Shown: piece by piece, positions 1 to 64,000 of the stretch
How positions within the stretch are numbered: position 1 is the first letter of the stretch
Layout: every line of letters begins with the position of its first letter
Origin: Candidatus Bathyarchaeota archaeon
GTDB lineage: Archaea; Thermoproteota; Bathyarchaeia; Bathyarchaeales; Bathycorpusculaceae
Reading direction: 5' to 3'
DNA length: 64,000 bases
NCBI GenBank assembly: GCA_963715865.1
Contig: OY970280.1
Coordinates: forward strand, 1,248,001-1,312,000
Notes under the pieces: model-generated
Told to the model about the DNA's origin: nothing
Database searches by the model: none
The model's input: the letters and a program-made list of their open reading frames with translations, nothing else
Position numbers and translations under genes: made by a program

Positions 1-148
1 TACACCCTCTATTCGTTTAAGCATTTGACCGCAAGCAGGACATTTCATAATCACTCAGTTCACTTTCTATGCTTTGCAGATTTAAGACTTTTGAACATCG
101 GAAAAGTTGCTTAAAAAGAAAATGGAGTTAAGTTCTATTTTATCCTGT

Positions 149-613
149 TCATTTCTTGCTCAGGTAACTGTTTAATGCTTTGAATCCTTTCTGCATCATG
201 TCTGAATGTCCTTTTCCAATGTTCACGAATGGAGAGACAAGAGTAGCTAATAGTCTATTGGTTCTGGCGTTAAATCGATATTGCACTTTCGTCTTTCCAT
301 CTGTTGGCTCAAATGTCCATGTCCCAGTTCCTACAGAGTCACCTGCAATCTCCTCTTCTATAGACTTGGCTTCCACAATCTTTGTCATCTTGGCAGAGGA
401 GTAACCTCAAAGATGACTGCCAAGATGAAGAGTGATGTCAACAATTGCACCCTCATGGTCGATTGGTATATCCCCTCTCAGTTTCGATTCAAGATAAGGC
501 ATCCACCAATGTGTGACCCCAGCGTACTCGTTCAAAATAGCCTTGTAAACCACCATAGGCGAGCTATCTATGACGGCTTCATCAACAACATCAATTTTTG
601 GCATAAGACCCAA
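149..613 (-). pseudogene. SRPBCC/polyketide-cyclase-like protein interrupted by one in-frame TGA (407-409)
   Basis: ORFs 407..613 and 149..388 are in the same frame, 6 codons apart. The halves resemble SRPBCC N-terminus (IDSSPMVVYKAI..WW) and C-terminus (GTWTFEPTDGKTKVQY). Inverting 397-416 restores a 154-aa ORF. Confidence 0.7.
385..428. repeat. Perfect 12-bp inverted repeat (385-396 / 417-428) around a 20-bp core
   Basis: TCATCTTGGCAG ... CTGCCAAGATGA read directly. Confidence 0.95.
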
Positions 614-706
614 TTGTTCCGTTCTACTTAAAGCGTTTTCTTTTCTTGGCTTAGGTCATTTGTGATATCGATTCATTCACACTTGCTTTTTCCTTGTGAT
701 TCTCCT

Positions 707-1000
707 CTAAGAAGGGTTCTGTTTTGTTTCTTTGCTTAGCAGTTTTATTATGAAACAAGCATTTACTATCAAAAAGAGGATAAAGACATAGAAAGGGTAG
801 TTAGGCATTAACCAAGCGAGTGCAGGAACAGGTGTCAGTGATGGTGCATACGCTATCTCAATTGAGGATATATGAACTACAAATGTTACAGGATATTCTT
901 CCCTACTGAGAGTAGTGAGCACTGATTGACTGGAAAGATAAAGAAGCAAACCCATTATGATATTGGCAATGATAATGATAGCTGTAAATCTTTTTGTCAT
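707..1000 (-). CDS. Small membrane protein, two hydrophobic segments
   Basis: 97-aa ORF with N- and C-terminal hydrophobic helices. Confidence 0.6.
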   Translation of the reverse strand: MTKRFTAIIIIANIIMGLLLYLSSQSVLTTLSREEYPVTFVVHISSIEIAYAPSLTPVPALAWLMPNYPFYVFILFLIVNACFIIKLLSKETKQNPS

Positions 1001-1077
1001 GTTTAGGCTATTTCTAGGCTATGCAGATTTAAAATTTATTACACTCTTGCACAAGACCCAGTTAGCAAAAAAAGAAA

Positions 1078-1869
1078 TTATGGTTTTACCGCTGAAATTT
1101 TCATGCTTACAACGTCATTAGCGATTTCTGATATCTCCTTCTTTGTCAGATTCATTTTCCCAATTATTTCTTTGGCATCTGGCTGGTCAAACATTACTTC
1201 TGGCAGATGAGTTTCATCCAGTATTTGCAACTGTTGGAACCCTGCTTGCTTAATCTCTTTGATGTAGTCATCTTTCTTTTCTGCGCCTGCAATGCATCCA
1301 ACATAGGCTAAAACATTGTTTTTCACTTTGTCAGGTATATTGCCGAGTAGCACTATGTCTGAAATCATTAGTCGTCCTTTAGGTTTTAGCACTCGATAGG
1401 CTTCTTGAAAAACCCGTTGCTTGTTAGTTGATAAGTTGATTACGCAGTTACTGATGATAACGTCAGCCGTATTGTCTGCAACTGGCAAATTTTCGATTTC
1501 TCCGAGGCGAAACTCAACGTTCTTGTAGCCGCTTTTCTTGCAGTTTGCTCTTGCTTTTTCAAGCATTTCCGCAGTCATGTCTACGCCGATAACTTTCCCT
1601 GTTGAGCCTACTTTTTTTGCCGCTAAGAAGCAGTCTAAGCCTCCGCCTGAGCCTAAGTCAATGACTGTTTCTCCTTCCTTGAGTGATGCGAGTGCTACTG
1701 GGTTTCCGCATCCAAGATTTAAGTCAGCGCCTTCAGGAACCGAGTCTAATTCATTTTTGCTGTAGCCTATTTGTTGGCTGGTTGATGTGCAGCCGCAACC
1801 GCATGTTTCTGTTTTGGCGATTTTGCCGTAACGTTCCCTTACTGCTTTTCTTACTTTTTCTTCTTTCAT
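1078..1869 (-). CDS. arsM: Arsenite S-adenosylmethionine methyltransferase
   Basis: LGCGNP, IDLGSGGGLDC SAM motif, SNCVINL, VGCIAGA; N-terminal CGCGC. Confidence 0.9.
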   Translation of the reverse strand: MKEEKVRKAVRERYGKIAKTETCGCGCTSTSQQIGYSKNELDSVPEGADLNLGCGNPVALASLKEGETVIDLGSGGGLDCFLAAKKVGSTGKVIGVDMTAEMLEKARANCKKSGYKNVEFRLGEIENLPVADNTADVIISNCVINLSTNKQRVFQEAYRVLKPKGRLMISDIVLLGNIPDKVKNNVLAYVGCIAGAEKKDDYIKEIKQAGFQQLQILDETHLPEVMFDQPDAKEIIGKMNLTKKEISEIANDVVSMKISAVKP

Positions 1870-2132
1870 TTTTCCACCTCCAGTTTGAACGCGTTTCTAA
1901 AAACTGGTCCTAACATGTTCTTCACTGTGCTTTCTAAAGCGTCGACTTTTAACATGATGATGCAGCATACTTCGTTGTTGCGTTCAAAACCGATTATTGC
2001 TAGTTTATCGCTGGGTTTTATCTTCGCTTTTTCTCTGAGGTCTTTTGGGAGAACTATTTGCCCTTTCGCGTCTACTGATACGACTGCATCAATTTTGCAG
2101 CATTCTTTGTTACAGCATTCTTCGCTTGCCAT
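1866..2132 (-). CDS. hgcC: Cys-rich AbrB/MazE-fold protein (HgcAB-associated protein HgcC-like)
   Basis: Likely start ATG 2132 (MASEECCNKECCKIDAVVSVDAKGQIVLPKDLR...VCCII). AbrB motif with three CC pairs. 4-nt overlap with arsM. Confidence 0.7.
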   Translation of the reverse strand: MASEECCNKECCKIDAVVSVDAKGQIVLPKDLREKAKIKPSDKLAIIGFERNNEVCCIIMLKVDALESTVKNMLGPVFRNAFKLEVEK

Positions 2133-2161
2133 TTTGGAGTCACTTTGAGAAACAGTGCTTG

Positions 2162-2184
2162 TCAGAATATTTAAGCATTTCTGA
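2162..2184 (-). promoter_or_regulatory. TATA-like box (CTTAAATA on minus strand) flanked by inverted repeat TCAGAA/TTCTGA
   Basis: 2162-2167 and 2179-2184 bracket the TATA-like element about 40 nt upstream of ATG 2132. Confidence 0.4.
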
Positions 2185-2203
2185 AAAATAAGAAAAATCA
2201 TAA

Positions 2204-2656
2204 TTATCTTACTATTACTACTGGGCAAGGCGCCAAATGCGCCACTTTCTCGCTTATACTTCCCAAAAAAAGCTCTTTCATTCTACCCAACCCCTTATGC
2301 CCAACCACAATCACATCAAAACTACCCTCCTTAGCAGCATTAACAATTTCAAGAGCAGGGTCACCTTCCCTTAACATCGACGAAATCGCTAAGCTAGGCT
2401 TAACCATCTTCGCACGGGCAACAGCTTTACTTAAAATTTCCTCGTGAATCTTCCGCAAATCCTTAGCAAATGCGGCCATACCGCCACTTGAATAAGCGGT
2501 CGATTCTTCAGGAACCGCACCCATCGTCAGCGACCCAGAAACATTCAAAATCATGATAGCAGCATTGAATTTTTCACCTAATTCTAAAGCGAAATCCAAA
2601 GCTCTATCGGAATTTTCTGATCCATCAACAGCCACTAAAACATTCTTGAGCAACAT
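2204..2656 (-). CDS. Universal stress protein
   Basis: VLVAVDGSENS...DVIVVGHKGLG..LFLGSISEKVAHLAPCPVVIV. Confidence 0.92.
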   Translation of the reverse strand: MLLKNVLVAVDGSENSDRALDFALELGEKFNAAIMILNVSGSLTMGAVPEESTAYSSGGMAAFAKDLRKIHEEILSKAVARAKMVKPSLAISSMLREGDPALEIVNAAKEGSFDVIVVGHKGLGRMKELFLGSISEKVAHLAPCPVVIVR

Positions 2657-2866
2657 GAATTAACACTCCTCAAAAAAATAATCATTTTATCAACCATTAA
2701 GCTTTTTCTCAAACTTAAAGCATTAACGCACCTGTCCTGTAACTTGCTAAGCTTGCCAATGCCAGATTATTTCTTCACCGATTCCTTTAAACAATATAAA
2801 GGTAAAGTGCTAATTTAATAGCTAAAGAGGCACACTGGGGGATCACTAATAAATAAGCATATTCAA

Positions 2867-4450
2867 ATGCTAATGGTCATGCTTATTATTGTAACAATGG
2901 TTTTATCAGCGTTCAATTTTCCCAGCACTAAAGCAACCCAAGAGGAATCTTCATGGACCAGCATGACGCCTATGCCAACTGCTCGAGGCGGACTCGGCGT
3001 AGCAGTTGTAAACGGAAAAATCTATGCTATCGGAGGCTTGAGCGATGATTTACCTGTTAACAATAATGAAGAGTATGACCCCGTCACAAACCAGTGGACT
3101 GAAAAAATGCCCATGCCTACGGCCAGAAGCGGTTTTGCCATCGCGGTTTATAACAACAAAATTTACGTTATAGGCGGAACAGTGGGCAACGGGTATATTG
3201 GAAACAACGAAGTATACGACCCTGCAACGAATACTTGGGAAACAAAAGCTTCCATGCCTACACCCCGAACTGATTTAACCGCAAGTGTAGTGAACGATAA
3301 AATCTACCTAATCGGCGGAAAAAAATATTCGAGCACGAGCCCATATTTCGGTGAAACTAATGTGAACGAGGTTTACAATCCAGCTAACGATAGTTGGTCT
3401 ACAAAAACACCAATTCCAACGGCTGTTTACGGTTATGCATCAGCAGTGATAAATGGCAAAATCTACATTATTGGCGGTTCAAAGAGTACAACTTCACTAG
3501 GAAGCAGTGTTTTCGTTAATTCCAACCAAGTATATGATCCTCAAACTGATAAGTGGAGTTTAGCTGCAAACTTGCCTGATGTAGCTATTTATGGGGCTGC
3601 AGCGTCAACTCAAGGCTTTATGGCTCCTTCACGACTGTATTTTATAGGCGGATATTTTTTGAATTCTTTTAGCGGTAAAACTCAAGTGTATAATCCAGAT
3701 AATAACTCTTGGAGTACTGGCGCTTCAATGCCTACGCCTCGAGCATACTTGGGCGTTGCTGTTGTAAACGATGTTTTATATGCTATCGGGGGCTTTGATG
3801 GCACAAATTGGCTAAACGCAAATGAGCAGTACAAGCCAGTTGGATACGAAACTGTTCCACCTCAAGTTCAGATTACCTCTCCTGAAAACAAAACTTACTC
3901 TAACGTGACCTTAGCTTTTTCCATTAACAGAGGCACCGAATGGATGGGTTACAGCTTAGATAACCAAGCAAATGTAACCATAAACGGAGAAACAAAATTA
4001 CTTGGCCTATCTCAGGGGTCGCATAACATAATAATCTACGCTAACGATAGCCTCGGCAACATGGGTTATTCTAACACAGTTTTCTTTTCTGTAGATACAA
4101 TTCCTCCAAACATTGTGATAATGCTTCCTCAAAACCAGTCGTTAGGCTCCACCGATATCCAACTGACTTTCACAGTGAATGAGAACGCCACATTGGCTTA
4201 TAGTTTAGATGGACAAGAAAAAGTAACTATAATTGGAAACGTAACTTTGCCAGCGTTATCTAATGGCTCCCACCGTTTAACCGTTTACGCTACTGATGAA
4301 GTTGGTAATTCGGGTTCGGAAACAGTTTACTTTAACATAGCGCCTTTTCCAACGATTACGGTTGCAGGAATCGTAGCCATAATAACCATTGCTTTGGCGG
4401 CAGGATACCTATTTTTGAAACGCAGAAAATCAAGTAACATCCAAGAATAG
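2867..4450 (+). CDS. Membrane-anchored Kelch-repeat protein with two Ig-like repeats
   Basis: Signal peptide; about six MPT.R...IY.IGG repeats; two PP...I..P.N...YSLD repeats; C-terminal TM plus KRRK. Confidence 0.9.
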   Translation: MLMVMLIIVTMVLSAFNFPSTKATQEESSWTSMTPMPTARGGLGVAVVNGKIYAIGGLSDDLPVNNNEEYDPVTNQWTEKMPMPTARSGFAIAVYNNKIYVIGGTVGNGYIGNNEVYDPATNTWETKASMPTPRTDLTASVVNDKIYLIGGKKYSSTSPYFGETNVNEVYNPANDSWSTKTPIPTAVYGYASAVINGKIYIIGGSKSTTSLGSSVFVNSNQVYDPQTDKWSLAANLPDVAIYGAAASTQGFMAPSRLYFIGGYFLNSFSGKTQVYNPDNNSWSTGASMPTPRAYLGVAVVNDVLYAIGGFDGTNWLNANEQYKPVGYETVPPQVQITSPENKTYSNVTLAFSINRGTEWMGYSLDNQANVTINGETKLLGLSQGSHNIIIYANDSLGNMGYSNTVFFSVDTIPPNIVIMLPQNQSLGSTDIQLTFTVNENATLAYSLDGQEKVTIIGNVTLPALSNGSHRLTVYATDEVGNSGSETVYFNIAPFPTITVAGIVAIITIALAAGYLFLKRRKSSNIQE

Positions 4451-4584
4451 CATCCTTGTTAAAGTTACTTGGCCCGAAACAGGAAAAATTTGAGGTACTA
4501 CTTTTACCCAAACAATAATTTTTTCTTTTTCTATGAGAAAATTTAAGTAAATAATCAACAACCATTCAGAGAAGGTCTCGGATA

Positions 4585-4836
4585 ATGGGCTATGAAATTG
4601 ACTATGCTGCTGGTGAACGAGCAAGCTGTTCTTCCAAACTGGTAATTGCAGACCGAATCTTTTACGTGAAAGTTTTTTCCTCTGAACCATCAAGATTTTA
4701 CTCTGGAGACCAGAAAGGAGTTATTCAAAAGGAAATTTCGAAAGCTGAATTTGAACTTTGGGTTAACATCTTGGCTGATAATGAAGCTGATGCTTTAGAT
4801 ATTCAAAAGAAACTTTGTTTAGGAAAAAAATACTAG
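4585..4836 (+). CDS. Hypothetical protein
   Basis: 83-aa ORF filling an intergenic gap, protein-like composition. Confidence 0.6.
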   Translation: MGYEIDYAAGERASCSSKLVIADRIFYVKVFSSEPSRFYSGDQKGVIQKEISKAEFELWVNILADNEADALDIQKKLCLGKKY

Positions 4837-4839
4837 ACG

Positions 4840-5547
4840 TTACACGTCTTTCCATCTTGTCTTCTTTACGGCAATAAACAGGATAATGGCACATACTATC
4901 AACAGGACTATCCAATCAAAAATTACCATGCTAACTGGAATATTGAGGTAACCAGTTGCTGAATGCATAATTTCCGCCGCATAAGTGGTCGGCGAAAGAT
5001 AAGCAAGGTAGTTGAATGGCGCAGGAACATAGGTTATCGGATAATATACTGGCGGCAAAGTAGCAAATAACAGTGAAAGAAGCCTAGAAAAGGCATAACT
5101 CTGAACTACGTCACTTGAAAAAGTAGATAACATGAATCCTATAGCTACTGAAATAGCGAACATTAACAATAGTACAATGGATAAAATTGCTATTTGAATG
5201 AGGGAAGGGTGCAGATAAATCCCCGCGAGCACCACAAGAATAGCTAATGCAGGAATTGAGTATACTATTTCTGCCAGAGCCATTCCAACCATGTATAAGC
5301 GTGAACTTGTCGGCGAACTAACAATCATATCTTGAAGCTTGAAATCATTTTTTAAATGCGAAAGGTCAGATTGGAGTGCAATTCCGCTTGAAAAGAAAAC
5401 CATTATTAATCCGCCTTCAATTGCGGTTCCAAAAAGATTGCCGTTAGTTACGAAGGTAATTACTAGAAGAAGCGAAAGCGGAGAGATAACGGTGCTGAGC
5501 AAAACGACAGGGTAATTTTTCATTTCATATACAGCATTTACGAGCAA
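4840..5547 (-). CDS. ABC-2 type permease
   Basis: Six hydrophobic segments, PPVYYPI..P..YLSPTTYA; follows ABC ATPase. Confidence 0.85.
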   Translation of the reverse strand: MLVNAVYEMKNYPVVLLSTVISPLSLLLVITFVTNGNLFGTAIEGGLIMVFFSSGIALQSDLSHLKNDFKLQDMIVSSPTSSRLYMVGMALAEIVYSIPALAILVVLAGIYLHPSLIQIAILSIVLLLMFAISVAIGFMLSTFSSDVVQSYAFSRLLSLLFATLPPVYYPITYVPAPFNYLAYLSPTTYAAEIMHSATGYLNIPVSMVIFDWIVLLIVCAIILFIAVKKTRWKDV

Positions 5548-5582
5548 TCCTGCTAGAATTTGGCTTAGTTTACTGCGTTTCG

Positions 5583-6491
5583 TTATTCATCCCTCGCTTT
5601 TTGCCCAACAAGATGGAAGAAAATGTCATCCAAAGTGACTGGAGTAATAGAGAACTTTACTCCTTGCTCGGAGAGCAATCGAGCTAAGCGAAAAGCTTCA
5701 TCTTCATTCGTCATTATCTGCGTATATCCACTTTTGCCGAGGGTTACTTCACCATCTTTCAACGTTGGGACCAACGCCTTCGGAGGTAGTTTAATGCTGT
5801 ACTGGTATCTTGAGCTTTTTCTCAGCTCTGAAAGAGTCCCGATTGAAACTAGTTTTCCATCTTTTAGAGTGCCTATTCTGTCTGCAAGTTGCTCTGCCTC
5901 TTCAAGATAATGCGTTGTAAGAAAAATAAACCGGTCTCTGCCAAGCCCCCTGAGAATTTCCCATAGCTCTCGTCTTGAGATTGGGTCCAAGCCTGTTGTG
6001 GGTTCATCGAGAAAAATAATTTCCGCTTCTGACGCGGTCACGGTGGCGATGAGAACTTTCCTTTTTGTGCCACCTGAGAGGCGGCTGTTTAATACGTTAG
6101 CGTATTGTTCTAAGCCAAGCTTTGCAAGTGACTCATCGGCAAGCCTTTTCGCCTCATTGTAACTGTATCCTCGCCAAAGAAGATATGAAAAAACAGTTTG
6201 TTTCGGCGTCATCCACCTTATCGTTCTGGCTTCCTGTGGGACAATCGCAATTTTTTCTCTTAATTTGTTTTCCTGTGTAAGTATGTCAAAACCGTTAATG
6301 CTTGCAGTTCCCGCGGTAGGTTCAAGCTCAGTGGCGAGAATCCGGATGAGCGTAGTTTTTCCAGCTCCATTTCTACCTATTAAACCGAATATACCGTTAG
6401 TTTCCACTGTAAAACTGACATCATCAAGAGCTTTTCTTTTGTCCTCGTAAACCTTCGTTAACCCGTTACATTCAAGCTTGCCCATGATCAA
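5583..6491 (-). CDS. ABC transporter ATP-binding protein
   Basis: GRNGAGKTT, LSGG, LDEPT, TTHY. Confidence 0.93.
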   Translation of the reverse strand: MIMGKLECNGLTKVYEDKRKALDDVSFTVETNGIFGLIGRNGAGKTTLIRILATELEPTAGTASINGFDILTQENKLREKIAIVPQEARTIRWMTPKQTVFSYLLWRGYSYNEAKRLADESLAKLGLEQYANVLNSRLSGGTKRKVLIATVTASEAEIIFLDEPTTGLDPISRRELWEILRGLGRDRFIFLTTHYLEEAEQLADRIGTLKDGKLVSIGTLSELRKSSRYQYSIKLPPKALVPTLKDGEVTLGKSGYTQIMTNEDEAFRLARLLSEQGVKFSITPVTLDDIFFHLVGQKARDE

Positions 6492-6647
6492 TTACTACCT
6501 GAAAATAATGCTGATATTGCTTATGTATGTTTTATTGATTGCTAATGCAGTAAAGTAATTTCGACTAAAGACTGCATCAATGTTCTGGGAGATTATATTT
6601 ATATTAAATTCTATGGTAGAATACTACAACGTTACGAGGAAATAGTC

Positions 6648-7673
6648 ATGACCGTTTATTTAACTCCATGGGACACTAAACGCAACCTGATGATGGATGC
6701 ACATCGCCTATATGATGTAGCTGGAACTTTCGATTGCGTACAAAAAGGTGACCTTGTAGCCGTTAAATTACATGTGGGCGAGTTAGGTAACCCGTATTAT
6801 GTGCAACCTTTTTTCGTCCATGACATAATCCGCAGAGTTAAGGAGGCAGGCGGCAAACCGTTCCTTACAGACTCCAACACGTACTATCATGCGCGACGTA
6901 ACAATGCCTATGACCATATGGTTACGGCGTTGATGAACGGGTTCAACATGGCGCCGTTTATTGTGGCAGATGGGCTTCGAAGCGAAAACTACCGATTGGT
7001 AAAAACCAAAGGCATACTGCAGGAAATCGAAGTATCTGGCGCCGTTGCTGAGGCTGACGCCATGATTGTTGTCTCGCATGATAAGGGTCATGAACTCAGC
7101 GGGTTCGGCGGTGCCATAAAAAATCTCGGCATGGGCTGTACACCCAGAGCGGGCAAGCTTCGTCAGCATAGAACAGTAGGCTTAGAAATAGACGAATCCA
7201 AATGTATTGGCTGTGGCAAGTGCAAAGAAATATGTGAAATGAGCCTGCCCGAGATTATCGAGGGAAAAGCAAGAAACACCTCGCCTTTATGCATGCGCTG
7301 CCCAATGTGCAAACATGGTTGTCCAATGGAAGCCATAAGTTTCACTCATCAGGAGAATATCTGCAGGGCACTCGCGTCAGCTGCTTATGGTGTTCTCTCC
7401 ACCTTTAAGGCAAATAAAGTGTCATACGTGAGTTTCGCCAAAGACATTACTTCATACTGCGATTGTTTACCTAACCCAGGCGTAGTCGTCATGAAGGACG
7501 TGGGCATCTTTGCCTCTAACTCGCCAGTTTCAATTGATGCCGCATTCCTGGAAATGATTGACTATAAAGTATTCAACGACGCGTCTCATGTAGATTGTAT
7601 GTTGCAGGTTCGAGAAGCTAAAGACATAGGCATTAAAGGCGAAGCAAAACCAAAGATAACAAAAGTAAGCTAA
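6648..7673 (+). CDS. DUF362-family Fe-S protein with 2x[4Fe-4S] insert
   Basis: VKLHVGE, GGAIKNLGMGC, CIGCGKCKEIC, CMRCPMCKHGCP, CDC. Confidence 0.85.
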   Translation: MTVYLTPWDTKRNLMMDAHRLYDVAGTFDCVQKGDLVAVKLHVGELGNPYYVQPFFVHDIIRRVKEAGGKPFLTDSNTYYHARRNNAYDHMVTALMNGFNMAPFIVADGLRSENYRLVKTKGILQEIEVSGAVAEADAMIVVSHDKGHELSGFGGAIKNLGMGCTPRAGKLRQHRTVGLEIDESKCIGCGKCKEICEMSLPEIIEGKARNTSPLCMRCPMCKHGCPMEAISFTHQENICRALASAAYGVLSTFKANKVSYVSFAKDITSYCDCLPNPGVVVMKDVGIFASNSPVSIDAAFLEMIDYKVFNDASHVDCMLQVREAKDIGIKGEAKPKITKVS

Positions 7674-7683
7674 GCTTTGAACA

Positions 7684-8484
7684 CTAAATTTCCTTTTTAT
7701 CGTTAGTTTTTGGTGCTTGTGCTTTTTTATGTCTTCTTTTAACTAAGTAAACAATAACTACAATTACGATTGCAACTACGGCGGCTATGATTAAGTAACG
7801 TGAGATGCCAGCAACCTCCGCCCAATTCTTTCCCAAGAACCAGCCCAAATAAATCAAGACCACGTTCCATAGTAGGCAGCCTGCAGTTGTGTAAGCTATA
7901 AACTTCGCCAGCGGCATTCGAGATGCTCCTGCAGGGAACGAAAATGTTGTTCTGAATCCTGGTATTAGACGACTTAAAAATACGGTGAGAGCGCCATTTT
8001 TCTTAAACCATTTTCCAGCAACCTCAAGTTGGTTTGTGGAAAAGAGAACTCTACCTAAAACTTTGTGTTCAGCAAGGCTATGCGCACCTTTTAACCCGAT
8101 ATAGTAATCAATCAGTGCACCCGCCAAGCCTGCAACTGTTGCAAGTAATACAGTTATCCAAATATTAAGCTGCCCCATGGAAGCTAAGTAGCCAGCAAAT
8201 GGAAGAATAACCTCGCTTGGAATAGGCAGAGAGCTAGATTCAAGCAGCATCAGCACAAAGATGCCAGTGTACCCCCACACCTGCACTGTTGCAGTTACGT
8301 CCCGCGTGAAAGAAATGATAGCGCTAATCAGTGGCCCGCTTGTTATCGGAGCGCCCTCAATAACGACGTCTTCTAAAATCTCAAAGAGGACATAAACGGC
8401 AACAACGATTACAATGGCTGCAATGATTAATTGTGGCGCTTTTCTTCTAAGCTGTTCAAGACTTCTATGTAACACCAAGGGCAT
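7684..8484 (-). CDS. DedA family membrane protein
   Basis: LESSSLPIPSEVILPFAG, F..RLIPGFR. Confidence 0.92.
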   Translation of the reverse strand: MPLVLHRSLEQLRRKAPQLIIAAIVIVVAVYVLFEILEDVVIEGAPITSGPLISAIISFTRDVTATVQVWGYTGIFVLMLLESSSLPIPSEVILPFAGYLASMGQLNIWITVLLATVAGLAGALIDYYIGLKGAHSLAEHKVLGRVLFSTNQLEVAGKWFKKNGALTVFLSRLIPGFRTTFSFPAGASRMPLAKFIAYTTAGCLLWNVVLIYLGWFLGKNWAEVAGISRYLIIAAVVAIVIVVIVYLVKRRHKKAQAPKTNDKKEI

Positions 8485-8622
8485 CGCTTGAACTTAATGT
8501 CCAACTTGAATGTATTTTAGCTTATTCCCATTAAAAATGCAAAACAAAAAAGGTAAACACTCACTAGGTACAATATTTGAAACTAGAAAAAACTAAAAGC
8601 TGTTAAATATACTATGGCTTGA

Positions 8623-9558
8623 GTGAGCAGAGTGAGAGCTAGCACAAGAGTGGCTTTAGCGTTAATAGTTTTTTTATTCTTGAATGTTGGGTTGGTGTAT
8701 GGTTGGAGCAACGGAGGCTATTCCACTGATCCATCCAATCCTAAGTATGGAACGCATGATTGGATAGCTCAACATGCACTAGATTGGTTGCCTACCCAAG
8801 AAAAACAATACATACAAGACAATCTTGCAGTTTACCTTTACGGAACAGAGCTGCCGGATAATGGGGGCGCTTCAGACGGCATTGGTGATACCACAAAACA
8901 CCATGTTTACTATTCAGCCTCTGGAGATGTAACGGATGATGCTTCAGCACAGAGAGCAAAAACGGAATACAATATAGCGTTAAACTATCTAAAGGCTCAA
9001 GATTATGCTGATGCTGCAAAAACGGCAGGAACAATGACTCACTACATTGCTGATTTAGCTGTTTTTGGGCATGTTATGGGTTCATCAACCCCATGGGGGA
9101 GTGAAATACATCATAGCGATTATGAGGATTATGTTGATGCTAGGACCACAAGCTACTCAGGCAGCTTTAATACTTACCTATCGTTTGATGGCAGCCTCTC
9201 TAGCGTATCAGCATATGATGCTGCCATAAACCTAGCTTATGACACAACCTTTGGCGGAAGCAGTCATTTAACATGCGTATGGATGGATAACAATTACAAT
9301 TGGAACAATCCAACGTTTGCTAACAGATGCGGAGAATCACTGAACTTAGCAGTCAACGCTATAACTGATGTGCTACATACCTTATATCAGGAAGCAGCAG
9401 CCTCTTCACCGACCTCATCGCCTAGCCCAAGCTCAACGCCCAGTCTAAATCCAACACCAACAATTCCAGAGTTTCCTTTAGAAATAGTAGTTGCATTAGC
9501 CATTACAACAGCAACTTTGAGCACGCTTGTTTTGAAGCTTAAACGCCTTTCTAGGTGA
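8623..9558 (+). CDS. Secreted Zn-dependent phospholipase C / S1-P1 nuclease-fold protein with PEF-CTERM-like anchor
   Basis: Signal peptide then W-S-N-G-G..GTHDWI, PD, HH, HYIADL, H..YE; Ser/Pro/Thr linker; TIPEF + TM + basic tail. Confidence 0.8.
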   Translation: MSRVRASTRVALALIVFLFLNVGLVYGWSNGGYSTDPSNPKYGTHDWIAQHALDWLPTQEKQYIQDNLAVYLYGTELPDNGGASDGIGDTTKHHVYYSASGDVTDDASAQRAKTEYNIALNYLKAQDYADAAKTAGTMTHYIADLAVFGHVMGSSTPWGSEIHHSDYEDYVDARTTSYSGSFNTYLSFDGSLSSVSAYDAAINLAYDTTFGGSSHLTCVWMDNNYNWNNPTFANRCGESLNLAVNAITDVLHTLYQEAAASSPTSSPSPSSTPSLNPTPTIPEFPLEIVVALAITTATLSTLVLKLKRLSR

Positions 9559-9587
9559 ATTATAGGCCCAGTCATAGTTTTGCCAGT

Positions 9588-10451
9588 TTAGGTGAATTCT
9601 TTTCTTTCGAAGAGTATTAGCCCTGCGATTGCGGTTATGATGAAGTATATTCCTATGATTGCAAGTCCTTCCGGGACCGCCACGTTGTACGTGGTAAAAA
9701 CAGGTCCACTGCCACTTGGATCAATGTGGCCCACAGAAGTGGGCGGCGGATATGGTACTCTCAATACGTTTCCTATTATTTGCCCTCCGTAAGTTAGGAT
9801 AAACCAAGGCTCAATCTGGGCAAAGTTGGCAACGAAAAGCTGAATTATGTTGAACGCAAAGAGGAATAGGATGGCAGTTACGAGAATGGACATGGAACTG
9901 CTTTTGAACAGCGAACTGAAGAAGAACGTGAAGCCTAGAACTGCCATGAGATAGAACCATGCGAAAAGCAAAGACAGCCCGAATTCAGAGGGCACGCTTG
10001 GGAAGTAGTATAATCCGTTGCCGACCGTGATCGCCGCGAATACGCCTAGTATGATTGTAGATGCGATGAGAGCTGACAACCACTTCCCTATGTATATAGA
10101 CGACCTTCGGATAGGGTTAGGAATTCCGAAGTAACCTGTCTTGTTCTGAAATTCCCCAGAAATGGCATCGCCGCCAAAGAAAATTCCGGAAAGCACGATC
10201 ACGTAAGTCGCTATGTTTCCCCACCAACCCGAATAAAACGACAAATCAGTTGCAAGAAAACTTGCTGGGCGATAGTACCCAACCACGAAAGTGAGGATGG
10301 CACTGATTACGATTGCTATAGTTAGCATTATGTAGAATCTGCGTGATCTTATATAATCAAGAAGAGTGTATTTCATAGTAATGCCGACTTGCACCATGCT
10401 GCCTGGCACATTGTTTCCATATGCAATTTTTGTTTCGTTCATGTTTATCAA
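9588..10451 (-). CDS. ABC-2 type permease
   Basis: GDAISGEFQNKT...PIRRSSIYIGKW; multiple TMs. Confidence 0.85.
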   Translation of the reverse strand: MINMNETKIAYGNNVPGSMVQVGITMKYTLLDYIRSRRFYIMLTIAIVISAILTFVVGYYRPASFLATDLSFYSGWWGNIATYVIVLSGIFFGGDAISGEFQNKTGYFGIPNPIRRSSIYIGKWLSALIASTIILGVFAAITVGNGLYYFPSVPSEFGLSLLFAWFYLMAVLGFTFFFSSLFKSSSMSILVTAILFLFAFNIIQLFVANFAQIEPWFILTYGGQIIGNVLRVPYPPPTSVGHIDPSGSGPVFTTYNVAVPEGLAIIGIYFIITAIAGLILFERKEFT

Positions 10452-11389
10452 ATCGTACTTTTTACAAGACTCAAATACGCCTCTTCGAGGGCCGATGAGG
10501 CTGGTCTGTAGCTGACTATTCCGATTTTCATTTTCACCAAATCACCGAGAATTCTTTCTTGAGCATCTAAGCCTCCAGTGAAGTTAATCCTGAAGGTCGC
10601 ACCGTCACTTTTTTCAGCCTTGTCGATGCCGGGGATATTCGTGACTATCTTTTCTATCAACTCTGCATCAACGGCGTTTCGCAGTTCAACCTCAACCACG
10701 TTTTCTCCGCCCGAAACCTTCGCAGTCACATTGGAAAGCGTGTCGTAAATGATTAGTTTACCATGGTCTATAATGGCAACCTCGTCGCAGACATCCGAAA
10801 CCTCGCTAAGCAAGTGGCTACTCATGAAAATCAGCCTCTTTTTGTTCTTCAGGGATTTTATAATGTCTCTGACTTCGCTCATTCCGCGAGGGTCAAGCCC
10901 TGTGGAAGGCTCATCCAAGAGAACAACAGAAGGGTCACTGAGCAAGACAGAGGCGACACAGATTCTCTGTTTCATTCCCTTGGAGAACTTGCCTACGCGC
11001 TTATCGATCCATTCATCCATTCGGACCTCAGAGACAGCCTCTTCTATTCGCTTGTTCCGCTCATCCTTAGGCACTCCTCGAATCTCAGCAATCATCATCA
11101 GTGCTTCTCGGGGCGTTAGCGCAGGATAAATCTCAGGCATTTCAATAAGCGCGCCCACAGAATCGAGCGCCTTTTTCTTATTCGTGTGTACGTTTACACC
11201 ATTTATCAGAGCCTCTCCTGAGAAAGGCCTAATCAGGTCTGTAAACAACTTGAGCGTAGTTGTCTTTCCCGCGCCGTTTGGACCTAAGAAACCGACGCAT
11301 TTTGCGCCCTCTATCTTGAGATTCAAATTAGAGAGAGCTGCAAAAGATCCGTATTGTTTCGAGAGGTTGACTGCTTCAATCGATGGCAT
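10448..11389 (-). CDS. ABC transporter ATP-binding protein
   Basis: GPNGAGKTT, FSKGMKQR, LDEPS, SSH. Confidence 0.93.
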   Translation of the reverse strand: MPSIEAVNLSKQYGSFAALSNLNLKIEGAKCVGFLGPNGAGKTTTLKLFTDLIRPFSGEALINGVNVHTNKKKALDSVGALIEMPEIYPALTPREALMMIAEIRGVPKDERNKRIEEAVSEVRMDEWIDKRVGKFSKGMKQRICVASVLLSDPSVVLLDEPSTGLDPRGMSEVRDIIKSLKNKKRLIFMSSHLLSEVSDVCDEVAIIDHGKLIIYDTLSNVTAKVSGGENVVEVELRNAVDAELIEKIVTNIPGIDKAEKSDGATFRINFTGGLDAQERILGDLVKMKIGIVSYRPASSALEEAYLSLVKSTI

Positions 11390-11435
11390 CCTAATCGCTT
11401 CTGCCTATAGCGCGAATGCGTAACTTAAAAGGCGA

Positions 11436-11453
11436 ACTCATTCGGAGGGAGTT
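11436..11453. repeat. Left copy of perfect 18-bp inverted repeat
   Basis: ACTCATTCGGAGGGAGTT, reverse complement of 12513-12530. Confidence 0.95.
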
Positions 11454-11480
11454 AAACCCACAATGAGAAACACAACAGAT

Positions 11481-11777
11481 TCAGGTCCTCAGGCGTAATC
11501 TTGGAAACTTGAGCTGCCCAACGTACTTCATAATCCAACTTACCAATTCGTCATAGGCTTCGGCACCTGCTTTCGTCAAAATAACTAAGCCGTTCTCGTC
11601 CACAACAACAAAGCCCTTCTCTGACATCCAAGCCAAATACTTAACCAGTTTATCATAAGCCAAGCCAGTAGAAGTTGCAAGCGCGGTTTTGTTCATCCTG
11701 CTTTTTTCCTTGAGCGCCTTGATGATTCGGGCGATGACGTAGAGGTCAGGTTTGGAACTCTGCTTTCCTAAGTTCAA
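11481..11777 (-). CDS. Winged helix-turn-helix regulator
   Basis: NKTALATSTGLAYDKLVKYLAWMSEKGFV..LTKAG. Confidence 0.85.
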   Translation of the reverse strand: MNLGKQSSKPDLYVIARIIKALKEKSRMNKTALATSTGLAYDKLVKYLAWMSEKGFVVVDENGLVILTKAGAEAYDELVSWIMKYVGQLKFPRLRLRT

Positions 11778-12474
11778 GGCTAAACCACCGCAGCTCCCAA
11801 AGGAGTTTATCTAATGCTCGAATTTCGTTATAACGTCTCGAAAGATCATTCCTTAAGATCAGGTAAACTATCAAAAGCGAAAGCAGACCCCAAATTAAGC
11901 CACCAAATAAGCCAGCTTGGTGCAGAATGATAAAAGTGATAAGATTACCGAGAAGCCCTACTGCAAAGACCGCTATGATCCAGTAAGCAGCTGTTTTTAA
12001 CAGTCCATACAAGGCATAGCCGACTCTTCCTGCTGAAATTTCATCAAACGTCTTATCCCAATCCATTTCCAACAACATTTTTAATGCGGACGGAAATCCA
12101 AGCGAAAGTTCGTCTTTCCACTCTCCTGTCTTGATTGAGTTTACTCTTCTTCTAATGAAGAGGACACCTGCTGTGATTCCAGTAATTGGAACAAGCAGAA
12201 GAAGAACTGCCGCTAGAAAAATTTGAGGCTTATCAAGTGTTACCACCTGATTTAAGAAACCCAATGATGCGCCAAGTGCAAGGAAAACTGCAATGGAGCC
12301 AACAACGATGAAGGCAAATCTCTTAAAAGACCTAGCTAGAGCGTTATATTTCTTGACGTGATCAAGAGTCTCCATTAGCTCTGCGACTTTTGCGACTACG
12401 TTTTCCTCGGTCATCACTGCATCTTTTATGTCGTCCTTAACTTTAGGTTGAGTCATTGAGATCTTTGTGTCCAC
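11746..12474 (-). CDS. Hypothetical four-TM membrane protein
   Basis: 242-aa ORF, GTG start, two pairs of hydrophobic helices; overlaps the wHTH gene. Confidence 0.75.
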   Translation of the reverse strand: MDTKISMTQPKVKDDIKDAVMTEENVVAKVAELMETLDHVKKYNALARSFKRFAFIVVGSIAVFLALGASLGFLNQVVTLDKPQIFLAAVLLLLVPITGITAGVLFIRRRVNSIKTGEWKDELSLGFPSALKMLLEMDWDKTFDEISAGRVGYALYGLLKTAAYWIIAVFAVGLLGNLITFIILHQAGLFGGLIWGLLSLLIVYLILRNDLSRRYNEIRALDKLLWELRWFSLELRKAEFQT

Positions 12475-12512
12475 TTGACTGAAGTGGCATATTTAAGGCT
12501 AGATATAAAGTG

Positions 12513-12530
12513 AACTCCCTCCGAATGAGT
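12513..12530. repeat. Right copy of perfect 18-bp inverted repeat
   Basis: AACTCCCTCCGAATGAGT. Confidence 0.95.
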
Positions 12531-12585
12531 AAAAAATACTTATAGGTTCCCTGCTAAATAAATTGAAATAATAGGAGAGATAGTT

Positions 12586-12918
12586 TTGGAATCAGGTTAC
12601 ATGAAGATTGCTGAGAAATCAGAGATCCCAATTGGAAAAATGAAAAAAGTAGTATCTCAAGGCAAAGAAATTTTGATAGCAAACGTAAACGGAAGCTTCT
12701 ATGCAATAGGCAATATATGCACTCATTCAGGCGGAGACCTTTCAAAAGGCACATTGGAAGGCAACATTGTCACTTGTCCAAAGCACAAATCAAAATTCGA
12801 TGTCACAACAGGCAAAGTCGTTTCCCCTCCGAAAATGGGGCTATTCCATCCTAAGATACAAGACGAACAATCTTACATCGTGAAAATCGAAAACGATGAC
12901 ATATTAATCAAAATATAG
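12586..12918 (+). CDS. Rieske [2Fe-2S] ferredoxin
   Basis: CTH...CPKH motifs. Confidence 0.9.
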   Translation: MESGYMKIAEKSEIPIGKMKKVVSQGKEILIANVNGSFYAIGNICTHSGGDLSKGTLEGNIVTCPKHKSKFDVTTGKVVSPPKMGLFHPKIQDEQSYIVKIENDDILIKI

Positions 12919-12954
12919 TAAGATTTTCAGAATCTCATTTTTTAAAAAAAGTTG

Positions 12955-13129
12955 TGGTGGGGCCGGCCGGATTTGAACCGACGACCTCTACCCAGAAACA
13001 GCGCAAAGCCGTTCCTTACGGGTTTCTCTAGACCGCTCCAGAAATTCGTCATTCCCCGAGCGGGGTCAGCAAACCCGTTTGTGTTTGCTTTCTGGAGCCC
13101 GTCGTCATACCTGCCTAGACTACGACCCC
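12955..13129 (-). tRNA. tRNA-Trp(CCA) with two introns (37/38: 13091-13024, 68 nt; 43/44: 13017-12988, 30 nt)
   Basis: Removing both introns gives a 77-nt cloverleaf: acceptor GGGGUCG/CGGCCCC, anticodon arm ACGGG-CUCCAGA-CCCGU, variable AGGUC, T-loop UUCAAAU, encoded CCA. Confidence 0.88.
13024..13091 (-). ncRNA. Box C/D guide RNA inside tRNA-Trp intron 1
   Basis: Guide ACGGGUUU + CUGA (13069-13066); stem CCCCG/CGGGG; AUGACGA (13052-13046); second guide UUUCUGGAGC complementary to the anticodon loop region. Confidence 0.7.
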
Positions 13130-13296
13130 ACCTCTAGGCACGAGGCAATTAAGTGAACCTGCATCAATAAAAATTTATTCGTTGCTTGAGGAACACTTGC
13201 TTCGAAGAGATTTCCATTTCTAAGATTCTCGGTTCGTTCGATAATCCTAAGTGTAAAAAGCGAAAGGTTAATGAAGGAAAGTTAACGTGTATTGAT

Positions 13297-13420
13297 GGGT
13301 TTGCCGGTCAAAGGGCACGGGTTCCACCTGATCCCATACCGAACTCAGAAGTTAAACCGTGTTCCGTTTCCAGCTGTAGTGTGGTCTTAGGCCACGTGAA
13401 CCTGGGAAAGCTGGTAGCCC
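13297..13420 (+). rRNA. 5S rRNA (stand-alone)
   Basis: CCTGATCCCATACCGAACTCAGAAGTTAAACC core; paired ends GGGTTTGCCGG/CTGGTAGCCC; about 124 nt. Confidence 0.93.
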
Positions 13421-13499
13421 ACTTAAAAAATAAAAATGCAGGTAGATTTGGCATAGCTTTATAACTGACTGTTAATAGTTTTTTGGGAGTGGTGGAAAA

Positions 13500-14603
13500 T
13501 TGAGTCTTATTACAGGGAGCGATGCGATTACACAGGTATTGAGTCTGCTTACATACGTATTCTTCATAGTTTTAATTTTCTACGGTCAAAGAATCCAAAT
13601 GTACGTTATGATACGGGAAGTAGAGAACTCCCTTCGTAAATTAAAGTACATAAAAGAGGAAGGGCGAAAAAACGCCATAGACGCCATAAAAGAAATTGGC
13701 AAACCAACAACTGACCCTTCAGCTCGTGTTGACCGCTATTTAGAATATTTCACGATCAGTCCACAAAGCATGGATCCAGCAGGCATCGTTTACAAGCTTG
13801 ATCATATACTTGATGTGAGAGATACACGGTTGAAAGATGAAGTTAAACTGATGGCGCCAGCAAGCGATGAAGTCCAAGTGAACAATTTAGAAAACACTTT
13901 GGAAGCTGCCATGGCGTTAAACTTCATCTACAAAGTGGTAAGGCACTTTTACATTCAAGGCAAAAAAACCCTAAGCCTATACGTCATAATGCAGATACAA
14001 ATGATCTTGCCCATGGTTATGAAAGAAGCCGAAGCATATGCCAGCGCACTAAAAGCATTCGCGTATGGGCAACCAATCGGTGATGGCGCAGGAGCATTAG
14101 TAGCTGCAAAACTAATGCACGGCTACGAACTCCGCAAACTGCCAAAAGACTGCGTCATGGCTACGGTCCAGATTGAAGGACGCACTGCCTTAATCATAAA
14201 GGCTGAGGGTCCAGGCGGCAATGTTGGCAAACCAGGCGACGCTGTTGAAGCTGTCATCGAGGAAAATGAGGGTAAAATTGCTAACGTTATAATGATTGAT
14301 GCTGGCTTGAAGCTTGAAGGCGAGCTAGTCGGCGAAGTTGCAGAAGGCATCGGTGCAGCAATCGGTGGACCAGGTGTGGACCAGTACAAGATTGAAGAGA
14401 AACTAACAAAATATCATATTCCAATAAACGCTGTCATAGTCAAAGAAGACATCGGGGACGCTGTTTCACCCATGCGCAAAGAAATCAACGATTCAGTCGA
14501 CAAAGTCATTGAACGCGTCAAAGCGGTCATCTTAGAGCGAACCAAAGAAGGCGACAAAATCATAATCGTCGGCGTCGGCAACTCCATCGGAGTCGGACAA
14601 TAG
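13500..14603 (+). CDS. DUF1512-family protein
   Basis: N-terminal TM; PIGDGAG, KAEGPG, MIDAGLKLEGE, GVGNSIGVGQ. Confidence 0.8.
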   Translation: MSLITGSDAITQVLSLLTYVFFIVLIFYGQRIQMYVMIREVENSLRKLKYIKEEGRKNAIDAIKEIGKPTTDPSARVDRYLEYFTISPQSMDPAGIVYKLDHILDVRDTRLKDEVKLMAPASDEVQVNNLENTLEAAMALNFIYKVVRHFYIQGKKTLSLYVIMQIQMILPMVMKEAEAYASALKAFAYGQPIGDGAGALVAAKLMHGYELRKLPKDCVMATVQIEGRTALIIKAEGPGGNVGKPGDAVEAVIEENEGKIANVIMIDAGLKLEGELVGEVAEGIGAAIGGPGVDQYKIEEKLTKYHIPINAVIVKEDIGDAVSPMRKEINDSVDKVIERVKAVILERTKEGDKIIIVGVGNSIGVGQ

Positions 14604-14607
14604 GAGG

Positions 14608-15033
14608 ATGAAAAAAATGGCGCAAAATCAAACATCACCCGCAACCAAAAGAATCTCAACCTACCTCATGATGATAGTTTTAATTGTCCTAGCGCTTTCC
14701 ATAGCGGCTCTAATATTAGCGGTTAACACCTACTTAATAGGAGACGACTTAACCGCTGGATTCCTAGCAATCATTGGTTTAATCGCTATGACCATGTCAA
14801 TATTCACGCTCTACCAATCACGAAGGCAAGCAACAGAAATGAAAATTGAAATACCCAAAGTAATGACCACTATCGAGTGCAAGAAGTGCGGTACCAAAAC
14901 CGTGCGAGAATACCAACGGGGCGACTACGTCTATAAAGAGCTTGATGCATGCCCAAAATGCCCCGACACAAAACAGATAATCACTGCAATATACAAGGAA
15001 GTTAAAGAGAAAGAAAAAACATACAATGTCTAA
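14608..15033 (+). CDS. Two-TM protein with C-terminal zinc ribbon
   Basis: Two hydrophobic helices; CKKC...CPKC; 4 nt after DUF1512. Confidence 0.75.
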   Translation: MKKMAQNQTSPATKRISTYLMMIVLIVLALSIAALILAVNTYLIGDDLTAGFLAIIGLIAMTMSIFTLYQSRRQATEMKIEIPKVMTTIECKKCGTKTVREYQRGDYVYKELDACPKCPDTKQIITAIYKEVKEKEKTYNV

Positions 15034-15932
15034 GTTAAAACTTCACAGCCATCATCTTTTATCAGCACCGTGTGCTCAGCCTGGGCAACGGGTTTTTTGC
15101 TTACTTCAACGAATACTGGATAACCCATGATCGCTTTTGACACAAGTAATTCCTTGAACGCGGAAGGATACTGCTCTTTGGGAACCACTCCGTTTAGCCA
15201 TCGTTCAGCAAAAGGCAACGTTCTAAAATTAGCCTCAATGTACTTGAGTAACCTTTTAGCGTATTCATTTTTTACAGATTTTGCTTTGAGTAAGCGGTAA
15301 ATGGTTGTTTGCGGGCTATCATCGACGCGGCCAACTGCATCAGGCAATGTAACGAATGGTTCTATGGCGTAGACTTCGCCGGTTTTTACTTTAGTAAGAG
15401 ATACTTGAGCCACGTTAGGGATAGATGTTCCCGCATGAATCAGGTACCTTCCAACCGAGTGCCCAGTCAGGTTTGAGATGGGTTTGAAGCCCCGGTTTTT
15501 TATGGTAGTCTCTATTAAGCCGCCGATTTTGCCCAGCGCCATGTCGCCATGTATGTTTTCTATTGCTGTTTTCAAAGCTTGTTCAGCAGTGTTTGCCATG
15601 CTTCTGCCTTCCGGATTAAAAGAAGCCGTGAATGCGGTGTCGGTTACATAGCCATCCACTTGGACGCCTAGGTCCACTTTGACCGTGGAGCCTTCCGGTA
15701 TCGTTAGCGTATCGTTGGGTGGTGAAGTATAGTGCGCGGCTACCTCGTTGATGCTGACGTTGCAGGGGAAGGCTGGTTTGCCTCCTTTAGCTCGGATTAA
15801 TCCTTCAACTTTCTCGCAGACATCGATGATTAGCATGTTTTCACGTACATGCGTTTTCATTTCTTCTCTTGTTTCACGAAGTATTCGTCCTGATAAACGG
15901 AATTTTTCAAGTTCTTCTTTGTCGTATGGCAT
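15030..15932 (-). CDS. map: Methionine aminopeptidase type II
   Basis: AFPCNVSINEVAAHY, KVDLGVQVDGYVTDTA, LTGH, AIEPF, AQAEHT. Confidence 0.95.
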   Translation of the reverse strand: MPYDKEELEKFRLSGRILRETREEMKTHVRENMLIIDVCEKVEGLIRAKGGKPAFPCNVSINEVAAHYTSPPNDTLTIPEGSTVKVDLGVQVDGYVTDTAFTASFNPEGRSMANTAEQALKTAIENIHGDMALGKIGGLIETTIKNRGFKPISNLTGHSVGRYLIHAGTSIPNVAQVSLTKVKTGEVYAIEPFVTLPDAVGRVDDSPQTTIYRLLKAKSVKNEYAKRLLKYIEANFRTLPFAERWLNGVVPKEQYPSAFKELLVSKAIMGYPVFVEVSKKPVAQAEHTVLIKDDGCEVLT

Positions 15933-16041
15933 TGCGTTTCACTTTGCTGTTAAGTTGGATTATTGTGTTGGATGCTTAAATGCGTAACCTACGCTACGTA
16001 GTAGCATATCAAAAAATAGACCTCTACCGCTCTATGTCTCT

Positions 16042-16602
16042 TTAGGGTTTGTAGATTTTTGGGTCAAGCAATGCAAAGTTGTTGCCGCCCGCATGGTAGA
16101 GCATCCGCGCCTTTTTCAGGTCGTAGCTTTCGGTGAAGACGCCTTGGTCTGCGTAAGCTTCAAGTATTTTGCCCACGAAAACCGTGTGGTCGCCTGTTGT
16201 AAATTTGCTGTCTACTTTGCATTCTAAATGGGCTATGCATTCGCGTATTGCTGGCGCCTTGACTTTTTTGGCTGGCATGGGTGTTAGGTTTGCTTTTTTG
16301 AATTTGTCAAAGCTTCTGCCCGTAAATGAACCGCAGGCGTAGACGGATTGCAGTAACTCCAGTGTTGGAATGTTCACTATGAACTCTCCTGACTCCTCAA
16401 TTAGCGTGTGTGAGTGGCATTTTGGTGAGAGGCTGATGGCTAACAGTGGCGGGTCAATGGATGTTGGCATTGCCCATGCGAGGGTTGTGATGTTTGGTTT
16501 GGCCGCTTTTCCAATGCATGAGACGAGGACTGTGTGCATTGGGTGCAGTAGCCTATAGGCTGAGGTAATGTTTACTTGGATTTTTGCGGACACATAAATC
16601 AC
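16042..16602 (-). CDS. Flavin reductase-like protein
   Basis: NITTLAW, EFIVNIP, AHLEC, GDHTVFVG. Confidence 0.88.
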   Translation of the reverse strand: MIYVSAKIQVNITSAYRLLHPMHTVLVSCIGKAAKPNITTLAWAMPTSIDPPLLAISLSPKCHSHTLIEESGEFIVNIPTLELLQSVYACGSFTGRSFDKFKKANLTPMPAKKVKAPAIRECIAHLECKVDSKFTTGDHTVFVGKILEAYADQGVFTESYDLKKARMLYHAGGNNFALLDPKIYKP

Positions 16603-16639
16603 CTACGTAATAACGCCGATAACAACCACACGAACCATT

Positions 16640-16942
16640 CTACGCGCCTTTTTTGGCTTGCTTCTCACGTCTGTAAGCTTGAATCTCTTCTAAAACCTCT
16701 TCTTCAGTTAGCTTCTTCTTGCCCTTGTTCTGTTCGTCGATTTCCCTGAAAAGGTCTTTTAACTCCTCTCCCAAAGGCGGAACCTTGAGTTTCACCACCA
16801 CAAGCTTATCGTCCTTTCGGTAAACAACAAGCTTCGTGTTTGGAGTTATCATTAACTCTTTTCTAAGTCGCTGCGGAATAACTATCTGACCCTTAGTTCC
16901 CACCACAGCAATCTCAGGTTCTTCTTGCACTATTTTCCCCAT
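16640..16942 (-). CDS. AbrB/MazE/SpoVT DNA-binding protein
   Basis: VGTKGQIVIPQRLRKEL; likely start ATG 16942. Confidence 0.82.
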   Translation of the reverse strand: MGKIVQEEPEIAVVGTKGQIVIPQRLRKELMITPNTKLVVYRKDDKLVVVKLKVPPLGEELKDLFREIDEQNKGKKKLTEEEVLEEIQAYRREKQAKKGA

Positions 16943-17145
16943 AGTATAACTTTCATACCGACCGCACAAATAAAGTTTGCTCTCTCACATCCACAATTTG
17001 GTTACCTTAAAAGCCTTTTTCAATCATTTTTCTAAAAATTAACACTTTTCGAAAAAAAAATCTGTGTGTTTAACAGGTCTCGAGTTGTACTTAACTTTCT
17101 CTGATCTAAGAATAAATATTTAGTATTTGGCAGCTTATTGAAGTT

Positions 17146-18297
17146 TTACCGTTTTATGTGGTATTGTTCGATTACGTCTTTGGCTTTTTCTCTGCGTTCC
17201 CTGTGCTGCTCTAGGAACTTGTTGAGTTTGCCTACGAGGTCGGTTTTGCATTCGCCGCATAGCATTTCGCCTGATCGGCATTTGCGTTCGCGCTCAGCGA
17301 GTTTTGAATCATCTTCTTCAAACAGGTAGAAGTAGTATTGGAAGATGCTGCAGACTGCTGGGTCGGCGCCTGTTTTCCGCTGTTCCGCTGCCGTGCCTTT
17401 GCCGCCTGTGAAAGCGTTCCAAATCTTCTTTTTCACCACGTCCGGTGGGTCCATGGTGAATATGCTGGTTTCTGGCATGCTGGCGCTCATTTTTCCGCCT
17501 GCACCTAAACCGGGTAAGAAGCGGCAGTGGATTTGAGCTGGCTTGTAGTAACCGAGTTTTTGGGCTATGTCGCGAGTTACTCGCCAGTATGGGTCTTGGT
17601 CGATGGCGGCGGGGATAAGCGCTGGGACGTTTTCGCCTGTGAGTTTTTTATGGATGAAACATGGTGCGGCTTGGATGGCTGGCCAGAAGACCCAGCCGAT
17701 GTTGGTGCTGTCTTGGAAGCCAAAGCTGCTGCGTGCGGTGGAGTATGTGATGCGTTTGGCGACTTCTAATGTAATGTCGTAGAGAAGGTCTATGTCTTGG
17801 GTGTCGTAGATGATGAAGGTGTTTTCAGGTTTGAATCCCAAAGCTATGAGGTCTAGGGCGTTTTCGTACGCGTATTTGCTTGTTTCTTTAAGGTTGGCGT
17901 CGTCGTCTATGAGGAATTTTTCGTCGTCGGTTAGTTGGAAGTATAGTCGCGTATTGAATTTTTGTTGAATGTGAAGCGTAAAAATCCAAGGCACAAGATG
18001 CCCAATGTGGACTGGCCCAGATGGTCCTCTGCCAGTGTACAGGACGAATTTTATGCCTTTATCGTAGAGGTCAAGGACGGTGTCTAGGTCTCGGTGGCTG
18101 AAGAATATTTTTCTTTCAAGTTGAAGGTGTAGTTTTCCTGTGTGTTTTTCCACTTTCTCAATTAGTTGGGTGGTTAATGGTTGGGTTCCGAATTCGCGTA
18201 TTAAGCGCTCGTAGTCCACTTTGCCTTTTACTTCCCAGGGTGTGACTACCATTTCGTTGTTGTTTTCTTCAGCGTTTGATGAAGCCGTCTGTATCAC
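17146..18297 (-). CDS. trpS: Tryptophanyl-tRNA synthetase (archaeal/eukaryal type)
   Basis: LYTGRGPSGPVHIGH, AIDQDPYWR, KMSAS. Confidence 0.96.
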   Translation of the reverse strand: MIQTASSNAEENNNEMVVTPWEVKGKVDYERLIREFGTQPLTTQLIEKVEKHTGKLHLQLERKIFFSHRDLDTVLDLYDKGIKFVLYTGRGPSGPVHIGHLVPWIFTLHIQQKFNTRLYFQLTDDEKFLIDDDANLKETSKYAYENALDLIALGFKPENTFIIYDTQDIDLLYDITLEVAKRITYSTARSSFGFQDSTNIGWVFWPAIQAAPCFIHKKLTGENVPALIPAAIDQDPYWRVTRDIAQKLGYYKPAQIHCRFLPGLGAGGKMSASMPETSIFTMDPPDVVKKKIWNAFTGGKGTAAEQRKTGADPAVCSIFQYYFYLFEEDDSKLAERERKCRSGEMLCGECKTDLVGKLNKFLEQHRERREKAKDVIEQYHIKR

Positions 18298-18490
18298 CAG
18301 TGCCTTTACAAGAGATGCTATGACTTGTCATATATCTTTTTTCGCAAAAACTAACTATTCTGCTTTTGGTAACCTTTGTCTCCCAATCCTTTAGTTCATG
18401 AGAACTACACCACAGGTTCAGATAACCAAGCCACATAGCAATGCAATAGCTTTTTTAATGTTCATTTTTAATCTTATCCGCGGTGCGCGC

Positions 18491-19516
18491 ATGGCAGAAG
18501 AAATTTGGGTTCCGATGGATGGAGACACCTTTGTAACCAAAGATGGCTTCATACTCAACACTTTCGGATACGAACATCCAGACGACAGGGTTTTTGCATT
18601 TCTCAAGTACATCCCTGCCAAGTTCAAGGAGCTCTTTAACGTTGAAATGCTGGAGAGAACATGGAAGTTTGGTGAGAATCAGCTTTTTAGGGCAGAGAAG
18701 CTTTACACGGCGAAAAATTACCAGACTTTCATTGAAGCCTTCCGCAAGAACTTTCCAGATTACCTGTACTATTGCCCTTTTAGAAACAAGGAGTTAATCA
18801 CTGCTCCTTTCGATTTAATTGAGCGAGTTTTTGTTCCTAAAGACCGCTTGGTGTGGCTGGAAAACCTGCCAAAACATGACAAACTGCAAAAAATGGCTTT
18901 AGACCTCATCCATTTAGTATCCAAAGAATCAAATGTTAGCTTAAGCGATTTTGGAGTTCATGGCTCCATCGCTTTGAACATGCATGCGCCAGAATCAGAC
19001 ATAGACTTTGTTATTTACGGCACAGACAACTTCCGCCTAGTAGAAGAAGCCATAGCAAGACTTGTTAATACTGGAAAACTAAGCTACATTGTTGGCAACC
19101 GCTTGGAAGCAGCAAGAAAATTCCAAGGAAAATACCAAGGTAAAATTTTCATGTACAATGCAACACGTAAGCTGGAAGAAGTTAAAACAAAATATGGCGC
19201 TTATCGCTATATACCTCTTGACCCAGTGCGTTTCGAATGCACAGTCTGCGACGACACTGAAACCATGTATCGCCCAGCCACCTACAAAATCTCAGGCTAC
19301 AAACCGCAGGATCAGTTTTCTGAACTTAATTTAGACAAGATTCCTATTCAAGTCGTTTCTAACATAGGCTGCTACAGAAACATCGCCCGCGCAGGAAGCG
19401 AAATCAAAGTCGCGGGCAAACTGGAAAGGGTCGAATCAACAAATTCAAGCGAAGCTTATTACCAAGTGGTTGTTGGAACAGCAACTTCAGAGGAAGAATA
19501 CATTTGGCCAACTTAA
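18491..19516 (+). CDS. Predicted nucleotidyltransferase, paralogue 1 (COG1665-like)
   Basis: GVHGS...SDIDFVIYG Pol-beta-type motif; likely start ATG 18491. Confidence 0.8.
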
Positions 19517-20574
19517 AACTACGTGATCGAGACGCAATCCAGACGCATGAAGGCTTAATCTTCCGCGTCTTCGGCTACTCACATCCGCCCGGCGCTTACA
19601 TCTGCGACGCAGAATACGCGTCAGCAAACATTTTCAAATCAACAGACCCGCGAGCACCAAGAAACGGCAGAAACCAAATTTTCTACAAGTTCTATAATGA
19701 TGAAGGTTGGAAACTAGTTTCCAGTACATTCCAAAAATACACTATTTACCATGAAATGCTCCGCCGAAAAGTCATAGGCATAAACGAAGCCGACATAGCT
19801 GAAACAAGAAAGCCAGAAGAACGATTGCAAGCCTTAATCAAAACTGAACATAAAGATGAACTCATATCGGCAATGCAGCAAGTGCTTGATATTTCAACTA
19901 AAAAATCAGGGCTAAAAACATCCAATTTTGGCGTTTTCGGCTCAATGCTCCAAGATTTCCATCACCCGAAGCTTTCAGACATAGACCTTATAGTTTACGG
20001 CAAAAAAGAAAATGCCAAAATTCGAAAAGCTCTTGCAGCCTTATACAAGGATAATCGTTCAAGTTTGCATAACGAGTTTGAATCAGACCAAGCCATGAAG
20101 GGCAAGCAGTGGCGATTCAAAAATTTCAGCGTTGAAGATTTCGTTTGGCATCAGCGAAGAAAGCAAATCTACGGTTTATATGATGATAAAGCCAGCGGAA
20201 GAACCATAAAAGCTGAGTTTGAACCTGTGAAGGCTTGGAGCGAAATCAAATCAGAATATGACCCCAAGACAAGAATCAAGCAGAAAGGCTGGGTTAAACT
20301 TAAAGCTCGTGTTACTGCGGATGATGAAGCACCTTTCATTCCATCAATCTACAAAATTGAGCCCTTGGAAGTTTTAAGTGGCGAACGAGATGCACTTGAA
20401 GCAAAGAGGGTTCTGTCTTTCATGGAAGAGTTCCGCTTGCAAGCGCAAAAAGACGAAGTAGTAATTGTTGAAGGCAACTTGGAAGAAGTAGTGCCGCCAA
20501 AAGAGAGTTTCTACCAGGTCACATTGACTTATTGCCCACGCTACTATGAGCAAGTGTTGAAAGTGCTGCATTAA
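19504..20574 (+). CDS. Predicted nucleotidyltransferase, paralogue 2
   Basis: GVFGS...SDIDLIVYG; same architecture as both neighbours. Confidence 0.8.
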
Positions 20575-21590
20575 ACATGTGACAGAACCATGTAATCCGA
20601 CGGCTTATTGCCAAGTATCAAACGGTAATATTCGCCCAGGTTTTTCTTGTTGGTTACAAGCTCAACTTTTCCCTGAGCAGTCACCGCTTCAGCGTTTTTT
20701 GCTTGCAAACAGAACCTGCCGCGGAAAGAAACAATTTCCCGTATTGGCTGCAACTTGGGGCCTTCAACAACTTGGACATCTTCAACCTTGTAGGTGCAGG
20801 GCGTGAAAAGTGAATCTGAACTGTCAGCTATTTTGGCTGTTATTTTAGCGTAGCCACTGTTTTTGAAGCACACGTCACCGTACTGCTCGCTTATTTCGCT
20901 CCAATCCTTCACAAAACGGATAAAATAGTCGGTTCCCATGAACTTCCCCTGAAACGCCTTACGACTTTCGACTAAGATGAAGTCTTCGAAGCTCATCTGG
21001 GTGTCTTTCGAACGAAAATCGAATAAATCCTGCAACTCCGGTCGGCTGTAAGGCTTGAACTGAGAATCCTTATCTTTAAGCAATTTCTGCAAGGCTGTGT
21101 AGGCTTTTCGGCAGTTTTTTTCTCCGTAAACTATGGGGTCAATGTCTGATTTTTCAGTGGTTAATCCTGCCAATATCGAGCCGGAAATGCCTATAGCGCT
21201 CCAGGGAATATCCGCCTCTTTTTTCAGCGCTTCAGCCAGCCGCAACGCCTTATTCTCTAACGTGTCAAGATGCTTGGATGTACGTAGTAATGCAAGTTTT
21301 TCAGCAGGCTGATAATGCTCGGCTACTTCTTTGATTGGGACTTCACAGAGTGTTTCACCAAAGACCGAGTCAAAAACAATCAACTCAGGATGATTTTCCT
21401 GCAGATACTTGAACCTTTCATCGAGGCTGTACACTTTACCGTAAGTGCTGTCTTTGCCTTGCCGAGTACCCTGCGGCGTGGGAATAAAGCGGGGAAACGC
21501 AATAATTTTGCCGACGGGATGAACTAAGCCTTTAACATCAAAAACCACGTTGCTCTTTGTCTTAATTAAGTCACCTTCGCGTGCTCTCAT
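20571..21590 (-). CDS. Predicted nucleotidyltransferase, paralogue 3
   Basis: GISGS...SDIDPIVYG. Confidence 0.8.
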   Translation of the reverse strand: MRAREGDLIKTKSNVVFDVKGLVHPVGKIIAFPRFIPTPQGTRQGKDSTYGKVYSLDERFKYLQENHPELIVFDSVFGETLCEVPIKEVAEHYQPAEKLALLRTSKHLDTLENKALRLAEALKKEADIPWSAIGISGSILAGLTTEKSDIDPIVYGEKNCRKAYTALQKLLKDKDSQFKPYSRPELQDLFDFRSKDTQMSFEDFILVESRKAFQGKFMGTDYFIRFVKDWSEISEQYGDVCFKNSGYAKITAKIADSSDSLFTPCTYKVEDVQVVEGPKLQPIREIVSFRGRFCLQAKNAEAVTAQGKVELVTNKKNLGEYYRLILGNKPSDYMVLSHV

Positions 21591-21678
21591 GCAAATCCCT
21601 ATTATCTTGAGCGTAAGACCATTTAAATTGCTTGTAGCTTTTTACAAACTTAAATAAACGTTTTTCGAACCATTTTAA

Positions 21679-22638
21679 GTGGACGCAATAATGAGCAACG
21701 AAGAAAAATCACAGCACATTTCCAAATGTTTAGAGCTGGCGATACTGCTTGAAGTCAGCGCAGAAAAGCCAGGCAACGTCAACTTCACATCGGGCTTTGA
21801 AGGGACAAGACGCGAGCATTTCTTGGCTTCAGCCGTTGCTGCAGGACCATCCTTTCAGGAGGCTGCTTACCGCGGGATTTCGGTGGCAGAAAACAAACTT
21901 GGCATTAGCGAGGTTGGCTTGGGGCAACTCATAAAGACTTGCGCCATTGACGTTAATGCTTGGCAAAAAGGCGGAAATACCATTCTCGGCACCATAATGC
22001 TGTTTGTACCCATCGCTGTCGCTGCAGGCATGACACCAACCAAAAAAAATTACCAACTAGATTTCTCTTTTTTGCGCAAGAACATTGACTTAGCAGTTAA
22101 ATCAACCACTGCATTGGATTCAGTGCACCTCTACGAAGCAGTAGATATCGCTAATCCAAGCGGTCTCAATGATGCGCCAGACCTTGACGTTACCGACCCA
22201 CGTTCTAAAGAGCGTCTGATAAAAGAGAATGTTAGTTTGTATGAGGTTTTCAAAATTGCCTCAGGATACGATGACATTTGTTCTGAGTGGGTACATAATT
22301 ACCCAGTAACCTTCGATTTAGCTTATCCTTACTTGATGGAGCAACTTAAAAGTAAACCTTTGAGCACGGTTGTCGTTCACACTTTCCTTAAAATCCTCTC
22401 TGAACGTTCAGACACGTTTATTGCACGAAAAGTAGGCAAAGAAAAAGCACAGGAAGTATCGTTGGATGCTAAGGCTGTCTTGGAACTTGGCGGAATAGAA
22501 ACAGCCAAAGGCAAAAAAAGCCTCAGACAGTTTGACAGGAAACTGCGATTATCTGGAAACAAGTGCAATCCAGGAACGACCGCGGATTTAACAGCCGCTG
22601 CTTTGGCACTTTGCACCCTTAGCGGATACAGGCCTTAG
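21679..22638 (+). CDS. citG: Triphosphoribosyl-dephospho-CoA synthase (CitG/MdcB) homologue
   Basis: LEVSAEKPGNV, NTILG, DTFIARK, NPGTTADL. Confidence 0.88.
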   Translation: MDAIMSNEEKSQHISKCLELAILLEVSAEKPGNVNFTSGFEGTRREHFLASAVAAGPSFQEAAYRGISVAENKLGISEVGLGQLIKTCAIDVNAWQKGGNTILGTIMLFVPIAVAAGMTPTKKNYQLDFSFLRKNIDLAVKSTTALDSVHLYEAVDIANPSGLNDAPDLDVTDPRSKERLIKENVSLYEVFKIASGYDDICSEWVHNYPVTFDLAYPYLMEQLKSKPLSTVVVHTFLKILSERSDTFIARKVGKEKAQEVSLDAKAVLELGGIETAKGKKSLRQFDRKLRLSGNKCNPGTTADLTAAALALCTLSGYRP

Positions 22639-22733
22639 GCGGATTAGGGTTTTCTTTAACGTTAACTTAATCTATAATAGATTGGCATTTTTTTGGGAAA
22701 GGTTTAAGTGTTTTGTAAACAGTACTGTTTACG

Positions 22734-22961
22734 GTGACTATGATGGCTCAGGTGCAACTTAGACTGCCAGAAAAAACGTTAGAAGAGATTGACCGTTGGG
22801 TAGCAGAGGGCAGGTTCAAAAGCCGAAGTGACGCTATTAAAAGCATCATTAGCCTCTATGAGGAACGGGAGAAAACACGCGAGTTCTACAAGATGCTGCT
22901 TAAGCGCAGCCAAGAAGCCAAAGAGCACCCTGAAACGCTTGTTTCCTTAGAGGAAGCGTAA
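22734..22961 (+). CDS. Ribbon-helix-helix antitoxin
   Basis: VQLRLPEKTLEEIDRWVAEGRFKSRSDAI; abuts the toxin gene. Confidence 0.82.
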   Translation: MTMMAQVQLRLPEKTLEEIDRWVAEGRFKSRSDAIKSIISLYEEREKTREFYKMLLKRSQEAKEHPETLVSLEEA

Positions 22962-22962
22962 C

Positions 22963-23232
22963 TTGCTATTTAAAGTGCTTATGCATCCTAAAGCTGCTAA
23001 GGCACTGCAAAAATTGGATGCGCCGGACAAGGTGAGAATAAAGGAGGCGCTTAAGGAACTTGCTGGTGATCCATGGAAAGTGGGGAAACAATTGAAGCTT
23101 TCGGATTTTTGGAGTTTAAGGATAGGGGATTACCGTGCCATTTATGAGATTGATAGAGAGAAAAACCAAGTAGTGGTAATTTTCATTGGGCATCGAAAGA
23201 ACGTTTATGATGACTTCTCAAAAATGCTATAG
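22963..23232 (+). CDS. relE: RelE/ParE-family toxin
   Basis: GKQLK...WSLRIGDYRAIYEID...FIGHRKNVY. Confidence 0.88.
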   Translation: MLFKVLMHPKAAKALQKLDAPDKVRIKEALKELAGDPWKVGKQLKLSDFWSLRIGDYRAIYEIDREKNQVVVIFIGHRKNVYDDFSKML

Positions 23233-23258
23233 CAGAAAATGATAAAGGAAAGGTCGGC

Positions 23259-23474
23259 ATGCAGAAGGCCAGTCGAGATATTGATGTTCGAAAAGTGCTG
23301 ATGCAAATTGAAGCAAAGCAAGACTTGAAGCTTCCTTGGGCAGTGATAACCATAGACTATTATAAGGACATAGGCGACCTGAACATACTATTCAAAATGA
23401 CGCCTTTCACTGAAGGCGAACAAAGCGACGGAAAAGCAATAATCTACACGACAAAAAGGCAAAATATCAGTTAA
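23259..23474 (+). CDS. Small hypothetical protein, possibly truncated DUF2283-like
   Basis: ITIDYYKDIGDLNILF..EGE...GKAII resembles DUF2283-type proteins; ends abruptly. Confidence 0.4.
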   Translation: MQKASRDIDVRKVLMQIEAKQDLKLPWAVITIDYYKDIGDLNILFKMTPFTEGEQSDGKAIIYTTKRQNIS

Positions 23475-23520
23475 TAATATTAAAAAAACATCAAGAATAA
23501 TATAACTTGAAGGAAAACTC

Positions 23521-24483
23521 ATGGATAAAACTTTAAGCGTAAACCAGATGGCTTGGAAAATAGCTCAAAAATTGCTTGATAACCCCGAGTTTTATGGCGT
23601 AACCATTTCAAAATCAGCTGCAGGAGCCACAGTTGTTGATGCAGGCGTAAATGCTCCTGGCGGGTTTCAAGCAGGCAAAAAATTAATTGAGTTATGTATG
23701 GGTGGCGCTGGGAAAGCGCAGTTAGGCTTCAAAACCTACGGTGACTTAACCTTCCCATCGATAACTGTTAGTACTGATCACCCGGCGATTGCAACGTTGG
23801 GTTCGCAGTTTGCTGGCTGGCGCATTAAAGACGGCGACTCAATAGCAATCGGGTCTGGTCCGGTTCGCGCTCTGGCATTGAAGCCTAAGGATATTTACGA
23901 AGAAATAGGCTATAAAGACTCAAGCGACAAGGCAGTGCTCACGCTGGAAAGCAATAGCTTGCCTTCGGATGCACTTATTGAGAAAGTGACGACTGCCAGT
24001 AACATTTCAGCCGAAAACTTGATTGTTGTTGTTGCTCCAACCGCAAGCATCGCTGGTTTGACGCAGGTAACAGGCAGAATAGTTGAAGTTGGCATTCACA
24101 AGCTCAGAACTCTCGGTTTAAGTCCTAAGGTGATTCGTTACGCGATGGGTTATGCTCCGATTCCGCCGCTTGGCACTGACTTTGAAGTTGCAATGGCACG
24201 GACAAATGATGCTATTCTTTACGGTGGAACCGTCTACTGCACGGTTGACTTTGATGATGAGGCTGCCTTGCAGAAGATTATGGAGCAGGCTCCGTCTATG
24301 GCTTCGAAGGATTATGGAAAACCCTTCCTGCAGATTTTCCAAGAAGCAGACCGCGACTTCTACAAGATTGACCACGGCTTATTCGCGCCAGCAGTACTGA
24401 TCATAAACAACGCTAAAACAGGCAGAACCTTCAAAGCAGGACAAATCAACCCTAAGGTGTTAGCTCAATCCTTAGGATTCTAA
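23521..24483 (+). CDS. mch: Methenyl-tetrahydromethanopterin cyclohydrolase
   Basis: GSQFAGW, GSGPVRAL, TASIAG..QV..R..E, ND.ILYGG, DFYKID..LFAPA. Confidence 0.95.
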   Translation: MDKTLSVNQMAWKIAQKLLDNPEFYGVTISKSAAGATVVDAGVNAPGGFQAGKKLIELCMGGAGKAQLGFKTYGDLTFPSITVSTDHPAIATLGSQFAGWRIKDGDSIAIGSGPVRALALKPKDIYEEIGYKDSSDKAVLTLESNSLPSDALIEKVTTASNISAENLIVVVAPTASIAGLTQVTGRIVEVGIHKLRTLGLSPKVIRYAMGYAPIPPLGTDFEVAMARTNDAILYGGTVYCTVDFDDEAALQKIMEQAPSMASKDYGKPFLQIFQEADRDFYKIDHGLFAPAVLIINNAKTGRTFKAGQINPKVLAQSLGF

Positions 24484-24539
24484 TTTTTTTCTCTTTCTTT
24501 TCAATAGCTCAAAGCAAAAGGTTGCAATGCTTAATTCTT

Positions 24540-25136
24540 CTATTTAGGTAAATTTAGTTTAAGGATTTTCTGGATCCTGTTCGCAATCAAATAACCTATT
24601 GGAATAGTGTAAAGCGCTAGCGTGGCATTGAAGAAAGCTGCAAATGGAAGATATGCTATTGTTGCTGCTTGAGGGAAACTATAGCCGATTGGTGATGGTT
24701 GAGGAAGTGCAAAGTAAAGGACGACTGACATGAATGCTACTCTGGTCAAGATGCCAATCGTTGTTGACAAGGTAGCCCATTTTGGCCCAAGTTCTGAGCC
24801 GGCTTTTTCAAGTTTTCCCTTATAAACTCTTTTGGCAATGATGTGTGCTGAAAAGATTCCCACTTGCATCGATAATGTTGCGGTAAGGTTGTAGAGGGGT
24901 CCGGTCGGGAGCGCTCCTGGAAAGACTGCGAACAAGACTACTGTGTTTATTAGTGATATGGCTAGTCCTGCGATGGGGCTGATTATTAGGAATGCTACTA
25001 CGATGGGTATTTCCCATATTTGGTATACGAGTCCTTGTGCGAAGGGTGCGTAAAAGCCGATGTATGTGAAGGTTGGATTTAATGCTATTGTTAAGGCAGC
25101 GAAGACAATTGTTAGTGAGAGTGTTTTTGTATTCAA
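24540..25136 (-). CDS. ECF transporter S-component-like membrane protein
   Basis: FAALTIAL..P...YQIWEIPIVVAF..ISP..G; six TMs. Confidence 0.65.
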   Translation of the reverse strand: MNTKTLSLTIVFAALTIALNPTFTYIGFYAPFAQGLVYQIWEIPIVVAFLIISPIAGLAISLINTVVLFAVFPGALPTGPLYNLTATLSMQVGIFSAHIIAKRVYKGKLEKAGSELGPKWATLSTTIGILTRVAFMSVVLYFALPQPSPIGYSFPQAATIAYLPFAAFFNATLALYTIPIGYLIANRIQKILKLNLPK

Positions 25137-25257
25137 TTTTTATTTCTCCGTCTCGGTTGTTCAATGCCGCCGTTAGCTATTTAAGAGTAGTTACTCAAAA
25201 AATGGTAGGCTAAAATTGATAAATAAGCCAACATAACATATGATATAGGGAAGCGTA

Positions 25258-26508
25258 TTGACGGAAACAATTCAGTTCTCATCGTCTGGCGAAGTGAAAC
25301 GTTGGCTTGAAAACCAAACAAGCTCAATCCTCTCGCCTGTACATGCCCAAGCCAAAAAATTAAGGGATGATATGAACATGGCGTTGCAGGGCGTCGGGGA
25401 TGTAAGCAAGATGCTTTTGGACAATAGTACAAGAGAAATCGAAAGAAGAAACATGAGAATTTACAATCGAGCCAGAGCCCTAAACAAGCTCGCTCATTTA
25501 TTCCTTGACCGTCTCAAAAAACTAAATCTACCAGAAGAAATCTCCTATGATACCGTAAGTAGGTATGCTCAGGAAACCCAAAAGGTCTTAATGGTAACTG
25601 AGATAGATATCAAGAATTGGTTTCCAAGAATTTCCCCTTTCTTCATCATGGATAGAAGAAAATTTTTGACTGTATACGAAAGGGCTAAACAAGCGTATGC
25701 AATCCTCAACGATTTTGTTACAAAAGAGTACATTAAAACTAAAACTTTGGAAGAAGCTTTCCAGCTTCTAAATGAACTTCAAAATGTCCAAAAACAACTA
25801 GTCACCATCGGAGAAGAAAAAGAAAAAATAAAGAATGAGCGCATACCGATCGAAAAGGAAATCGCTGAACTGGAACAAAAAATTGGTGAGCTGAAAAATA
25901 GCGGACCGATTGATAAGCTAAACTTGGTGAACGCTGAGATAGACACGTTAAGCGGTGAATTGAAACATTCGCTGAGGCATCTTCAAAAACCTTTCATAAA
26001 AATGCAAGCATTAGCCACCTCGGGTGGTGGAGGGGGAATAACTCCAGATGAGCTAAACAAGGTGAATCAATATTTGGAGAAGCCTTTAGACGCGTTTACA
26101 ACTGAGGAAAACGGTTATCCGATGCTTAGGGAGATTTTGCAGAAACTTGAGAGTTTAATGACAGAAGACAAATTAAAATTAAAACAAGATAAAGCACGGA
26201 AAGCCGAGCAATCCCTAAATGAGATACTCAGGAAAGACTCATTGGCAAAGCTTCAAATCAGATGCGTGGAAATGGCAACCACAAAAGAGCAGCTGTTAGC
26301 TTCTTCAAAGATGGATGAGATAAAACGTAGCTTATCCGTGTTTCAGGAACAGGTTGACCAGCTTAAAGCCAGAAAAACAAGCATCGAAACACACGAAGCA
26401 GTCAAAGAGAACACCTACAACGAGTCATTGGAGAAAATCAGCAATCTTAAGCGGTCAATTGAAAGAAACATTTACAGCTCAATTGAAACAAAGGTTCAAA
26501 TTCCCTAG
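25258..26508 (+). CDS. Long coiled-coil hypothetical protein
   Basis: 416 aa rich in E/K/L/Q with heptad-like periodicity; no catalytic motif seen. Confidence 0.75.
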   Translation: MTETIQFSSSGEVKRWLENQTSSILSPVHAQAKKLRDDMNMALQGVGDVSKMLLDNSTREIERRNMRIYNRARALNKLAHLFLDRLKKLNLPEEISYDTVSRYAQETQKVLMVTEIDIKNWFPRISPFFIMDRRKFLTVYERAKQAYAILNDFVTKEYIKTKTLEEAFQLLNELQNVQKQLVTIGEEKEKIKNERIPIEKEIAELEQKIGELKNSGPIDKLNLVNAEIDTLSGELKHSLRHLQKPFIKMQALATSGGGGGITPDELNKVNQYLEKPLDAFTTEENGYPMLREILQKLESLMTEDKLKLKQDKARKAEQSLNEILRKDSLAKLQIRCVEMATTKEQLLASSKMDEIKRSLSVFQEQVDQLKARKTSIETHEAVKENTYNESLEKISNLKRSIERNIYSSIETKVQIP

Positions 26509-27444
26509 TTGCCGTGTTTTGTTTTGGATTTATCTTTACTTGTCGAAGAAGCCCTGCGCATTCAAAGCAGCGGCTTTATTGAGGCAGTGGATAGAGCCGC
26601 TTCCTTGCTACGCGGTGAAAGTGGGCGAGTCGGCAACTTAACAATAGTAAACCGTTTAGTTAAGCTTGAACCGTTAGGCGAAGCGCTAGTAATAGGCGAC
26701 TTGCATGGAGACCTTGAAAGCCTCGTAGTTATCTTGCAAACAAGCCGATTCCTCGAGAAAATGGAGAAAACGGAGGAGGCAACGTTAATTTTTTTGGGTG
26801 ATTATGGTGACAGGGGAGATAAATCAGCAGAAATCTACTATACAGTTCTGAAACTTAAGCTTGCTTTTCCCAGGCAAGTTGTTTTGTTGCGTGGAAATCA
26901 TGAAGCGCCAAAGGATTTGTTGGGTTATCCGCATGATTTGCCTGAACAATTCCAAAACAGGTTTGCGGAAGATTGGCAGGCGGCTTATGAGAAAACACGG
27001 GCTTTATGCGCTTATTTTTACAATGCGGTGTTTGTGGAGGACCGCTATTTGATGGTTCATGGCGGCGTGTCTCCGGAAATCAGCAGTCTCCAAGACATCG
27101 CTTTGGCTCAAGAAAACCGCAATTTGGCTTTGCTGGAAGATTTGCTTTGGAGCGACCCTGACGAAGGCATAGAGGGCGTTTCTTTTTCGCCGAGGGGGGC
27201 AGGGAAGCTCTTTGGAAAAAATGTAACGGAAGATGTTCTTGGAAAGTTGAACGCTAAAATTTTGATACGCGGCCACGAGTCAAGTGACGTGGGCTTCAAA
27301 ATTAACCATGATGGCAAAGTCTTAACTTTGTTTTCAAGAAAAGGCTCACCATACTATAACAGGTATGGCGCATATTTGCAGTTGCCACTTTCAGAAAAGT
27401 TCGAAAATGCCACTCAGCTTGTTCCGTGGATTCATAAATTTTAA
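26509..27444 (+). CDS. PPP-family Ser/Thr protein phosphatase
   Basis: GDLHG, GDYGDRG, RGNHE, HGG, LWSDP, RGHE, TLFS; start may be TTG 26524. Confidence 0.9.
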   Translation: MPCFVLDLSLLVEEALRIQSSGFIEAVDRAASLLRGESGRVGNLTIVNRLVKLEPLGEALVIGDLHGDLESLVVILQTSRFLEKMEKTEEATLIFLGDYGDRGDKSAEIYYTVLKLKLAFPRQVVLLRGNHEAPKDLLGYPHDLPEQFQNRFAEDWQAAYEKTRALCAYFYNAVFVEDRYLMVHGGVSPEISSLQDIALAQENRNLALLEDLLWSDPDEGIEGVSFSPRGAGKLFGKNVTEDVLGKLNAKILIRGHESSDVGFKINHDGKVLTLFSRKGSPYYNRYGAYLQLPLSEKFENATQLVPWIHKF

Positions 27445-27529
27445 CTGTATTCTAATTGACTGCTTTTTGGTGCAACATTGATTAGGCTTGCAGAACATTA
27501 TAAATTAATCAAGGCAAGAGGTTTAACGG

Positions 27530-28546
27530 TTGCAAAGCGAAAACGCCATCGAAACGATTAACCTAACGAAAACATTTAAATCAAAAATTCAAAACTCCGA
27601 AACTGGATTTTTCAAGCGCAAAACCATTTCCGTAAACGCCATTGACAACCTCAACCTTGAGATTAAGAAAGGGGAACTTTTCGGGCTCCTTGGACCGAAC
27701 GGGGCGGGAAAAACAACCCTGGTTAAAATGTTATGCACGCTTCTTCCGCCAGACCATGGGACCGCGTTAATCAATGGTTATGACATAATGAAGGAGCAAA
27801 TGAAAGTTAAGCGGTCACTGGGCACTCTTTTCAGTGTTGGAGAAAGAGGGTTTTTTTGGAGGCTCAACGGTTACCGCAACTTGGAATTCTTCGCCGCGAT
27901 CTACAATGTACCAAGACAAAAACGCCAAGAACGAATAATGGAAGTTTTAAAGCTGGTCGGTTTAGAAAACAGCGCTTTTGACCTGTACCAGAAATATTCG
28001 GGGGGAATGAAAAGAAAACTCTCCCTCGCAAGAACCCTGCTTCCTAACCCGCCCATATTGCTTCTTGATGAGCCTACAACTGGTTTGGATGCTATTTCCG
28101 CGAGAAATATACGGGAATTTGTGAAAAACACTGTTAGCAAGGAATCAGGCAAAACAGTGCTGTATACAACGCATTATATTGAGGAGGCAGCTCAAATCTG
28201 CGATAGAATTGGCATCCTCAAGCAGGGAAAACTAGTTGCTTGCGACACTCCGAACGCTTTGAGGGATAAAATCAAAAAAGAGGAGTTAATCTACCTAATA
28301 GTTGAGGATATAACGCCGGCTCAAATTGAGCAGATGCGTTCTTTTCAAGGTGTAATCAGCATAACGGAAAACAGCGAAGACGACTTGATGCCTAATCAAA
28401 AGGGATTGTGCCTTGAATTGAAAAGCGTTGACCAGTTGCCATCAATCTTCGACTTTTTATTTGAACAAAAAATTAAGCTAGTAAATTTCAAGCGTGAAGA
28501 ACCTACGCTGGAAGATGCGTTTATTGAATTAACTAAGAGGGCGTAA
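27530..28546 (+). CDS. ABC transporter ATP-binding protein
   Basis: GPNGAGKTT, YSGGMKRK, LDEPT, TTHY. Confidence 0.93.
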   Translation: MQSENAIETINLTKTFKSKIQNSETGFFKRKTISVNAIDNLNLEIKKGELFGLLGPNGAGKTTLVKMLCTLLPPDHGTALINGYDIMKEQMKVKRSLGTLFSVGERGFFWRLNGYRNLEFFAAIYNVPRQKRQERIMEVLKLVGLENSAFDLYQKYSGGMKRKLSLARTLLPNPPILLLDEPTTGLDAISARNIREFVKNTVSKESGKTVLYTTHYIEEAAQICDRIGILKQGKLVACDTPNALRDKIKKEELIYLIVEDITPAQIEQMRSFQGVISITENSEDDLMPNQKGLCLELKSVDQLPSIFDFLFEQKIKLVNFKREEPTLEDAFIELTKRA

Positions 28547-28548
28547 AC

Positions 28549-29340
28549 ATGTTTGATGAACTTGAAAAAATCTATTACTTCATGAAGCGCGACATCATCA
28601 GCTTTTCCACTTACAAGACAAACATGGTCATACTTGTTTTAACTGCGCTTTTCGGCGCGTTGTCATTTGCTTATCTTGGCTCTAACGCGACAATGCAAAG
28701 CGTGCTTCAAATGTACCACATGAACTTAACCACTTACCTGCTTATCGGACTTGCCTTCAACACGTACCTTGGCCAAAGCCTAACCTTGGTCCAGAAAACC
28801 ATCAACCCTTGGGCGCTGGAAGAGGTTTTGGTTTCGCCAACAAGCTTAACAACGTTCATCGTCGGCAGTTCTATTTGGGGATTCATCTGGAGCACTGGAG
28901 TTGTTGTAATCTATCTTGCCGTCGGCGTGTTTATTTTTGGAGTAACTTTGAGCGTTAACATTTTGGGAACCGTGATTGTTTTGGCGTTAGGCATCGGCAC
29001 ATTCATCGGCTTTAGCATGATTGGCGCGGGAATACTGATTTTAACCAAGCAAGGAGATCCTGTGACAGCGCTCATAACCATAGCGACAAGCTTGTTTGGT
29101 AATGTTCTTTTTCCGCCGCAGGTTATGCCGGCTGCGCTGCAAGCGATCTCCTATGTGGTGCCGCAATACTACTTCTTCACATGCATCAGGCTCATGCTTA
29201 CAGGCTGGACAATCCAAATGATCCTTCCAGACCTGCTGATTTTAACGTTAATGTGCGCAATAATTGTTCCGTTAGGATATGCTATTTACGCATTGTGTTT
29301 GAAAACGGCAAGGAAAAACGGAACCCTCTCATGGTTCTAA
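28549..29340 (+). CDS. ABC-2 type permease
   Basis: LEEVLVSP, LFGNVLFPPQVMP..LQ.ISY.VP. Confidence 0.85.
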   Translation: MFDELEKIYYFMKRDIISFSTYKTNMVILVLTALFGALSFAYLGSNATMQSVLQMYHMNLTTYLLIGLAFNTYLGQSLTLVQKTINPWALEEVLVSPTSLTTFIVGSSIWGFIWSTGVVVIYLAVGVFIFGVTLSVNILGTVIVLALGIGTFIGFSMIGAGILILTKQGDPVTALITIATSLFGNVLFPPQVMPAALQAISYVVPQYYFFTCIRLMLTGWTIQMILPDLLILTLMCAIIVPLGYAIYALCLKTARKNGTLSWF

Positions 29341-29415
29341 AAACCCTTTTACCATCTGATTAAGCCTTCGCAAATCAGCATTCTATTGAGGCTAAAACTT
29401 GCCAAACAGAACCGA

Positions 29416-29465
29416 CCCCCTCCCCCTCTTTTTAGACCTAATTTAATAGCTAAAAAAGAGGTCTA
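29416..29465. repeat. Imperfect palindromic intergenic element, copy 1
   Basis: TCTTTTTAGACCTA-N7-AGCTAAAAAAGAGG next to CCCCCTCCCCCTC; inverted match to 45405-45439. Confidence 0.6.
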
Positions 29466-29482
29466 TCGTTGTTTTGGTTTTA

Positions 29483-31189
29483 TCATCTGTTTAGTTTGCT
29501 GTCGAGTATTTTCTGCAGATTAACTTCGAAAGCAGCCACTGGATTCTCAAGCTTCCACGCCTCAAGCACCAACGGGTTGATTTCGCCGACAACGCCCACG
29601 TCAACGCCGCCAACGATTACCCTGCCAACTCTGCCTTCGATAAAGCTTGGATGAGCGGCTTCTTTTATTTGCCAGTCAACCCCAAAATTGCTTAGGAAAG
29701 CGTCCAGGGCGGATTTTATTTCGGTGAAATTTGCGTTTGCGTGTGCTGTTGCGGCTGAGAGCCATTCTTCGTCTCGCGTTTTAGTCTCTTTAGCCTCATC
29801 CAGCAATGTAACCTTGCCTAGCTCGAATATTTTTTGTGGGAACTCTACGGATTGGTTGTTGCTGAGGAATTCCATTAGGCTTGGCAGCAGCCAGTTGCGC
29901 AGGCACGTCATGGTGACCACTTTGGGGTTGGCAACTTCCACTATCTTGGTTTTTTCTGTGTTCATTTTTTCGAAGAGGCTTTCCTGATTAGTCAATGTGT
30001 ATGTTAATGTTTCTTGGTAGCCTAAACCAATCATAAGTTCGCGTGCGATGTCGATTAGTCGCTGGTCAGGTTTTGCGCGTCCGGTTGTGGGTAGTTCGCG
30101 CCATAGCGGTTCAATGTTGTTGTAGCCGTAAGCGATGGCGGCATCCTCGATTAAATCGACTTGGTGCATTACGTCAATACGGTAGCATGGAACAAGCACG
30201 TCCACGCTGTCTTGTTGGGTTTTTTCGATGCCTAAACCTGCCGTTAACAGAAGCTCAGAAATACGCTGTGCCGAAAGTTTCAGCCCTAGAAGCTTATTTG
30301 TGTATTCAACGCTCAAAGACATGCGCCTGTTGCTAAAGTCAGGTGTTATTACCTTTTTTTCTGGGTACTCTGAGTCTTGTGGGTAATGTATTGTTGCCTT
30401 GTAAGCTTTGCCGCCGCGGTCAATCAGCGCTGAAGTGACAAGGTTAAGCGTGTTAAGCACGGTCTTGTGCATGGTGCCTGTAACTTCCACAAGCAGGTTG
30501 CGTGTTTGCTCGGTGACTTTGCCTAAATTGTTCGAGTTTATGATTGGCGGAAAAGACAACACGTTGCGTTTAGAATCAAACAATATCGGGTAAACAGGGT
30601 GCTTTTTGACTATGTCGCCGTATTCGATGCCTTTTGGGTGGCGCTCAAGGATTTCGGATAGGGTCATGTTTTCTGTAAATCCTAATGGAACAAAGTTTAC
30701 TTCGGTTGGTTTTGCAACCGTGTACTCTAACGGCGCAGTTATCAGGTCTAAATTGTATATTCCGATGGATGTTTTTTGTCGGCTTCTGCCGTAAGTTTTG
30801 TCCAGCTTGTCCTGTTGATGCATGAGTCCGCGGATTATTGCGTCTGTTAGGTGGATGTCTTTTATGGTTGAGCAGCAGATGAACGGGCGGATGTTCCAGA
30901 GTTTTGCGTTAACGTTTACTTCCACAGTTGGTTTTCCCGCGGCATAGTGTTTGGGTCCTTTTTCTTGGTTTAGGTAGCCGCGTAATGCTCGGCTTAAGCC
31001 TTCAACGCTCCAAAGGTCAGGGCGGTTCGTGTCCTTCATTTCAATGCTGACGATGCCTTCGCGTTCATTGTAGAGTTTCACTTCACCCTTGATGAACGCT
31101 AAAATGTCGTCCAGCCTTGCCATGTCACCCTGAAGGCTCATGTTAAGCAAGCGTTCAAGTTCCAAGTATTCAACGTCGATTGTGGGCAT
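29483..31189 (-). CDS. pheT: Phenylalanyl-tRNA synthetase beta subunit
   Basis: NRPDLWSVEG, FPPIINS, R.DVMHQVDLIEDAAIAYGY. Confidence 0.95.
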   Translation of the reverse strand: MPTIDVEYLELERLLNMSLQGDMARLDDILAFIKGEVKLYNEREGIVSIEMKDTNRPDLWSVEGLSRALRGYLNQEKGPKHYAAGKPTVEVNVNAKLWNIRPFICCSTIKDIHLTDAIIRGLMHQQDKLDKTYGRSRQKTSIGIYNLDLITAPLEYTVAKPTEVNFVPLGFTENMTLSEILERHPKGIEYGDIVKKHPVYPILFDSKRNVLSFPPIINSNNLGKVTEQTRNLLVEVTGTMHKTVLNTLNLVTSALIDRGGKAYKATIHYPQDSEYPEKKVITPDFSNRRMSLSVEYTNKLLGLKLSAQRISELLLTAGLGIEKTQQDSVDVLVPCYRIDVMHQVDLIEDAAIAYGYNNIEPLWRELPTTGRAKPDQRLIDIARELMIGLGYQETLTYTLTNQESLFEKMNTEKTKIVEVANPKVVTMTCLRNWLLPSLMEFLSNNQSVEFPQKIFELGKVTLLDEAKETKTRDEEWLSAATAHANANFTEIKSALDAFLSNFGVDWQIKEAAHPSFIEGRVGRVIVGGVDVGVVGEINPLVLEAWKLENPVAAFEVNLQKILDSKLNR

Positions 31190-31190
31190 T

Positions 31191-32720
31191 TTAGGTCACC
31201 TGTTTTCTCCTTAGCCAATCAAGGTCTTGGCTGAAAATCATCCGTATATCATCGATGCCTGCACGCATCATAAACAAGCGGTCAACGCCTAAGCCCCAAG
31301 CGATAACTGGTTCTTTTACGCCGAGGGGCAAGGTGACCTCTGGGCGGAAGATTCCTGAGCCGCCGAATTCTGCCCAGCCGTAGCCTTCCTTGTAGGCGCT
31401 TAGTTCGACGCTGGGTTCTGTGAATGGGAAATAATCTGGTTTGAAGCGGACTTTGTCTGCTCCAGCGATTTCCATGGCGAATTTACCGAGTACACCTAAG
31501 AGGTCTTTTAGGGTTAGGTTTTCATCTATGACTATGCCCTCAACCTGGTTGAATTCAGACAGGTGAGTTTTATCGGTTATTTCTGGTCGGTAAACTCGCG
31601 CGATTGAGAAGTGTTTGCTTGGAACTTCAAATTTTTTGCTCTCAAGTGTCCGAGCGCTGAGGCATGTGCCGTGTCCGCGGAGAATTAAGCGCTGGGCAGT
31701 TAAGAGTGAGTATTTGTATTCCCAGCCTGTTGAGCCTGTTTTCCAGCCGTTCTCATGCGTCTCCTTCACGTGCTCGACGGCTTCTGCGTGTTGGCTTACG
31801 TCGCCGTATTGTGGGTCTTTAACATAGTAGATGTCGCTTGTTTCGCGTGCTGGATGGTCTTGCGGTGTGTAGAGTGCGTCGAAGTTGAAGAAGCTGGTTT
31901 CAACGTTTGTGCCTGTCATTTCTTGGAAGCCGAGGTTTACGAGTTTTGCGCGGACTTCATCGAGGAATTGCAGGTACGGATGCTTTTTTCCAGGCCAAGT
32001 TTTAGCCACAGGCGCTTCGATGTTGTATTTTTGGAGTTTTGTGGTGTGCCATTTGCCTGTGATTATGAGTTCTGGTGTAAGTTGGGTTACTTCTTGCATT
32101 GATGTTTTGGTTTCAGCCGCTGCTTTTTTGCCTTGTGGGGTGATTTGGAGTGTGCGTGTGGTTTTGGGTTCGATTGTTAGGAGTGTGCGTTTTTTTAGTT
32201 GTTCGGCTGCTTCTTTTAATTCTGTGCTTAGGTCTTCTTGTGCTGCTTGGTTTTTGTCGTTTAGGTATTTGAGGAGGGTTTCGTCGCAGCCTTCAGGAAT
32301 AAACGCTTGATGCAAAAGCGGTTCTGCGATGCGTATGGTGTTGTTTTCTGAGGTGTAGACTGCCCATTTTTTTCTTATTGCCCAACCAAGCGCGATTTGG
32401 ATGAATTGCGGCTCGATTCCTGCTTGCTTTGCCGCTTTTTGTAAATCTGTGCTTCCGCTAAGTTGGGCGACGGTTCTGATTAAGTTGCGTTCTGGTAAGC
32501 CGTTTTTGGCGTATTGTTTTCCTTCAGCGGTTAGTTTGATGACGTTTTGGTGTTCTGCGTGTATGGTGACATAGTTTTTTTCTTGAAGAGTTAGCGCAGT
32601 GCGCATGACTGCTGTATCTGGGAAACCGCAAGCATCAATTAACTGTTCTACTGAAGCTTTTCCGCCTAAGGATTCTAAAGCGGAGAGTAATTGTTGTTCT
32701 TGCGTTCTAAGCTCAACCAT
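31191..32720 (-). CDS. pheS: Phenylalanyl-tRNA synthetase alpha subunit
   Basis: FNFDALYTPQDHPAR, HLSEFNQVEG, YFPFTEPS, AWGLGVDR. Confidence 0.96.
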   Translation of the reverse strand: MVELRTQEQQLLSALESLGGKASVEQLIDACGFPDTAVMRTALTLQEKNYVTIHAEHQNVIKLTAEGKQYAKNGLPERNLIRTVAQLSGSTDLQKAAKQAGIEPQFIQIALGWAIRKKWAVYTSENNTIRIAEPLLHQAFIPEGCDETLLKYLNDKNQAAQEDLSTELKEAAEQLKKRTLLTIEPKTTRTLQITPQGKKAAAETKTSMQEVTQLTPELIITGKWHTTKLQKYNIEAPVAKTWPGKKHPYLQFLDEVRAKLVNLGFQEMTGTNVETSFFNFDALYTPQDHPARETSDIYYVKDPQYGDVSQHAEAVEHVKETHENGWKTGSTGWEYKYSLLTAQRLILRGHGTCLSARTLESKKFEVPSKHFSIARVYRPEITDKTHLSEFNQVEGIVIDENLTLKDLLGVLGKFAMEIAGADKVRFKPDYFPFTEPSVELSAYKEGYGWAEFGGSGIFRPEVTLPLGVKEPVIAWGLGVDRLFMMRAGIDDIRMIFSQDLDWLRRKQVT

Positions 32721-32877
32721 GTTGCTTGCCTTCGTTAATGTGAGTTCGATTTTTGTTAAGGGATAGTTCTTGTGTCACAAATAAAAGCATGCTGATGACT
32801 TTGGCGAGATAATGGTCAGGGCATAGGGCGTAAGCTGCATTGTAAACTCGCTATCTCAATTTTAGGGATTAGTTCGG

Positions 32878-33048
32878 TTATGTTGCTGCTATTTTGCGAA
32901 GTGCGATTTTTTCTATGTCTGTGCACTCGTCGCAGAGGTCAGAACTCGGTCTCGTAGAGCGTCTTTGAATGACGACGCGGGGATACTGCTTGCAGTTTTT
33001 GCACCAATGCCATCTGTCAGGTTCGGCTCCCTTAACATATTCCTCCAT
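32878..33048 (-). CDS. 56-aa Cys-rich microprotein (not in ORF track)
   Basis: MEEYVKGAEPDRWHWCKNCKQYPRVVIQRRSTRPSSDLCDECTDIEKIALRKIAAT; GGAGG 7 nt before ATG. Confidence 0.65.
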   Translation of the reverse strand: MEEYVKGAEPDRWHWCKNCKQYPRVVIQRRSTRPSSDLCDECTDIEKIALRKIAAT

Positions 33049-33188
33049 TCTTAGCCTCCCAACATGATAGTTAGGTTGCTACTGTTATTTTTAATTTGCG
33101 TGTTCGAGTGTTCTAGCAACCTTGCCTATGATAAATTAATGTGCGGAGGCGGCCATATTATGGCTTGGCTACTTTCAGCTAGGCGCTT

Positions 33189-33293
33189 CTATTTTGCCTT
33201 ATTAGCCTTCTTAGCGCAAGCATCACTGCAAAACTTCTTCTTACTATCAAACGTCGTAAAAACCTGCTTACAAACAGGACACTTCTTCTCCAT
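33189..33293 (-). CDS. 34-aa zinc-finger microprotein (not in ORF track)
   Basis: MEKKCPVCKQVFTTFDSKKKFCSDACAKKANKAK; GAGGGG upstream. Confidence 0.6.
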   Translation of the reverse strand: MEKKCPVCKQVFTTFDSKKKFCSDACAKKANKAK

Positions 33294-33482
33294 TCAATCC
33301 CCTCTAATTTATTTAATACCTGCTTTCATGGGCTAAAAGCTTTCTCTCTAGAAAGTGATTTTTGATGATCTAATACAGAAAGTAGGTTCGGTTGGTTGGG
33401 TTAAATTTGGAAAGTCTAAATACCAAAGTCGATAATAGCAGTTAACATGGGCAACTGGAAGCTAAGTGTCAGGAGATAATTT

Positions 33483-33785
33483 ATGGCAAAGGACAAAGGA
33501 AAGAAAATTGGCGAAATTAAGGTAAGAAAGTATCTTGTAAAGAACGATAACAGCTTGTTGAGATTGAATGAGGCAAAGGTCAGAACGTGCACGGTGTCTG
33601 ATGATGAGGCTAAGAATAGAGGGTGCACAGAATTGGGTGAATGCGAGGAATTGGTATTGGTTTACAGGCCTTTTGGCTGCATTAAGGAAAAGGATGAAGT
33701 TGACCTGAACGAAATGACAACAGTCAGTTCAAAAGCGAGCTCTTCTTCATCAAAAACCGTGGACATGCTTTCTGCGAAAACCTGA
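33483..33785 (+). CDS. Hypothetical protein
   Basis: 100-aa ORF with upstream GGAG; no motif recognised. Confidence 0.5.
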   Translation: MAKDKGKKIGEIKVRKYLVKNDNSLLRLNEAKVRTCTVSDDEAKNRGCTELGECEELVLVYRPFGCIKEKDEVDLNEMTTVSSKASSSSSKTVDMLSAKT

Positions 33786-33936
33786 AAGCAATCCGTTGAG
33801 GCTAAAGCTAGCCAAAATATTTGATTAAAAAGGTACTATTTTTCAACTTACCATAAAAGAAGGCTTTCCATGGTTCGTTTTGTTTATATATTGGTGTTAT
33901 GACTATGCATGTGCAAAAAGAAGGAATATCTAAAGA

Positions 33937-34377
33937 ATGGGTTCCAAGTCACCAAGAGGCGAATTCGCCGCTAGGCAATTAAAAAGGAAACGGAAGAATT
34001 TCCGTTGGTCTGACCGTTACTTTAACAGGCGCATGCTTAGGCTAGACGAAAAAGTAGACCCCCTGCAGGGCGCACCACAAGCTAGGGGTATCGTTCTAGA
34101 GAAAGTAGGCGTTGAATCAAAACAGCCAAACAGCGCCATCCGCAAATGCGTCCGCACACAACTCATCAAAAACGGCAGAGTCATCACCGCATTTTTACCC
34201 GGAGACGGCGCACTCAACGTTGTAGATGAACACGACGAAGTCGTCGTTGAAGGCATCGGCGGCACAAGAGGCGGCGCAATGGGAGACATCCCCGGCGTAC
34301 GCTGGAAAGTAGTCATGATAAACGGCGTATCACTAAACGAACTCGTCTACGGACGAAAACAAAAACCAGCAAGGTAA
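33937..34377 (+). CDS. rps12: 30S ribosomal protein S12 (uS12)
   Basis: [29 protein letters not shown]. Confidence 0.97.
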
Positions 34378-34383
34378 ACCGCC

Positions 34384-34971
34384 ATGGCACAAACAATCGC
34401 TCAACCACAAGAAATCAAACTCTTCCAAAAATGGACATTCAAAGACATTACAGTCAAAGACATCGGCTTACAACGCTATCTCAACTTAACCCCAATGGTC
34501 GCTCCGCATAGTATGGGACGTCACGAACACCAACGCTTCCGCAAAGCCAAAGTCAACATAGTAGAACGCTTAATCAACAGCCTAATGCGCTCAGGCAAAA
34601 ACAGCGGCAAAAAAGCCAAAGCAACCAACATCGTCAAAGAAACATTCGAAATAATCAACTTACGCACAGGCAAAAACCCCATAGAAATCCTCGTCAAAGC
34701 AGTAGAAAACGCCTCTCCATGCGAAGACACCACACGCGTCAGCTACGGAGGAGTCGTCTACCACCTATCCGTCGACGTAGCACCACAACGCAGAATCGAC
34801 CTCGCCATACGCCACATAAGTGAAGGAGCAAGAGCCGCAAGCATAAACAACCCGCGCAGCATCCAAGAAACTCTCGCAGACGAACTGGTTCTCGCAGCCA
34901 ACAAAGACATCAAAAGCGCAGGCGTAGCAAAACGCAACGAAATCGAACGCGTCGCACAATCAAGCAGATAA
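34384..34971 (+). CDS. rps7: 30S ribosomal protein S7 (uS7)
   Basis: VNIVERLINSLM, VDVAPQRRIDLA, RNEIERVAQSSR. Confidence 0.97.
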   Translation: MAQTIAQPQEIKLFQKWTFKDITVKDIGLQRYLNLTPMVAPHSMGRHEHQRFRKAKVNIVERLINSLMRSGKNSGKKAKATNIVKETFEIINLRTGKNPIEILVKAVENASPCEDTTRVSYGGVVYHLSVDVAPQRRIDLAIRHISEGARAASINNPRSIQETLADELVLAANKDIKSAGVAKRNEIERVAQSSR

Positions 34972-35291
34972 AACAAACAATGTTCCTTAATTTTCTGGAA
35001 TAATTAAATTTTATTCACCCGTCAAGCCGAAAAGCTTGAACCGCTTGAATGCAAAAACTGCAAAATGCAAGAATATGCAATACGCGTATCCGCGCCAACC
35101 GTCCAACAAGAAAGCTTGCAAACGCCTTTGAGGCATAGACTAACATAGGCAGAAATAGACTTAAAAATTTTTAGCCGATTCAGAACAAAGCATCCCGCGC
35201 CATTTGGGAGTAATTTTGAAAAAGCTTTAATAACTCTTGTAATAACGAAACACCTCTTCATAAGGAATCCAATGTTTGAAGTGAGGATAAT

Positions 35292-36248
35292 TTGAAAAAG
35301 ATAATAACTGCTTTAATTCTTGTAGCTTTAATCTTAGCTACGTTTAGTCTGTTGCCGGCACCCAGTGTGAGAGCGGACGCTTCGGAAGTTCAGGTTCTCA
35401 GTTACAGTTGGTACGTTGCTCCTGTGAACACTGTTCAAGCATTGTACATTGGTGATTTGGTTGCGGTCGGTGAGGTACAGAATGTGGGTTCAAACGTCAT
35501 AGGTTACTTGTATGTTGAAGGCACTGCTTCCAATTCTACCGGAATTGTAGCTTCAGCTGAGGCTCGAGCATTTGGAATCAATCTGGCTCCTGGGCAGAAG
35601 GCTCCTTTCTACTTGGATTTTGCTCCTGAGCATAGCGTGACCCAAGACCAAAGCTGGGTTAATGATACTACCAATGTTACCGTTTTAGTGGGTTACATTA
35701 ATGATACTAATGAAACTTCGTATTCAGGTCTTTCGATTGTCGGATCTACTGCCATTGACAGCAGTGGCACGTACACTGTTACAGGAACCGTTCAGAACAC
35801 TGGCGACGAGACAACCGGGAATGTCTGGGTTGTTACAACATTTTATAATGCTTCCGGAACGGTTCTAGGTTTGAATTACACAAATTTCTTATCTAACTCG
35901 CTTGCGCCTGGTAATTCTGTGCGGTTTACGGCAACGCCCACGGATAATACAGCTCAGTTATCCAGTGAAATAGCAAATTATTCTGTACTGGTTCAGTCCT
36001 CGCCGCTAACGGTAATTGCGACACCCACACCTTCACCGTCACCTTCACCTTCACCAACACCTACCGCTACTTCCTCGACGCAGCCTACACAATCTCCAGC
36101 TCCGGTATCTTCAGGGTTGATATATGCTGTAGTAGGCGCGATAGTGGTAGTTGTAGTTGTCCTTGCCGCTTTGTTGTTACTTAGGAAGCGCCACAAGAAT
36201 GCTCAGTTTGAGCCGCCGCCTCCGCCGCCGCCACCACCTCCGCCATAA
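35292..36248 (+). CDS. FxLYD-type Ig-domain surface protein with TM and poly-Pro tail
   Basis: Signal peptide; two V.GEVQN.G..V repeats; PTPSPS linker; TM; 11 terminal prolines. Confidence 0.82.
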   Translation: MKKIITALILVALILATFSLLPAPSVRADASEVQVLSYSWYVAPVNTVQALYIGDLVAVGEVQNVGSNVIGYLYVEGTASNSTGIVASAEARAFGINLAPGQKAPFYLDFAPEHSVTQDQSWVNDTTNVTVLVGYINDTNETSYSGLSIVGSTAIDSSGTYTVTGTVQNTGDETTGNVWVVTTFYNASGTVLGLNYTNFLSNSLAPGNSVRFTATPTDNTAQLSSEIANYSVLVQSSPLTVIATPTPSPSPSPSPTPTATSSTQPTQSPAPVSSGLIYAVVGAIVVVVVVLAALLLLRKRHKNAQFEPPPPPPPPPPP

Positions 36249-36492
36249 CTTTTTTCTTTCCATGTTAAGCTCTATTGCGGTATTGTTCCTTTCTATTTGA
36301 ATTTCTGTATTGACGAACTATTTTGAATAAGCCCAGCATAATAGGTTCTATTTAGAAGCTTCCCCCTTCCATAAACTATCTAGTGCACTTAATTCCAACT
36401 CGAAAACCCCCAAACATGCTCAGGATCGACAGAATTACGCGTAGACATATGCCCACTATCTAAATTGAACCCAAAATTTTTTTGACCTAATG

Positions 36493-37677
36493 CTATATTT
36501 TCGTGTGAATCTCCACTACATCTTCATCCTCCAAAACAAAACCCAAACCAACCTTCTTAGGACTAAACGGCAAACGCTTAGCCCACACCATCGCAAACAA
36601 GAAATTCAACACAAACTCCTTATGAATATTCTTCGCCAAATCATTAACCGTAGCACCATGCCTAAGCACAAAAGGACGACCAGTCGGCTCCCGCGACCCA
36701 GGCATCTTAGTATAAACCCGAATAACCCCTAAACCTTCAAAAAGCGCCTTCCCCAACTCATCCAAACCAACCTTACGCTCACACGACACCGCAATAACAG
36801 GCCACTTCCCATTCACATACCGCCTCAAAACACGCAAATTCACCTCAGCACCCTTAACATCCAACTTATTCGCAACAATCAACGCCGGCTTATACGTCGT
36901 AGTCTCAAAAATCGCATCCTCCACATCATCCAACCGAACGTCACCGCTAATCTTCACAATAGCATCAGTTATCTTGTAACTGCGCAGCAAATCCTCAACA
37001 TCCTGCATCGAACAGTCCACAAGCCTACCCACAAGAATAATCCGCAACGCAGCACCAGCATGCCGCCGATCAATATCCACACGCCCACTAGGCTTACTCA
37101 CCAGCACCCGACTCTTCTCCAACTCGCCAAGAACTAGCTCCAACTGTCCCACAGGATCACGAGACAAATCAACCATCAAAACCACGCCATCAGCATTCCG
37201 CGCCAACCCAAGCGTCAACGGACCCCACGCACGCCCATCCGCACTGCCCTCCATCACAGCAGGTGCCTCAACAATCTGAAACTGCACATCCAAATAATTC
37301 ATAATACCAGGCACAGGCTCACGCGTCGTGTAAGGCGCCGCCGAAACAACCACATTCGCGTTCGTCACCGCACTCATCAAACAGCTCTTGCCTACGCTAG
37401 TCATGCCAAGCAACGCCACCTGCGCAGCACCTTCCTTCTCAACAAAAAGCTTCGGACCACCACCGCCCTTGCCCGTGCCCTTACGCTTCTTATCGTCCAA
37501 ATCGGCGCGGATAATAGACATTTTCTTCTTAATCGTGCCCCGAAGCTTCATCGTACCTTTATGCTGAGGGACACAACTAAGGAACTCCTGCATCTTCTGC
37601 AGCTTCTCTCTGGGAGTATGGGCAGCTTCAACCTCCTCCCACTTATCCATCGCTTCAGGCGGCAAATTAGTCGGCAT
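36493..37677 (-). CDS. DRG/Obg-family GTPase with TGS domain
   Basis: MPTNLPPEA, GMTSVGKS, YTTREPVPG, NKLD, IHKEF..AMVW. Confidence 0.92.
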   Translation of the reverse strand: MPTNLPPEAMDKWEEVEAAHTPREKLQKMQEFLSCVPQHKGTMKLRGTIKKKMSIIRADLDDKKRKGTGKGGGGPKLFVEKEGAAQVALLGMTSVGKSCLMSAVTNANVVVSAAPYTTREPVPGIMNYLDVQFQIVEAPAVMEGSADGRAWGPLTLGLARNADGVVLMVDLSRDPVGQLELVLGELEKSRVLVSKPSGRVDIDRRHAGAALRIILVGRLVDCSMQDVEDLLRSYKITDAIVKISGDVRLDDVEDAIFETTTYKPALIVANKLDVKGAEVNLRVLRRYVNGKWPVIAVSCERKVGLDELGKALFEGLGVIRVYTKMPGSREPTGRPFVLRHGATVNDLAKNIHKEFVLNFLFAMVWAKRLPFSPKKVGLGFVLEDEDVVEIHTKI

Positions 37678-37882
37678 ACAAACTTCGCAAATACTATTTC
37701 CAAACCAACTTAAAGACTATTTCTAAATTAAAAACATAAAATTATCCTGAAAGTTTTAAAGGCAAAAGTGAAAATCACGCAACTTAACAAAATTAGACTT
37801 TCACAGTTTCCGATGCATTTTTCAATAACGCTTATTTGCATGATGGCTTAACTACTTTGAGCGCCAAGGGGAAAGCAAATCA

Positions 37883-38245
37883 TTGAACACTGAGCATCCA
37901 AGAATAAAAAGGGAAAAAAAGACCATCGAAGCCATGATCCGCATCTACTGCAAGGGTCATCATGAAAAAGAAGGCAAAGAGCTGTGCCAAGAATGCAGCC
38001 AACTCTTAGAGTACGCAAAAACGCGATTGGATAAGTGCCCTTTTCAAGAGAAAAAAACCACTTGTGGAAAATGCCCAATACGCTGCTACCAGCCTCAAAT
38101 GCGAGAACAAGTAAAAAAAGTGATGCGGTACTCAGGGCCACGCATGATTCTGCACCATCCAGCCTTAGCAATGCATCATGCTATTGATGGGTTTAAGAAA
38201 CCAAAGAAAAAAGCCGTAAAAACCAGTAAAGCTGCAAGTGGTTAG
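37883..38245 (+). CDS. YgbA / nitrous-oxide-stimulated-promoter family protein
   Basis: REKKTIEAMIRIYC, CQEC..L..YA..RL..CP..K..C..CP..CY. Confidence 0.85.
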   Translation: MNTEHPRIKREKKTIEAMIRIYCKGHHEKEGKELCQECSQLLEYAKTRLDKCPFQEKKTTCGKCPIRCYQPQMREQVKKVMRYSGPRMILHHPALAMHHAIDGFKKPKKKAVKTSKAASG

Positions 38246-38356
38246 TTTGCGTTGCTTTAACCGTTAAACTGCAGCTAACTAAGAGCACTTAGCCTGTTAT
38301 TTATTAAATATGCGATATTGGAAAGGTTTTTTATGCTCTCTCCACTCTCTAAATAA

Positions 38357-40015
38357 TTGCTTATGAGTTTGTGGATTAATATGATAGTAAATTCTATCGA
38401 TTTTGCTCAATCAAAGGCAAATAAGCAGATGCCCCCATTGAAGCATTCTTCAAAAACCCCTTCCCAAGGCAAAGATTACAGCGATGATAACCGCAGGGAT
38501 TTACCTGAAGAGTTTGGAATAAGCAGTCAACAATTCCAAACTATTTTCTCTAACCTAACTCGAGGCGGCATCGCTTTGTGCAAAATAGTTTATGACGAAA
38601 AAGGGGTTCCAGTTGATTTCATCCTGCTAGAGGCAAACCCGTCATTCGAGGCGATATTTGGGGTTAAAAGAGAGCAGATAATCCTCAAGAAAGCGACCCA
38701 GTTTGACCCTGAAATAAAAGAATCCTTTGCAGATTATATTGGCATGTATGGCAGAGTAGCCACGACTGGTATGCCAGAGGTATGTGAGGTTTACTTTCAG
38801 CCCCAAGATAAGTGTTATCAAGTTTACGCTTACAGTCCAAAAAAGGATTATGTTATTGCTGTATTTATTGATGTAACCGCGCGCAAAAACGTCGAACAGC
38901 AATCTATCATGTCCGAAAAACGGTTCCGAAGGCTTTACGAGACGACCCAAGACGGAATTATGGCGCGGGACCTACAGGGGAATATGATTGATTGCAACAA
39001 TGCCTACGCGAAAATGCTTGGGTACTCAAAAAAAGAACTAAGACGCCTCACTGTCCAGCAGTTATTGCCAGAAAAGTGGCATGAACAGAGAGAAAAAATC
39101 GTTAACAATGTGCTGCAAACTGGGCGCTCCATAGTTTTTGAAAGAGAATATAAGCGGAAAGATGGCTTAATTTTTCCAGCATCTGTTAGAACTTGGCGAC
39201 TGACTGATGGAAAAGGAAAAGTAGTAGGAACATGGTCCATCGTTCGAGATATCAGCGAGCAAAAGGAGCTTCAAAAAAATCTTGAAAAACACGCTGGAAC
39301 TTTAAAAAAAATAGTTGAGGAACGAACAAAGCAACTTAAAGCCTCTGAGCGCTTAGCAGCTATTGGTCAAACCGCAGGTATGGTTGGGCATGACCTTCGC
39401 AATCCGCTGCAAACGGTAATCGGCGAATTATATCTGGCAAAATGCGAAGTTGAATCGCTTCCTGAAAGCGAACTTAAGAGCAATTTACAGGAGAGCATAC
39501 AGGTAATAGAAGAGCAAGCAGTCTACATGGACAAGATTGTTTCTGACTTGCAAGCGTTCGTACGACCCGTCAAGATAGATAAAAAACCAATCAACCTAAA
39601 GGAACTTGTTACCGTCGTCTTTGCCTCTGTTGCCATTTCATTAAACATTGATGCGCAAGCGCATATAAAAGAAGATTTTCCGCAAGTGAAAGCTGACCCA
39701 CAGCTTCTAAAGAGGGTTCTAATCAACTTAGTAACTAACGCAGTGCAAGCCATGCCTGACGGCGGAAAACTAACATTAAGTGCACGAATCAACAGTCAAA
39801 ACCAAGTAGTTCTAACAGTAGAAGACACTGGTGTTGGCATACCTGAAAAAATTAAACCCCAAATCTTCACGCCACTATTCACCACTAAACCAAGAGGGCA
39901 AGGCTTCGGCTTAGCCGTCTGCAAACGAGTAATAGAAGCGCACGGCGGCACAATCAGTTTCGAAAGCCAAAGGGGCAAGGGAGCAAAATTCACAATTCAG
40001 TTTCCAGCCAGTTAA
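38357..40015 (+). CDS. PAS-domain sensor histidine kinase
   Basis: Two PAS-like domains, GHDLRNPL, NLVTNA, EDTGVG, GQGFGL; exact start uncertain. Confidence 0.9.
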   Translation: MLMSLWINMIVNSIDFAQSKANKQMPPLKHSSKTPSQGKDYSDDNRRDLPEEFGISSQQFQTIFSNLTRGGIALCKIVYDEKGVPVDFILLEANPSFEAIFGVKREQIILKKATQFDPEIKESFADYIGMYGRVATTGMPEVCEVYFQPQDKCYQVYAYSPKKDYVIAVFIDVTARKNVEQQSIMSEKRFRRLYETTQDGIMARDLQGNMIDCNNAYAKMLGYSKKELRRLTVQQLLPEKWHEQREKIVNNVLQTGRSIVFEREYKRKDGLIFPASVRTWRLTDGKGKVVGTWSIVRDISEQKELQKNLEKHAGTLKKIVEERTKQLKASERLAAIGQTAGMVGHDLRNPLQTVIGELYLAKCEVESLPESELKSNLQESIQVIEEQAVYMDKIVSDLQAFVRPVKIDKKPINLKELVTVVFASVAISLNIDAQAHIKEDFPQVKADPQLLKRVLINLVTNAVQAMPDGGKLTLSARINSQNQVVLTVEDTGVGIPEKIKPQIFTPLFTTKPRGQGFGLAVCKRVIEAHGGTISFESQRGKGAKFTIQFPAS

Positions 40016-40308
40016 GGCTCAACCATTTCCTTCTCTTTATCTGAGCCCTTCAATTTCTGCCTAAAAGTGTAAATGAAAGCTACGAACCAGAACACCACGG
40101 TTGCCCACCCCAATGCAAAACCGATTACGTTTCCCAGCAGGTAGTAGGCTACTTCAAAGCCAACGATTGATACAAACGTTAAGAAAGCGCCGACAATGCT
40201 ATACCCACGCAGCACTTTTCTGTTTTTAATAACCGCTCTCAGCATCAAGATTAAGGCGATAAAATTTATTATGCTAGCGAAACTTAAAGCTAAATTAGCC
40301 GCGTCCAT
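40012..40308 (-). CDS. Small three-TM membrane protein
   Basis: 98-aa hydrophobic ORF. Confidence 0.6.
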   Translation of the reverse strand: MDAANLALSFASIINFIALILMLRAVIKNRKVLRGYSIVGAFLTFVSIVGFEVAYYLLGNVIGFALGWATVVFWFVAFIYTFRQKLKGSDKEKEMVEP

Positions 40309-40450
40309 ACTGCCCTTTTTCCCTTAAGTTTCAACTGTTTTGCACAACTTAAGACTTACGCAGATACCAAGCTCTAAGATGTAAAATAACTTAAATGTAA
40401 TCACCGCCATGCATATGGAGACCGCGAATAAGAGGGGTGAATTTTTAAGA

Positions 40451-40585
40451 ATGATTTCTCGAGATTGCGACGGATGCGGACTGCAGAAACCATGCATTAA
40501 ACGCTACCGCAAAGTATCTGAAGGCGAAAAGGTTTACTGTCCAGACGGAACAGCACACCTAGTAGACAACGCAAGCAGCGCATAA
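40451..40585 (+). CDS. 44-aa CDGC...CPDGTAH microprotein, copy 1 (not in ORF track)
   Basis: MISRDCDGCGLQKPCIKRYRKVSEGEKVYCPDGTAHLVDNASSA; GGGGTGA upstream; paralogue at 54091-54216. Confidence 0.8.
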   Translation: MISRDCDGCGLQKPCIKRYRKVSEGEKVYCPDGTAHLVDNASSA

Positions 40586-40706
40586 CTGTGCAGAAAGAAA
40601 AGAATAGCCTCAGTATTCTTCACCACTAATTTTTCCGTATTACTTTTATTTTGTACATAGAGCTTTTTAGGCTAAACCCTTTGCAATCCTTTATGAGACC
40701 AGCCTA

Positions 40707-40934
40707 ATGGAAAATATCGTTAAAGTAACAAGAAATGGGCAAGTCACTATTCCCAAAAAGCTAAGAATAAAATTTGGCATTAAAGAAGGAGACAAACTAG
40801 CCGTAGAATTAACAGAAAAAGGCATACTCTTTCGAAAGATTCCACGCCTTGAAGAAATGGCAGGCGTAGACGCGAAATACGGCAATGTCGATGAAATAAA
40901 GAAAGAGATTGATAAACTCAGAGAAGCGTACTAA
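40707..40934 (+). CDS. AbrB/MazE-type antitoxin-like protein, no intact toxin partner
   Basis: VKVTRNGQVTIPKKLRIKFGIKEGD. Confidence 0.85.
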   Translation: MENIVKVTRNGQVTIPKKLRIKFGIKEGDKLAVELTEKGILFRKIPRLEEMAGVDAKYGNVDEIKKEIDKLREAY

Positions 40935-40962
40935 CTTGAAAAAGCTCCTGCATGATCGCCAG

Positions 40963-41448
40963 CTAAATATAATAGAATAGTCGGTCGAGTATTTTCAGAG
41001 AGTGCCCAAAAGCCAAGTCACAAAGTTCCTCATCGTTTTCAAATATTTCGTAGCTTATTCTTGCTATCTTCACCGAGCCTATAACTTGGCTACTTATATC
41101 CATGCCTTTCTCAAAGAATACAACAGCATGTTTCCCTTTATCAGGTAAATTAACACATGTAAAGGTTAGTTCAGTATTTACGCCGAGGTTGTCGGCATCT
41201 TTGAAGAAGACGAACATTGGAACATGCGCCCATGTGTTTATGTAGAGACGACTTTTCTTTGTAAAATGCTCGTCCATATCCTCGCTAAATTTTTTTCGAT
41301 CAGGAAAGTTTTTGACTAGCTTAGTCATTTCAAATTTTCTTGCTATTAAGCAGTCTTGGAGGGATTCTAATCTTTTTAGGTGAGACTTTGGTCTGTACGG
41401 ACCTAGTATTAGAATGTGCAGCCTTCGTTTGTGCTGGTTAAGATCCAT
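40963..41448 (-). CDS. Hypothetical protein, possible NDT/TIR-like flavodoxin fold
   Basis: ILILGPY...FVFF...GVNTEL...AVVF beta/alpha pattern; AT-rich. Confidence 0.55.
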   Translation of the reverse strand: MDLNQHKRRLHILILGPYRPKSHLKRLESLQDCLIARKFEMTKLVKNFPDRKKFSEDMDEHFTKKSRLYINTWAHVPMFVFFKDADNLGVNTELTFTCVNLPDKGKHAVVFFEKGMDISSQVIGSVKIARISYEIFENDEELCDLAFGHSLKILDRLFYYI

Positions 41449-41563
41449 AGTAAGCCAACTGGCTCCGAGATTGTCTTTAGCTGAGGATTATTCCTAAATT
41501 CTTAAATAATAGTACGTTAATTTCATTAATACAGGTATAAATTAACTTATACCTGAAAAGGCG

Positions 41564-41923
41564 ATGTTAAAATTGATGAACAAAATCGAAGAATGTGCAA
41601 ATGAAATACCTGAAGAAACTAGGGTAATCATAGCAGCACTCGATAATCCAATTCGACAAGCAATTCTTGTACTACTAAGCGAAAGAAAAGAGTTGTCTTT
41701 TTCAGACATGCAAAAGGAGTTTGGCATAGAGAAGCTTACGTTAAATTTCCATCTAAAAAAACTGTTCTCCAGCGCCTTAATAGACCATTATTACAAACAC
41801 GAATTAGGAAATCAAAAATACTCTTTTTACGCCATAAACCCGCTTGGAAGTCGAATCCTTGCCAGCCTAAACAACGCATTAATCCCGCCAGCAATAGTTC
41901 AAGAACAACAAACAACAAAATAG
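41564..41923 (+). CDS. ArsR-like winged-helix protein
   Basis: LDNPIRQAILVLL..ELSFSDM..LNFHLKKL. Confidence 0.8.
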   Translation: MLKLMNKIEECANEIPEETRVIIAALDNPIRQAILVLLSERKELSFSDMQKEFGIEKLTLNFHLKKLFSSALIDHYYKHELGNQKYSFYAINPLGSRILASLNNALIPPAIVQEQQTTK

Positions 41924-41971
41924 CTTAAGAGCAAAAAACATTTGAATAGTAACAAACCGCCCATTCTAAAT

Positions 41972-42049
41972 TGGTGGACGGGGCGGGATTTGAACCCGCG
42001 ACTTCCACGATGCCAACGTGGCGATCATGCCAGACTGATCTACCCGCCC
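41972..42049 (-). tRNA. tRNA-Ala(GGC)
   Basis: 78-nt cloverleaf; CCACG-UUGGCAU-CGUGG; G3:U70; encoded CCA. Confidence 0.96.
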
Positions 42050-42244
42050 TAAAGCATGTGACTTTTGAAACTTTAGCCAGTGTCATTTAATAAGGGTTTC
42101 TTATGGACTCCAAGGAAGATACCAGAAAAAGCAGAAGGCTTGTAAGTTCTTTTTTGTCATTAATTTGTTTTCGGTTAAGCTTTAATGCAGAGTAGCTTTT
42201 TATAAGGCAAACGCAAATAGAAAAGCCAAGCAAGGTGCCATAAA

Positions 42245-43297
42245 ATGCCCAAAGTAAAAGTTGCATTAATCGGCGTTGGAAACTGCGCCTCAGCCTTCAT
42301 CCAAGGCATACAATACTACGCTAAGCTCCAAAAGCCAGAAGACTGCGTTGGACTGCGCAATCCAGTTTTGGCAGGTTTAAGCCCAAAAGACATCCAGGTG
42401 GTCGCGGCTTTTGATGTGGATGAGCGCAAGGTTGGAAAAGACCTTTCCGAAGCCATTTTTGCCACGCCAAACAACGCGCCAAAGGTTTGTGATGTGCCTG
42501 TAACGGGTGTTAAGGTTAACAAGGGTCCGTTGCTGGATGGTGTTGGAAAATCCACTAAAGCTTTCATACAGGTTAGCAGTGCGTCTGATGCTAACGTTGC
42601 TAAGGTGCTCAAGGATGCGGGCGCTGAAGTAATGGTTAATTTGCTGCCAAGCGGAGCCGCAAAAGCCTCGCAATGGTACGCTGAACAAGCTTTAGCGGCA
42701 GGATGCGCTTTCGTCAACGCTACACCAAACTTCATAGCCAGCGACGCTGCATGGGCTAAACGGTTCGCTGATGCAAAGCTTCCTCTTGTCGGCGACGACT
42801 TGGTGGACCAGGTGGGCTCAACTGCTCTGCACAAAACGCTGCTTAAGCTGCTTTCAGATAACGGGGTAAGAATAGATGAGACTTATCAGCTTGATGTTGG
42901 CGGAGGAACCGAATCCGTTGACACTTTGGACCGCACTCGTGATGCGAAACGCACCATAAAAACTGAGTCAGTAGCTGCATCATTACCTTACAAGGCTGAA
43001 ATTGTGGCTGGCTCAACTGATTACGTGGATTTCCTGCAGAACAAGCGTGACAGTTACTTCTGGATAAGCGGCGTCTACTTCTGCAATGCACCAATGAAGA
43101 TTGACCTCAAATTCCAAACTGTTGACGCGCCAAACGCTGGCTCAGTGCTCTTTGATGTGGTGCGAGCCGTGAAACTTGCGTTAAATAAGAAGCTAAAAGG
43201 TGCCGTGGAGCCAGTGTGTGCTTATGCGTTTAAACGTCCACCGCAAATGGTGCCGCTTGGGGTTGCAGAAGCAGAATTTGCCAAGTTCGTAGCTTAA
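42245..43297 (+). CDS. ino1: myo-Inositol-1-phosphate synthase
   Basis: IGVGNCASA, FVNATP, GDD, YQLDVGG, DAPNAGS. Confidence 0.9.
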   Translation: MPKVKVALIGVGNCASAFIQGIQYYAKLQKPEDCVGLRNPVLAGLSPKDIQVVAAFDVDERKVGKDLSEAIFATPNNAPKVCDVPVTGVKVNKGPLLDGVGKSTKAFIQVSSASDANVAKVLKDAGAEVMVNLLPSGAAKASQWYAEQALAAGCAFVNATPNFIASDAAWAKRFADAKLPLVGDDLVDQVGSTALHKTLLKLLSDNGVRIDETYQLDVGGGTESVDTLDRTRDAKRTIKTESVAASLPYKAEIVAGSTDYVDFLQNKRDSYFWISGVYFCNAPMKIDLKFQTVDAPNAGSVLFDVVRAVKLALNKKLKGAVEPVCAYAFKRPPQMVPLGVAEAEFAKFVA

Positions 43298-43307
43298 AAC
43301 GTTCAAG

Positions 43308-44450
43308 TTAGCTGAGCTTTGCTAATTGGCTTATTATTTTCTCTTTAACGCCATTTTCTTTCAAAGTGTCTTTTAGGTAGTTTATGGTTTTAACAGGCGT
43401 CGGGTCTACCCCGTGCAGAAGTGCCAAGTAGACGCTTGTGAAGTCGCCGATGCAAATGGTTGACAGCATCTTTGCCAATGGGCTTTTGCCTTGAGCGTAT
43501 ATTTCAAACAGTCCCAAGCCAGCTTGACCTACGAGCTCTTTTGTGATTTCAATTCTGCTGCGAATTTCTGTGGGCTCATCTCTGTCTCTAATGAAGATTG
43601 CAGAGAAACATTTGCCAAGTTCACCAGCCCTTTCCCAACCCACAATCTCATTATGGTTCAGCTCAGAGAAAACCTCCCACTTCGCAGGAACCTTACTGTT
43701 CTCATTGAACTGCTGCTTAAAACGCTCTGCTACACTACGGTAAAAACCGAAACCATAAATCACAGGAGCGGTCTGCCCGATGTTTAAAGCTAAGGTTTTA
43801 GAAACGTTTTCTTTAGCTGGTTTCTCAAGAGAATTATCCCTGCTAATTTTTTCTAGAAGCGCCAAGGCTTCAGAGAGTTCTTCGGAGGCGCCTGAAACCA
43901 AACCCATTTTTTCCATGAGCATTATAAGGGGAACGAACATGTAGGGAAGCGCTGCTCGCGGAGGCATACCGCCGGGAACACGCAGGTACGGTACCTTAAG
44001 CCTTTCAGCGTTTTCCAGCAGGGCGCCGCCGCTGCTTATGCAGTAAATCATGCATTTCCGCTTCAACGCGTCAAGAAAAGCGCTCAGGGATTCTTCTGTG
44101 TCGCCTGAGTAGCTGGTTATTAACACGAGGCTTTTCTTGCCAGCGTACGCCGGTAGCTGGTATTCGCGGTTAACTTCAATCGGTACAGTGGTTTTGTTTC
44201 GCATCCAATCCTTCAGTAAGTCGCCGCCGATTCCTGAGCCGCCCATGCCAGCAACTATAACATTGTCAGGTTTGGAGTAGTTTACTTTGATTTTATTGGT
44301 TAATTTAGCGGCTTCACTGTAAAGCTTAGCGGAATTCATACAAAAATTAATCATGCTTGCTTTATCGACAGTTTTTATTTTTTCAATGTCATCTAAAAGG
44401 GGTTTTGCCAAATTTTCAATCCTCCAGTAACCCGCAGTTTTATATCTCAT
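43308..44450 (-). CDS. Bifunctional phosphoglucose/phosphomannose isomerase
   Basis: GMGGSGIGG, SYSGDTEE, PRAA, QFNENSK, ELNHNEI. Confidence 0.92.
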   Translation of the reverse strand: MRYKTAGYWRIENLAKPLLDDIEKIKTVDKASMINFCMNSAKLYSEAAKLTNKIKVNYSKPDNVIVAGMGGSGIGGDLLKDWMRNKTTVPIEVNREYQLPAYAGKKSLVLITSYSGDTEESLSAFLDALKRKCMIYCISSGGALLENAERLKVPYLRVPGGMPPRAALPYMFVPLIMLMEKMGLVSGASEELSEALALLEKISRDNSLEKPAKENVSKTLALNIGQTAPVIYGFGFYRSVAERFKQQFNENSKVPAKWEVFSELNHNEIVGWERAGELGKCFSAIFIRDRDEPTEIRSRIEITKELVGQAGLGLFEIYAQGKSPLAKMLSTICIGDFTSVYLALLHGVDPTPVKTINYLKDTLKENGVKEKIISQLAKLS

Positions 44451-44512
44451 CCCCTACTTTTAAGCTCAACGCAGATACATGATTAACCAAGCGGCAGGAA
44501 GCAAAAAGCGCC

Positions 44513-45367
44513 ATGGATAAAAAGAAACTAGCAATCGCTATTCCAGCATCGGTAATCTCTGATACGCCGCATTTGCGAGAGAAAACCTCAAAAATCGGCT
44601 TGATTGGAAGGGCAGCGGCGATTTTCAGGGTGGACGAAATCATAGTTTACCCAGACAACCCTAAAGCCAATCAGGCAAGAGACATGGATTTTATCGCTCT
44701 CTTGCTAAATTACCTGGAAACGCCACAGTATCTCCGCAAAAGACTCTTCAAGCTTGAGCCTCGATTGCAATTTGCGGGGATTTTGCCGCCGTTGCGTACG
44801 CCTCATCACCCTGTGAGCGGTAAAACTCGGGATTTGAAGGCTGGTGAGTATCGTGAAGGCGTGGTTTTATCTCAAGCTAAAGAAGGCTTGCTTGTGGACA
44901 TAGGCGTTGACCAACCGGCTCTTTTGAGGGAAAAACAGTTCGCTTTAGGCGACCGCTTAACGCTGCAAGTTGTTAAGGCTGGCGAGCAAGTTGAAGTGCA
45001 AACCGTAAATCGAGATGATGTTCCCGTTTATTGGGGTTTCAGGGTTCGTGCGGAAAAACGACCTTTCCGGCAACTTGTGACGAGCGGCGAGTTTGATTTA
45101 GCTATTGCTACTGCACGGGTTGGTGATAAATTCATGGATGTTGCAGGTGAGATAGGGAAAAAATGGAGCCATGCCCAGCATGTTTTAGTGGCGTTTGGTG
45201 CGCCATCGCGTGGTTTGCATGAAATTGCTAAAGAGGAAGGAGCAGAGCTTGAGGCGATTGTTGATTTTGTTGTAAACATGATTCCTGAGCAGGGAACCGT
45301 GACGGTTAGGACCGAAGAGGCGCTTTTGGCTTCGTTAGCTATTTTGAACATGCAATTTAATTACTAA
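44513..45367 (+). CDS. SPOUT-class RNA methyltransferase (DUF171 type)
   Basis: IGRAAAIFRVDEI, LETPQYLRK, VAFGAP, TVRTEEA. Confidence 0.88.
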   Translation: MDKKKLAIAIPASVISDTPHLREKTSKIGLIGRAAAIFRVDEIIVYPDNPKANQARDMDFIALLLNYLETPQYLRKRLFKLEPRLQFAGILPPLRTPHHPVSGKTRDLKAGEYREGVVLSQAKEGLLVDIGVDQPALLREKQFALGDRLTLQVVKAGEQVEVQTVNRDDVPVYWGFRVRAEKRPFRQLVTSGEFDLAIATARVGDKFMDVAGEIGKKWSHAQHVLVAFGAPSRGLHEIAKEEGAELEAIVDFVVNMIPEQGTVTVRTEEALLASLAILNMQFNY

Positions 45368-45404
45368 ATAATCTGCTTTTGCGCTTTTGGATTATTAGGG
45401 GTAC

Positions 45405-45457
45405 CCTCTTTTTAGCTGTGAAAACTAGGTCTAAAAAGATACCTACCCCTCCCCCTC
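45405..45457. repeat. Imperfect palindromic intergenic element, copy 2
   Basis: CCTCTTTTTAGCT-N8-TAGGTCTAAAAAGA followed by CCCCTCCCCCTC. Confidence 0.6.
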
Positions 45458-45561
45458 ATTTTGCTACTCAAACGCCCAAACAAAATGCGCCAATCCCTCC
45501 TCTTGCAGCCGCTGAAAGGAGCCAGTGTAGCCTCGGGGCATAGAATTAGTGTTTTTTCTGA

Positions 45562-46761
45562 ATGTTTTTTTGGTTTTTAGCTAAAGAAATAAATGCATCG
45601 TTGATTATTTTGCTCTCTATGCCGTCTCTTGACATTGCCATGCCAATCGCCTTGCTGATTGTGGTTACTGTCGCTATGCTTCTTAACAAGCGTGTCGAGG
45701 GAAAATTAGCTGCAACTATTGAAGAAAAAGAGTTCAAGACAAGAGACATAATCCTTCTTGTTGTTTTCATGGCCGTTATAGTTTCCGCTATCGCTTACAC
45801 TTCTTTAATTAATCCGGGAGCAGTCTTCCAAAATATCCTTCTCGTATTCTTTCTCTCATCTTACACTATTCTGCTTTTCACGTTTTCGTACGTTTTCTCT
45901 AACATCACAAAAACAAGGGCACAACTGCTTTCTGTTGGTTTCGGTGTTGCAGGTTTAATTGCTGGATTTGCTTGCCTTTTAGGTCCACTTCAAGATAGCT
46001 TTACAGTTTTCAGGGTAGGGGCGTTTTTTGGTTTAGCAATCTTTTGTTTCGGCGTTGCAGTTTTTGAACAGAAAAAGACGTCTTCTAAAGCGAAGTGGTA
46101 TGTGGCTGTTCAGCCGCCTGCAACGTTCGTTTTACTATTCATATTCTTTAACTTTATTCACAACACCGGTACTTTACAAGTATGGACTCCGTTTCTTATG
46201 GATGTTTTCGGGGTAACATTTGCTATTTTGATAATCTTGTATCTTTCATCAATGTTCTCCTGGAAGACCGTAGGTCTTTTTGCAGTTCTCTTAACAACTA
46301 TGGATATAATTTTGGTTATCGGCACTGGAACAATGGTTCAAGCTGCAAATCAGTTTACTGGGCTTGGTCTTCCAGTGCTGGTTTATTTGCCAAATGTCCC
46401 GCTTATGTTCAGAAATGGTCTTATTTTAAGTAGGGGACTTGGTCTGGGCGACTTTTTCTTTGCAGGCATTCTCGCAGTTCAAACATTCAATAAGTTCGGT
46501 AAAAAAACCGCCTTTATAGCGGTTGTGGCTATGGCTGTGGCTTTCGGCATTTGGGAAGCTTTCTTACCAGACATTTTAGCTTGGCTGCAGCCAATCGTTG
46601 GACGAAACATTGGTGGTTTCCCAGGGACTTTAATGATTATTAGCGGTTGGGCACCCATTATTGCTTGGAAGTTACTTAGCGAAAGAAACAAGACTGCTAA
46701 GATACCAGTTGTTAAGGAAACACCAGAAGCACCCAAAGAACAAAGTTTATCTATACAATAA
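45562..46761 (+). CDS. Presenilin/signal-peptide-peptidase-like GxGD intramembrane protease
   Basis: Multi-TM; TTMDII (first Asp), GLGLGDF (second Asp), PGT at the PAL position. Confidence 0.7.
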   Translation: MFFWFLAKEINASLIILLSMPSLDIAMPIALLIVVTVAMLLNKRVEGKLAATIEEKEFKTRDIILLVVFMAVIVSAIAYTSLINPGAVFQNILLVFFLSSYTILLFTFSYVFSNITKTRAQLLSVGFGVAGLIAGFACLLGPLQDSFTVFRVGAFFGLAIFCFGVAVFEQKKTSSKAKWYVAVQPPATFVLLFIFFNFIHNTGTLQVWTPFLMDVFGVTFAILIILYLSSMFSWKTVGLFAVLLTTMDIILVIGTGTMVQAANQFTGLGLPVLVYLPNVPLMFRNGLILSRGLGLGDFFFAGILAVQTFNKFGKKTAFIAVVAMAVAFGIWEAFLPDILAWLQPIVGRNIGGFPGTLMIISGWAPIIAWKLLSERNKTAKIPVVKETPEAPKEQSLSIQ

Positions 46762-46843
46762 GAGCTTTTTTAGCTTTATTGTTTAGAGTGTAAATAAATA
46801 TTTTTTTGGGGAAAAATTGGTTAAAAATAAAAGTGAGGCTTTT

Positions 46844-47170
46844 TTACCCGAATAGGGCGCCTAATCCTTCTAGCGCTGCGTCTTCTTTGGCTTTTTCTTC
46901 TTCAGCTTTCTTCTTCTTGTCTTCCGGAGCTGCTGCTTTCTGTTCTGCTGGTGCGCCACCTGCTGGAGCTGCTACTGGAGCGGCAGCCATCATTGTTGGC
47001 GCGGCTTTAATAGCTTCATCAATGTTTACTTCGCTGAGAGATGCTACTAGTGCTTTCATTTGTACTGGGTCAACTGTGATTCCTGCTGCTGTCAAAACGT
47101 TTGTGACTGTTTCTTCGTTTATTTCTTTTCCTGCCTTGTGAAGGAGCATCGCTGCGTAAATGTTTTCCAT
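46844..47170 (-). CDS. rpl12: Ribosomal stalk protein aP1/L12
   Basis: IYAAMLLHKAG, Ala-rich hinge, GLGALFG. Confidence 0.95.
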   Translation of the reverse strand: MENIYAAMLLHKAGKEINEETVTNVLTAAGITVDPVQMKALVASLSEVNIDEAIKAAPTMMAAAPVAAPAGGAPAEQKAAAPEDKKKKAEEEKAKEDAALEGLGALFG

Positions 47171-47449
47171 ACCTTTTCACCTCTTCATCGAGCTATTTTA
47201 ACCTTTTTAGCTGGTCAGACCCGCCTCGCTTGAAGAAGCTGGTCGTTACCTTGAATTGGCAGTTGATTCTGCCATTTTCTTGCCGTTTAGAAGAATACCC
47301 AATTACTTAAGAACCTTTCGTACATACATTTCACGTAAATTCATCTCTGCTTTTCTAAGCTGTTTTTCCATGCGAAAAGTGGCTGATTTCTCAATAACGC
47401 TTATCTTTAAGACGAGGCACAATGCGGTGATTCATAGGTTAATGATAGT

Positions 47450-48421
47450 ATGGGAAATGTTACAGTTGCCGTTCTCGGCGCTTTAGGTTACGGTAACAGT
47501 CTTGGCAAAAAAGGCACATCCACAGACATAACATTATACAACCTGAAAAAGGGCGAAGACACAGTAACCTTCATTGAACCAACACGGTACCCCGAAAGAT
47601 TAGCCCCATTGTTCTACGCTGTCTCTCTGGCAAAAAAAGCAATAGTTGTCGTGGATGAGATAAACGCTACTTTCGGCGAATGCCTAGTAATGCTCCAATG
47701 CGCAGACATTAAAAGCGGCTACCTAATTCCAAGAAACTACATTTCCAAAGAAAAAATCGAACCTCTCATAAAAGGAACAAGCCTAGAAAAATTTGAATTT
47801 GTAAAAGACGACCCTGCTTTTTTAAGAGACCAACTCTTGGCAGAAGCTTCTCAGCAAAAACCCGCCGAGATTCCAGTTGGGCAACAGCCGTGTGGAACAG
47901 TACCAGTGGATCACGCATTTAACGTTAAAGGCGTAGGCACTGTAATACTAGGCATAGCTGTTAACGGCATCGTACAGAAACATGCAACACTCAACGTTCT
48001 TTCAGCAGCAAAAACGGCACAAGTACGCTCAATCCAAAAGCACGATGACGAATTTGATGTTGCAAGCGAAGGCGACCGTGTTGGGCTTGCGTTAAAAAAC
48101 GTTGAAGTAGAAGACTTAGACCGCGGAACGGTTTTAACAAATGACCCCTCAATTAAGACTTCATCCACGTTGAAAACGCATGCTTCTTTGGTTAAGTATT
48201 GGCAGGCGCCGATAAAGCCGGGAATGGTCATGCATATTGGTCACTGGACACAATTTATCACAGCTAAAGTGGACGCCGTTGCAGATGCGGGTGATTGGAG
48301 AAAACCAGTCTTGACGTTAACGCTGGACAAACCGCTTGTCTATCGCCCAAACGATAAAGCAGTGTTGATGTATTTAGAGGGGGCTAAACTTCGCGTTGCT
48401 GGAACGGGTGAGCTATTGTAA
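47450..48421 (+). CDS. EF-Tu/SelB-like protein with degenerate G domain
   Basis: VPVDHAFNVKGVGTVILG, RSIQ..D, GDRVGLAL; no intact GxxxxGK[ST]. Confidence 0.8.
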   Translation: MGNVTVAVLGALGYGNSLGKKGTSTDITLYNLKKGEDTVTFIEPTRYPERLAPLFYAVSLAKKAIVVVDEINATFGECLVMLQCADIKSGYLIPRNYISKEKIEPLIKGTSLEKFEFVKDDPAFLRDQLLAEASQQKPAEIPVGQQPCGTVPVDHAFNVKGVGTVILGIAVNGIVQKHATLNVLSAAKTAQVRSIQKHDDEFDVASEGDRVGLALKNVEVEDLDRGTVLTNDPSIKTSSTLKTHASLVKYWQAPIKPGMVMHIGHWTQFITAKVDAVADAGDWRKPVLTLTLDKPLVYRPNDKAVLMYLEGAKLRVAGTGELL

Positions 48422-48846
48422 CTAAGCCAATCGCCTGAAAAAAGGTTTTAATTTATAGATGTAATTTTTAGATAAATATATCTAAACTGCAAGTTTTGCA
48501 GAAATTTTAGATGAATAATTTAAATTGTATATGTTAAAAAAGCGCTAAACCGCCTTAATCTGCAAAATAAAATTCGGAAGCCAAAAACAAGAGTGGAAAA
48601 AGGTTGACCGCGGTTCTTGAAGGAAAGTTGAATTTTTTATAATTTTCGCTGTTTTATACGGATTAATCTTCATTAATTATATTGACATTCTTACTTCAGG
48701 TTACGGTTTCCATTTATGGTTAACTGCCATGTATTTTTTACCGTTCATTGGCTTCGCAATATTTAATTTTAAAAATTGGAAACTTACTATTGGATTTAAG
48801 AAAAAATCATATATCACAAAGCAATCCATCAACCAAGAGTGAACTG

Positions 48847-49980
48847 ATGTACAGAACTGGCGTCGCAAACCTGCCACTTCACGGTGGAAAAGCACCTTCA
48901 TGGCTTACCGAACGCATGCGTAAGTTAGCCAAGGAAATAGCGAACATAATGATTGAGGAGCAAGGCACAGCCACATTTATCCAACGCTTATCTGACCCGT
49001 ACTGGTTTCAAGCCTTCGGCTGCGTCTTAGCCTACGACTGGCACAGTTCAGGAGTAACCACAGTAGTCACAGGCATCCTTAAAGGCGCACTATCGCCTGA
49101 AGAGCACGGCATCGCTGTTTGCGGAGGAAAAGGCAGAACCTCAAAGAAAACGCCCAGTGACATCGCTTTGGTTGGCGAGAAGTTTGGTTTTTCAGAACAA
49201 ACCATCAAAACACTCACTTACAACAGCAAAATGGCTGCGAAAGTAGACAACACTGCCATCCAAGCAGGCTATCAACTCTATCACCACGCCTTCCTGGTGA
49301 CTAAAGATGAAAAGTGGGCTGTAATCCAGCAGGGCATGAGCGAGGAAGACCGAACTGCAAGACGTTACCATTGGCTGTCAGATAACGTAACAAACTTTGT
49401 AGTTGAACCACACAATGCCATAGTCGGCAACGCAAAACGCGAAAAAGCCCTCAACATGGTGGCAAAAGTCAGCGAAGGCGCCAGAAAAGCATCCGTTGAC
49501 CTGGCAAAAGAACCCACGCGCAAACTCATGAACCTAATCCAGTCCACAGCAAAACCGCTCAACCAGAAATCACTGCAAGATTGGCTTCCAAAAACCGCTG
49601 ATCCATGGCAGCAAACCCTAAACACACTCAACATGCCCCGCAACATAAGTTGGGATACGCTGAGCCGAGTCTACGAGTTCCAACCGCAAAACTATGAGGA
49701 ACTCTTAAGCGTGAAAGGTGTTGGACCAGCCACTGTCCGCGGTTTAGCTCTTGTAGCTGAGTTGGTTTATGGTGAGAAGCCAAGTTGGAAAGACCCAGTG
49801 AAATTCAGTTTTGCATACGGCGGCAAAGACGGCGTTCCTTTTCCAGTTGACCGCAAAGCAATGGACGAGTCAATCCAAATCCTCAAGCAGTCAGTGGAAG
49901 CAGCCAAAATCGGCGATAAAGAGAAACTGCGTTCGCTGCAGAGGCTAAGGCGGTTTGTTCCTGAGGGCGCAAATTCTTAA
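48847..49980 (+). CDS. DUF763-family protein
   Basis: LPLHGGKAPSW, SDPYWFQAFGCVLAYDWHSSG, FAYGGKDGVP; likely start ATG 48847. Confidence 0.9.
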   Translation: MYRTGVANLPLHGGKAPSWLTERMRKLAKEIANIMIEEQGTATFIQRLSDPYWFQAFGCVLAYDWHSSGVTTVVTGILKGALSPEEHGIAVCGGKGRTSKKTPSDIALVGEKFGFSEQTIKTLTYNSKMAAKVDNTAIQAGYQLYHHAFLVTKDEKWAVIQQGMSEEDRTARRYHWLSDNVTNFVVEPHNAIVGNAKREKALNMVAKVSEGARKASVDLAKEPTRKLMNLIQSTAKPLNQKSLQDWLPKTADPWQQTLNTLNMPRNISWDTLSRVYEFQPQNYEELLSVKGVGPATVRGLALVAELVYGEKPSWKDPVKFSFAYGGKDGVPFPVDRKAMDESIQILKQSVEAAKIGDKEKLRSLQRLRRFVPEGANS

Positions 49981-50020
49981 AACAAGCTACAGCCATTAAG
50001 ATTGTTGAGGAATCAAGGGT

Positions 50021-50620
50021 TTGCCTGAATCTAAAAACATTGGAAAACAAAGAATCGGAGCAGCCACTGGAATATTAGCACCCATACTTGCGTTCACATG
50101 TATTCTGGCAGCCATCGCGTCTTACCCCCAGTTCAGCTGGACAAACAATGCCTTAAGCGATTTAGGCATCATTCCAGGCATAACTGGGTCACTCTTCAAT
50201 TTCGGACTCTACGCCAGCGGGCTTTTAGCATTCAACTTTGCATTATTCGGTTTGTTTACCTACTTTGGAAAAAGCTGGGTTGGCAAAATTGGCGTAGCAG
50301 TTTTTGCAGCAGCAACGCTAGCGCTCATCGCTATTGGCGTTTTTAACGAGAGCTATTCTGGAACGCACGATGCCGTTTCCGTAGCGTTCTTCGTGCTTAT
50401 GCCCATATCAATGTTCGTCATTACCTGCGCGTTTTGGCTCGCTCATCAGGGGCGAATGGCTATTTTCACGGTTTTAATTGGGATTGCTGCAGCACTGCCG
50501 TGGTTACTGTTGTTTGCGTTTAACTATGTTCCAAATGTGGCTATTCCAGAATTCGTATCAGGGCTTGCGGTTTCAGTATGGACCATTGTGCTTGGCTACA
50601 AAATGATAAAACCAAGCTAA
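50021..50620 (+). CDS. DUF998-family membrane protein
   Basis: FSWTNNALSDLG, IGVF, H...S..FF, A.PE. Confidence 0.85.
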   Translation: MPESKNIGKQRIGAATGILAPILAFTCILAAIASYPQFSWTNNALSDLGIIPGITGSLFNFGLYASGLLAFNFALFGLFTYFGKSWVGKIGVAVFAAATLALIAIGVFNESYSGTHDAVSVAFFVLMPISMFVITCAFWLAHQGRMAIFTVLIGIAAALPWLLLFAFNYVPNVAIPEFVSGLAVSVWTIVLGYKMIKPS

Positions 50621-50626
50621 AATTGA

Positions 50627-51628
50627 TTACATCTTAAATTCCTTAGCCGTATCCATGTACATTTGCGCGCAACAATAAGAAGAAAACGAAGCCTTGTAAC
50701 CCTTCCCTTGCACATATTTGACGGCTTCTTCGCTTGGGAAAGCAACTGCGTCCACTCCAGCCTTTAACGCTAAAACATCTATCAGGCTACGGGATGCGCC
50801 TTTTGGACGCATGCACCCTAAAATCAATGGGATTTCAGGAAACATCAATCGTGCCACCGATGTGACTTTAGCTATGTCGACTGGTTTGGGCGGCGGTACT
50901 TTTGCCATGGCTGTTCCATGTATAGGCATGAACGCTATTATTACTAAGGCAGAAGGCTTAACTTTCCTTATCATTCTGAGCGCTTCTAGTTCGCCATCTA
51001 ATTTGCCCTCGTTTAATCCAACGATAACATGAGGCACAAAATTTAATTCTGCATTATGCAGAGCCATGAGCGAATCCACATAATCCTGAACGGTAACTTT
51101 AAGGTTGTAAATTTTCCCCAACGTTTCTTCTGAGCCAATTACATCAATTAACGCTGCATCAACCATAGCATCCTTAAGCGAAACGGCGGTTTCAAGATTT
51201 ATTATGCCTGTGTGCACAAAAACGGTTAAGCCAAGTTCGCGCTTGATTCCCCTAAGCGCAGGCACGAACTTGTTAAGAGGCACGGAACCATCAGGCAAGC
51301 ATCCGCCGCTGACAAGGCAACCTTGAGCACCCTCCTGTTTCAGCTTCAAGCATAACTCAAACAGTTCCTTGGGCGATAGCGCTGGATGCATGGTTTCAAG
51401 CACTTTGCCCCCGCAATGTTTGCAATTCAACGCGCAAGATGTACCAGTAACGGAAATAGTTGGAAAATTGGTTGGGGAGGAACAGTAATATTTTGTTTTG
51501 TAGTAGGTGAAGCTTGGGGCGTAAAAGCGGATTTCTTTTGGCTTCGGCGTAAAGAAGCCTGATTCCAGTAAGCTTAAGAGTTCTTTTTCGTTTAAGTTCC
51601 AAATTGTTTTGGGAGAGAGCTGAGGCAT
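50627..51628 (-). CDS. Radical SAM protein, LipS1-type lipoyl synthase component candidate
   Basis: ISVTG..CALNCKHC; GCMR; C-terminal CC. Confidence 0.7.
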   Translation of the reverse strand: MPQLSPKTIWNLNEKELLSLLESGFFTPKPKEIRFYAPSFTYYKTKYYCSSPTNFPTISVTGTSCALNCKHCGGKVLETMHPALSPKELFELCLKLKQEGAQGCLVSGGCLPDGSVPLNKFVPALRGIKRELGLTVFVHTGIINLETAVSLKDAMVDAALIDVIGSEETLGKIYNLKVTVQDYVDSLMALHNAELNFVPHVIVGLNEGKLDGELEALRMIRKVKPSALVIIAFMPIHGTAMAKVPPPKPVDIAKVTSVARLMFPEIPLILGCMRPKGASRSLIDVLALKAGVDAVAFPSEEAVKYVQGKGYKASFSSYCCAQMYMDTAKEFKM

Positions 51629-51742
51629 AGTTTTCTATCTGAAGAATTCTTTGCCTTGCTTAATAGGTTGCCTAGTAAACCTTGAACCTCTCGAGTAAGA
51701 AGCGCAAAAACGAAGGCTAACAATGGTGGGCACACACACAAA

Positions 51743-51820
51743 ACTGTCTTAGCTCAATTTCTGCTGCCCGCACCAAGGGTATGCACACAAGGCTTGGTTC
51801 AAATCCTGTCGGCAGCACCA
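51743..51820 (+). pseudogene. Degenerate tRNA-like sequence
   Basis: TAGCTCAATT and GGTTCAAATCC...GGCAGCACCA at tRNA spacing (78 nt), but stems are broken. Confidence 0.35.
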
Positions 51821-51871
51821 GCGTATATACACACGATAAAACAGAAATTGTTATCAACCGCTTGCAAAAAG

Positions 51872-52258
51872 TTACGGCTGGAATTCGTAGTGCTCGGTTC
51901 CGCCCTGCCACGAAATCGTTATCGTAGCGTTCGCGCTGATGTCGGATGGTGTCCATATGTATTCGTCCGTCCAGCCTTTGGTTACTTCGGGCACCGTTTT
52001 AAATGGCATGTCTCCGTTGTTCAGATAGAGATTTACGTTCTGCAGAGCGCTTGTACCGTTGTAGGCGAACGTGAAGTTCCAGCTTACAACTTCGTAGCCG
52101 CCGCCTACTGATTCCGTGTTTTGCTGTTTTCCCGTGACGGTGAACAGCGGTGATGGGGGCACGCTCAAGAACATTATCACCAAAACTGCCGCGACTACCA
52201 CAACTATCACGGTTACGACTCCGCCTATTACGAGTTTTCTGTTCATTATCTCGCCCAT
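51872..52258 (-). CDS. Membrane-anchored hypothetical protein
   Basis: N-terminal TM followed by beta-rich domain. Confidence 0.65.
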   Translation of the reverse strand: MGEIMNRKLVIGGVVTVIVVVVAAVLVIMFLSVPPSPLFTVTGKQQNTESVGGGYEVVSWNFTFAYNGTSALQNVNLYLNNGDMPFKTVPEVTKGWTDEYIWTPSDISANATITISWQGGTEHYEFQP

Positions 52259-52327
52259 TCCCTCTTAAACAATATTCTGTTTACATGTATTTTGGACTCT
52301 ACCGTTTCAGGTTTTATGACTTGACAC

Positions 52328-52405
52328 TGGTGGGCCGAGCCGGATTTGAACCGGCGACCTTTCGATTATCAGTCGAACGCTCCAGCCGTGCTGAGCTACC
52401 GGCCC
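52328..52405 (-). tRNA. tRNA-Ile(GAU)
   Basis: 78-nt cloverleaf; UUCGA-CUGAUAA-UCGAA; encoded CCA. Confidence 0.96.
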
Positions 52406-52499
52406 ACTTTAGGGGCGACACAAGTTTAATATTATGTTGGTTTATAAGAATTTTCATAAATCTTTTAATGCCGCTCCATTATTGTGTTGTCAAAGGGTT

Positions 52500-52575
52500 G
52501 GGCTCGTAGCCTAGCACGGATTAAGGTGTCGGCCTTCGGAGCCGGAGATCGTGGGTTCAAATCCCACCGGGCCCG
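52500..52575 (+). tRNA. tRNA-Arg(UCG)
   Basis: GGGCUCG/CGGGCCC acceptor; UCGGC-CUUCGGA-GCCGG; CCA not encoded. Confidence 0.94.
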
Positions 52576-52898
52576 CTTATTTTCTTCAATGGCTAAGAAG
52601 CGCTATCGAGGTTTTTTGAATCCGACTTTTTGCCTGATGCCACGATGCCATACCTAAACGGGTACAGAGTGGGGGTTTTGATCGCCTTAAAATTTAAATC
52701 AAGCAAGCAAGCACTAACTTAGTAGGTGAGAGATGCCTGCTCAACGATTGGAACATTTTCCCCTCTCTTCCTGAATCAGGGGTTTTATTTTCCAGTCGCC
52801 GAGTAGGCAACTCACCTAATTTTTTCTTTTAAAAGTTCAAATATATTTAGAGTTTTCTTATGTGAACGACGTTTTTCAAGTGTCGTTCCGACACTATT

Positions 52899-52925
52899 TG
52901 GGTTCAAATCCCACTGGACCCGCTT
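52899..52925 (+). repeat. Direct repeat of the tRNA-Arg 3' end (att-like)
   Basis: 25 of 27 nt match 52552-52578. Confidence 0.8.
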
Positions 52926-53025
52926 TCTGACTTTTGCCTTCTTGTAAATTGAGTCTTTTTGGTTTAAGCAAATCTTAAATCTGTCCGCATAACCCTAAGA
53001 AGAATACAATGAAGGGAGAGATAGT

Positions 53026-53976
53026 ATGGTGGACGCAATCCAAATCATAGCAATAGTGATACCCTTAGTTGTAATCATATACGCAATCATTTCGTCACTC
53101 CGCATCGTTAGACCAACAGAAAAAGGCTTAGTGGAGCGGGTTGGCAAATACCACAGGTTCGTTCAAGGAGGCATAACATTTCTTGTGCCCTTCGTGGACC
53201 GTATAATAAAAGTCAACATCACCGAACGCATGACGCCCGTGCAGCGCCAAGATGTAATAACCAAAGACAAAGTCTTCATGGGCGTAGACGCCGTAGTATT
53301 CTACAAAATTAAACTCGACGAAACCTCGGTGAAAGCTTCACAGTACAATGTGGCAAGCTTCGCAGACCAAATAGACACTCTTGCCCGAACAGTACTCAGG
53401 GACATCATAGGCGGCATGGACATGGCCATAGCCAACACTTCCAGACCTGTAATCAACGTCAGCCTCAAAACAGCCTTAGATGAGCAGACGGAGAAGTGGG
53501 GCATTGAAATCGTACGAGCAGAAATCAAAGATTTGGAGCCGCCGAAGGAACTCATTATATCTATGGAGTCTGTCCTCAAAGCAGATAACGACAGGCAGGC
53601 AGCTGAGAAAACGGCGATTGCTCAAGCTACCTTGGCGAGCGGACAGAAAAACGCTGCGATTCAAGTTGCAGAAGGACAGAAGCAAGCCGCCATCCTCCAA
53701 TCAGAAGGTCAGAAAACCGCCACCATCGCCATAGCTGAAGGGGACGCCCAAGCAACCAAGCTGAGGAACGAGGCTTTGACCACGTACTTCAAGGACAGCG
53801 CCGTTGTCTTCAAGCAGCTGGAAACGATTGCAACAGCTTTGCAGAACAACACCAAGATAATTGTCCCCGAAGGCAAAGCGATTTCACTAATCCTAAATGA
53901 GCAAGAAAACCTTTCAAAAGCAACTATCATCCCAGTAACACAGCCACAGCAACAGAAAAACAGCAAACAGATGTAG
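53026..53976 (+). CDS. SPFH/band-7 (stomatin-like) protein
   Basis: N-terminal TM, VERVGKY, QDVITKD, WGIEIVRAEIKD, AEG repeats. Confidence 0.92.
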   Translation: MVDAIQIIAIVIPLVVIIYAIISSLRIVRPTEKGLVERVGKYHRFVQGGITFLVPFVDRIIKVNITERMTPVQRQDVITKDKVFMGVDAVVFYKIKLDETSVKASQYNVASFADQIDTLARTVLRDIIGGMDMAIANTSRPVINVSLKTALDEQTEKWGIEIVRAEIKDLEPPKELIISMESVLKADNDRQAAEKTAIAQATLASGQKNAAIQVAEGQKQAAILQSEGQKTATIAIAEGDAQATKLRNEALTTYFKDSAVVFKQLETIATALQNNTKIIVPEGKAISLILNEQENLSKATIIPVTQPQQQKNSKQM

Positions 53977-54090
53977 AAGATGCGTTAAGTAGGCTCTGAC
54001 GTAGGGACTCACACCAGTTTTGAGGCTAAGAGCTGATTAAAAAATAAAAAAATAGCTAATTTCTAAAAAAATGATTTCTATCGCTTGGTT

Positions 54091-54216
54091 TTATAGTCCA
54101 TCTACTAAATGGGCTGTTCCGTCTGGGCAGTAGACACAATTGCCTTTTTCAACGACGAAGTAGCGTCTACTGCACGGTTTCATTTGGGAGCATCCGTCGC
54201 AGTCTCTTGATAACAT
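54091..54216 (-). CDS. 41-aa CDGC...CPDGTAH microprotein, copy 2 (not in ORF track)
   Basis: MLSRDCDGCSQMKPCSRRYFVVEKGNCVYCPDGTAHLVDGL; GGAGG 7 nt before ATG. Confidence 0.8.
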   Translation of the reverse strand: MLSRDCDGCSQMKPCSRRYFVVEKGNCVYCPDGTAHLVDGL

Positions 54217-54248
54217 TTCTTTTCCTCCTATTGTTATTGTGATTTTTT

Positions 54249-54315
54249 GAGGGGCAAGCGAACGCATGTTTGCCGAACTGGCACCCTACCGGTTCGCACA
54301 TGAGCCTTTTGCCTC
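54249..54315 (-). promoter_or_regulatory. Candidate structured 5' leader of the microprotein
   Basis: Nested stems GGCAA/TTGCC, GCGAAC/GTTCGC, TGCC/GGCA between TTTAAAA (54353-54347) and the SD. Confidence 0.4.
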
Positions 54316-54442
54316 TGATAAAGCCACACAGAGATGGAAAAGTCTCTTTTAAACGTTATCCCTATTTTAGCATTAATCATAAAATTTAATGTGAAAATAA
54401 GAGTGCGATTTGTAAAAGGTTTGGGTTAGGCAATTTATAGAA

Positions 54443-54964
54443 TCAGAAGGTTTCTTTATGCACTATTTCGCTTAGAGGTCTTCTGCTTCTTGCTACTGGT
54501 GCCTCGTTTGGGTATCCTATTGGAATCAAAGCTACTGGCCGCATTTCTTTAGGAGCCTTAATGACTTTTCTAACCTCATCCTCGTTGAATGCTCCAACCC
54601 AGCATGAACCTAAACCAAGCGAGTAAGCGGTTAACAAGATGTTTTGAACTGCCGCTGCAGTATCTTGAAGGCAATACAATGTTTTACCACGTACATCATA
54701 GCTTTCTGCGGCACGTTTTTCGTCAGCGCAAACCACAATGACGACTGATGCTTCTTCCAGGTCTTTTTGGCTGAACGCTGCCTTGGAAAGTTCCTGCTTA
54801 GTTTTTTGAGTGGTTGCAACTACGAATTCCCATGGTTGAACGTTTCCAGCCGACGGTGCCCACCTTGCGGCTTCAAGAAGTTTTTCAATGGCACCTTGTG
54901 GTAAATCTTGTTTTTTGTAGGCTCTTATGCTTCTTCTTTTCTTAATTACTTCTAAGAGGTCCAT
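54443..54964 (-). CDS. Nitroreductase family protein
   Basis: RRSIRAY, APSAGNVQPWEF, GLGSCWVGAF, IPIGYP. Confidence 0.93.
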   Translation of the reverse strand: MDLLEVIKKRRSIRAYKKQDLPQGAIEKLLEAARWAPSAGNVQPWEFVVATTQKTKQELSKAAFSQKDLEEASVVIVVCADEKRAAESYDVRGKTLYCLQDTAAAVQNILLTAYSLGLGSCWVGAFNEDEVRKVIKAPKEMRPVALIPIGYPNEAPVARSRRPLSEIVHKETF

Positions 54965-55074
54965 ACTCCAATGACTCCGCTAGGAATCATTTGTTTGAGG
55001 CATAATAACCGTTTCTTTCAGGTAGCATGCGGTTTTTAGCGTAAGAGTCTTAAGTTTTGTTGTCGATTAATGTT

Positions 55075-55141
55075 TTGGATGATGAGCACTAGAGTCACAG
55101 AGCCAAGCGCAGTGATAATGACTCGACGGGCGAACTGACAC
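55075..55141 (+). ncRNA. Box C/D sRNA; D guide predicted to target 16S C1402 (E. coli numbering)
   Basis: ATGATGA 55079-85, CAGA 55098-101, GTGATAA 55112-18, CTGA 55135-38; guide GACGGGCG is complementary to conserved CGCCCGUC; ends approximate. Confidence 0.75.
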
Positions 55142-55233
55142 GTTCAAGCGGAAAACTTATCAATAGAGCAGTTATGAAAAACTAAGCTAAATGTAAGTTA
55201 ATAGGCGCGACAGGAATCGAGGTGAACATAAAA

Positions 55234-55515
55234 ATGGTTGAAATGAAAGTCGATGCTTCAGAGCTTAAAGGTGATGAAACTAAATTAATCGAGAAACTAG
55301 CGGATTTCCTTAAGGAAAAAACAGGCGGAGAAGTAGTCACAGAAGCAAAAACTGTAACGGTGAAAGGCGAAGGCGAAGCGCTAAGCAAGAAATACGTGCG
55401 TGTGACACTGAAAAAGTTCCTGCATAAGCATGAGCTCTCAGAGTCTTTCAGAGTTATAAGCAACGAAGAGAACACGCTTAAAATTAAAGAGAGAAAGCTC
55501 AACGAAGAAGATTAA
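55234..55515 (+). CDS. rpl22e: Ribosomal protein eL22 homologue
   Basis: LADFLKEK..., SKKYVRVTLKKFLHKHEL...FRVIS resembles the eukaryotic eL22 core; GAGGTGA before ATG 55234. Confidence 0.8.
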   Translation: MVEMKVDASELKGDETKLIEKLADFLKEKTGGEVVTEAKTVTVKGEGEALSKKYVRVTLKKFLHKHELSESFRVISNEENTLKIKERKLNEED

Positions 55516-55664
55516 CAGCTTTTTCATCCTTAAACAGTCAATTTTTACTCTTTTCTAATTTAAAACAGCGATAGCTTAAGCTGTCCATTCCCTGAACAGC
55601 CTGTTCCAAAGCTTAGCATTAAATCAAAAAACCGCTAACTTTAACATAAACACGCATAAACAGG

Positions 55665-55856
55665 TTGAGGCTTAAGTTGAACAACAAAAACGTCGCCATA
55701 GGCACAGTGATAATCTTAGTTTCAGTCATAACTTTCATAGCCTTCTTTACCGAAACTTACACGACACTCCTAAGCATCAACCCAGCAGCCGCCATGGTAG
55801 CCATAACCGTAGCCGTAATAGGCATAGTATGGTTCAAAAAAACAACCAAATCTTAG
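55665..55856 (+). CDS. Small two-TM protein
   Basis: 63-aa hydrophobic ORF. Confidence 0.5.
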   Translation: MRLKLNNKNVAIGTVIILVSVITFIAFFTETYTTLLSINPAAAMVAITVAVIGIVWFKKTTKS

Positions 55857-55960
55857 GGATTAGGGGACATAGCAGCAACCATGCCTGCACCAAGCCTGAA
55901 CGCTTCAAAAACGACTGACGGTTTCTTTACCTAATTTGTCCTGCACCCTCTGCATGGCTC
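55857..55960 (-). pseudogene. mvhD-like gene fragment
   Basis: Encodes KPSVVFEAFRLGAGMV; 28 of 31 nt match 58107-58137; in-frame stop upstream; boundaries approximate. Confidence 0.55.
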
Positions 55961-56063
55961 CACATCCATCTTGAGCAGAGCTGATTTTTTTCAGTTTTCC
56001 ATTCAGTTAACATGAAGAAATAAAAGAAACTTTCCAAGTAAGTTAAGACTGAGTGGGAACAAT

Positions 56064-57032
56064 ATGACTAGCAACCGCCTTAATGACAGCAACGAATTTG
56101 TTGTTCTTCGCAACGTGACGAAAAGCTTCGGTAGTTTCCGCGCATTAAACGGCATATCCTTCGGGATAAAAGAAGGAGAAATCTTTGGTTACATTGGTCC
56201 CAACGGTGCTGGAAAAACCACCACTATGAAAATCCTTGTTGGCTTAATCAGCGATTTCCAAGGCGAAGTGTCTATAGGCGGATACCAAGTGCCAAAGAAG
56301 AAGGACGAAATTCATAAACTGCTGGGTTATCTTCCCCAGACCGTTGCCTTCCAAGAGTGGCGCACCGTGAACCACGCACTTAAGACGCTTGGGAAGCTTT
56401 CAGGTCTAAGCGATGCGGAAGTTGAAGGACGTATTCCTAAGATTTTGGATTTGCTCGGTTTAGCCGATGTGCGGCACAAGAAGATTTCTCAGTTGTCTGG
56501 CGGCATGACCCAGAAGGTTGGGTTGGCGCAGGCGCTTCTTCATGAGCCGAAGCTTCTGGTTTTGGATGAGCCGCTGGGTGGGTTGGACCCGCTGAGCCGC
56601 CACCAGTTTAAGGATATTGTTTTGAAACTTGGACAGAAAGGCACTACCGTCCTGTTTTCCTCGCATATTCTCAGTGACGTCCAAGATCTTGCTGACCGAA
56701 TCGGCATTATAAATCGCGGAAAAATCAAGCAGGTTGGCACGTTGAACGAGTTGAAGTCCCGTTTGTCCTCTCAGAAGACTGTTGAAGTCCTGCTGTCGTA
56801 TGTCAGCGACAAATGGCAGGAATTTGGCGCCATCAAGAACGTGAGGGGTGTGGAGCAGCCTTCGCCTGGCAGAGTCTTGGTGAATCTTGAAACGAGCGCG
56901 GATGAAGACCAAGTTGTTAACGACATTGTTCAAAGCATAGTCAAGTTGGGCATTCGCGTACGAGGCATCACTTTGTTGGAACCTTCGCTGGATGAAATTT
57001 ACCTCAACTATGTTCAGGAGGCAGAGAACTGA
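56064..57032 (+). CDS. ABC transporter ATP-binding protein
   Basis: GPNGAGKTT, LSGGMTQK, LDEP, SSH. Confidence 0.93.
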   Translation: MTSNRLNDSNEFVVLRNVTKSFGSFRALNGISFGIKEGEIFGYIGPNGAGKTTTMKILVGLISDFQGEVSIGGYQVPKKKDEIHKLLGYLPQTVAFQEWRTVNHALKTLGKLSGLSDAEVEGRIPKILDLLGLADVRHKKISQLSGGMTQKVGLAQALLHEPKLLVLDEPLGGLDPLSRHQFKDIVLKLGQKGTTVLFSSHILSDVQDLADRIGIINRGKIKQVGTLNELKSRLSSQKTVEVLLSYVSDKWQEFGAIKNVRGVEQPSPGRVLVNLETSADEDQVVNDIVQSIVKLGIRVRGITLLEPSLDEIYLNYVQEAEN

Positions 57033-57691
57033 TGAAACTCGGGCTACTTTTTGTGGACGAGTTGCGGGGATTCTACAAGTCTAAAGTCATGATTTTCCTG
57101 TGGATAGGCTTGCCTATAATTGCGTTGCTGTTTCGCTTCGTGTCGGAAAGCAGTTCGAATATTCCGTTTACTCTTGTTTCTTCAATTGTAGTTTCTAGCC
57201 TAGCGGGAACTTTGGCTTCAGTCATGCTTGCGGTCTTCATAATTAACGAGAAAAACAGGCACGTCTACGAGCTGTTCCTGATTAGACCTTTAAAACGGAG
57301 AGACATCATACTGGCAAAGTTCTTCTCCGTGTACACCTGCGTCGCCATTGCGAGTCTCATAGCAGTTTTGGCAGGAATGATAACGGATTACGCCACCACG
57401 GGCACGTTGTCCATGACGATTCTGAACAATGCGGGGCAGTCTTTGGCAACAAGCTTATCGATGATTGCGGTTTCATGTGCTGCTGGAGTGCTTATCGGAG
57501 TCGCTTCACCCTCTGTTCTGGTCGGAGCCATACTGGTCATTTATGGTGGAAACCAGATTTCAGTTATTCCGCTGGTGCCGACTCTGCTCAGCTTACAAGA
57601 CGCAACAGTGTTCACAATTGTCCTTGCAGGGGCTACGGCTGCGGGGTTGCTTGCTGCAGCAGTAGCATTGTTTGAAAGAAAACAGTTCTGA
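57032..57691 (+). CDS. ABC-2 type permease
   Basis: IINEK..VYELFLIRPLKRRDIILAKF; six TMs. Confidence 0.82.
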   Translation: MKLGLLFVDELRGFYKSKVMIFLWIGLPIIALLFRFVSESSSNIPFTLVSSIVVSSLAGTLASVMLAVFIINEKNRHVYELFLIRPLKRRDIILAKFFSVYTCVAIASLIAVLAGMITDYATTGTLSMTILNNAGQSLATSLSMIAVSCAAGVLIGVASPSVLVGAILVIYGGNQISVIPLVPTLLSLQDATVFTIVLAGATAAGLLAAAVALFERKQF

Positions 57692-57820
57692 GAGCAAGGC
57701 AAGGCGGCCTGTCGTGCTCTCTGGCAGCTATTCCCCTCTTTATGTAGAGTTTAGAATTTAGAAAAGCAATTTTGTGAAAAAAGTAAGATTTGGAAAAGAA
57801 GATATAGATTGGTGTGGCGG

Positions 57821-60286
57821 TTACGGTTTCTTCCAGCGTTTAAGCATGTTCTCCAGCGTTGGCTTCAGTTTGGCGTTTTCTGCCATTATCTTTTCTTTGC
57901 CAAGTGCCTTCATGTTTGCGTCGATTTCTTTGATGACTTCAGCGTAGTGTATGCCTTCCGCTGCAGAGATGTACTCGACCGTGAATCGTTCGGGGCTCAG
58001 GCCCAGCTTGGTCAACATGCCTTTTAGCGCGTCGGTTCGGGCTTTCATCTTGTAGTTTCCGCTGATATAGTGGCAGTCGTAGGGCAAGTGGCAAGCGCCA
58101 ACCAGCACCATGCCTGCACCAAGTCTGAAAGCCTCAAGGATGAATTCTTTGTCAACTCTGCCGCTGCACATGACACGTATGGCTCGTACGCTGGGTGGGT
58201 ACTCGAATCGGCTTGTGCCTGCTAGGTCTGCTCCAGCGTAACTGCACCAGTTGCAGAGGATGGCTAGGATTTTTTCTTCCGGTTTATCCTCAAGTGCAGC
58301 TCGTATCTGAGCCATAATTTGCGCGTCAGTAAAGTGCATCTGGGTAATCGCATGTTGCGGGCATTCGGCAACGCATGTTCCGCAGCCGTGGCAGTTGGCG
58401 GTATTAATGTTTGCTGCTTTGCCCGGTTCGGCCTTGATAGCGCCGTATGGGCATTTGTCAACGCAGACACCGCATTTGGCTATTTTGTTTCTGCATTTGG
58501 TTTCATCAACTATCGAGATGATTGGTTCAATCTTCCACTTCTGCTTAGAAATAACAGTTGCTGCTCGTGAGGCTGCACCGCTTCCTTGCGAAACGCAGAA
58601 AGGAATGTCTTTCAAGCCTTGGCAAGCGCCAGCGTAGAAGACACCGTCAGTTGGAGCATCCATCGGTTTGAGTTTGGGGTGTGACTCCATGAAGAAACCA
58701 TCTGCACCACGCGACAGGTTCAGTATGCGTGCAATGTCCGCTGAACCCTTCTTAGGTATCGCTGCGGTGGCTAAAACCACCATGTCTGCTTCAACTTCGA
58801 TTGGTTGACCAAGGAGTGAGTCTTCTGAGTGAATGGTTAAATTGTGGGTTGTCGGGTCTTCGTCGATGCGGCTCACGCGTCCGCGGATGAAGTTTACGCC
58901 TCTTTCTCTTGCGCGGTCGTAGAATTCCTCGTAGCCTTTGCCTGGACTGCGTATGTCCATGTAGAAAACGTAGACTTCCACGTCTTCCTTGTACTTCTCT
59001 TTAATCTGAACCACATGTTTGAGCGTGTACATGCAGCAGAAGTTGCTGCAGTATGGGTACTTGTTCTTGTCTCGGCTGCCGACGCATTGGATGAATGCGA
59101 TTCTGTGTGGTTTTTGACCGTCTGATTGCCTGATGACTTTGCCGCCTGTTGGACCAGCAGCCAAAATGAGCCTTTCGAATTCCATGCTTGTGATGACGTT
59201 GGGGTATTTCCCGTAACCCAAAAGCGGCATGTCGTATGGTAAGTAAACATCAAAGCCTGTCGAGACGATTATTGCGCCAACGTCTATTTCGACTTCCTCA
59301 GGCTTCTGGTCGAAATCGATGGCTTGTCTGTCACCGCAAGCATCTACACATTTGAAGCATTCAATGCAATAATCCTTATTAACAGCATAAATCAGCGGCA
59401 CCGTCTGGTCGAACGGGACTGAAATTGCTTTGCGTGTGCCCAAGTTCATGTCCCACTCGTTGGGGTACTCTATTGGGCAAGCATCCTTGCATTCACCGCA
59501 ACCTGTGCAGCGTTCAGGTATGACATAGCGTGGGTTCTTGCGGATTTTTACTTTGAAGTTGCCAATGTAACCATCAGCTTTAACAATTTCGGAGTTAGCG
59601 AAGATTGTGATGTTGGGGTGACGACCGCAATCTACCATTTTTGGTCCTTCAATGCAGATGCTGCAGTCAAGTGTCGGGAAGGTTTTGTCCAGTGCTGCCA
59701 TGTGTCCGCCGATGCTTTGCGTGTTTTCAAGCATGTAGACTTTGAAGTTCATTTCAGCCAGGTCTAAGGCAGCGTTCATGCCTGCGATTCCTCCACCGAT
59801 AATGAGGGCTTTGTTGGTGACTGGCACCTCGATGGTTTGCAGAGGCATCATTAACCGAGCTTTTGCTACTGCCATGCGAACGGCATCTTTTGCTCGTTCT
59901 GTAGCTTCTTGTGGAGTGTTCTGGTGGCACCATGAAGCGAATTCTCGGATGTTAGCCATCTCGAAAAGGAACGGGTTTAAACCTGCTTCTGAAACTGTGC
60001 GCCTGAATGTGGGTTCGTGCATTCTTGGTGAGCAAGCGGCAACGATAACACGGTTGAGTTTCTGCTCGCGGATGGCTTTTCGGATTTCTTCTTGTCCTGG
60101 GTCAGCGCATGTGTAACGGTTTTCTTTGACGTATACGACGTCCGGAATGGTTTTAGCGTACTCGACAACTTGTTTAACGTCTACTGTGCCTGCGATGTTT
60201 AAGCCGCAGTCGCAGACGAAAACGCCGACTCGTAGCTCTTCAGGCTTTGGGGTTTCGGGTTGTTTGGGAGTTTGTGGTGTGCTCAT
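57821..60286 (-). CDS. hdrA: Heterodisulfide reductase subunit A fused to C-terminal MvhD domain
   Basis: VFVCDCG, ACSPRMHE, IGGGIAG, CVGSRD..YCSNFCC, ferredoxin motifs; MvhD CNWCSYAGAD..RVMCSGRV..CHY. Confidence 0.95.
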   Translation of the reverse strand: MSTPQTPKQPETPKPEELRVGVFVCDCGLNIAGTVDVKQVVEYAKTIPDVVYVKENRYTCADPGQEEIRKAIREQKLNRVIVAACSPRMHEPTFRRTVSEAGLNPFLFEMANIREFASWCHQNTPQEATERAKDAVRMAVAKARLMMPLQTIEVPVTNKALIIGGGIAGMNAALDLAEMNFKVYMLENTQSIGGHMAALDKTFPTLDCSICIEGPKMVDCGRHPNITIFANSEIVKADGYIGNFKVKIRKNPRYVIPERCTGCGECKDACPIEYPNEWDMNLGTRKAISVPFDQTVPLIYAVNKDYCIECFKCVDACGDRQAIDFDQKPEEVEIDVGAIIVSTGFDVYLPYDMPLLGYGKYPNVITSMEFERLILAAGPTGGKVIRQSDGQKPHRIAFIQCVGSRDKNKYPYCSNFCCMYTLKHVVQIKEKYKEDVEVYVFYMDIRSPGKGYEEFYDRARERGVNFIRGRVSRIDEDPTTHNLTIHSEDSLLGQPIEVEADMVVLATAAIPKKGSADIARILNLSRGADGFFMESHPKLKPMDAPTDGVFYAGACQGLKDIPFCVSQGSGAASRAATVISKQKWKIEPIISIVDETKCRNKIAKCGVCVDKCPYGAIKAEPGKAANINTANCHGCGTCVAECPQHAITQMHFTDAQIMAQIRAALEDKPEEKILAILCNWCSYAGADLAGTSRFEYPPSVRAIRVMCSGRVDKEFILEAFRLGAGMVLVGACHLPYDCHYISGNYKMKARTDALKGMLTKLGLSPERFTVEYISAAEGIHYAEVIKEIDANMKALGKEKIMAENAKLKPTLENMLKRWKKP

Positions 60287-61218
60287 TTCACTGTCTCCTC
60301 TAAAACGAATCTTTTGGAAACTACTTTGCGCCTATTCTCATCAGCTTGGGTTTTTAATTCTTTTACTGCGTCGTGTGGTGAGGTTAGTCTTTCTAATGCT
60401 TTGTTCCATGCGCCTGAGTGGATGGGTGTGTGGTGTATTTTTGTGCGTTTAACTGTTAATGCTTCATCTACTGGGCAAACGTTTTTGCATGCGCCACAGT
60501 AAGTGCAGTATAACTCGTTAACGTGAACTTTCTTGTCTTCGCCAAGCGTTAATGCTCCTGTGATGGGGCAAACGTCTAGGCAGTCTGTGCAGCCTTCAGG
60601 GCATTTCTCCTGATTAATGGCGATTATTCCTTCAAAGGCTTTTTTGACTTTTAATGTGCCTGGACTGCATTTGAATTCGCATACTCTGCAGGTTGGGCAG
60701 TAATCTTTTTGGATGTCAAGGTTGACTTGGACGCGTTTTTTCTGGCTCGGTGATAAGGCTTCTATGTTTTCGACTGGTTTGCCATCATAACCAATTTTAG
60801 AAATTTTTATGAGTGATAGTGGGCATGCGGTTTCGCATTCTACACATTCCTTCTGGCACTGGCGAGTATCGACTTTTATGTCTCGAACTAGTTGCGGGTA
60901 ACTTTCTTTCGCCAAGATAGAAAGGTCATGTGTACCATTCAAGGTAACTTTGATTGCGCCATAAGGACAGGTAACATCGCAGATTCCGCAGAAGTTGCAT
61001 TTTGTCAAGTCAATGTCCACTTTGGCTTTTTTGGCCTTTTCCCCTTGAATTTTAGGTTGCTTTTGTGTTTTTATGGCTTCTTTAGGGCAGGCTAAACTGC
61101 ATATTTGGCAGCCAACACAGCGGTTTTTGTCAAGGGTTAACTTGTAATTTTTAACTTGCAAGACCCATTCTAACGTTAGGGCATCTGCCGCATCTTTCTT
61201 CACGGTTTTTAACGGCAT
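60283..61218 (-). CDS. Polyferredoxin (about six [4Fe-4S] motifs; FwdF-like)
   Basis: Six CxxCxxCxxxC(P)-type motifs; ATGA overlap with hdrA. Confidence 0.85.
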   Translation of the reverse strand: MPLKTVKKDAADALTLEWVLQVKNYKLTLDKNRCVGCQICSLACPKEAIKTQKQPKIQGEKAKKAKVDIDLTKCNFCGICDVTCPYGAIKVTLNGTHDLSILAKESYPQLVRDIKVDTRQCQKECVECETACPLSLIKISKIGYDGKPVENIEALSPSQKKRVQVNLDIQKDYCPTCRVCEFKCSPGTLKVKKAFEGIIAINQEKCPEGCTDCLDVCPITGALTLGEDKKVHVNELYCTYCGACKNVCPVDEALTVKRTKIHHTPIHSGAWNKALERLTSPHDAVKELKTQADENRRKVVSKRFVLEETVK

Positions 61219-61474
61219 TTATTTTACCGCCAAGAGGTTTTCATAAGCGTAGTACAAATTGGTCCAACGCCTGACAGGTTAGTTAAAATGATTTCATTGC
61301 AGTGCTTTCGATATAAATATTGCTTGAAAAAACTCATACTTTCAACATAACAAAACCACTATCCAGAGCCTGAAAGAAAACCAAAAATGAGGGCAAACTG
61401 ATGCTCTGTGCAGTCTATAGCTCATCTTGTATGTAGTTACTTTTATGGAATAGGCTCTTGATGCGCTTTTATGT

Positions 61475-62131
61475 TCAGCCTTTAGAGTTTATTGGAGGTT
61501 TGAACCTTTGTTTGTATATGGAAAGGAGTGCTTTTAGAACTGCTATGCTGAAGAGCACAAGGTAAAACAGGTGCGCTATTGCTAGAAAAGGCTCTGTCGT
61601 AAGTAATGGTGCGCTAAATGGGTAGCCGATTGTTGTCGGTAGCAAAACTGTGAAGATAGGGATAATCAATATGAGGTTGGACTTGTTGTTTGTGAAGAAA
61701 ACTTTCCAGTCATTAGTTTTGTATAAGACGACGGTTGCTATGGTGAATAAAGTTAATTCAAGAACTATGTTTATTGGGTTAAAAATGCTGATGTAGTAAG
61801 ACCCTAACTCTTGAAGCCCAAACTGGGTTGTTGATAAAGGCCAAAGCAGTTGCACATGTCCGCCTATGAAGAAGTCCCCTATAAGCGAATGTGAAATTAA
61901 CGCTAGAAAGTAGGGTATCGCTTTTTTGCGATAAACAATAAAGAACGGAATAAAAGCTATAATTGCGACTACCACTGAATGGGATGGGCCTCTGTGAAGT
62001 TGGGCTCCGGTTAACAAATCGAAAATTATGTCTATGTCAGGGATTATGGAAAGAACCAGCAGTAGCGGAATGTTAGGTTTAATTCGCAGCGGCTTTGAGG
62101 AACCTTTACCTAAGAGGTACGCCAATGCCAT
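61475..62131 (-). CDS. Metal-dependent hydrolase (YdjM/DUF457-like) membrane protein
   Basis: PDID, HRGPSHS, SHSLIGD; true start may lie upstream. Confidence 0.82.
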   Translation of the reverse strand: MALAYLLGKGSSKPLRIKPNIPLLLVLSIIPDIDIIFDLLTGAQLHRGPSHSVVVAIIAFIPFFIVYRKKAIPYFLALISHSLIGDFFIGGHVQLLWPLSTTQFGLQELGSYYISIFNPINIVLELTLFTIATVVLYKTNDWKVFFTNNKSNLILIIPIFTVLLPTTIGYPFSAPLLTTEPFLAIAHLFYLVLFSIAVLKALLSIYKQRFKPPINSKG

Positions 62132-62354
62132 GTGCCCGACAGCGAACGAAGCGGTTTTCCTCCTTTAGACCGAGATTTCAGTTTGCTTGGCTATTAAGCG
62201 TATGGGTTTTAATCAATTTAGGTGAACGTCAGCCGCAACTAAAATAGTTGGCAGAATAACTGACGAACACGATTTATGCTAAAAATAGATACAGTTTAGT
62301 TTAGTCTTGACGCTTCTTCCATAATATTTTGCCTTTTATTGAAGGAAACAGCAA

Positions 62355-62579
62355 TCAAAGAATACCCATAATGCGCATGATAACCGCAACGAAAAAGCAT
62401 AAACCGCACCCAATAGCAGCCATCCGTAAAAGATGCCTATCAATGGCAACTCTTGCAGAATACCCAGGCGACGCATATAACAATTCAGAGGTAATAAGAA
62501 GTATTATAGCCGTCACTGCAAGCCATAAAGCAAAGAGTAAACAAGCAAAAGAATTCCTACGGCTAAAAACACCCTGCAA
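62355..62579 (-). CDS. Small two-TM protein
   Basis: 74-aa ORF with two hydrophobic helices. Confidence 0.5.
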   Translation of the reverse strand: MQGVFSRRNSFACLLFALWLAVTAIILLITSELLYASPGYSARVAIDRHLLRMAAIGCGLCFFVAVIMRIMGIL

Positions 62580-62727
62580 TCCTTAATGAACCACGACTTT
62601 TTTTACGTACACGTTTCAACCATAAAACCTTCTTCCTTTTTAATGTCACATCAAAAACAAGCTGCTTTGCCTTTTTTGAAATAATAAATGATACGTTGGG
62701 TTTAAGGTTTATGACAAAGCTCAATTG

Positions 62728-63999
62728 CTATGGAGCCAAAACTTTCTTAGCATTATTTTCCTTACACATTTTCCGCATAAATAGCAAAGGAATATCTAAA
62801 ATTTTTGAAACTACGCCCAAGCCGGAAAACATAGCTTTGAAATTATCAATGTCTGCTCGGTTGACAGCACCAAGAAGCGGAGCACTAGCCAAGTAAACCA
62901 CCAAGAAAACGACGAAACCAGTTACCAGCGTAATCCAATAGGCTAAACTGAAAAGATTAATGAACAAATAAGTTACCACGGAAGCAATCGCTGATGAAGC
63001 AAAAATCTTGGCGGAAATGCGAAAGCCAGCTTTAACCCTGTAGTGTTTCCAACTCCAATAAAGTCCCCAGACAACATTGGGTGTACTGGCAATAAGAGTA
63101 CCGAGTATACCGCCAATCACAGCAAAGGATGGCCCACCAATTGAATAGAAGTATGAAACCAAAAAGTACGCAAACGGCAAACCAACGGCGAGAGATAAAA
63201 TGCTTTGTTTCATCACCTGATTTGTTTTTCCAATACCAGTTTGAAAAGTTCCCAAGCTAATATTACCCACTAAAACAAGCAAGTTGACTATGGACGAAAG
63301 CGCCAAAAACATAGGTGCATAAGGAAACTTAGGTTCCGCATTTACAACGAATAAAGACGCCATTATTCCATTTTTAGGAAACAAAGTGTTAATCAACGGA
63401 GTTGAAAGCGTAATCAAAATCATTGTTGCAGGCACCAGAAGCATAGAAGTGTACTTGACTGAAGAAGCAAAAACCATTTTCACGAGTTCAGGCTCCTTTT
63501 CAGGATTTAATTTAGAGAAAACTGGAAACAACGCCGTTGCAACTGGAAAAGAAATGAACGTTAGAAGAACAGAGAAGTAAGCGGCAGCATAATAATTACC
63601 CATCATCCATTTTCCAGCGTAAACTGCCATTGTAAAAGCGAAAACTTGCGGTAACACACCAATCACGATACTTGAAACAGTAAGTGGCAGCCCATAGCTT
63701 AACATTGGCTTTAAAGTTCGCTTGACATCACATGTGCCAACTTTACACTTACGCAATGGCCTGAACAAAGAAAAGTAAACAATGAGTATGGCAACAACGC
63801 TGCCTGCAAGAATTGAACCCATGGCAGCATATACTGCACCCAACACGCCGAAGCCAAGAATAACTAAGAATGGACCAAGAGCAGTCTTAACGATGGCTGA
63901 AAAAATTTGAGTGAAACTGTTAAGTTTCATCCTTTCAAAACCAACAAAGATGCCGCCAGCTGCACCAGAAATGGCGCCTGCAAAAACAGAAAGCGCCAT
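62728..63999 (-). CDS. MOP-superfamily flippase / polysaccharide export protein, 5' end outside the window
   Basis: Many TMs, SYGLPL, GNYYAA, ALFPVFS. Confidence 0.85.
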   Translation of the reverse strand: MALSVFAGAISGAAGGIFVGFERMKLNSFTQIFSAIVKTALGPFLVILGFGVLGAVYAAMGSILAGSVVAILIVYFSLFRPLRKCKVGTCDVKRTLKPMLSYGLPLTVSSIVIGVLPQVFAFTMAVYAGKWMMGNYYAAAYFSVLLTFISFPVATALFPVFSKLNPEKEPELVKMVFASSVKYTSMLLVPATMILITLSTPLINTLFPKNGIMASLFVVNAEPKFPYAPMFLALSSIVNLLVLVGNISLGTFQTGIGKTNQVMKQSILSLAVGLPFAYFLVSYFYSIGGPSFAVIGGILGTLIASTPNVVWGLYWSWKHYRVKAGFRISAKIFASSAIASVVTYLFINLFSLAYWITLVTGFVVFLVVYLASAPLLGAVNRADIDNFKAMFSGLGVVSKILDIPLLFMRKMCKENNAKKVLAP

Positions 64000-64000
64000 T

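What the first reader, a model, noticed from the sequence alone, without database searches (positions are those of the whole stretch)
18491..24483. Three paralogous nucleotidyltransferases + citG + mch: candidate module for the missing last steps of methanopterin-type cofactor synthesis
Seen: three divergent ~340-aa paralogues share an N-terminal domain (DGD/DRD/EGD..G..HP), a Pol-beta motif (G..GS..SDID..VYG) and a C-terminal OB-like segment. They are tightly packed (13-nt and 4-nt overlaps), the third is divergent from citG across 88 bp, and mch starts about 0.9 kb after citG. No citrate lyase or malonate decarboxylase/ACP genes are in the window. Known: CitG/MdcB transfers a triphosphoribosyl group from ATP to a hydroxyl. 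CitX/MdcG, a nucleotidyltransferase, then transfers the phosphoribosyl moiety to an acceptor OH and releases PPi. CitG homologues occur near mch in H4MPT clusters of methylotrophs. Methanopterin ends in alpha-ribose-5-phosphate joined by a phosphodiester to 2-hydroxyglutarate, and I know of no enzymes assigned to those steps. Inference: CitG ribosylates the pterin ribitol and the NTases form the phosphodiester. Three paralogues could build a lineage-specific or extended side chain, or a heteromer. Alternative: OB-fold RNA-modifying enzymes (trpS is adjacent).
Basis: partly seen in the sequence, partly recalled or inferred. Interest (0 to 1): 0.8.

Follow-up and report, generated by a model that had tools for sequence, protein, structure and literature searches.

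The report
Candidate methanopterin side-chain enzyme module
Three old paralogues of an unstudied archaeal nucleotidyltransferase family (the family of M. jannaschii MJ1086) sit beside a CitG-like gene in this Bathyarchaeia genome. Across archaea the pair travels with genes for the one-carbon cofactor methanopterin, which makes them testable candidates for side-chain steps with no published enzyme that I could find.

Summary
Three 23-26% identical, ~340-aa nucleotidyltransferases (NTases), a CitG-like gene and mch lie exactly as described.

- **Fold.** An AF2 model (pLDDT 96) shows a small beta-barrel, a Pol-beta NTase core and a C-terminal OB fold.
- **Co-occurrence.** In 201 Thermoproteota genomes the family tracks CitG (both 89, one only 12, neither 100). 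It also tracks RFAP synthase or Mch (both 95, one only 9, neither 97).
- **Linkage.** NTase and CitG are adjacent in many lineages, including Sulfolobaceae.
- **Context.** Five distant members lie in methanopterin or C1-cofactor gene clusters.
- **Methanogen member.** M. jannaschii MJ1086 is a full-length member.
- **Bacterial contrast.** Two proteobacterial H4MPT islands on plasmids carry the CitG-like gene but no NTase.
- **No classical target.** This genome has no citrate-lyase ACP, CitX or MdcE.

The link to methanopterin-type cofactor synthesis is therefore well supported. The proposed chemistry (CitG-like ribosylation, then NTase phosphodiester formation) is only inferred.

Caveats:
- There is no similarity to CitX.
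- Linkage to mch is loose.
- The family has at least four orthogroups, usually as A/B pairs.
- Full-length members also sit on Streptomyces plasmids without CitG or H4MPT genes.

The scan has already noted this module on other DNA (18 notes in at least 16 genomes).

The parts
18491..19516 (+). NT1: 341-aa nucleotidyltransferase of the MJ1086 family. It belongs to the NT1 clade, a divergent offshoot of type A. Its partner in a conserved adjacent gene pair is NT2.
   Evidence: PF01909, 22.8 bits. Aligned with NT2 and NT3. NT1 clade support is 100. NT1 is present in 68 of 70 Bathyarchaeia loci.
19504..20574 (+). NT2: 356-aa paralogue with a TTG start that overlaps NT1 by 13 nt. It belongs to the NT2 clade (type-B side of the tree), which was seen only in Mch-positive families among the 21 genomes sampled.
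   Evidence: PF01909, 25.2 bits. The representative search found 569 clusters at E<=1e-3. NT2 clade support is 100.
20571..21590 (-). NT3: 339-aa paralogue of the widespread type B, convergent with NT2 (4-nt overlap) and divergent from the CitG-like gene.
   Evidence: AF2 model with pLDDT 95.9. Pol-beta core at Z 7.3-8.0 and OB fold at Z 7-8.9. hhalign to MJ1086: 100%, E 1.5e-69. Tree.
21591..21678 (.). 88-bp AT-rich divergent intergenic spacer between NT3 and the CitG-like gene. It is presumed to hold a shared promoter region; this was not tested.
   Evidence: Sequence read. The divergent NT3|citG arrangement lies within 600 bp in 53 of 76 related loci.
21679..22638 (+). CitG-like protein: a CitG/MdcB superfamily member, not an equivalog.
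   Evidence: PF01874, 222 bits. NCBIfam CitG/MdcB equivalogs score only 28-51 bits against cut-offs of 272-477. hhalign to E. coli CitG: 99%, 256 columns, shared PKPG, GxNT, DT and NPG..AD motifs.
23521..24483 (+). mch: methenyl-H4MPT cyclohydrolase. It uses the cofactor and is only loosely linked to the module.
   Evidence: PF02289, 391 bits; TIGR03120, 383 bits. mch lies within the upstream 7-8 kb in 30 of 58 related loci.

Best explanation
The block NT1-NT2 / NT3 / CitG-like is biosynthetic machinery for the side chain of a tetrahydromethanopterin-type C1 cofactor.

**Inferred mechanism**
1. The CitG-like enzyme uses ATP to put an alpha-linked 5-triphosphoribosyl group on the free 5-hydroxyl of the aminophenyl-ribitol pterin intermediate, releasing adenine. 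CitG does the same on dephospho-CoA.
2. An MJ1086-family nucleotidyltransferase then joins the alpha-phosphate of that triphosphate to a hydroxyl acceptor and releases pyrophosphate. In methanopterin the acceptor is (S)-2-hydroxyglutarate. CitX/MdcG do the equivalent step onto a serine.

**What is shown and what is inferred**
- Shown: the genes, their folds and catalytic motifs, and their co-occurrence and linkage with each other and with methanopterin genes.
- Inferred: the substrates, the order of steps, and the roles of the extra paralogues. The family normally comes as a type A plus type B pair. This genome has a second pair (NT1-NT2) plus the type-B NT3.
For: **1. Coupling of NTase and CitG**
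- In 201 Thermoproteota genomes: both 89, NTase only 10, CitG only 2, neither 100.
- The genes are adjacent in more than 20 genomes of several classes (coordinates).
- CitG lies in the locus in 70 of 76 Bathyarchaeia species loci.
- Metallosphaera (Sulfolobaceae) has a DUF1464-NTase-CitG operon.

**2. Coupling to the cofactor**
- NTase against (RFAP synthase or Mch): both 95, NTase only 4, marker only 5, neither 97.
- The family is present in Mch-negative but RFAP-synthase-positive lineages such as Sulfolobaceae. It therefore follows cofactor synthesis, not the Wood-Ljungdahl pathway.

**3. Five of five informative contexts of distant members are cofactor clusters**
- L105: MptA-DUF447-MptH-like-NTase-RFAP synthase-DUF1464-Mer.
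- L107: MptA, DUF447, RFAP synthase, DUF1464, MptH-like, NTase.
- L108: NTase/CitG-fwdDBAC-mch-ATP-grasp-CofE.
- L159: mch|NTase-MfnB-AA kinase-hydantoinase-ATP-grasp.
- L158: an Asgard-type contig (it encodes a gelsolin-domain protein) with tandem B+A NTases by a FwdD-like gene.
- Sources.

**4. Bacterial contrast**
- Proteobacterial H4MPT islands on plasmids (Azoarcus pAZKH, Azospirillum p03) hold mch-orf5-CitG-like. They have no NTase anywhere on the replicon, whereas a positive control scored 3e-44.
- From my own knowledge, bacterial dephospho-H4MPT keeps the alpha-ribose but lacks the phosphate and hydroxyglutarate.

**5. A classical methanogen has a member.** M. jannaschii MJ1086 matches at hhalign 100%, E 1.5e-69.

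**6. The classical CitG target is absent.** This complete genome has no ACP, CitX or MdcE.

**7. The catalytic machinery looks intact.**
- The CitG-like protein keeps the motifs shared with E. coli CitG.
- All NTase paralogues keep GS...DxD.

**8. No published assignment was found** for these steps or for MJ1086.
Against: - **No enzymology.** The substrates are inferred only from gene context and chemical analogy.
- **No specific link to CitX/MdcG.**
  - hhalign of the family against E. coli CitX gives 0.3% probability.
  - None of 57 members hits a CitX or MdcG Pfam model.
  - The MdcG NCBIfam model scores 15.6 bits against a cut-off of 126.
- **The flanking domains often bind nucleic acid.** They are an OB fold and a small SH3-like barrel.
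- **Too many active-looking paralogues.** The model needs one transferase, but lineages keep two to four.
- **Members outside the expected context.** Full-length members sit on 21 Streptomyces plasmids in a histidine phosphatase / APH kinase / NTase cassette without CitG or H4MPT genes.
- **Exceptions in the profile.** Two near-complete Mch-positive Bathyarchaeia genomes (G021, G197) show neither NTase nor CitG. G183 has CitG and Mch but no NTase.
- **Uninformative methanogen context.** In M. jannaschii MJ1086 lies next to an unknown ORF and a GHMP kinase, not next to H4MPT genes.
- **Conflict with earlier biochemistry.** From my own knowledge, White's cell-extract work named PRPP, not ATP, as the ribosyl donor.
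Confidence: 0.5

Rival explanations
1. The genes do serve methanopterin-type cofactor synthesis, but the NTases catalyse other steps than the proposed CitX-like transfer. For example, they might adenylylate or otherwise activate a phosphate or hydroxy-acid intermediate. Types A and B might do two successive transfers. They might attach lineage-specific head groups. The CitG-like product might be used differently.
For: The same comparative evidence as the best explanation applies. In addition:
- A/B pairs with intact catalytic motifs are the rule.
- There is no homology to CitX.
- The Streptomyces cassette pairs the NTase with a kinase and a phosphatase instead of CitG.
Against: No positive evidence points to any specific alternative step. 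The CitG-with-NTase against CitG-only contrast between archaea and proteobacterial islands fits the phosphodiester step best.
Confidence: 0.25
2. A CitG/CitX-like system that builds a phosphoribosyl-linked prosthetic group and attaches it to an unknown carrier protein of archaeal C1 metabolism, rather than to a free cofactor.
For: CitG homology extends over the full length. The Pol-beta NTase is a neighbour. The OB or barrel domains could dock a protein.
Against: - No ACP-like partner was found in the genome.
- No conserved small carrier gene appears in the block across 80 loci.
- Proteobacterial islands need the CitG-like gene without any NTase.
- The module also occurs in lineages without Mch or the C1 pathway, such as Sulfolobaceae.
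Confidence: 0.08
3. RNA- or DNA-directed nucleotidyltransferases (tRNA or other RNA modification or tailing). The OB fold would bind nucleic acid, and the CitG-like gene would supply a ribosyl-phosphate donor.
For: - The C-terminal OB fold matches SSB, RPA and AspRS-N at Z 7-8.9.
- The palm is most like PolX, TUT7, Trf4 and CutA at Z 7.3-8.0.
- The N-domain weakly resembles Sm and KOW barrels at Z <= 4.9.
- The family's median pI is 8.4.
- trpS is adjacent in the window.
- Members occur on Streptomyces linear plasmids.
Against: - The family was not found in about half of the Thermoproteota genomes sampled (102 of 201). Those are almost exactly the genomes without RFAP synthase or Mch (97 of them lack both), although all have tRNAs.
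- Contexts are cofactor clusters, not RNA-processing genes.
- trpS adjacency holds in only 20 of 66 close relatives.
- The OB domain's median pI is 6.1.
- All structural Z-scores lie in the range the tool calls common for unrelated folds.
Confidence: 0.07
4. A general small-molecule modifying or detoxifying nucleotidyltransferase (as the Streptomyces plasmid cassette with an APH-type kinase might suggest), with only an incidental link to C1 genes.
For: Streptomyces plasmids carry a histidine phosphatase - hypothetical - APH - NTase (- methyltransferase) cassette.
Against: The archaeal distribution and gene order are far too regular to be incidental. The Streptomyces proteins lack the otherwise invariant E310 and may have changed function after transfer.
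Confidence: 0.05

Closest known systems
CitG + CitX (citrate lyase) and MdcB + MdcG (malonate decarboxylase) prosthetic-group systems
   Same: A CitG-superfamily protein is homologous to E. coli CitG over its full length and shares its motifs. It is encoded next to a Pol-beta-superfamily nucleotidyltransferase with GS...DxD. The chemistry would fit the alpha-ribosyl-5-phosphate-O-hydroxyglutarate end of methanopterin: triphosphoribosyl transfer from ATP, then phosphoribosyl transfer to a hydroxyl with loss of PPi.
   Different: - The genome has no ACP, lyase or decarboxylase, and no CitX.
- The CitG-like protein fails all NCBIfam CitG/MdcB equivalog cut-offs.
- The NTases are not detectably related to CitX and only faintly match the MdcG model.
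- They have a different three-domain build (barrel + palm + OB, about 340 aa, against about 180-210 aa).
- They come as two to four paralogues.
- The proposed acceptor is a small molecule, not a protein serine.
Orf7 of methylotroph and methanotroph H4MPT gene islands (a CitG-like 'H4MPT-linked C1 transfer pathway protein')
   Same: It is a CitG-superfamily gene placed beside mch and ATP-grasp genes (PMC3615186; PMC11533326; Azoarcus and Azospirillum plasmids). The window's CitG matches these at 26-27% identity over about 90% of its length.
   Different: The bacterial islands examined have no MJ1086-family NTase. I found no published function for Orf7 either.
M. jannaschii MJ1086 (UniRef100_Q58486), uncharacterised 'nucleotidyltransferase domain-containing protein'
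   Same: It is in the same family over the full length: hhalign 100%, E 1.5e-69, 330 columns, 30% identity to NT3. It keeps the HP, GVSGS and SDID motifs.
   Different: It scores about equally against types A and B (178 against 169 bits). It is not next to CitG or H4MPT genes. No paper in the library mentions it.
Pol-beta superfamily RNA/DNA nucleotidyltransferases (PolX, TUT7, Trf4, CutA; PF01909)
   Same: The palm fold and GS...DxD motif match: Z 7.3-8.0, 86-90 aligned residues. PF01909 hits 49 of 57 members.
   Different: Only the roughly 120-residue palm matches. There is no PAP-central or associated domain and no fingers or thumb. The flanking domains are particular to this family.

Membership tests
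CitG/MdcB (triphosphoribosyl-dephospho-CoA synthase, EC 2.4.2.52) | Full-length match to Pfam PF01874 above the gathering score | tested here: met
   222.2 bits against a cut-off of 27, covering residues 16-311. hhalign to E. coli CitG: 99%, 256 columns.
CitG/MdcB (triphosphoribosyl-dephospho-CoA synthase, EC 2.4.2.52) | Reaches the NCBIfam equivalog cut-offs (TIGR03125, TIGR03132, NF002315, NF007503) | tested here: not met
   27.6-51.3 bits against cut-offs of 272-477. Only the C-terminal roughly 110 residues align.
CitG/MdcB (triphosphoribosyl-dephospho-CoA synthase, EC 2.4.2.52) | The genome encodes the acceptor system (citrate-lyase or malonate-decarboxylase ACP, CitX/MdcG, lyase subunits) | tested here: not met
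   PF06857, PF03802 and PF06833 were not found in the complete 2.35-Mb genome. The E. coli control rang.
CitG/MdcB (triphosphoribosyl-dephospho-CoA synthase, EC 2.4.2.52) | Catalyses ATP-dependent triphosphoribosyl transfer with adenine release | not testable with these tools
   This needs an enzyme assay. The sequence motifs shared with E. coli CitG are kept.
CitX/MdcG (holo-ACP synthase; phosphoribosyl-dephospho-CoA transferase) | Sequence or profile similarity to CitX (PF03802) or MdcG | tested here: not met
   hhalign of the family against E. coli CitX gives 0.3% probability. None of 57 members hits a CitX or MdcG Pfam model. NF002332 scores 15.6 bits against a cut-off of 126.
CitX/MdcG (holo-ACP synthase; phosphoribosyl-dephospho-CoA transferase) | Pol-beta-type catalytic motif G-S ... 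D-x-D | tested here: met
   G134, S138, D149 and D151 are invariant in 57 sequences and present in all three paralogues.
Pol-beta nucleotidyltransferase superfamily (PF01909) | Pfam match and palm fold | tested here: met
   NT1 scores 22.8 bits and NT2 25.2 bits against a cut-off of 21; NT3 scores 17.7 bits, below it. 49 of 57 members hit PF01909. The palm matches PolX, TUT7, CutA and Trf4 at Z 7.3-8.0.
MJ1086 family (uncharacterised archaeal NTase + OB) | Full-length three-domain homology to MJ1086 | tested here: met
   hhalign 100%, E 1.5e-69, 330 columns. MJ1086 lies in the cluster of representative P0194, which hit NT2 at E 9e-24.
Tetrahydromethanopterin biosynthesis genes (functional set) | Phylogenetic co-occurrence with committed pathway genes | tested here: met
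   NTase against (RFAP synthase TIGR00144 or Mch): 95 both, 4 NTase only, 5 marker only, 97 neither, in 201 genomes of one phylum. Relatives are not independent.
Tetrahydromethanopterin biosynthesis genes (functional set) | Embedded in pathway gene clusters in independent lineages | tested here: met
   L105, L107, L108, L158 and L159. This does not hold in M. jannaschii, nor for most pathway genes of this genome, which lie 77 kb or more away.
Tetrahydromethanopterin biosynthesis genes (functional set) | Demonstrated activity on a pathway intermediate, or a cofactor defect in a mutant | not testable with these tools
   No assay or mutant is available, and no paper was found.
RNA-directed terminal nucleotidyltransferases (TUTase / poly(A) polymerase / CCA-adding type) | Palm plus the PAP-central or associated (or head/neck/body) domains, and RNA substrate binding | tested here: inconclusive
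   Only the palm aligns. PF22600 was hit by 3 of 57 members, best E 0.0096. RNA binding was not testable.

The most novel reading that the evidence does not exclude
The CitG-like enzyme and the MJ1086-family nucleotidyltransferases are the missing enzymes that finish the methanopterin side chain through a triphosphoribosyl intermediate made from ATP, not from PRPP.

On this reading, the ancient A/B split and the extra NT1-NT2 pair of Bathyarchaeia and related Mch-positive lineages mean that these archaea attach more than one phosphodiester-linked head group. They would then make a methanopterin derivative that has not been described.
Probability: 0.35. Interest if true: 0.85.

Novelty: new variant of a known kind. 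Interest (0 to 1): 0.7.

Why it matters
Tetrahydromethanopterin carries C1 units in four settings:
- methanogenesis;
- anaerobic methane oxidation;
- the archaeal Wood-Ljungdahl pathway;
- formaldehyde oxidation in methylotrophs.

To my knowledge, and in every literature search run here, no enzyme has been assigned to the steps that add the alpha-ribose-5-phosphate and the 2-hydroxyglutarate.

A named, clonable pair of candidates makes that gap directly testable. A CitG-like gene and an MJ1086 homologue both exist in M. jannaschii and in genetically tractable S. acidocaldarius.

If the candidates are confirmed:
- the pathway could be completed for heterologous production;
- specific targets for methane mitigation would follow;
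- it would explain why bacteria stop at dephospho-H4MPT;
- an uncharacterised family found in about half of the Thermoproteota genomes sampled, and also seen in Helarchaeota (Asgard) and Methanocaldococcus, would gain a function.

Tried and rejected
**Searches outside the phylum**
- The narrower A5 returned only Bathyarchaeia among the best 80 of 418 hits. I therefore got no genome handle outside the phylum and could not profile methanogen or methylotroph whole genomes.
- A locus from the look-up of encoding contigs was not accepted as a genome handle.

**Structure and sequence look-ups that gave nothing**
- Foldseek against PDB: nothing at E<=1e-3.
- PDB sequence and profile searches: nothing.
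- ESM Atlas by features and by shape: only the family's own clusters.
- The N-terminal domain folded alone gave only weak SH3-like barrel matches, best Z 4.9, which is not significant.
- A search for longer, fused forms (a Rosetta-stone test) found none, which is weak evidence.
- The 180-residue upstream extension of one open frame (G018) has no domain.

**Complex prediction**
- NT1 with NT2 scored 0.00, so there is no verdict either way.

**Possible extra partners or paralogues that failed**
- The window's metallophosphoesterase (26509-27444) is not an orthologue of the phosphoesterase that overlaps the NTase in genome G046.
- MJ1085 and the 385-aa Streptomyces neighbour are not hidden family members.

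**Soft arguments**
- Isoelectric points were not decisive: whole protein 8.4, OB domain 6.1, N-domain 9.2.

**Literature**
- Searches for an assignment of these steps, for CitG in methanopterin synthesis and for MJ1086 found nothing.
- Kalyuzhnaya et al. 2005 (PMC1151760) is not held.

Full report
**What is there**

The window is part of a single-contig, 2.35-Mb Bathyarchaeia genome, 97.9% complete.

| Gene | Coordinates | Notes |
|---|---|---|
| NT1 | 18491-19516 (+) | |
| NT2 | 19504-20574 (+) | 13-nt overlap with NT1 |
| NT3 | 20571-21590 (-) | 4-nt convergent overlap with NT2 |
| spacer | 21591-21678 | 88 bp, divergent |
| CitG-like | 21679-22638 (+) | PF01874, E 1.4e-65 |
| mch | 23521-24483 (+) | PF02289, E 4e-117 |

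The three NTases are 23-26% identical over their whole length. They are the only copies in the genome. trpS lies divergently upstream at 17146-18297.

The 0.9-kb gap before mch is not empty. It holds a ribbon-helix-helix antitoxin and a ParE toxin. This insertion is missing in a same-genus relative, where citG and mch are 360 bp apart.

**What the proteins look like**

The family gets only weak, generic Pfam hits to PF01909. It has no NCBIfam model and no relative detectable by sequence in the PDB.

With a 57-sequence alignment, AlphaFold2 gives a very confident model of NT3, pLDDT 95.9. It has three domains:
- **N-terminal beta-rich domain (1-~105).** Folded alone, it resembles only small SH3-like barrels, at a non-significant Z of 4.9 or less.
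- **Pol-beta palm (~105-230).** It matches PolX, TUT7, CutA and Trf4 at Z 7.3-8.0.
- **C-terminal OB fold (~240-339).** It matches SSB, RPA, MCM-N and AspRS-N at Z 7-8.9.

The invariant residues are H24 (the 'HP' motif), G134, S138, D149, D151, G156, P264, G307 and E310. All three paralogues therefore keep the GS...DxD catalytic signature.

The CitG-like protein is homologous to E. coli CitG along its length (hhalign 99%, 256 columns). The two share the PKPG, GxNT, DT and NPG..AD motifs. It reaches none of the NCBIfam CitG/MdcB equivalog cut-offs. The genome has no citrate-lyase ACP, CitX or MdcE. It is a CitG-superfamily enzyme with some other substrate.

**Who has the family**

The family is small: 569 clusters at 50% identity among 1.8 billion proteins. 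I ran four searches on the same sample of 201 Thermoproteota genomes and tabulated them.

| Gene | Genomes with a match (of 201) |
|---|---|
| NTase | 99 |
| CitG-like | 91 |
| RFAP synthase, strong hits | 72 |
| Mch | 50 |

| Comparison | Both | NTase only | Other only | Neither |
|---|---|---|---|---|
| NTase vs CitG | 89 | 10 | 2 | 100 |
| NTase vs (RFAP synthase or Mch) | 95 | 4 | 5 | 97 |

- Whole families either have all of these genes or none. Relatives are not independent, so this is a pattern over about 40 families, not 201 trials.
- Families without Mch but with RFAP synthase still have the NTase and CitG. One is Sulfolobaceae, named through, where Metallosphaera has a DUF1464-NTase-CitG operon. 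The module therefore follows the cofactor's synthesis, not the Wood-Ljungdahl pathway.
- Exceptions exist. G021 and G197 have Mch but neither NTase nor CitG. G183 has CitG next to Mch but no NTase.

**Gene order**

Coordinates show NTase and CitG side by side in more than 20 genomes of several classes. In 80 Bathyarchaeia species loci (62-94% identical NT3) the block is conserved:
- CitG is in the locus in 70 of 76 cases, and within 600 bp and divergent in 53.
- NT1 is present in 68 of 70.
- mch is within the upstream 7-8 kb in only 30 of 58.
- trpS is present in 20 of 66.
- The ParE pair is present in 1 of 80.

The core is therefore NTases + CitG. The mch linkage is loose and the trpS linkage is local.

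**Distant contexts**

Five of five informative neighbourhoods of distant members are cofactor clusters (typed):
- **L105:** MptA-type cyclohydrolase, DUF447, MptH-like pterin-binding protein, NTase (type B), RFAP-synthase-like GHMP kinase, DUF1464, Mer.
- **L107:** MptA, DUF447, GHMP kinase, DUF1464, MptH-like, NTase (B).
- **L108:** NTase (A) overlapping CitG, then fwdDBAC-like genes, mch, an ATP-grasp ligase and CofE.
- **L159:** mch divergent from NTase (A), which abuts MfnB, then AA kinase, hydantoinase, ATP-grasp and a HisA/F-like gene.
- **L158:** a contig that also encodes a gelsolin-domain protein, as Asgard archaea do, with a tandem B+A pair.

Cluster look-ups add Helarchaeota, with both types. 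Following a lead from earlier notes of this scan, they also add M. jannaschii MJ1086, which I confirmed as a full-length member (hhalign 100%, E 1.5e-69). Its own neighbourhood is uninformative: an unknown 509-aa ORF overlapping by 4 nt, and a GHMP kinase that I recall as mevalonate kinase.

**Paralogues**

I built a tree of 49 members from 21 genomes (quick search, SH-aLRT support only). It shows four groups:
- a widespread type A;
- a widespread type B, which includes NT3;
- an NT2 clade on the B side (support 100);
- an NT1 clade on the A side (support 100).

A-B adjacent pairs are the norm (G002, G018, G026, G057, G069, G098, G120). NT1-NT2 is a second conserved adjacent pair (G000, G162, G017, G057, G081). 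In this sample it was seen only in Mch-positive families.

This genome has NT1-NT2 plus NT3 and no classical type A. All groups keep the catalytic residues. The paralogues therefore look like distinct enzymes or obligate partners, not decayed copies.

A complex prediction for NT1+NT2 gave no verdict.

CitG-like genes do sit with mch in bacterial H4MPT islands. The papers are PMC3615186 and PMC11533326. The Azoarcus pAZKH and Azospirillum p03 plasmids show RFAP synthase, mtdB, ATP-grasp, mch, orf5, CitG-like and fae in a row.

A profile search of these two whole replicons (737 and 837 kb) found no NTase. The positive control scored 3e-44.

This fits the idea that bacteria, whose dephospho-H4MPT keeps the ribose but lacks phosphate and hydroxyglutarate (my knowledge), need the CitG-like step only. 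The rest of those genomes was not searched.

**An unexpected exception**

tblastn found full-length members on 21 Streptomyces plasmids at 25-27% identity (hhalign 99.9% over 306 columns). They sit in a cassette of histidine phosphatase, unknown protein, APH-family kinase and NTase, sometimes followed by a methyltransferase.

No Streptomyces plasmid matched the CitG query. These proteins lack the otherwise invariant E310.

The family can therefore work without CitG or H4MPT. The partners, a kinase and a phosphatase, point to small-molecule phosphoryl chemistry at least as much as to nucleic acid.

**Reading**

I put about 0.75-0.8 on the claim that the module serves synthesis of a methanopterin-type cofactor.

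I put about 0.4-0.5 on the specific mechanism: the CitG-like enzyme makes an alpha-5-triphosphoribosyl ether on the ribitol from ATP, and an NTase couples it to 2-hydroxyglutarate with loss of PPi.

The mechanism rests on four things:
- chemical analogy with CitG/CitX;
- the alpha-ribose-5-phosphate-hydroxyglutarate end of methanopterin (established structure);
- the contrast between archaea and bacteria;
- the absence of any other known partner.

Against it stand:
- the lack of any relation to CitX;
- the domains of the OB and barrel kind, which often bind nucleic acid;
- the multiplicity of paralogues;
- the Streptomyces members;
- older extract work that named PRPP as the donor (my knowledge).

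The RNA alternative is weak. The family was not found in about half of the Thermoproteota genomes sampled, and those are almost exactly the ones lacking RFAP synthase or Mch.

**Novelty**

I found no paper assigning these steps or mentioning MJ1086.

The scan itself has flagged the same module many times on other DNA. I used those notes as leads only. This report adds:
- the four-way profile on one genome sample;
- the A/B and NT1/NT2 pair structure;
- the replicon-level bacterial contrast;
- the Streptomyces plasmid members;
- direct confirmation that MJ1086 is a member.

Noticed in passing
window 22734-23232: A ribbon-helix-helix antitoxin (22734-22961, 75 aa) and a ParE toxin (22963-23232; PF05016, E 2e-11) are inserted between citG and mch. 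A same-genus genome (G190) has only 360 bp there. Only 1 of 80 related loci carries the ParE gene.
   Followed up: partly
G000:C1:1346675-1347609 (own genome, about 35 kb beyond the window's end): The RFAP synthase gene, the first committed methanopterin step, is split by a frameshift near 1347175-1347217. It sits inside a DUF447 - RFAP synthase - MptH-like operon. Same-genus relatives have it intact (317-318 aa). It is either an assembly error or a real pseudogene. If real, this organism may not make the cofactor de novo.
   Followed up: partly
L153 (Streptomyces albus plasmid NZ_CP103061.1, 116714-120575) and L154 (S. anulatus NZ_CP109348.1): Twenty-one Streptomyces plasmids carry a full-length MJ1086-family member. 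It sits in a cassette of histidine phosphatase, unknown 343-385-aa protein, APH-family kinase and NTase, sometimes with a SAM methyltransferase. No Streptomyces plasmid matched the CitG query and no H4MPT genes lie in the neighbourhoods read. Function unknown.
   Followed up: partly
L019 2301-3194; L105 11097-12248; L107 4497-5642: DUF1464 (PF07318) recurs next to the NTase/CitG pair in Metallosphaera and next to RFAP synthase in two other lineages. It may be a further unassigned methanopterin gene. tblastn with two DUF1464 proteins found none in this genome.
   Followed up: partly
L160 8475-10004 (M. jannaschii L77117.1): MJ1085 (509 aa, no Pfam domain) overlaps the start of MJ1086 by 4 nt. 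It is not a family member (hhalign 0.8%). It is a possible lineage-specific partner.
   Followed up: partly
L055 (DATHCJ010000013.1) and L100 (DATIXS010000125.1): Two contigs carrying the Bathyarchaeia NTase block at 76-77% identity are filed under bacterial MAGs (Limnocylindrales, Acidoferrum). This is most likely mis-binning.
   Followed up: no
window 24540-27444: Three genes recur downstream of mch in many related loci: a 198-aa membrane protein, a 416-aa ORF without a Pfam domain, and an abutting PP1-type metallophosphoesterase (26509-27444). The phosphoesterase is not an orthologue of the one coupled to the NTase in genome G046.
   Followed up: partly
window 16640-16969: A 109-aa ORF with a MazE/AbrB-type antitoxin domain (PF04014, E 3e-8) lies between a flavin reductase gene and trpS. 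No toxin partner was looked for.
   Followed up: no
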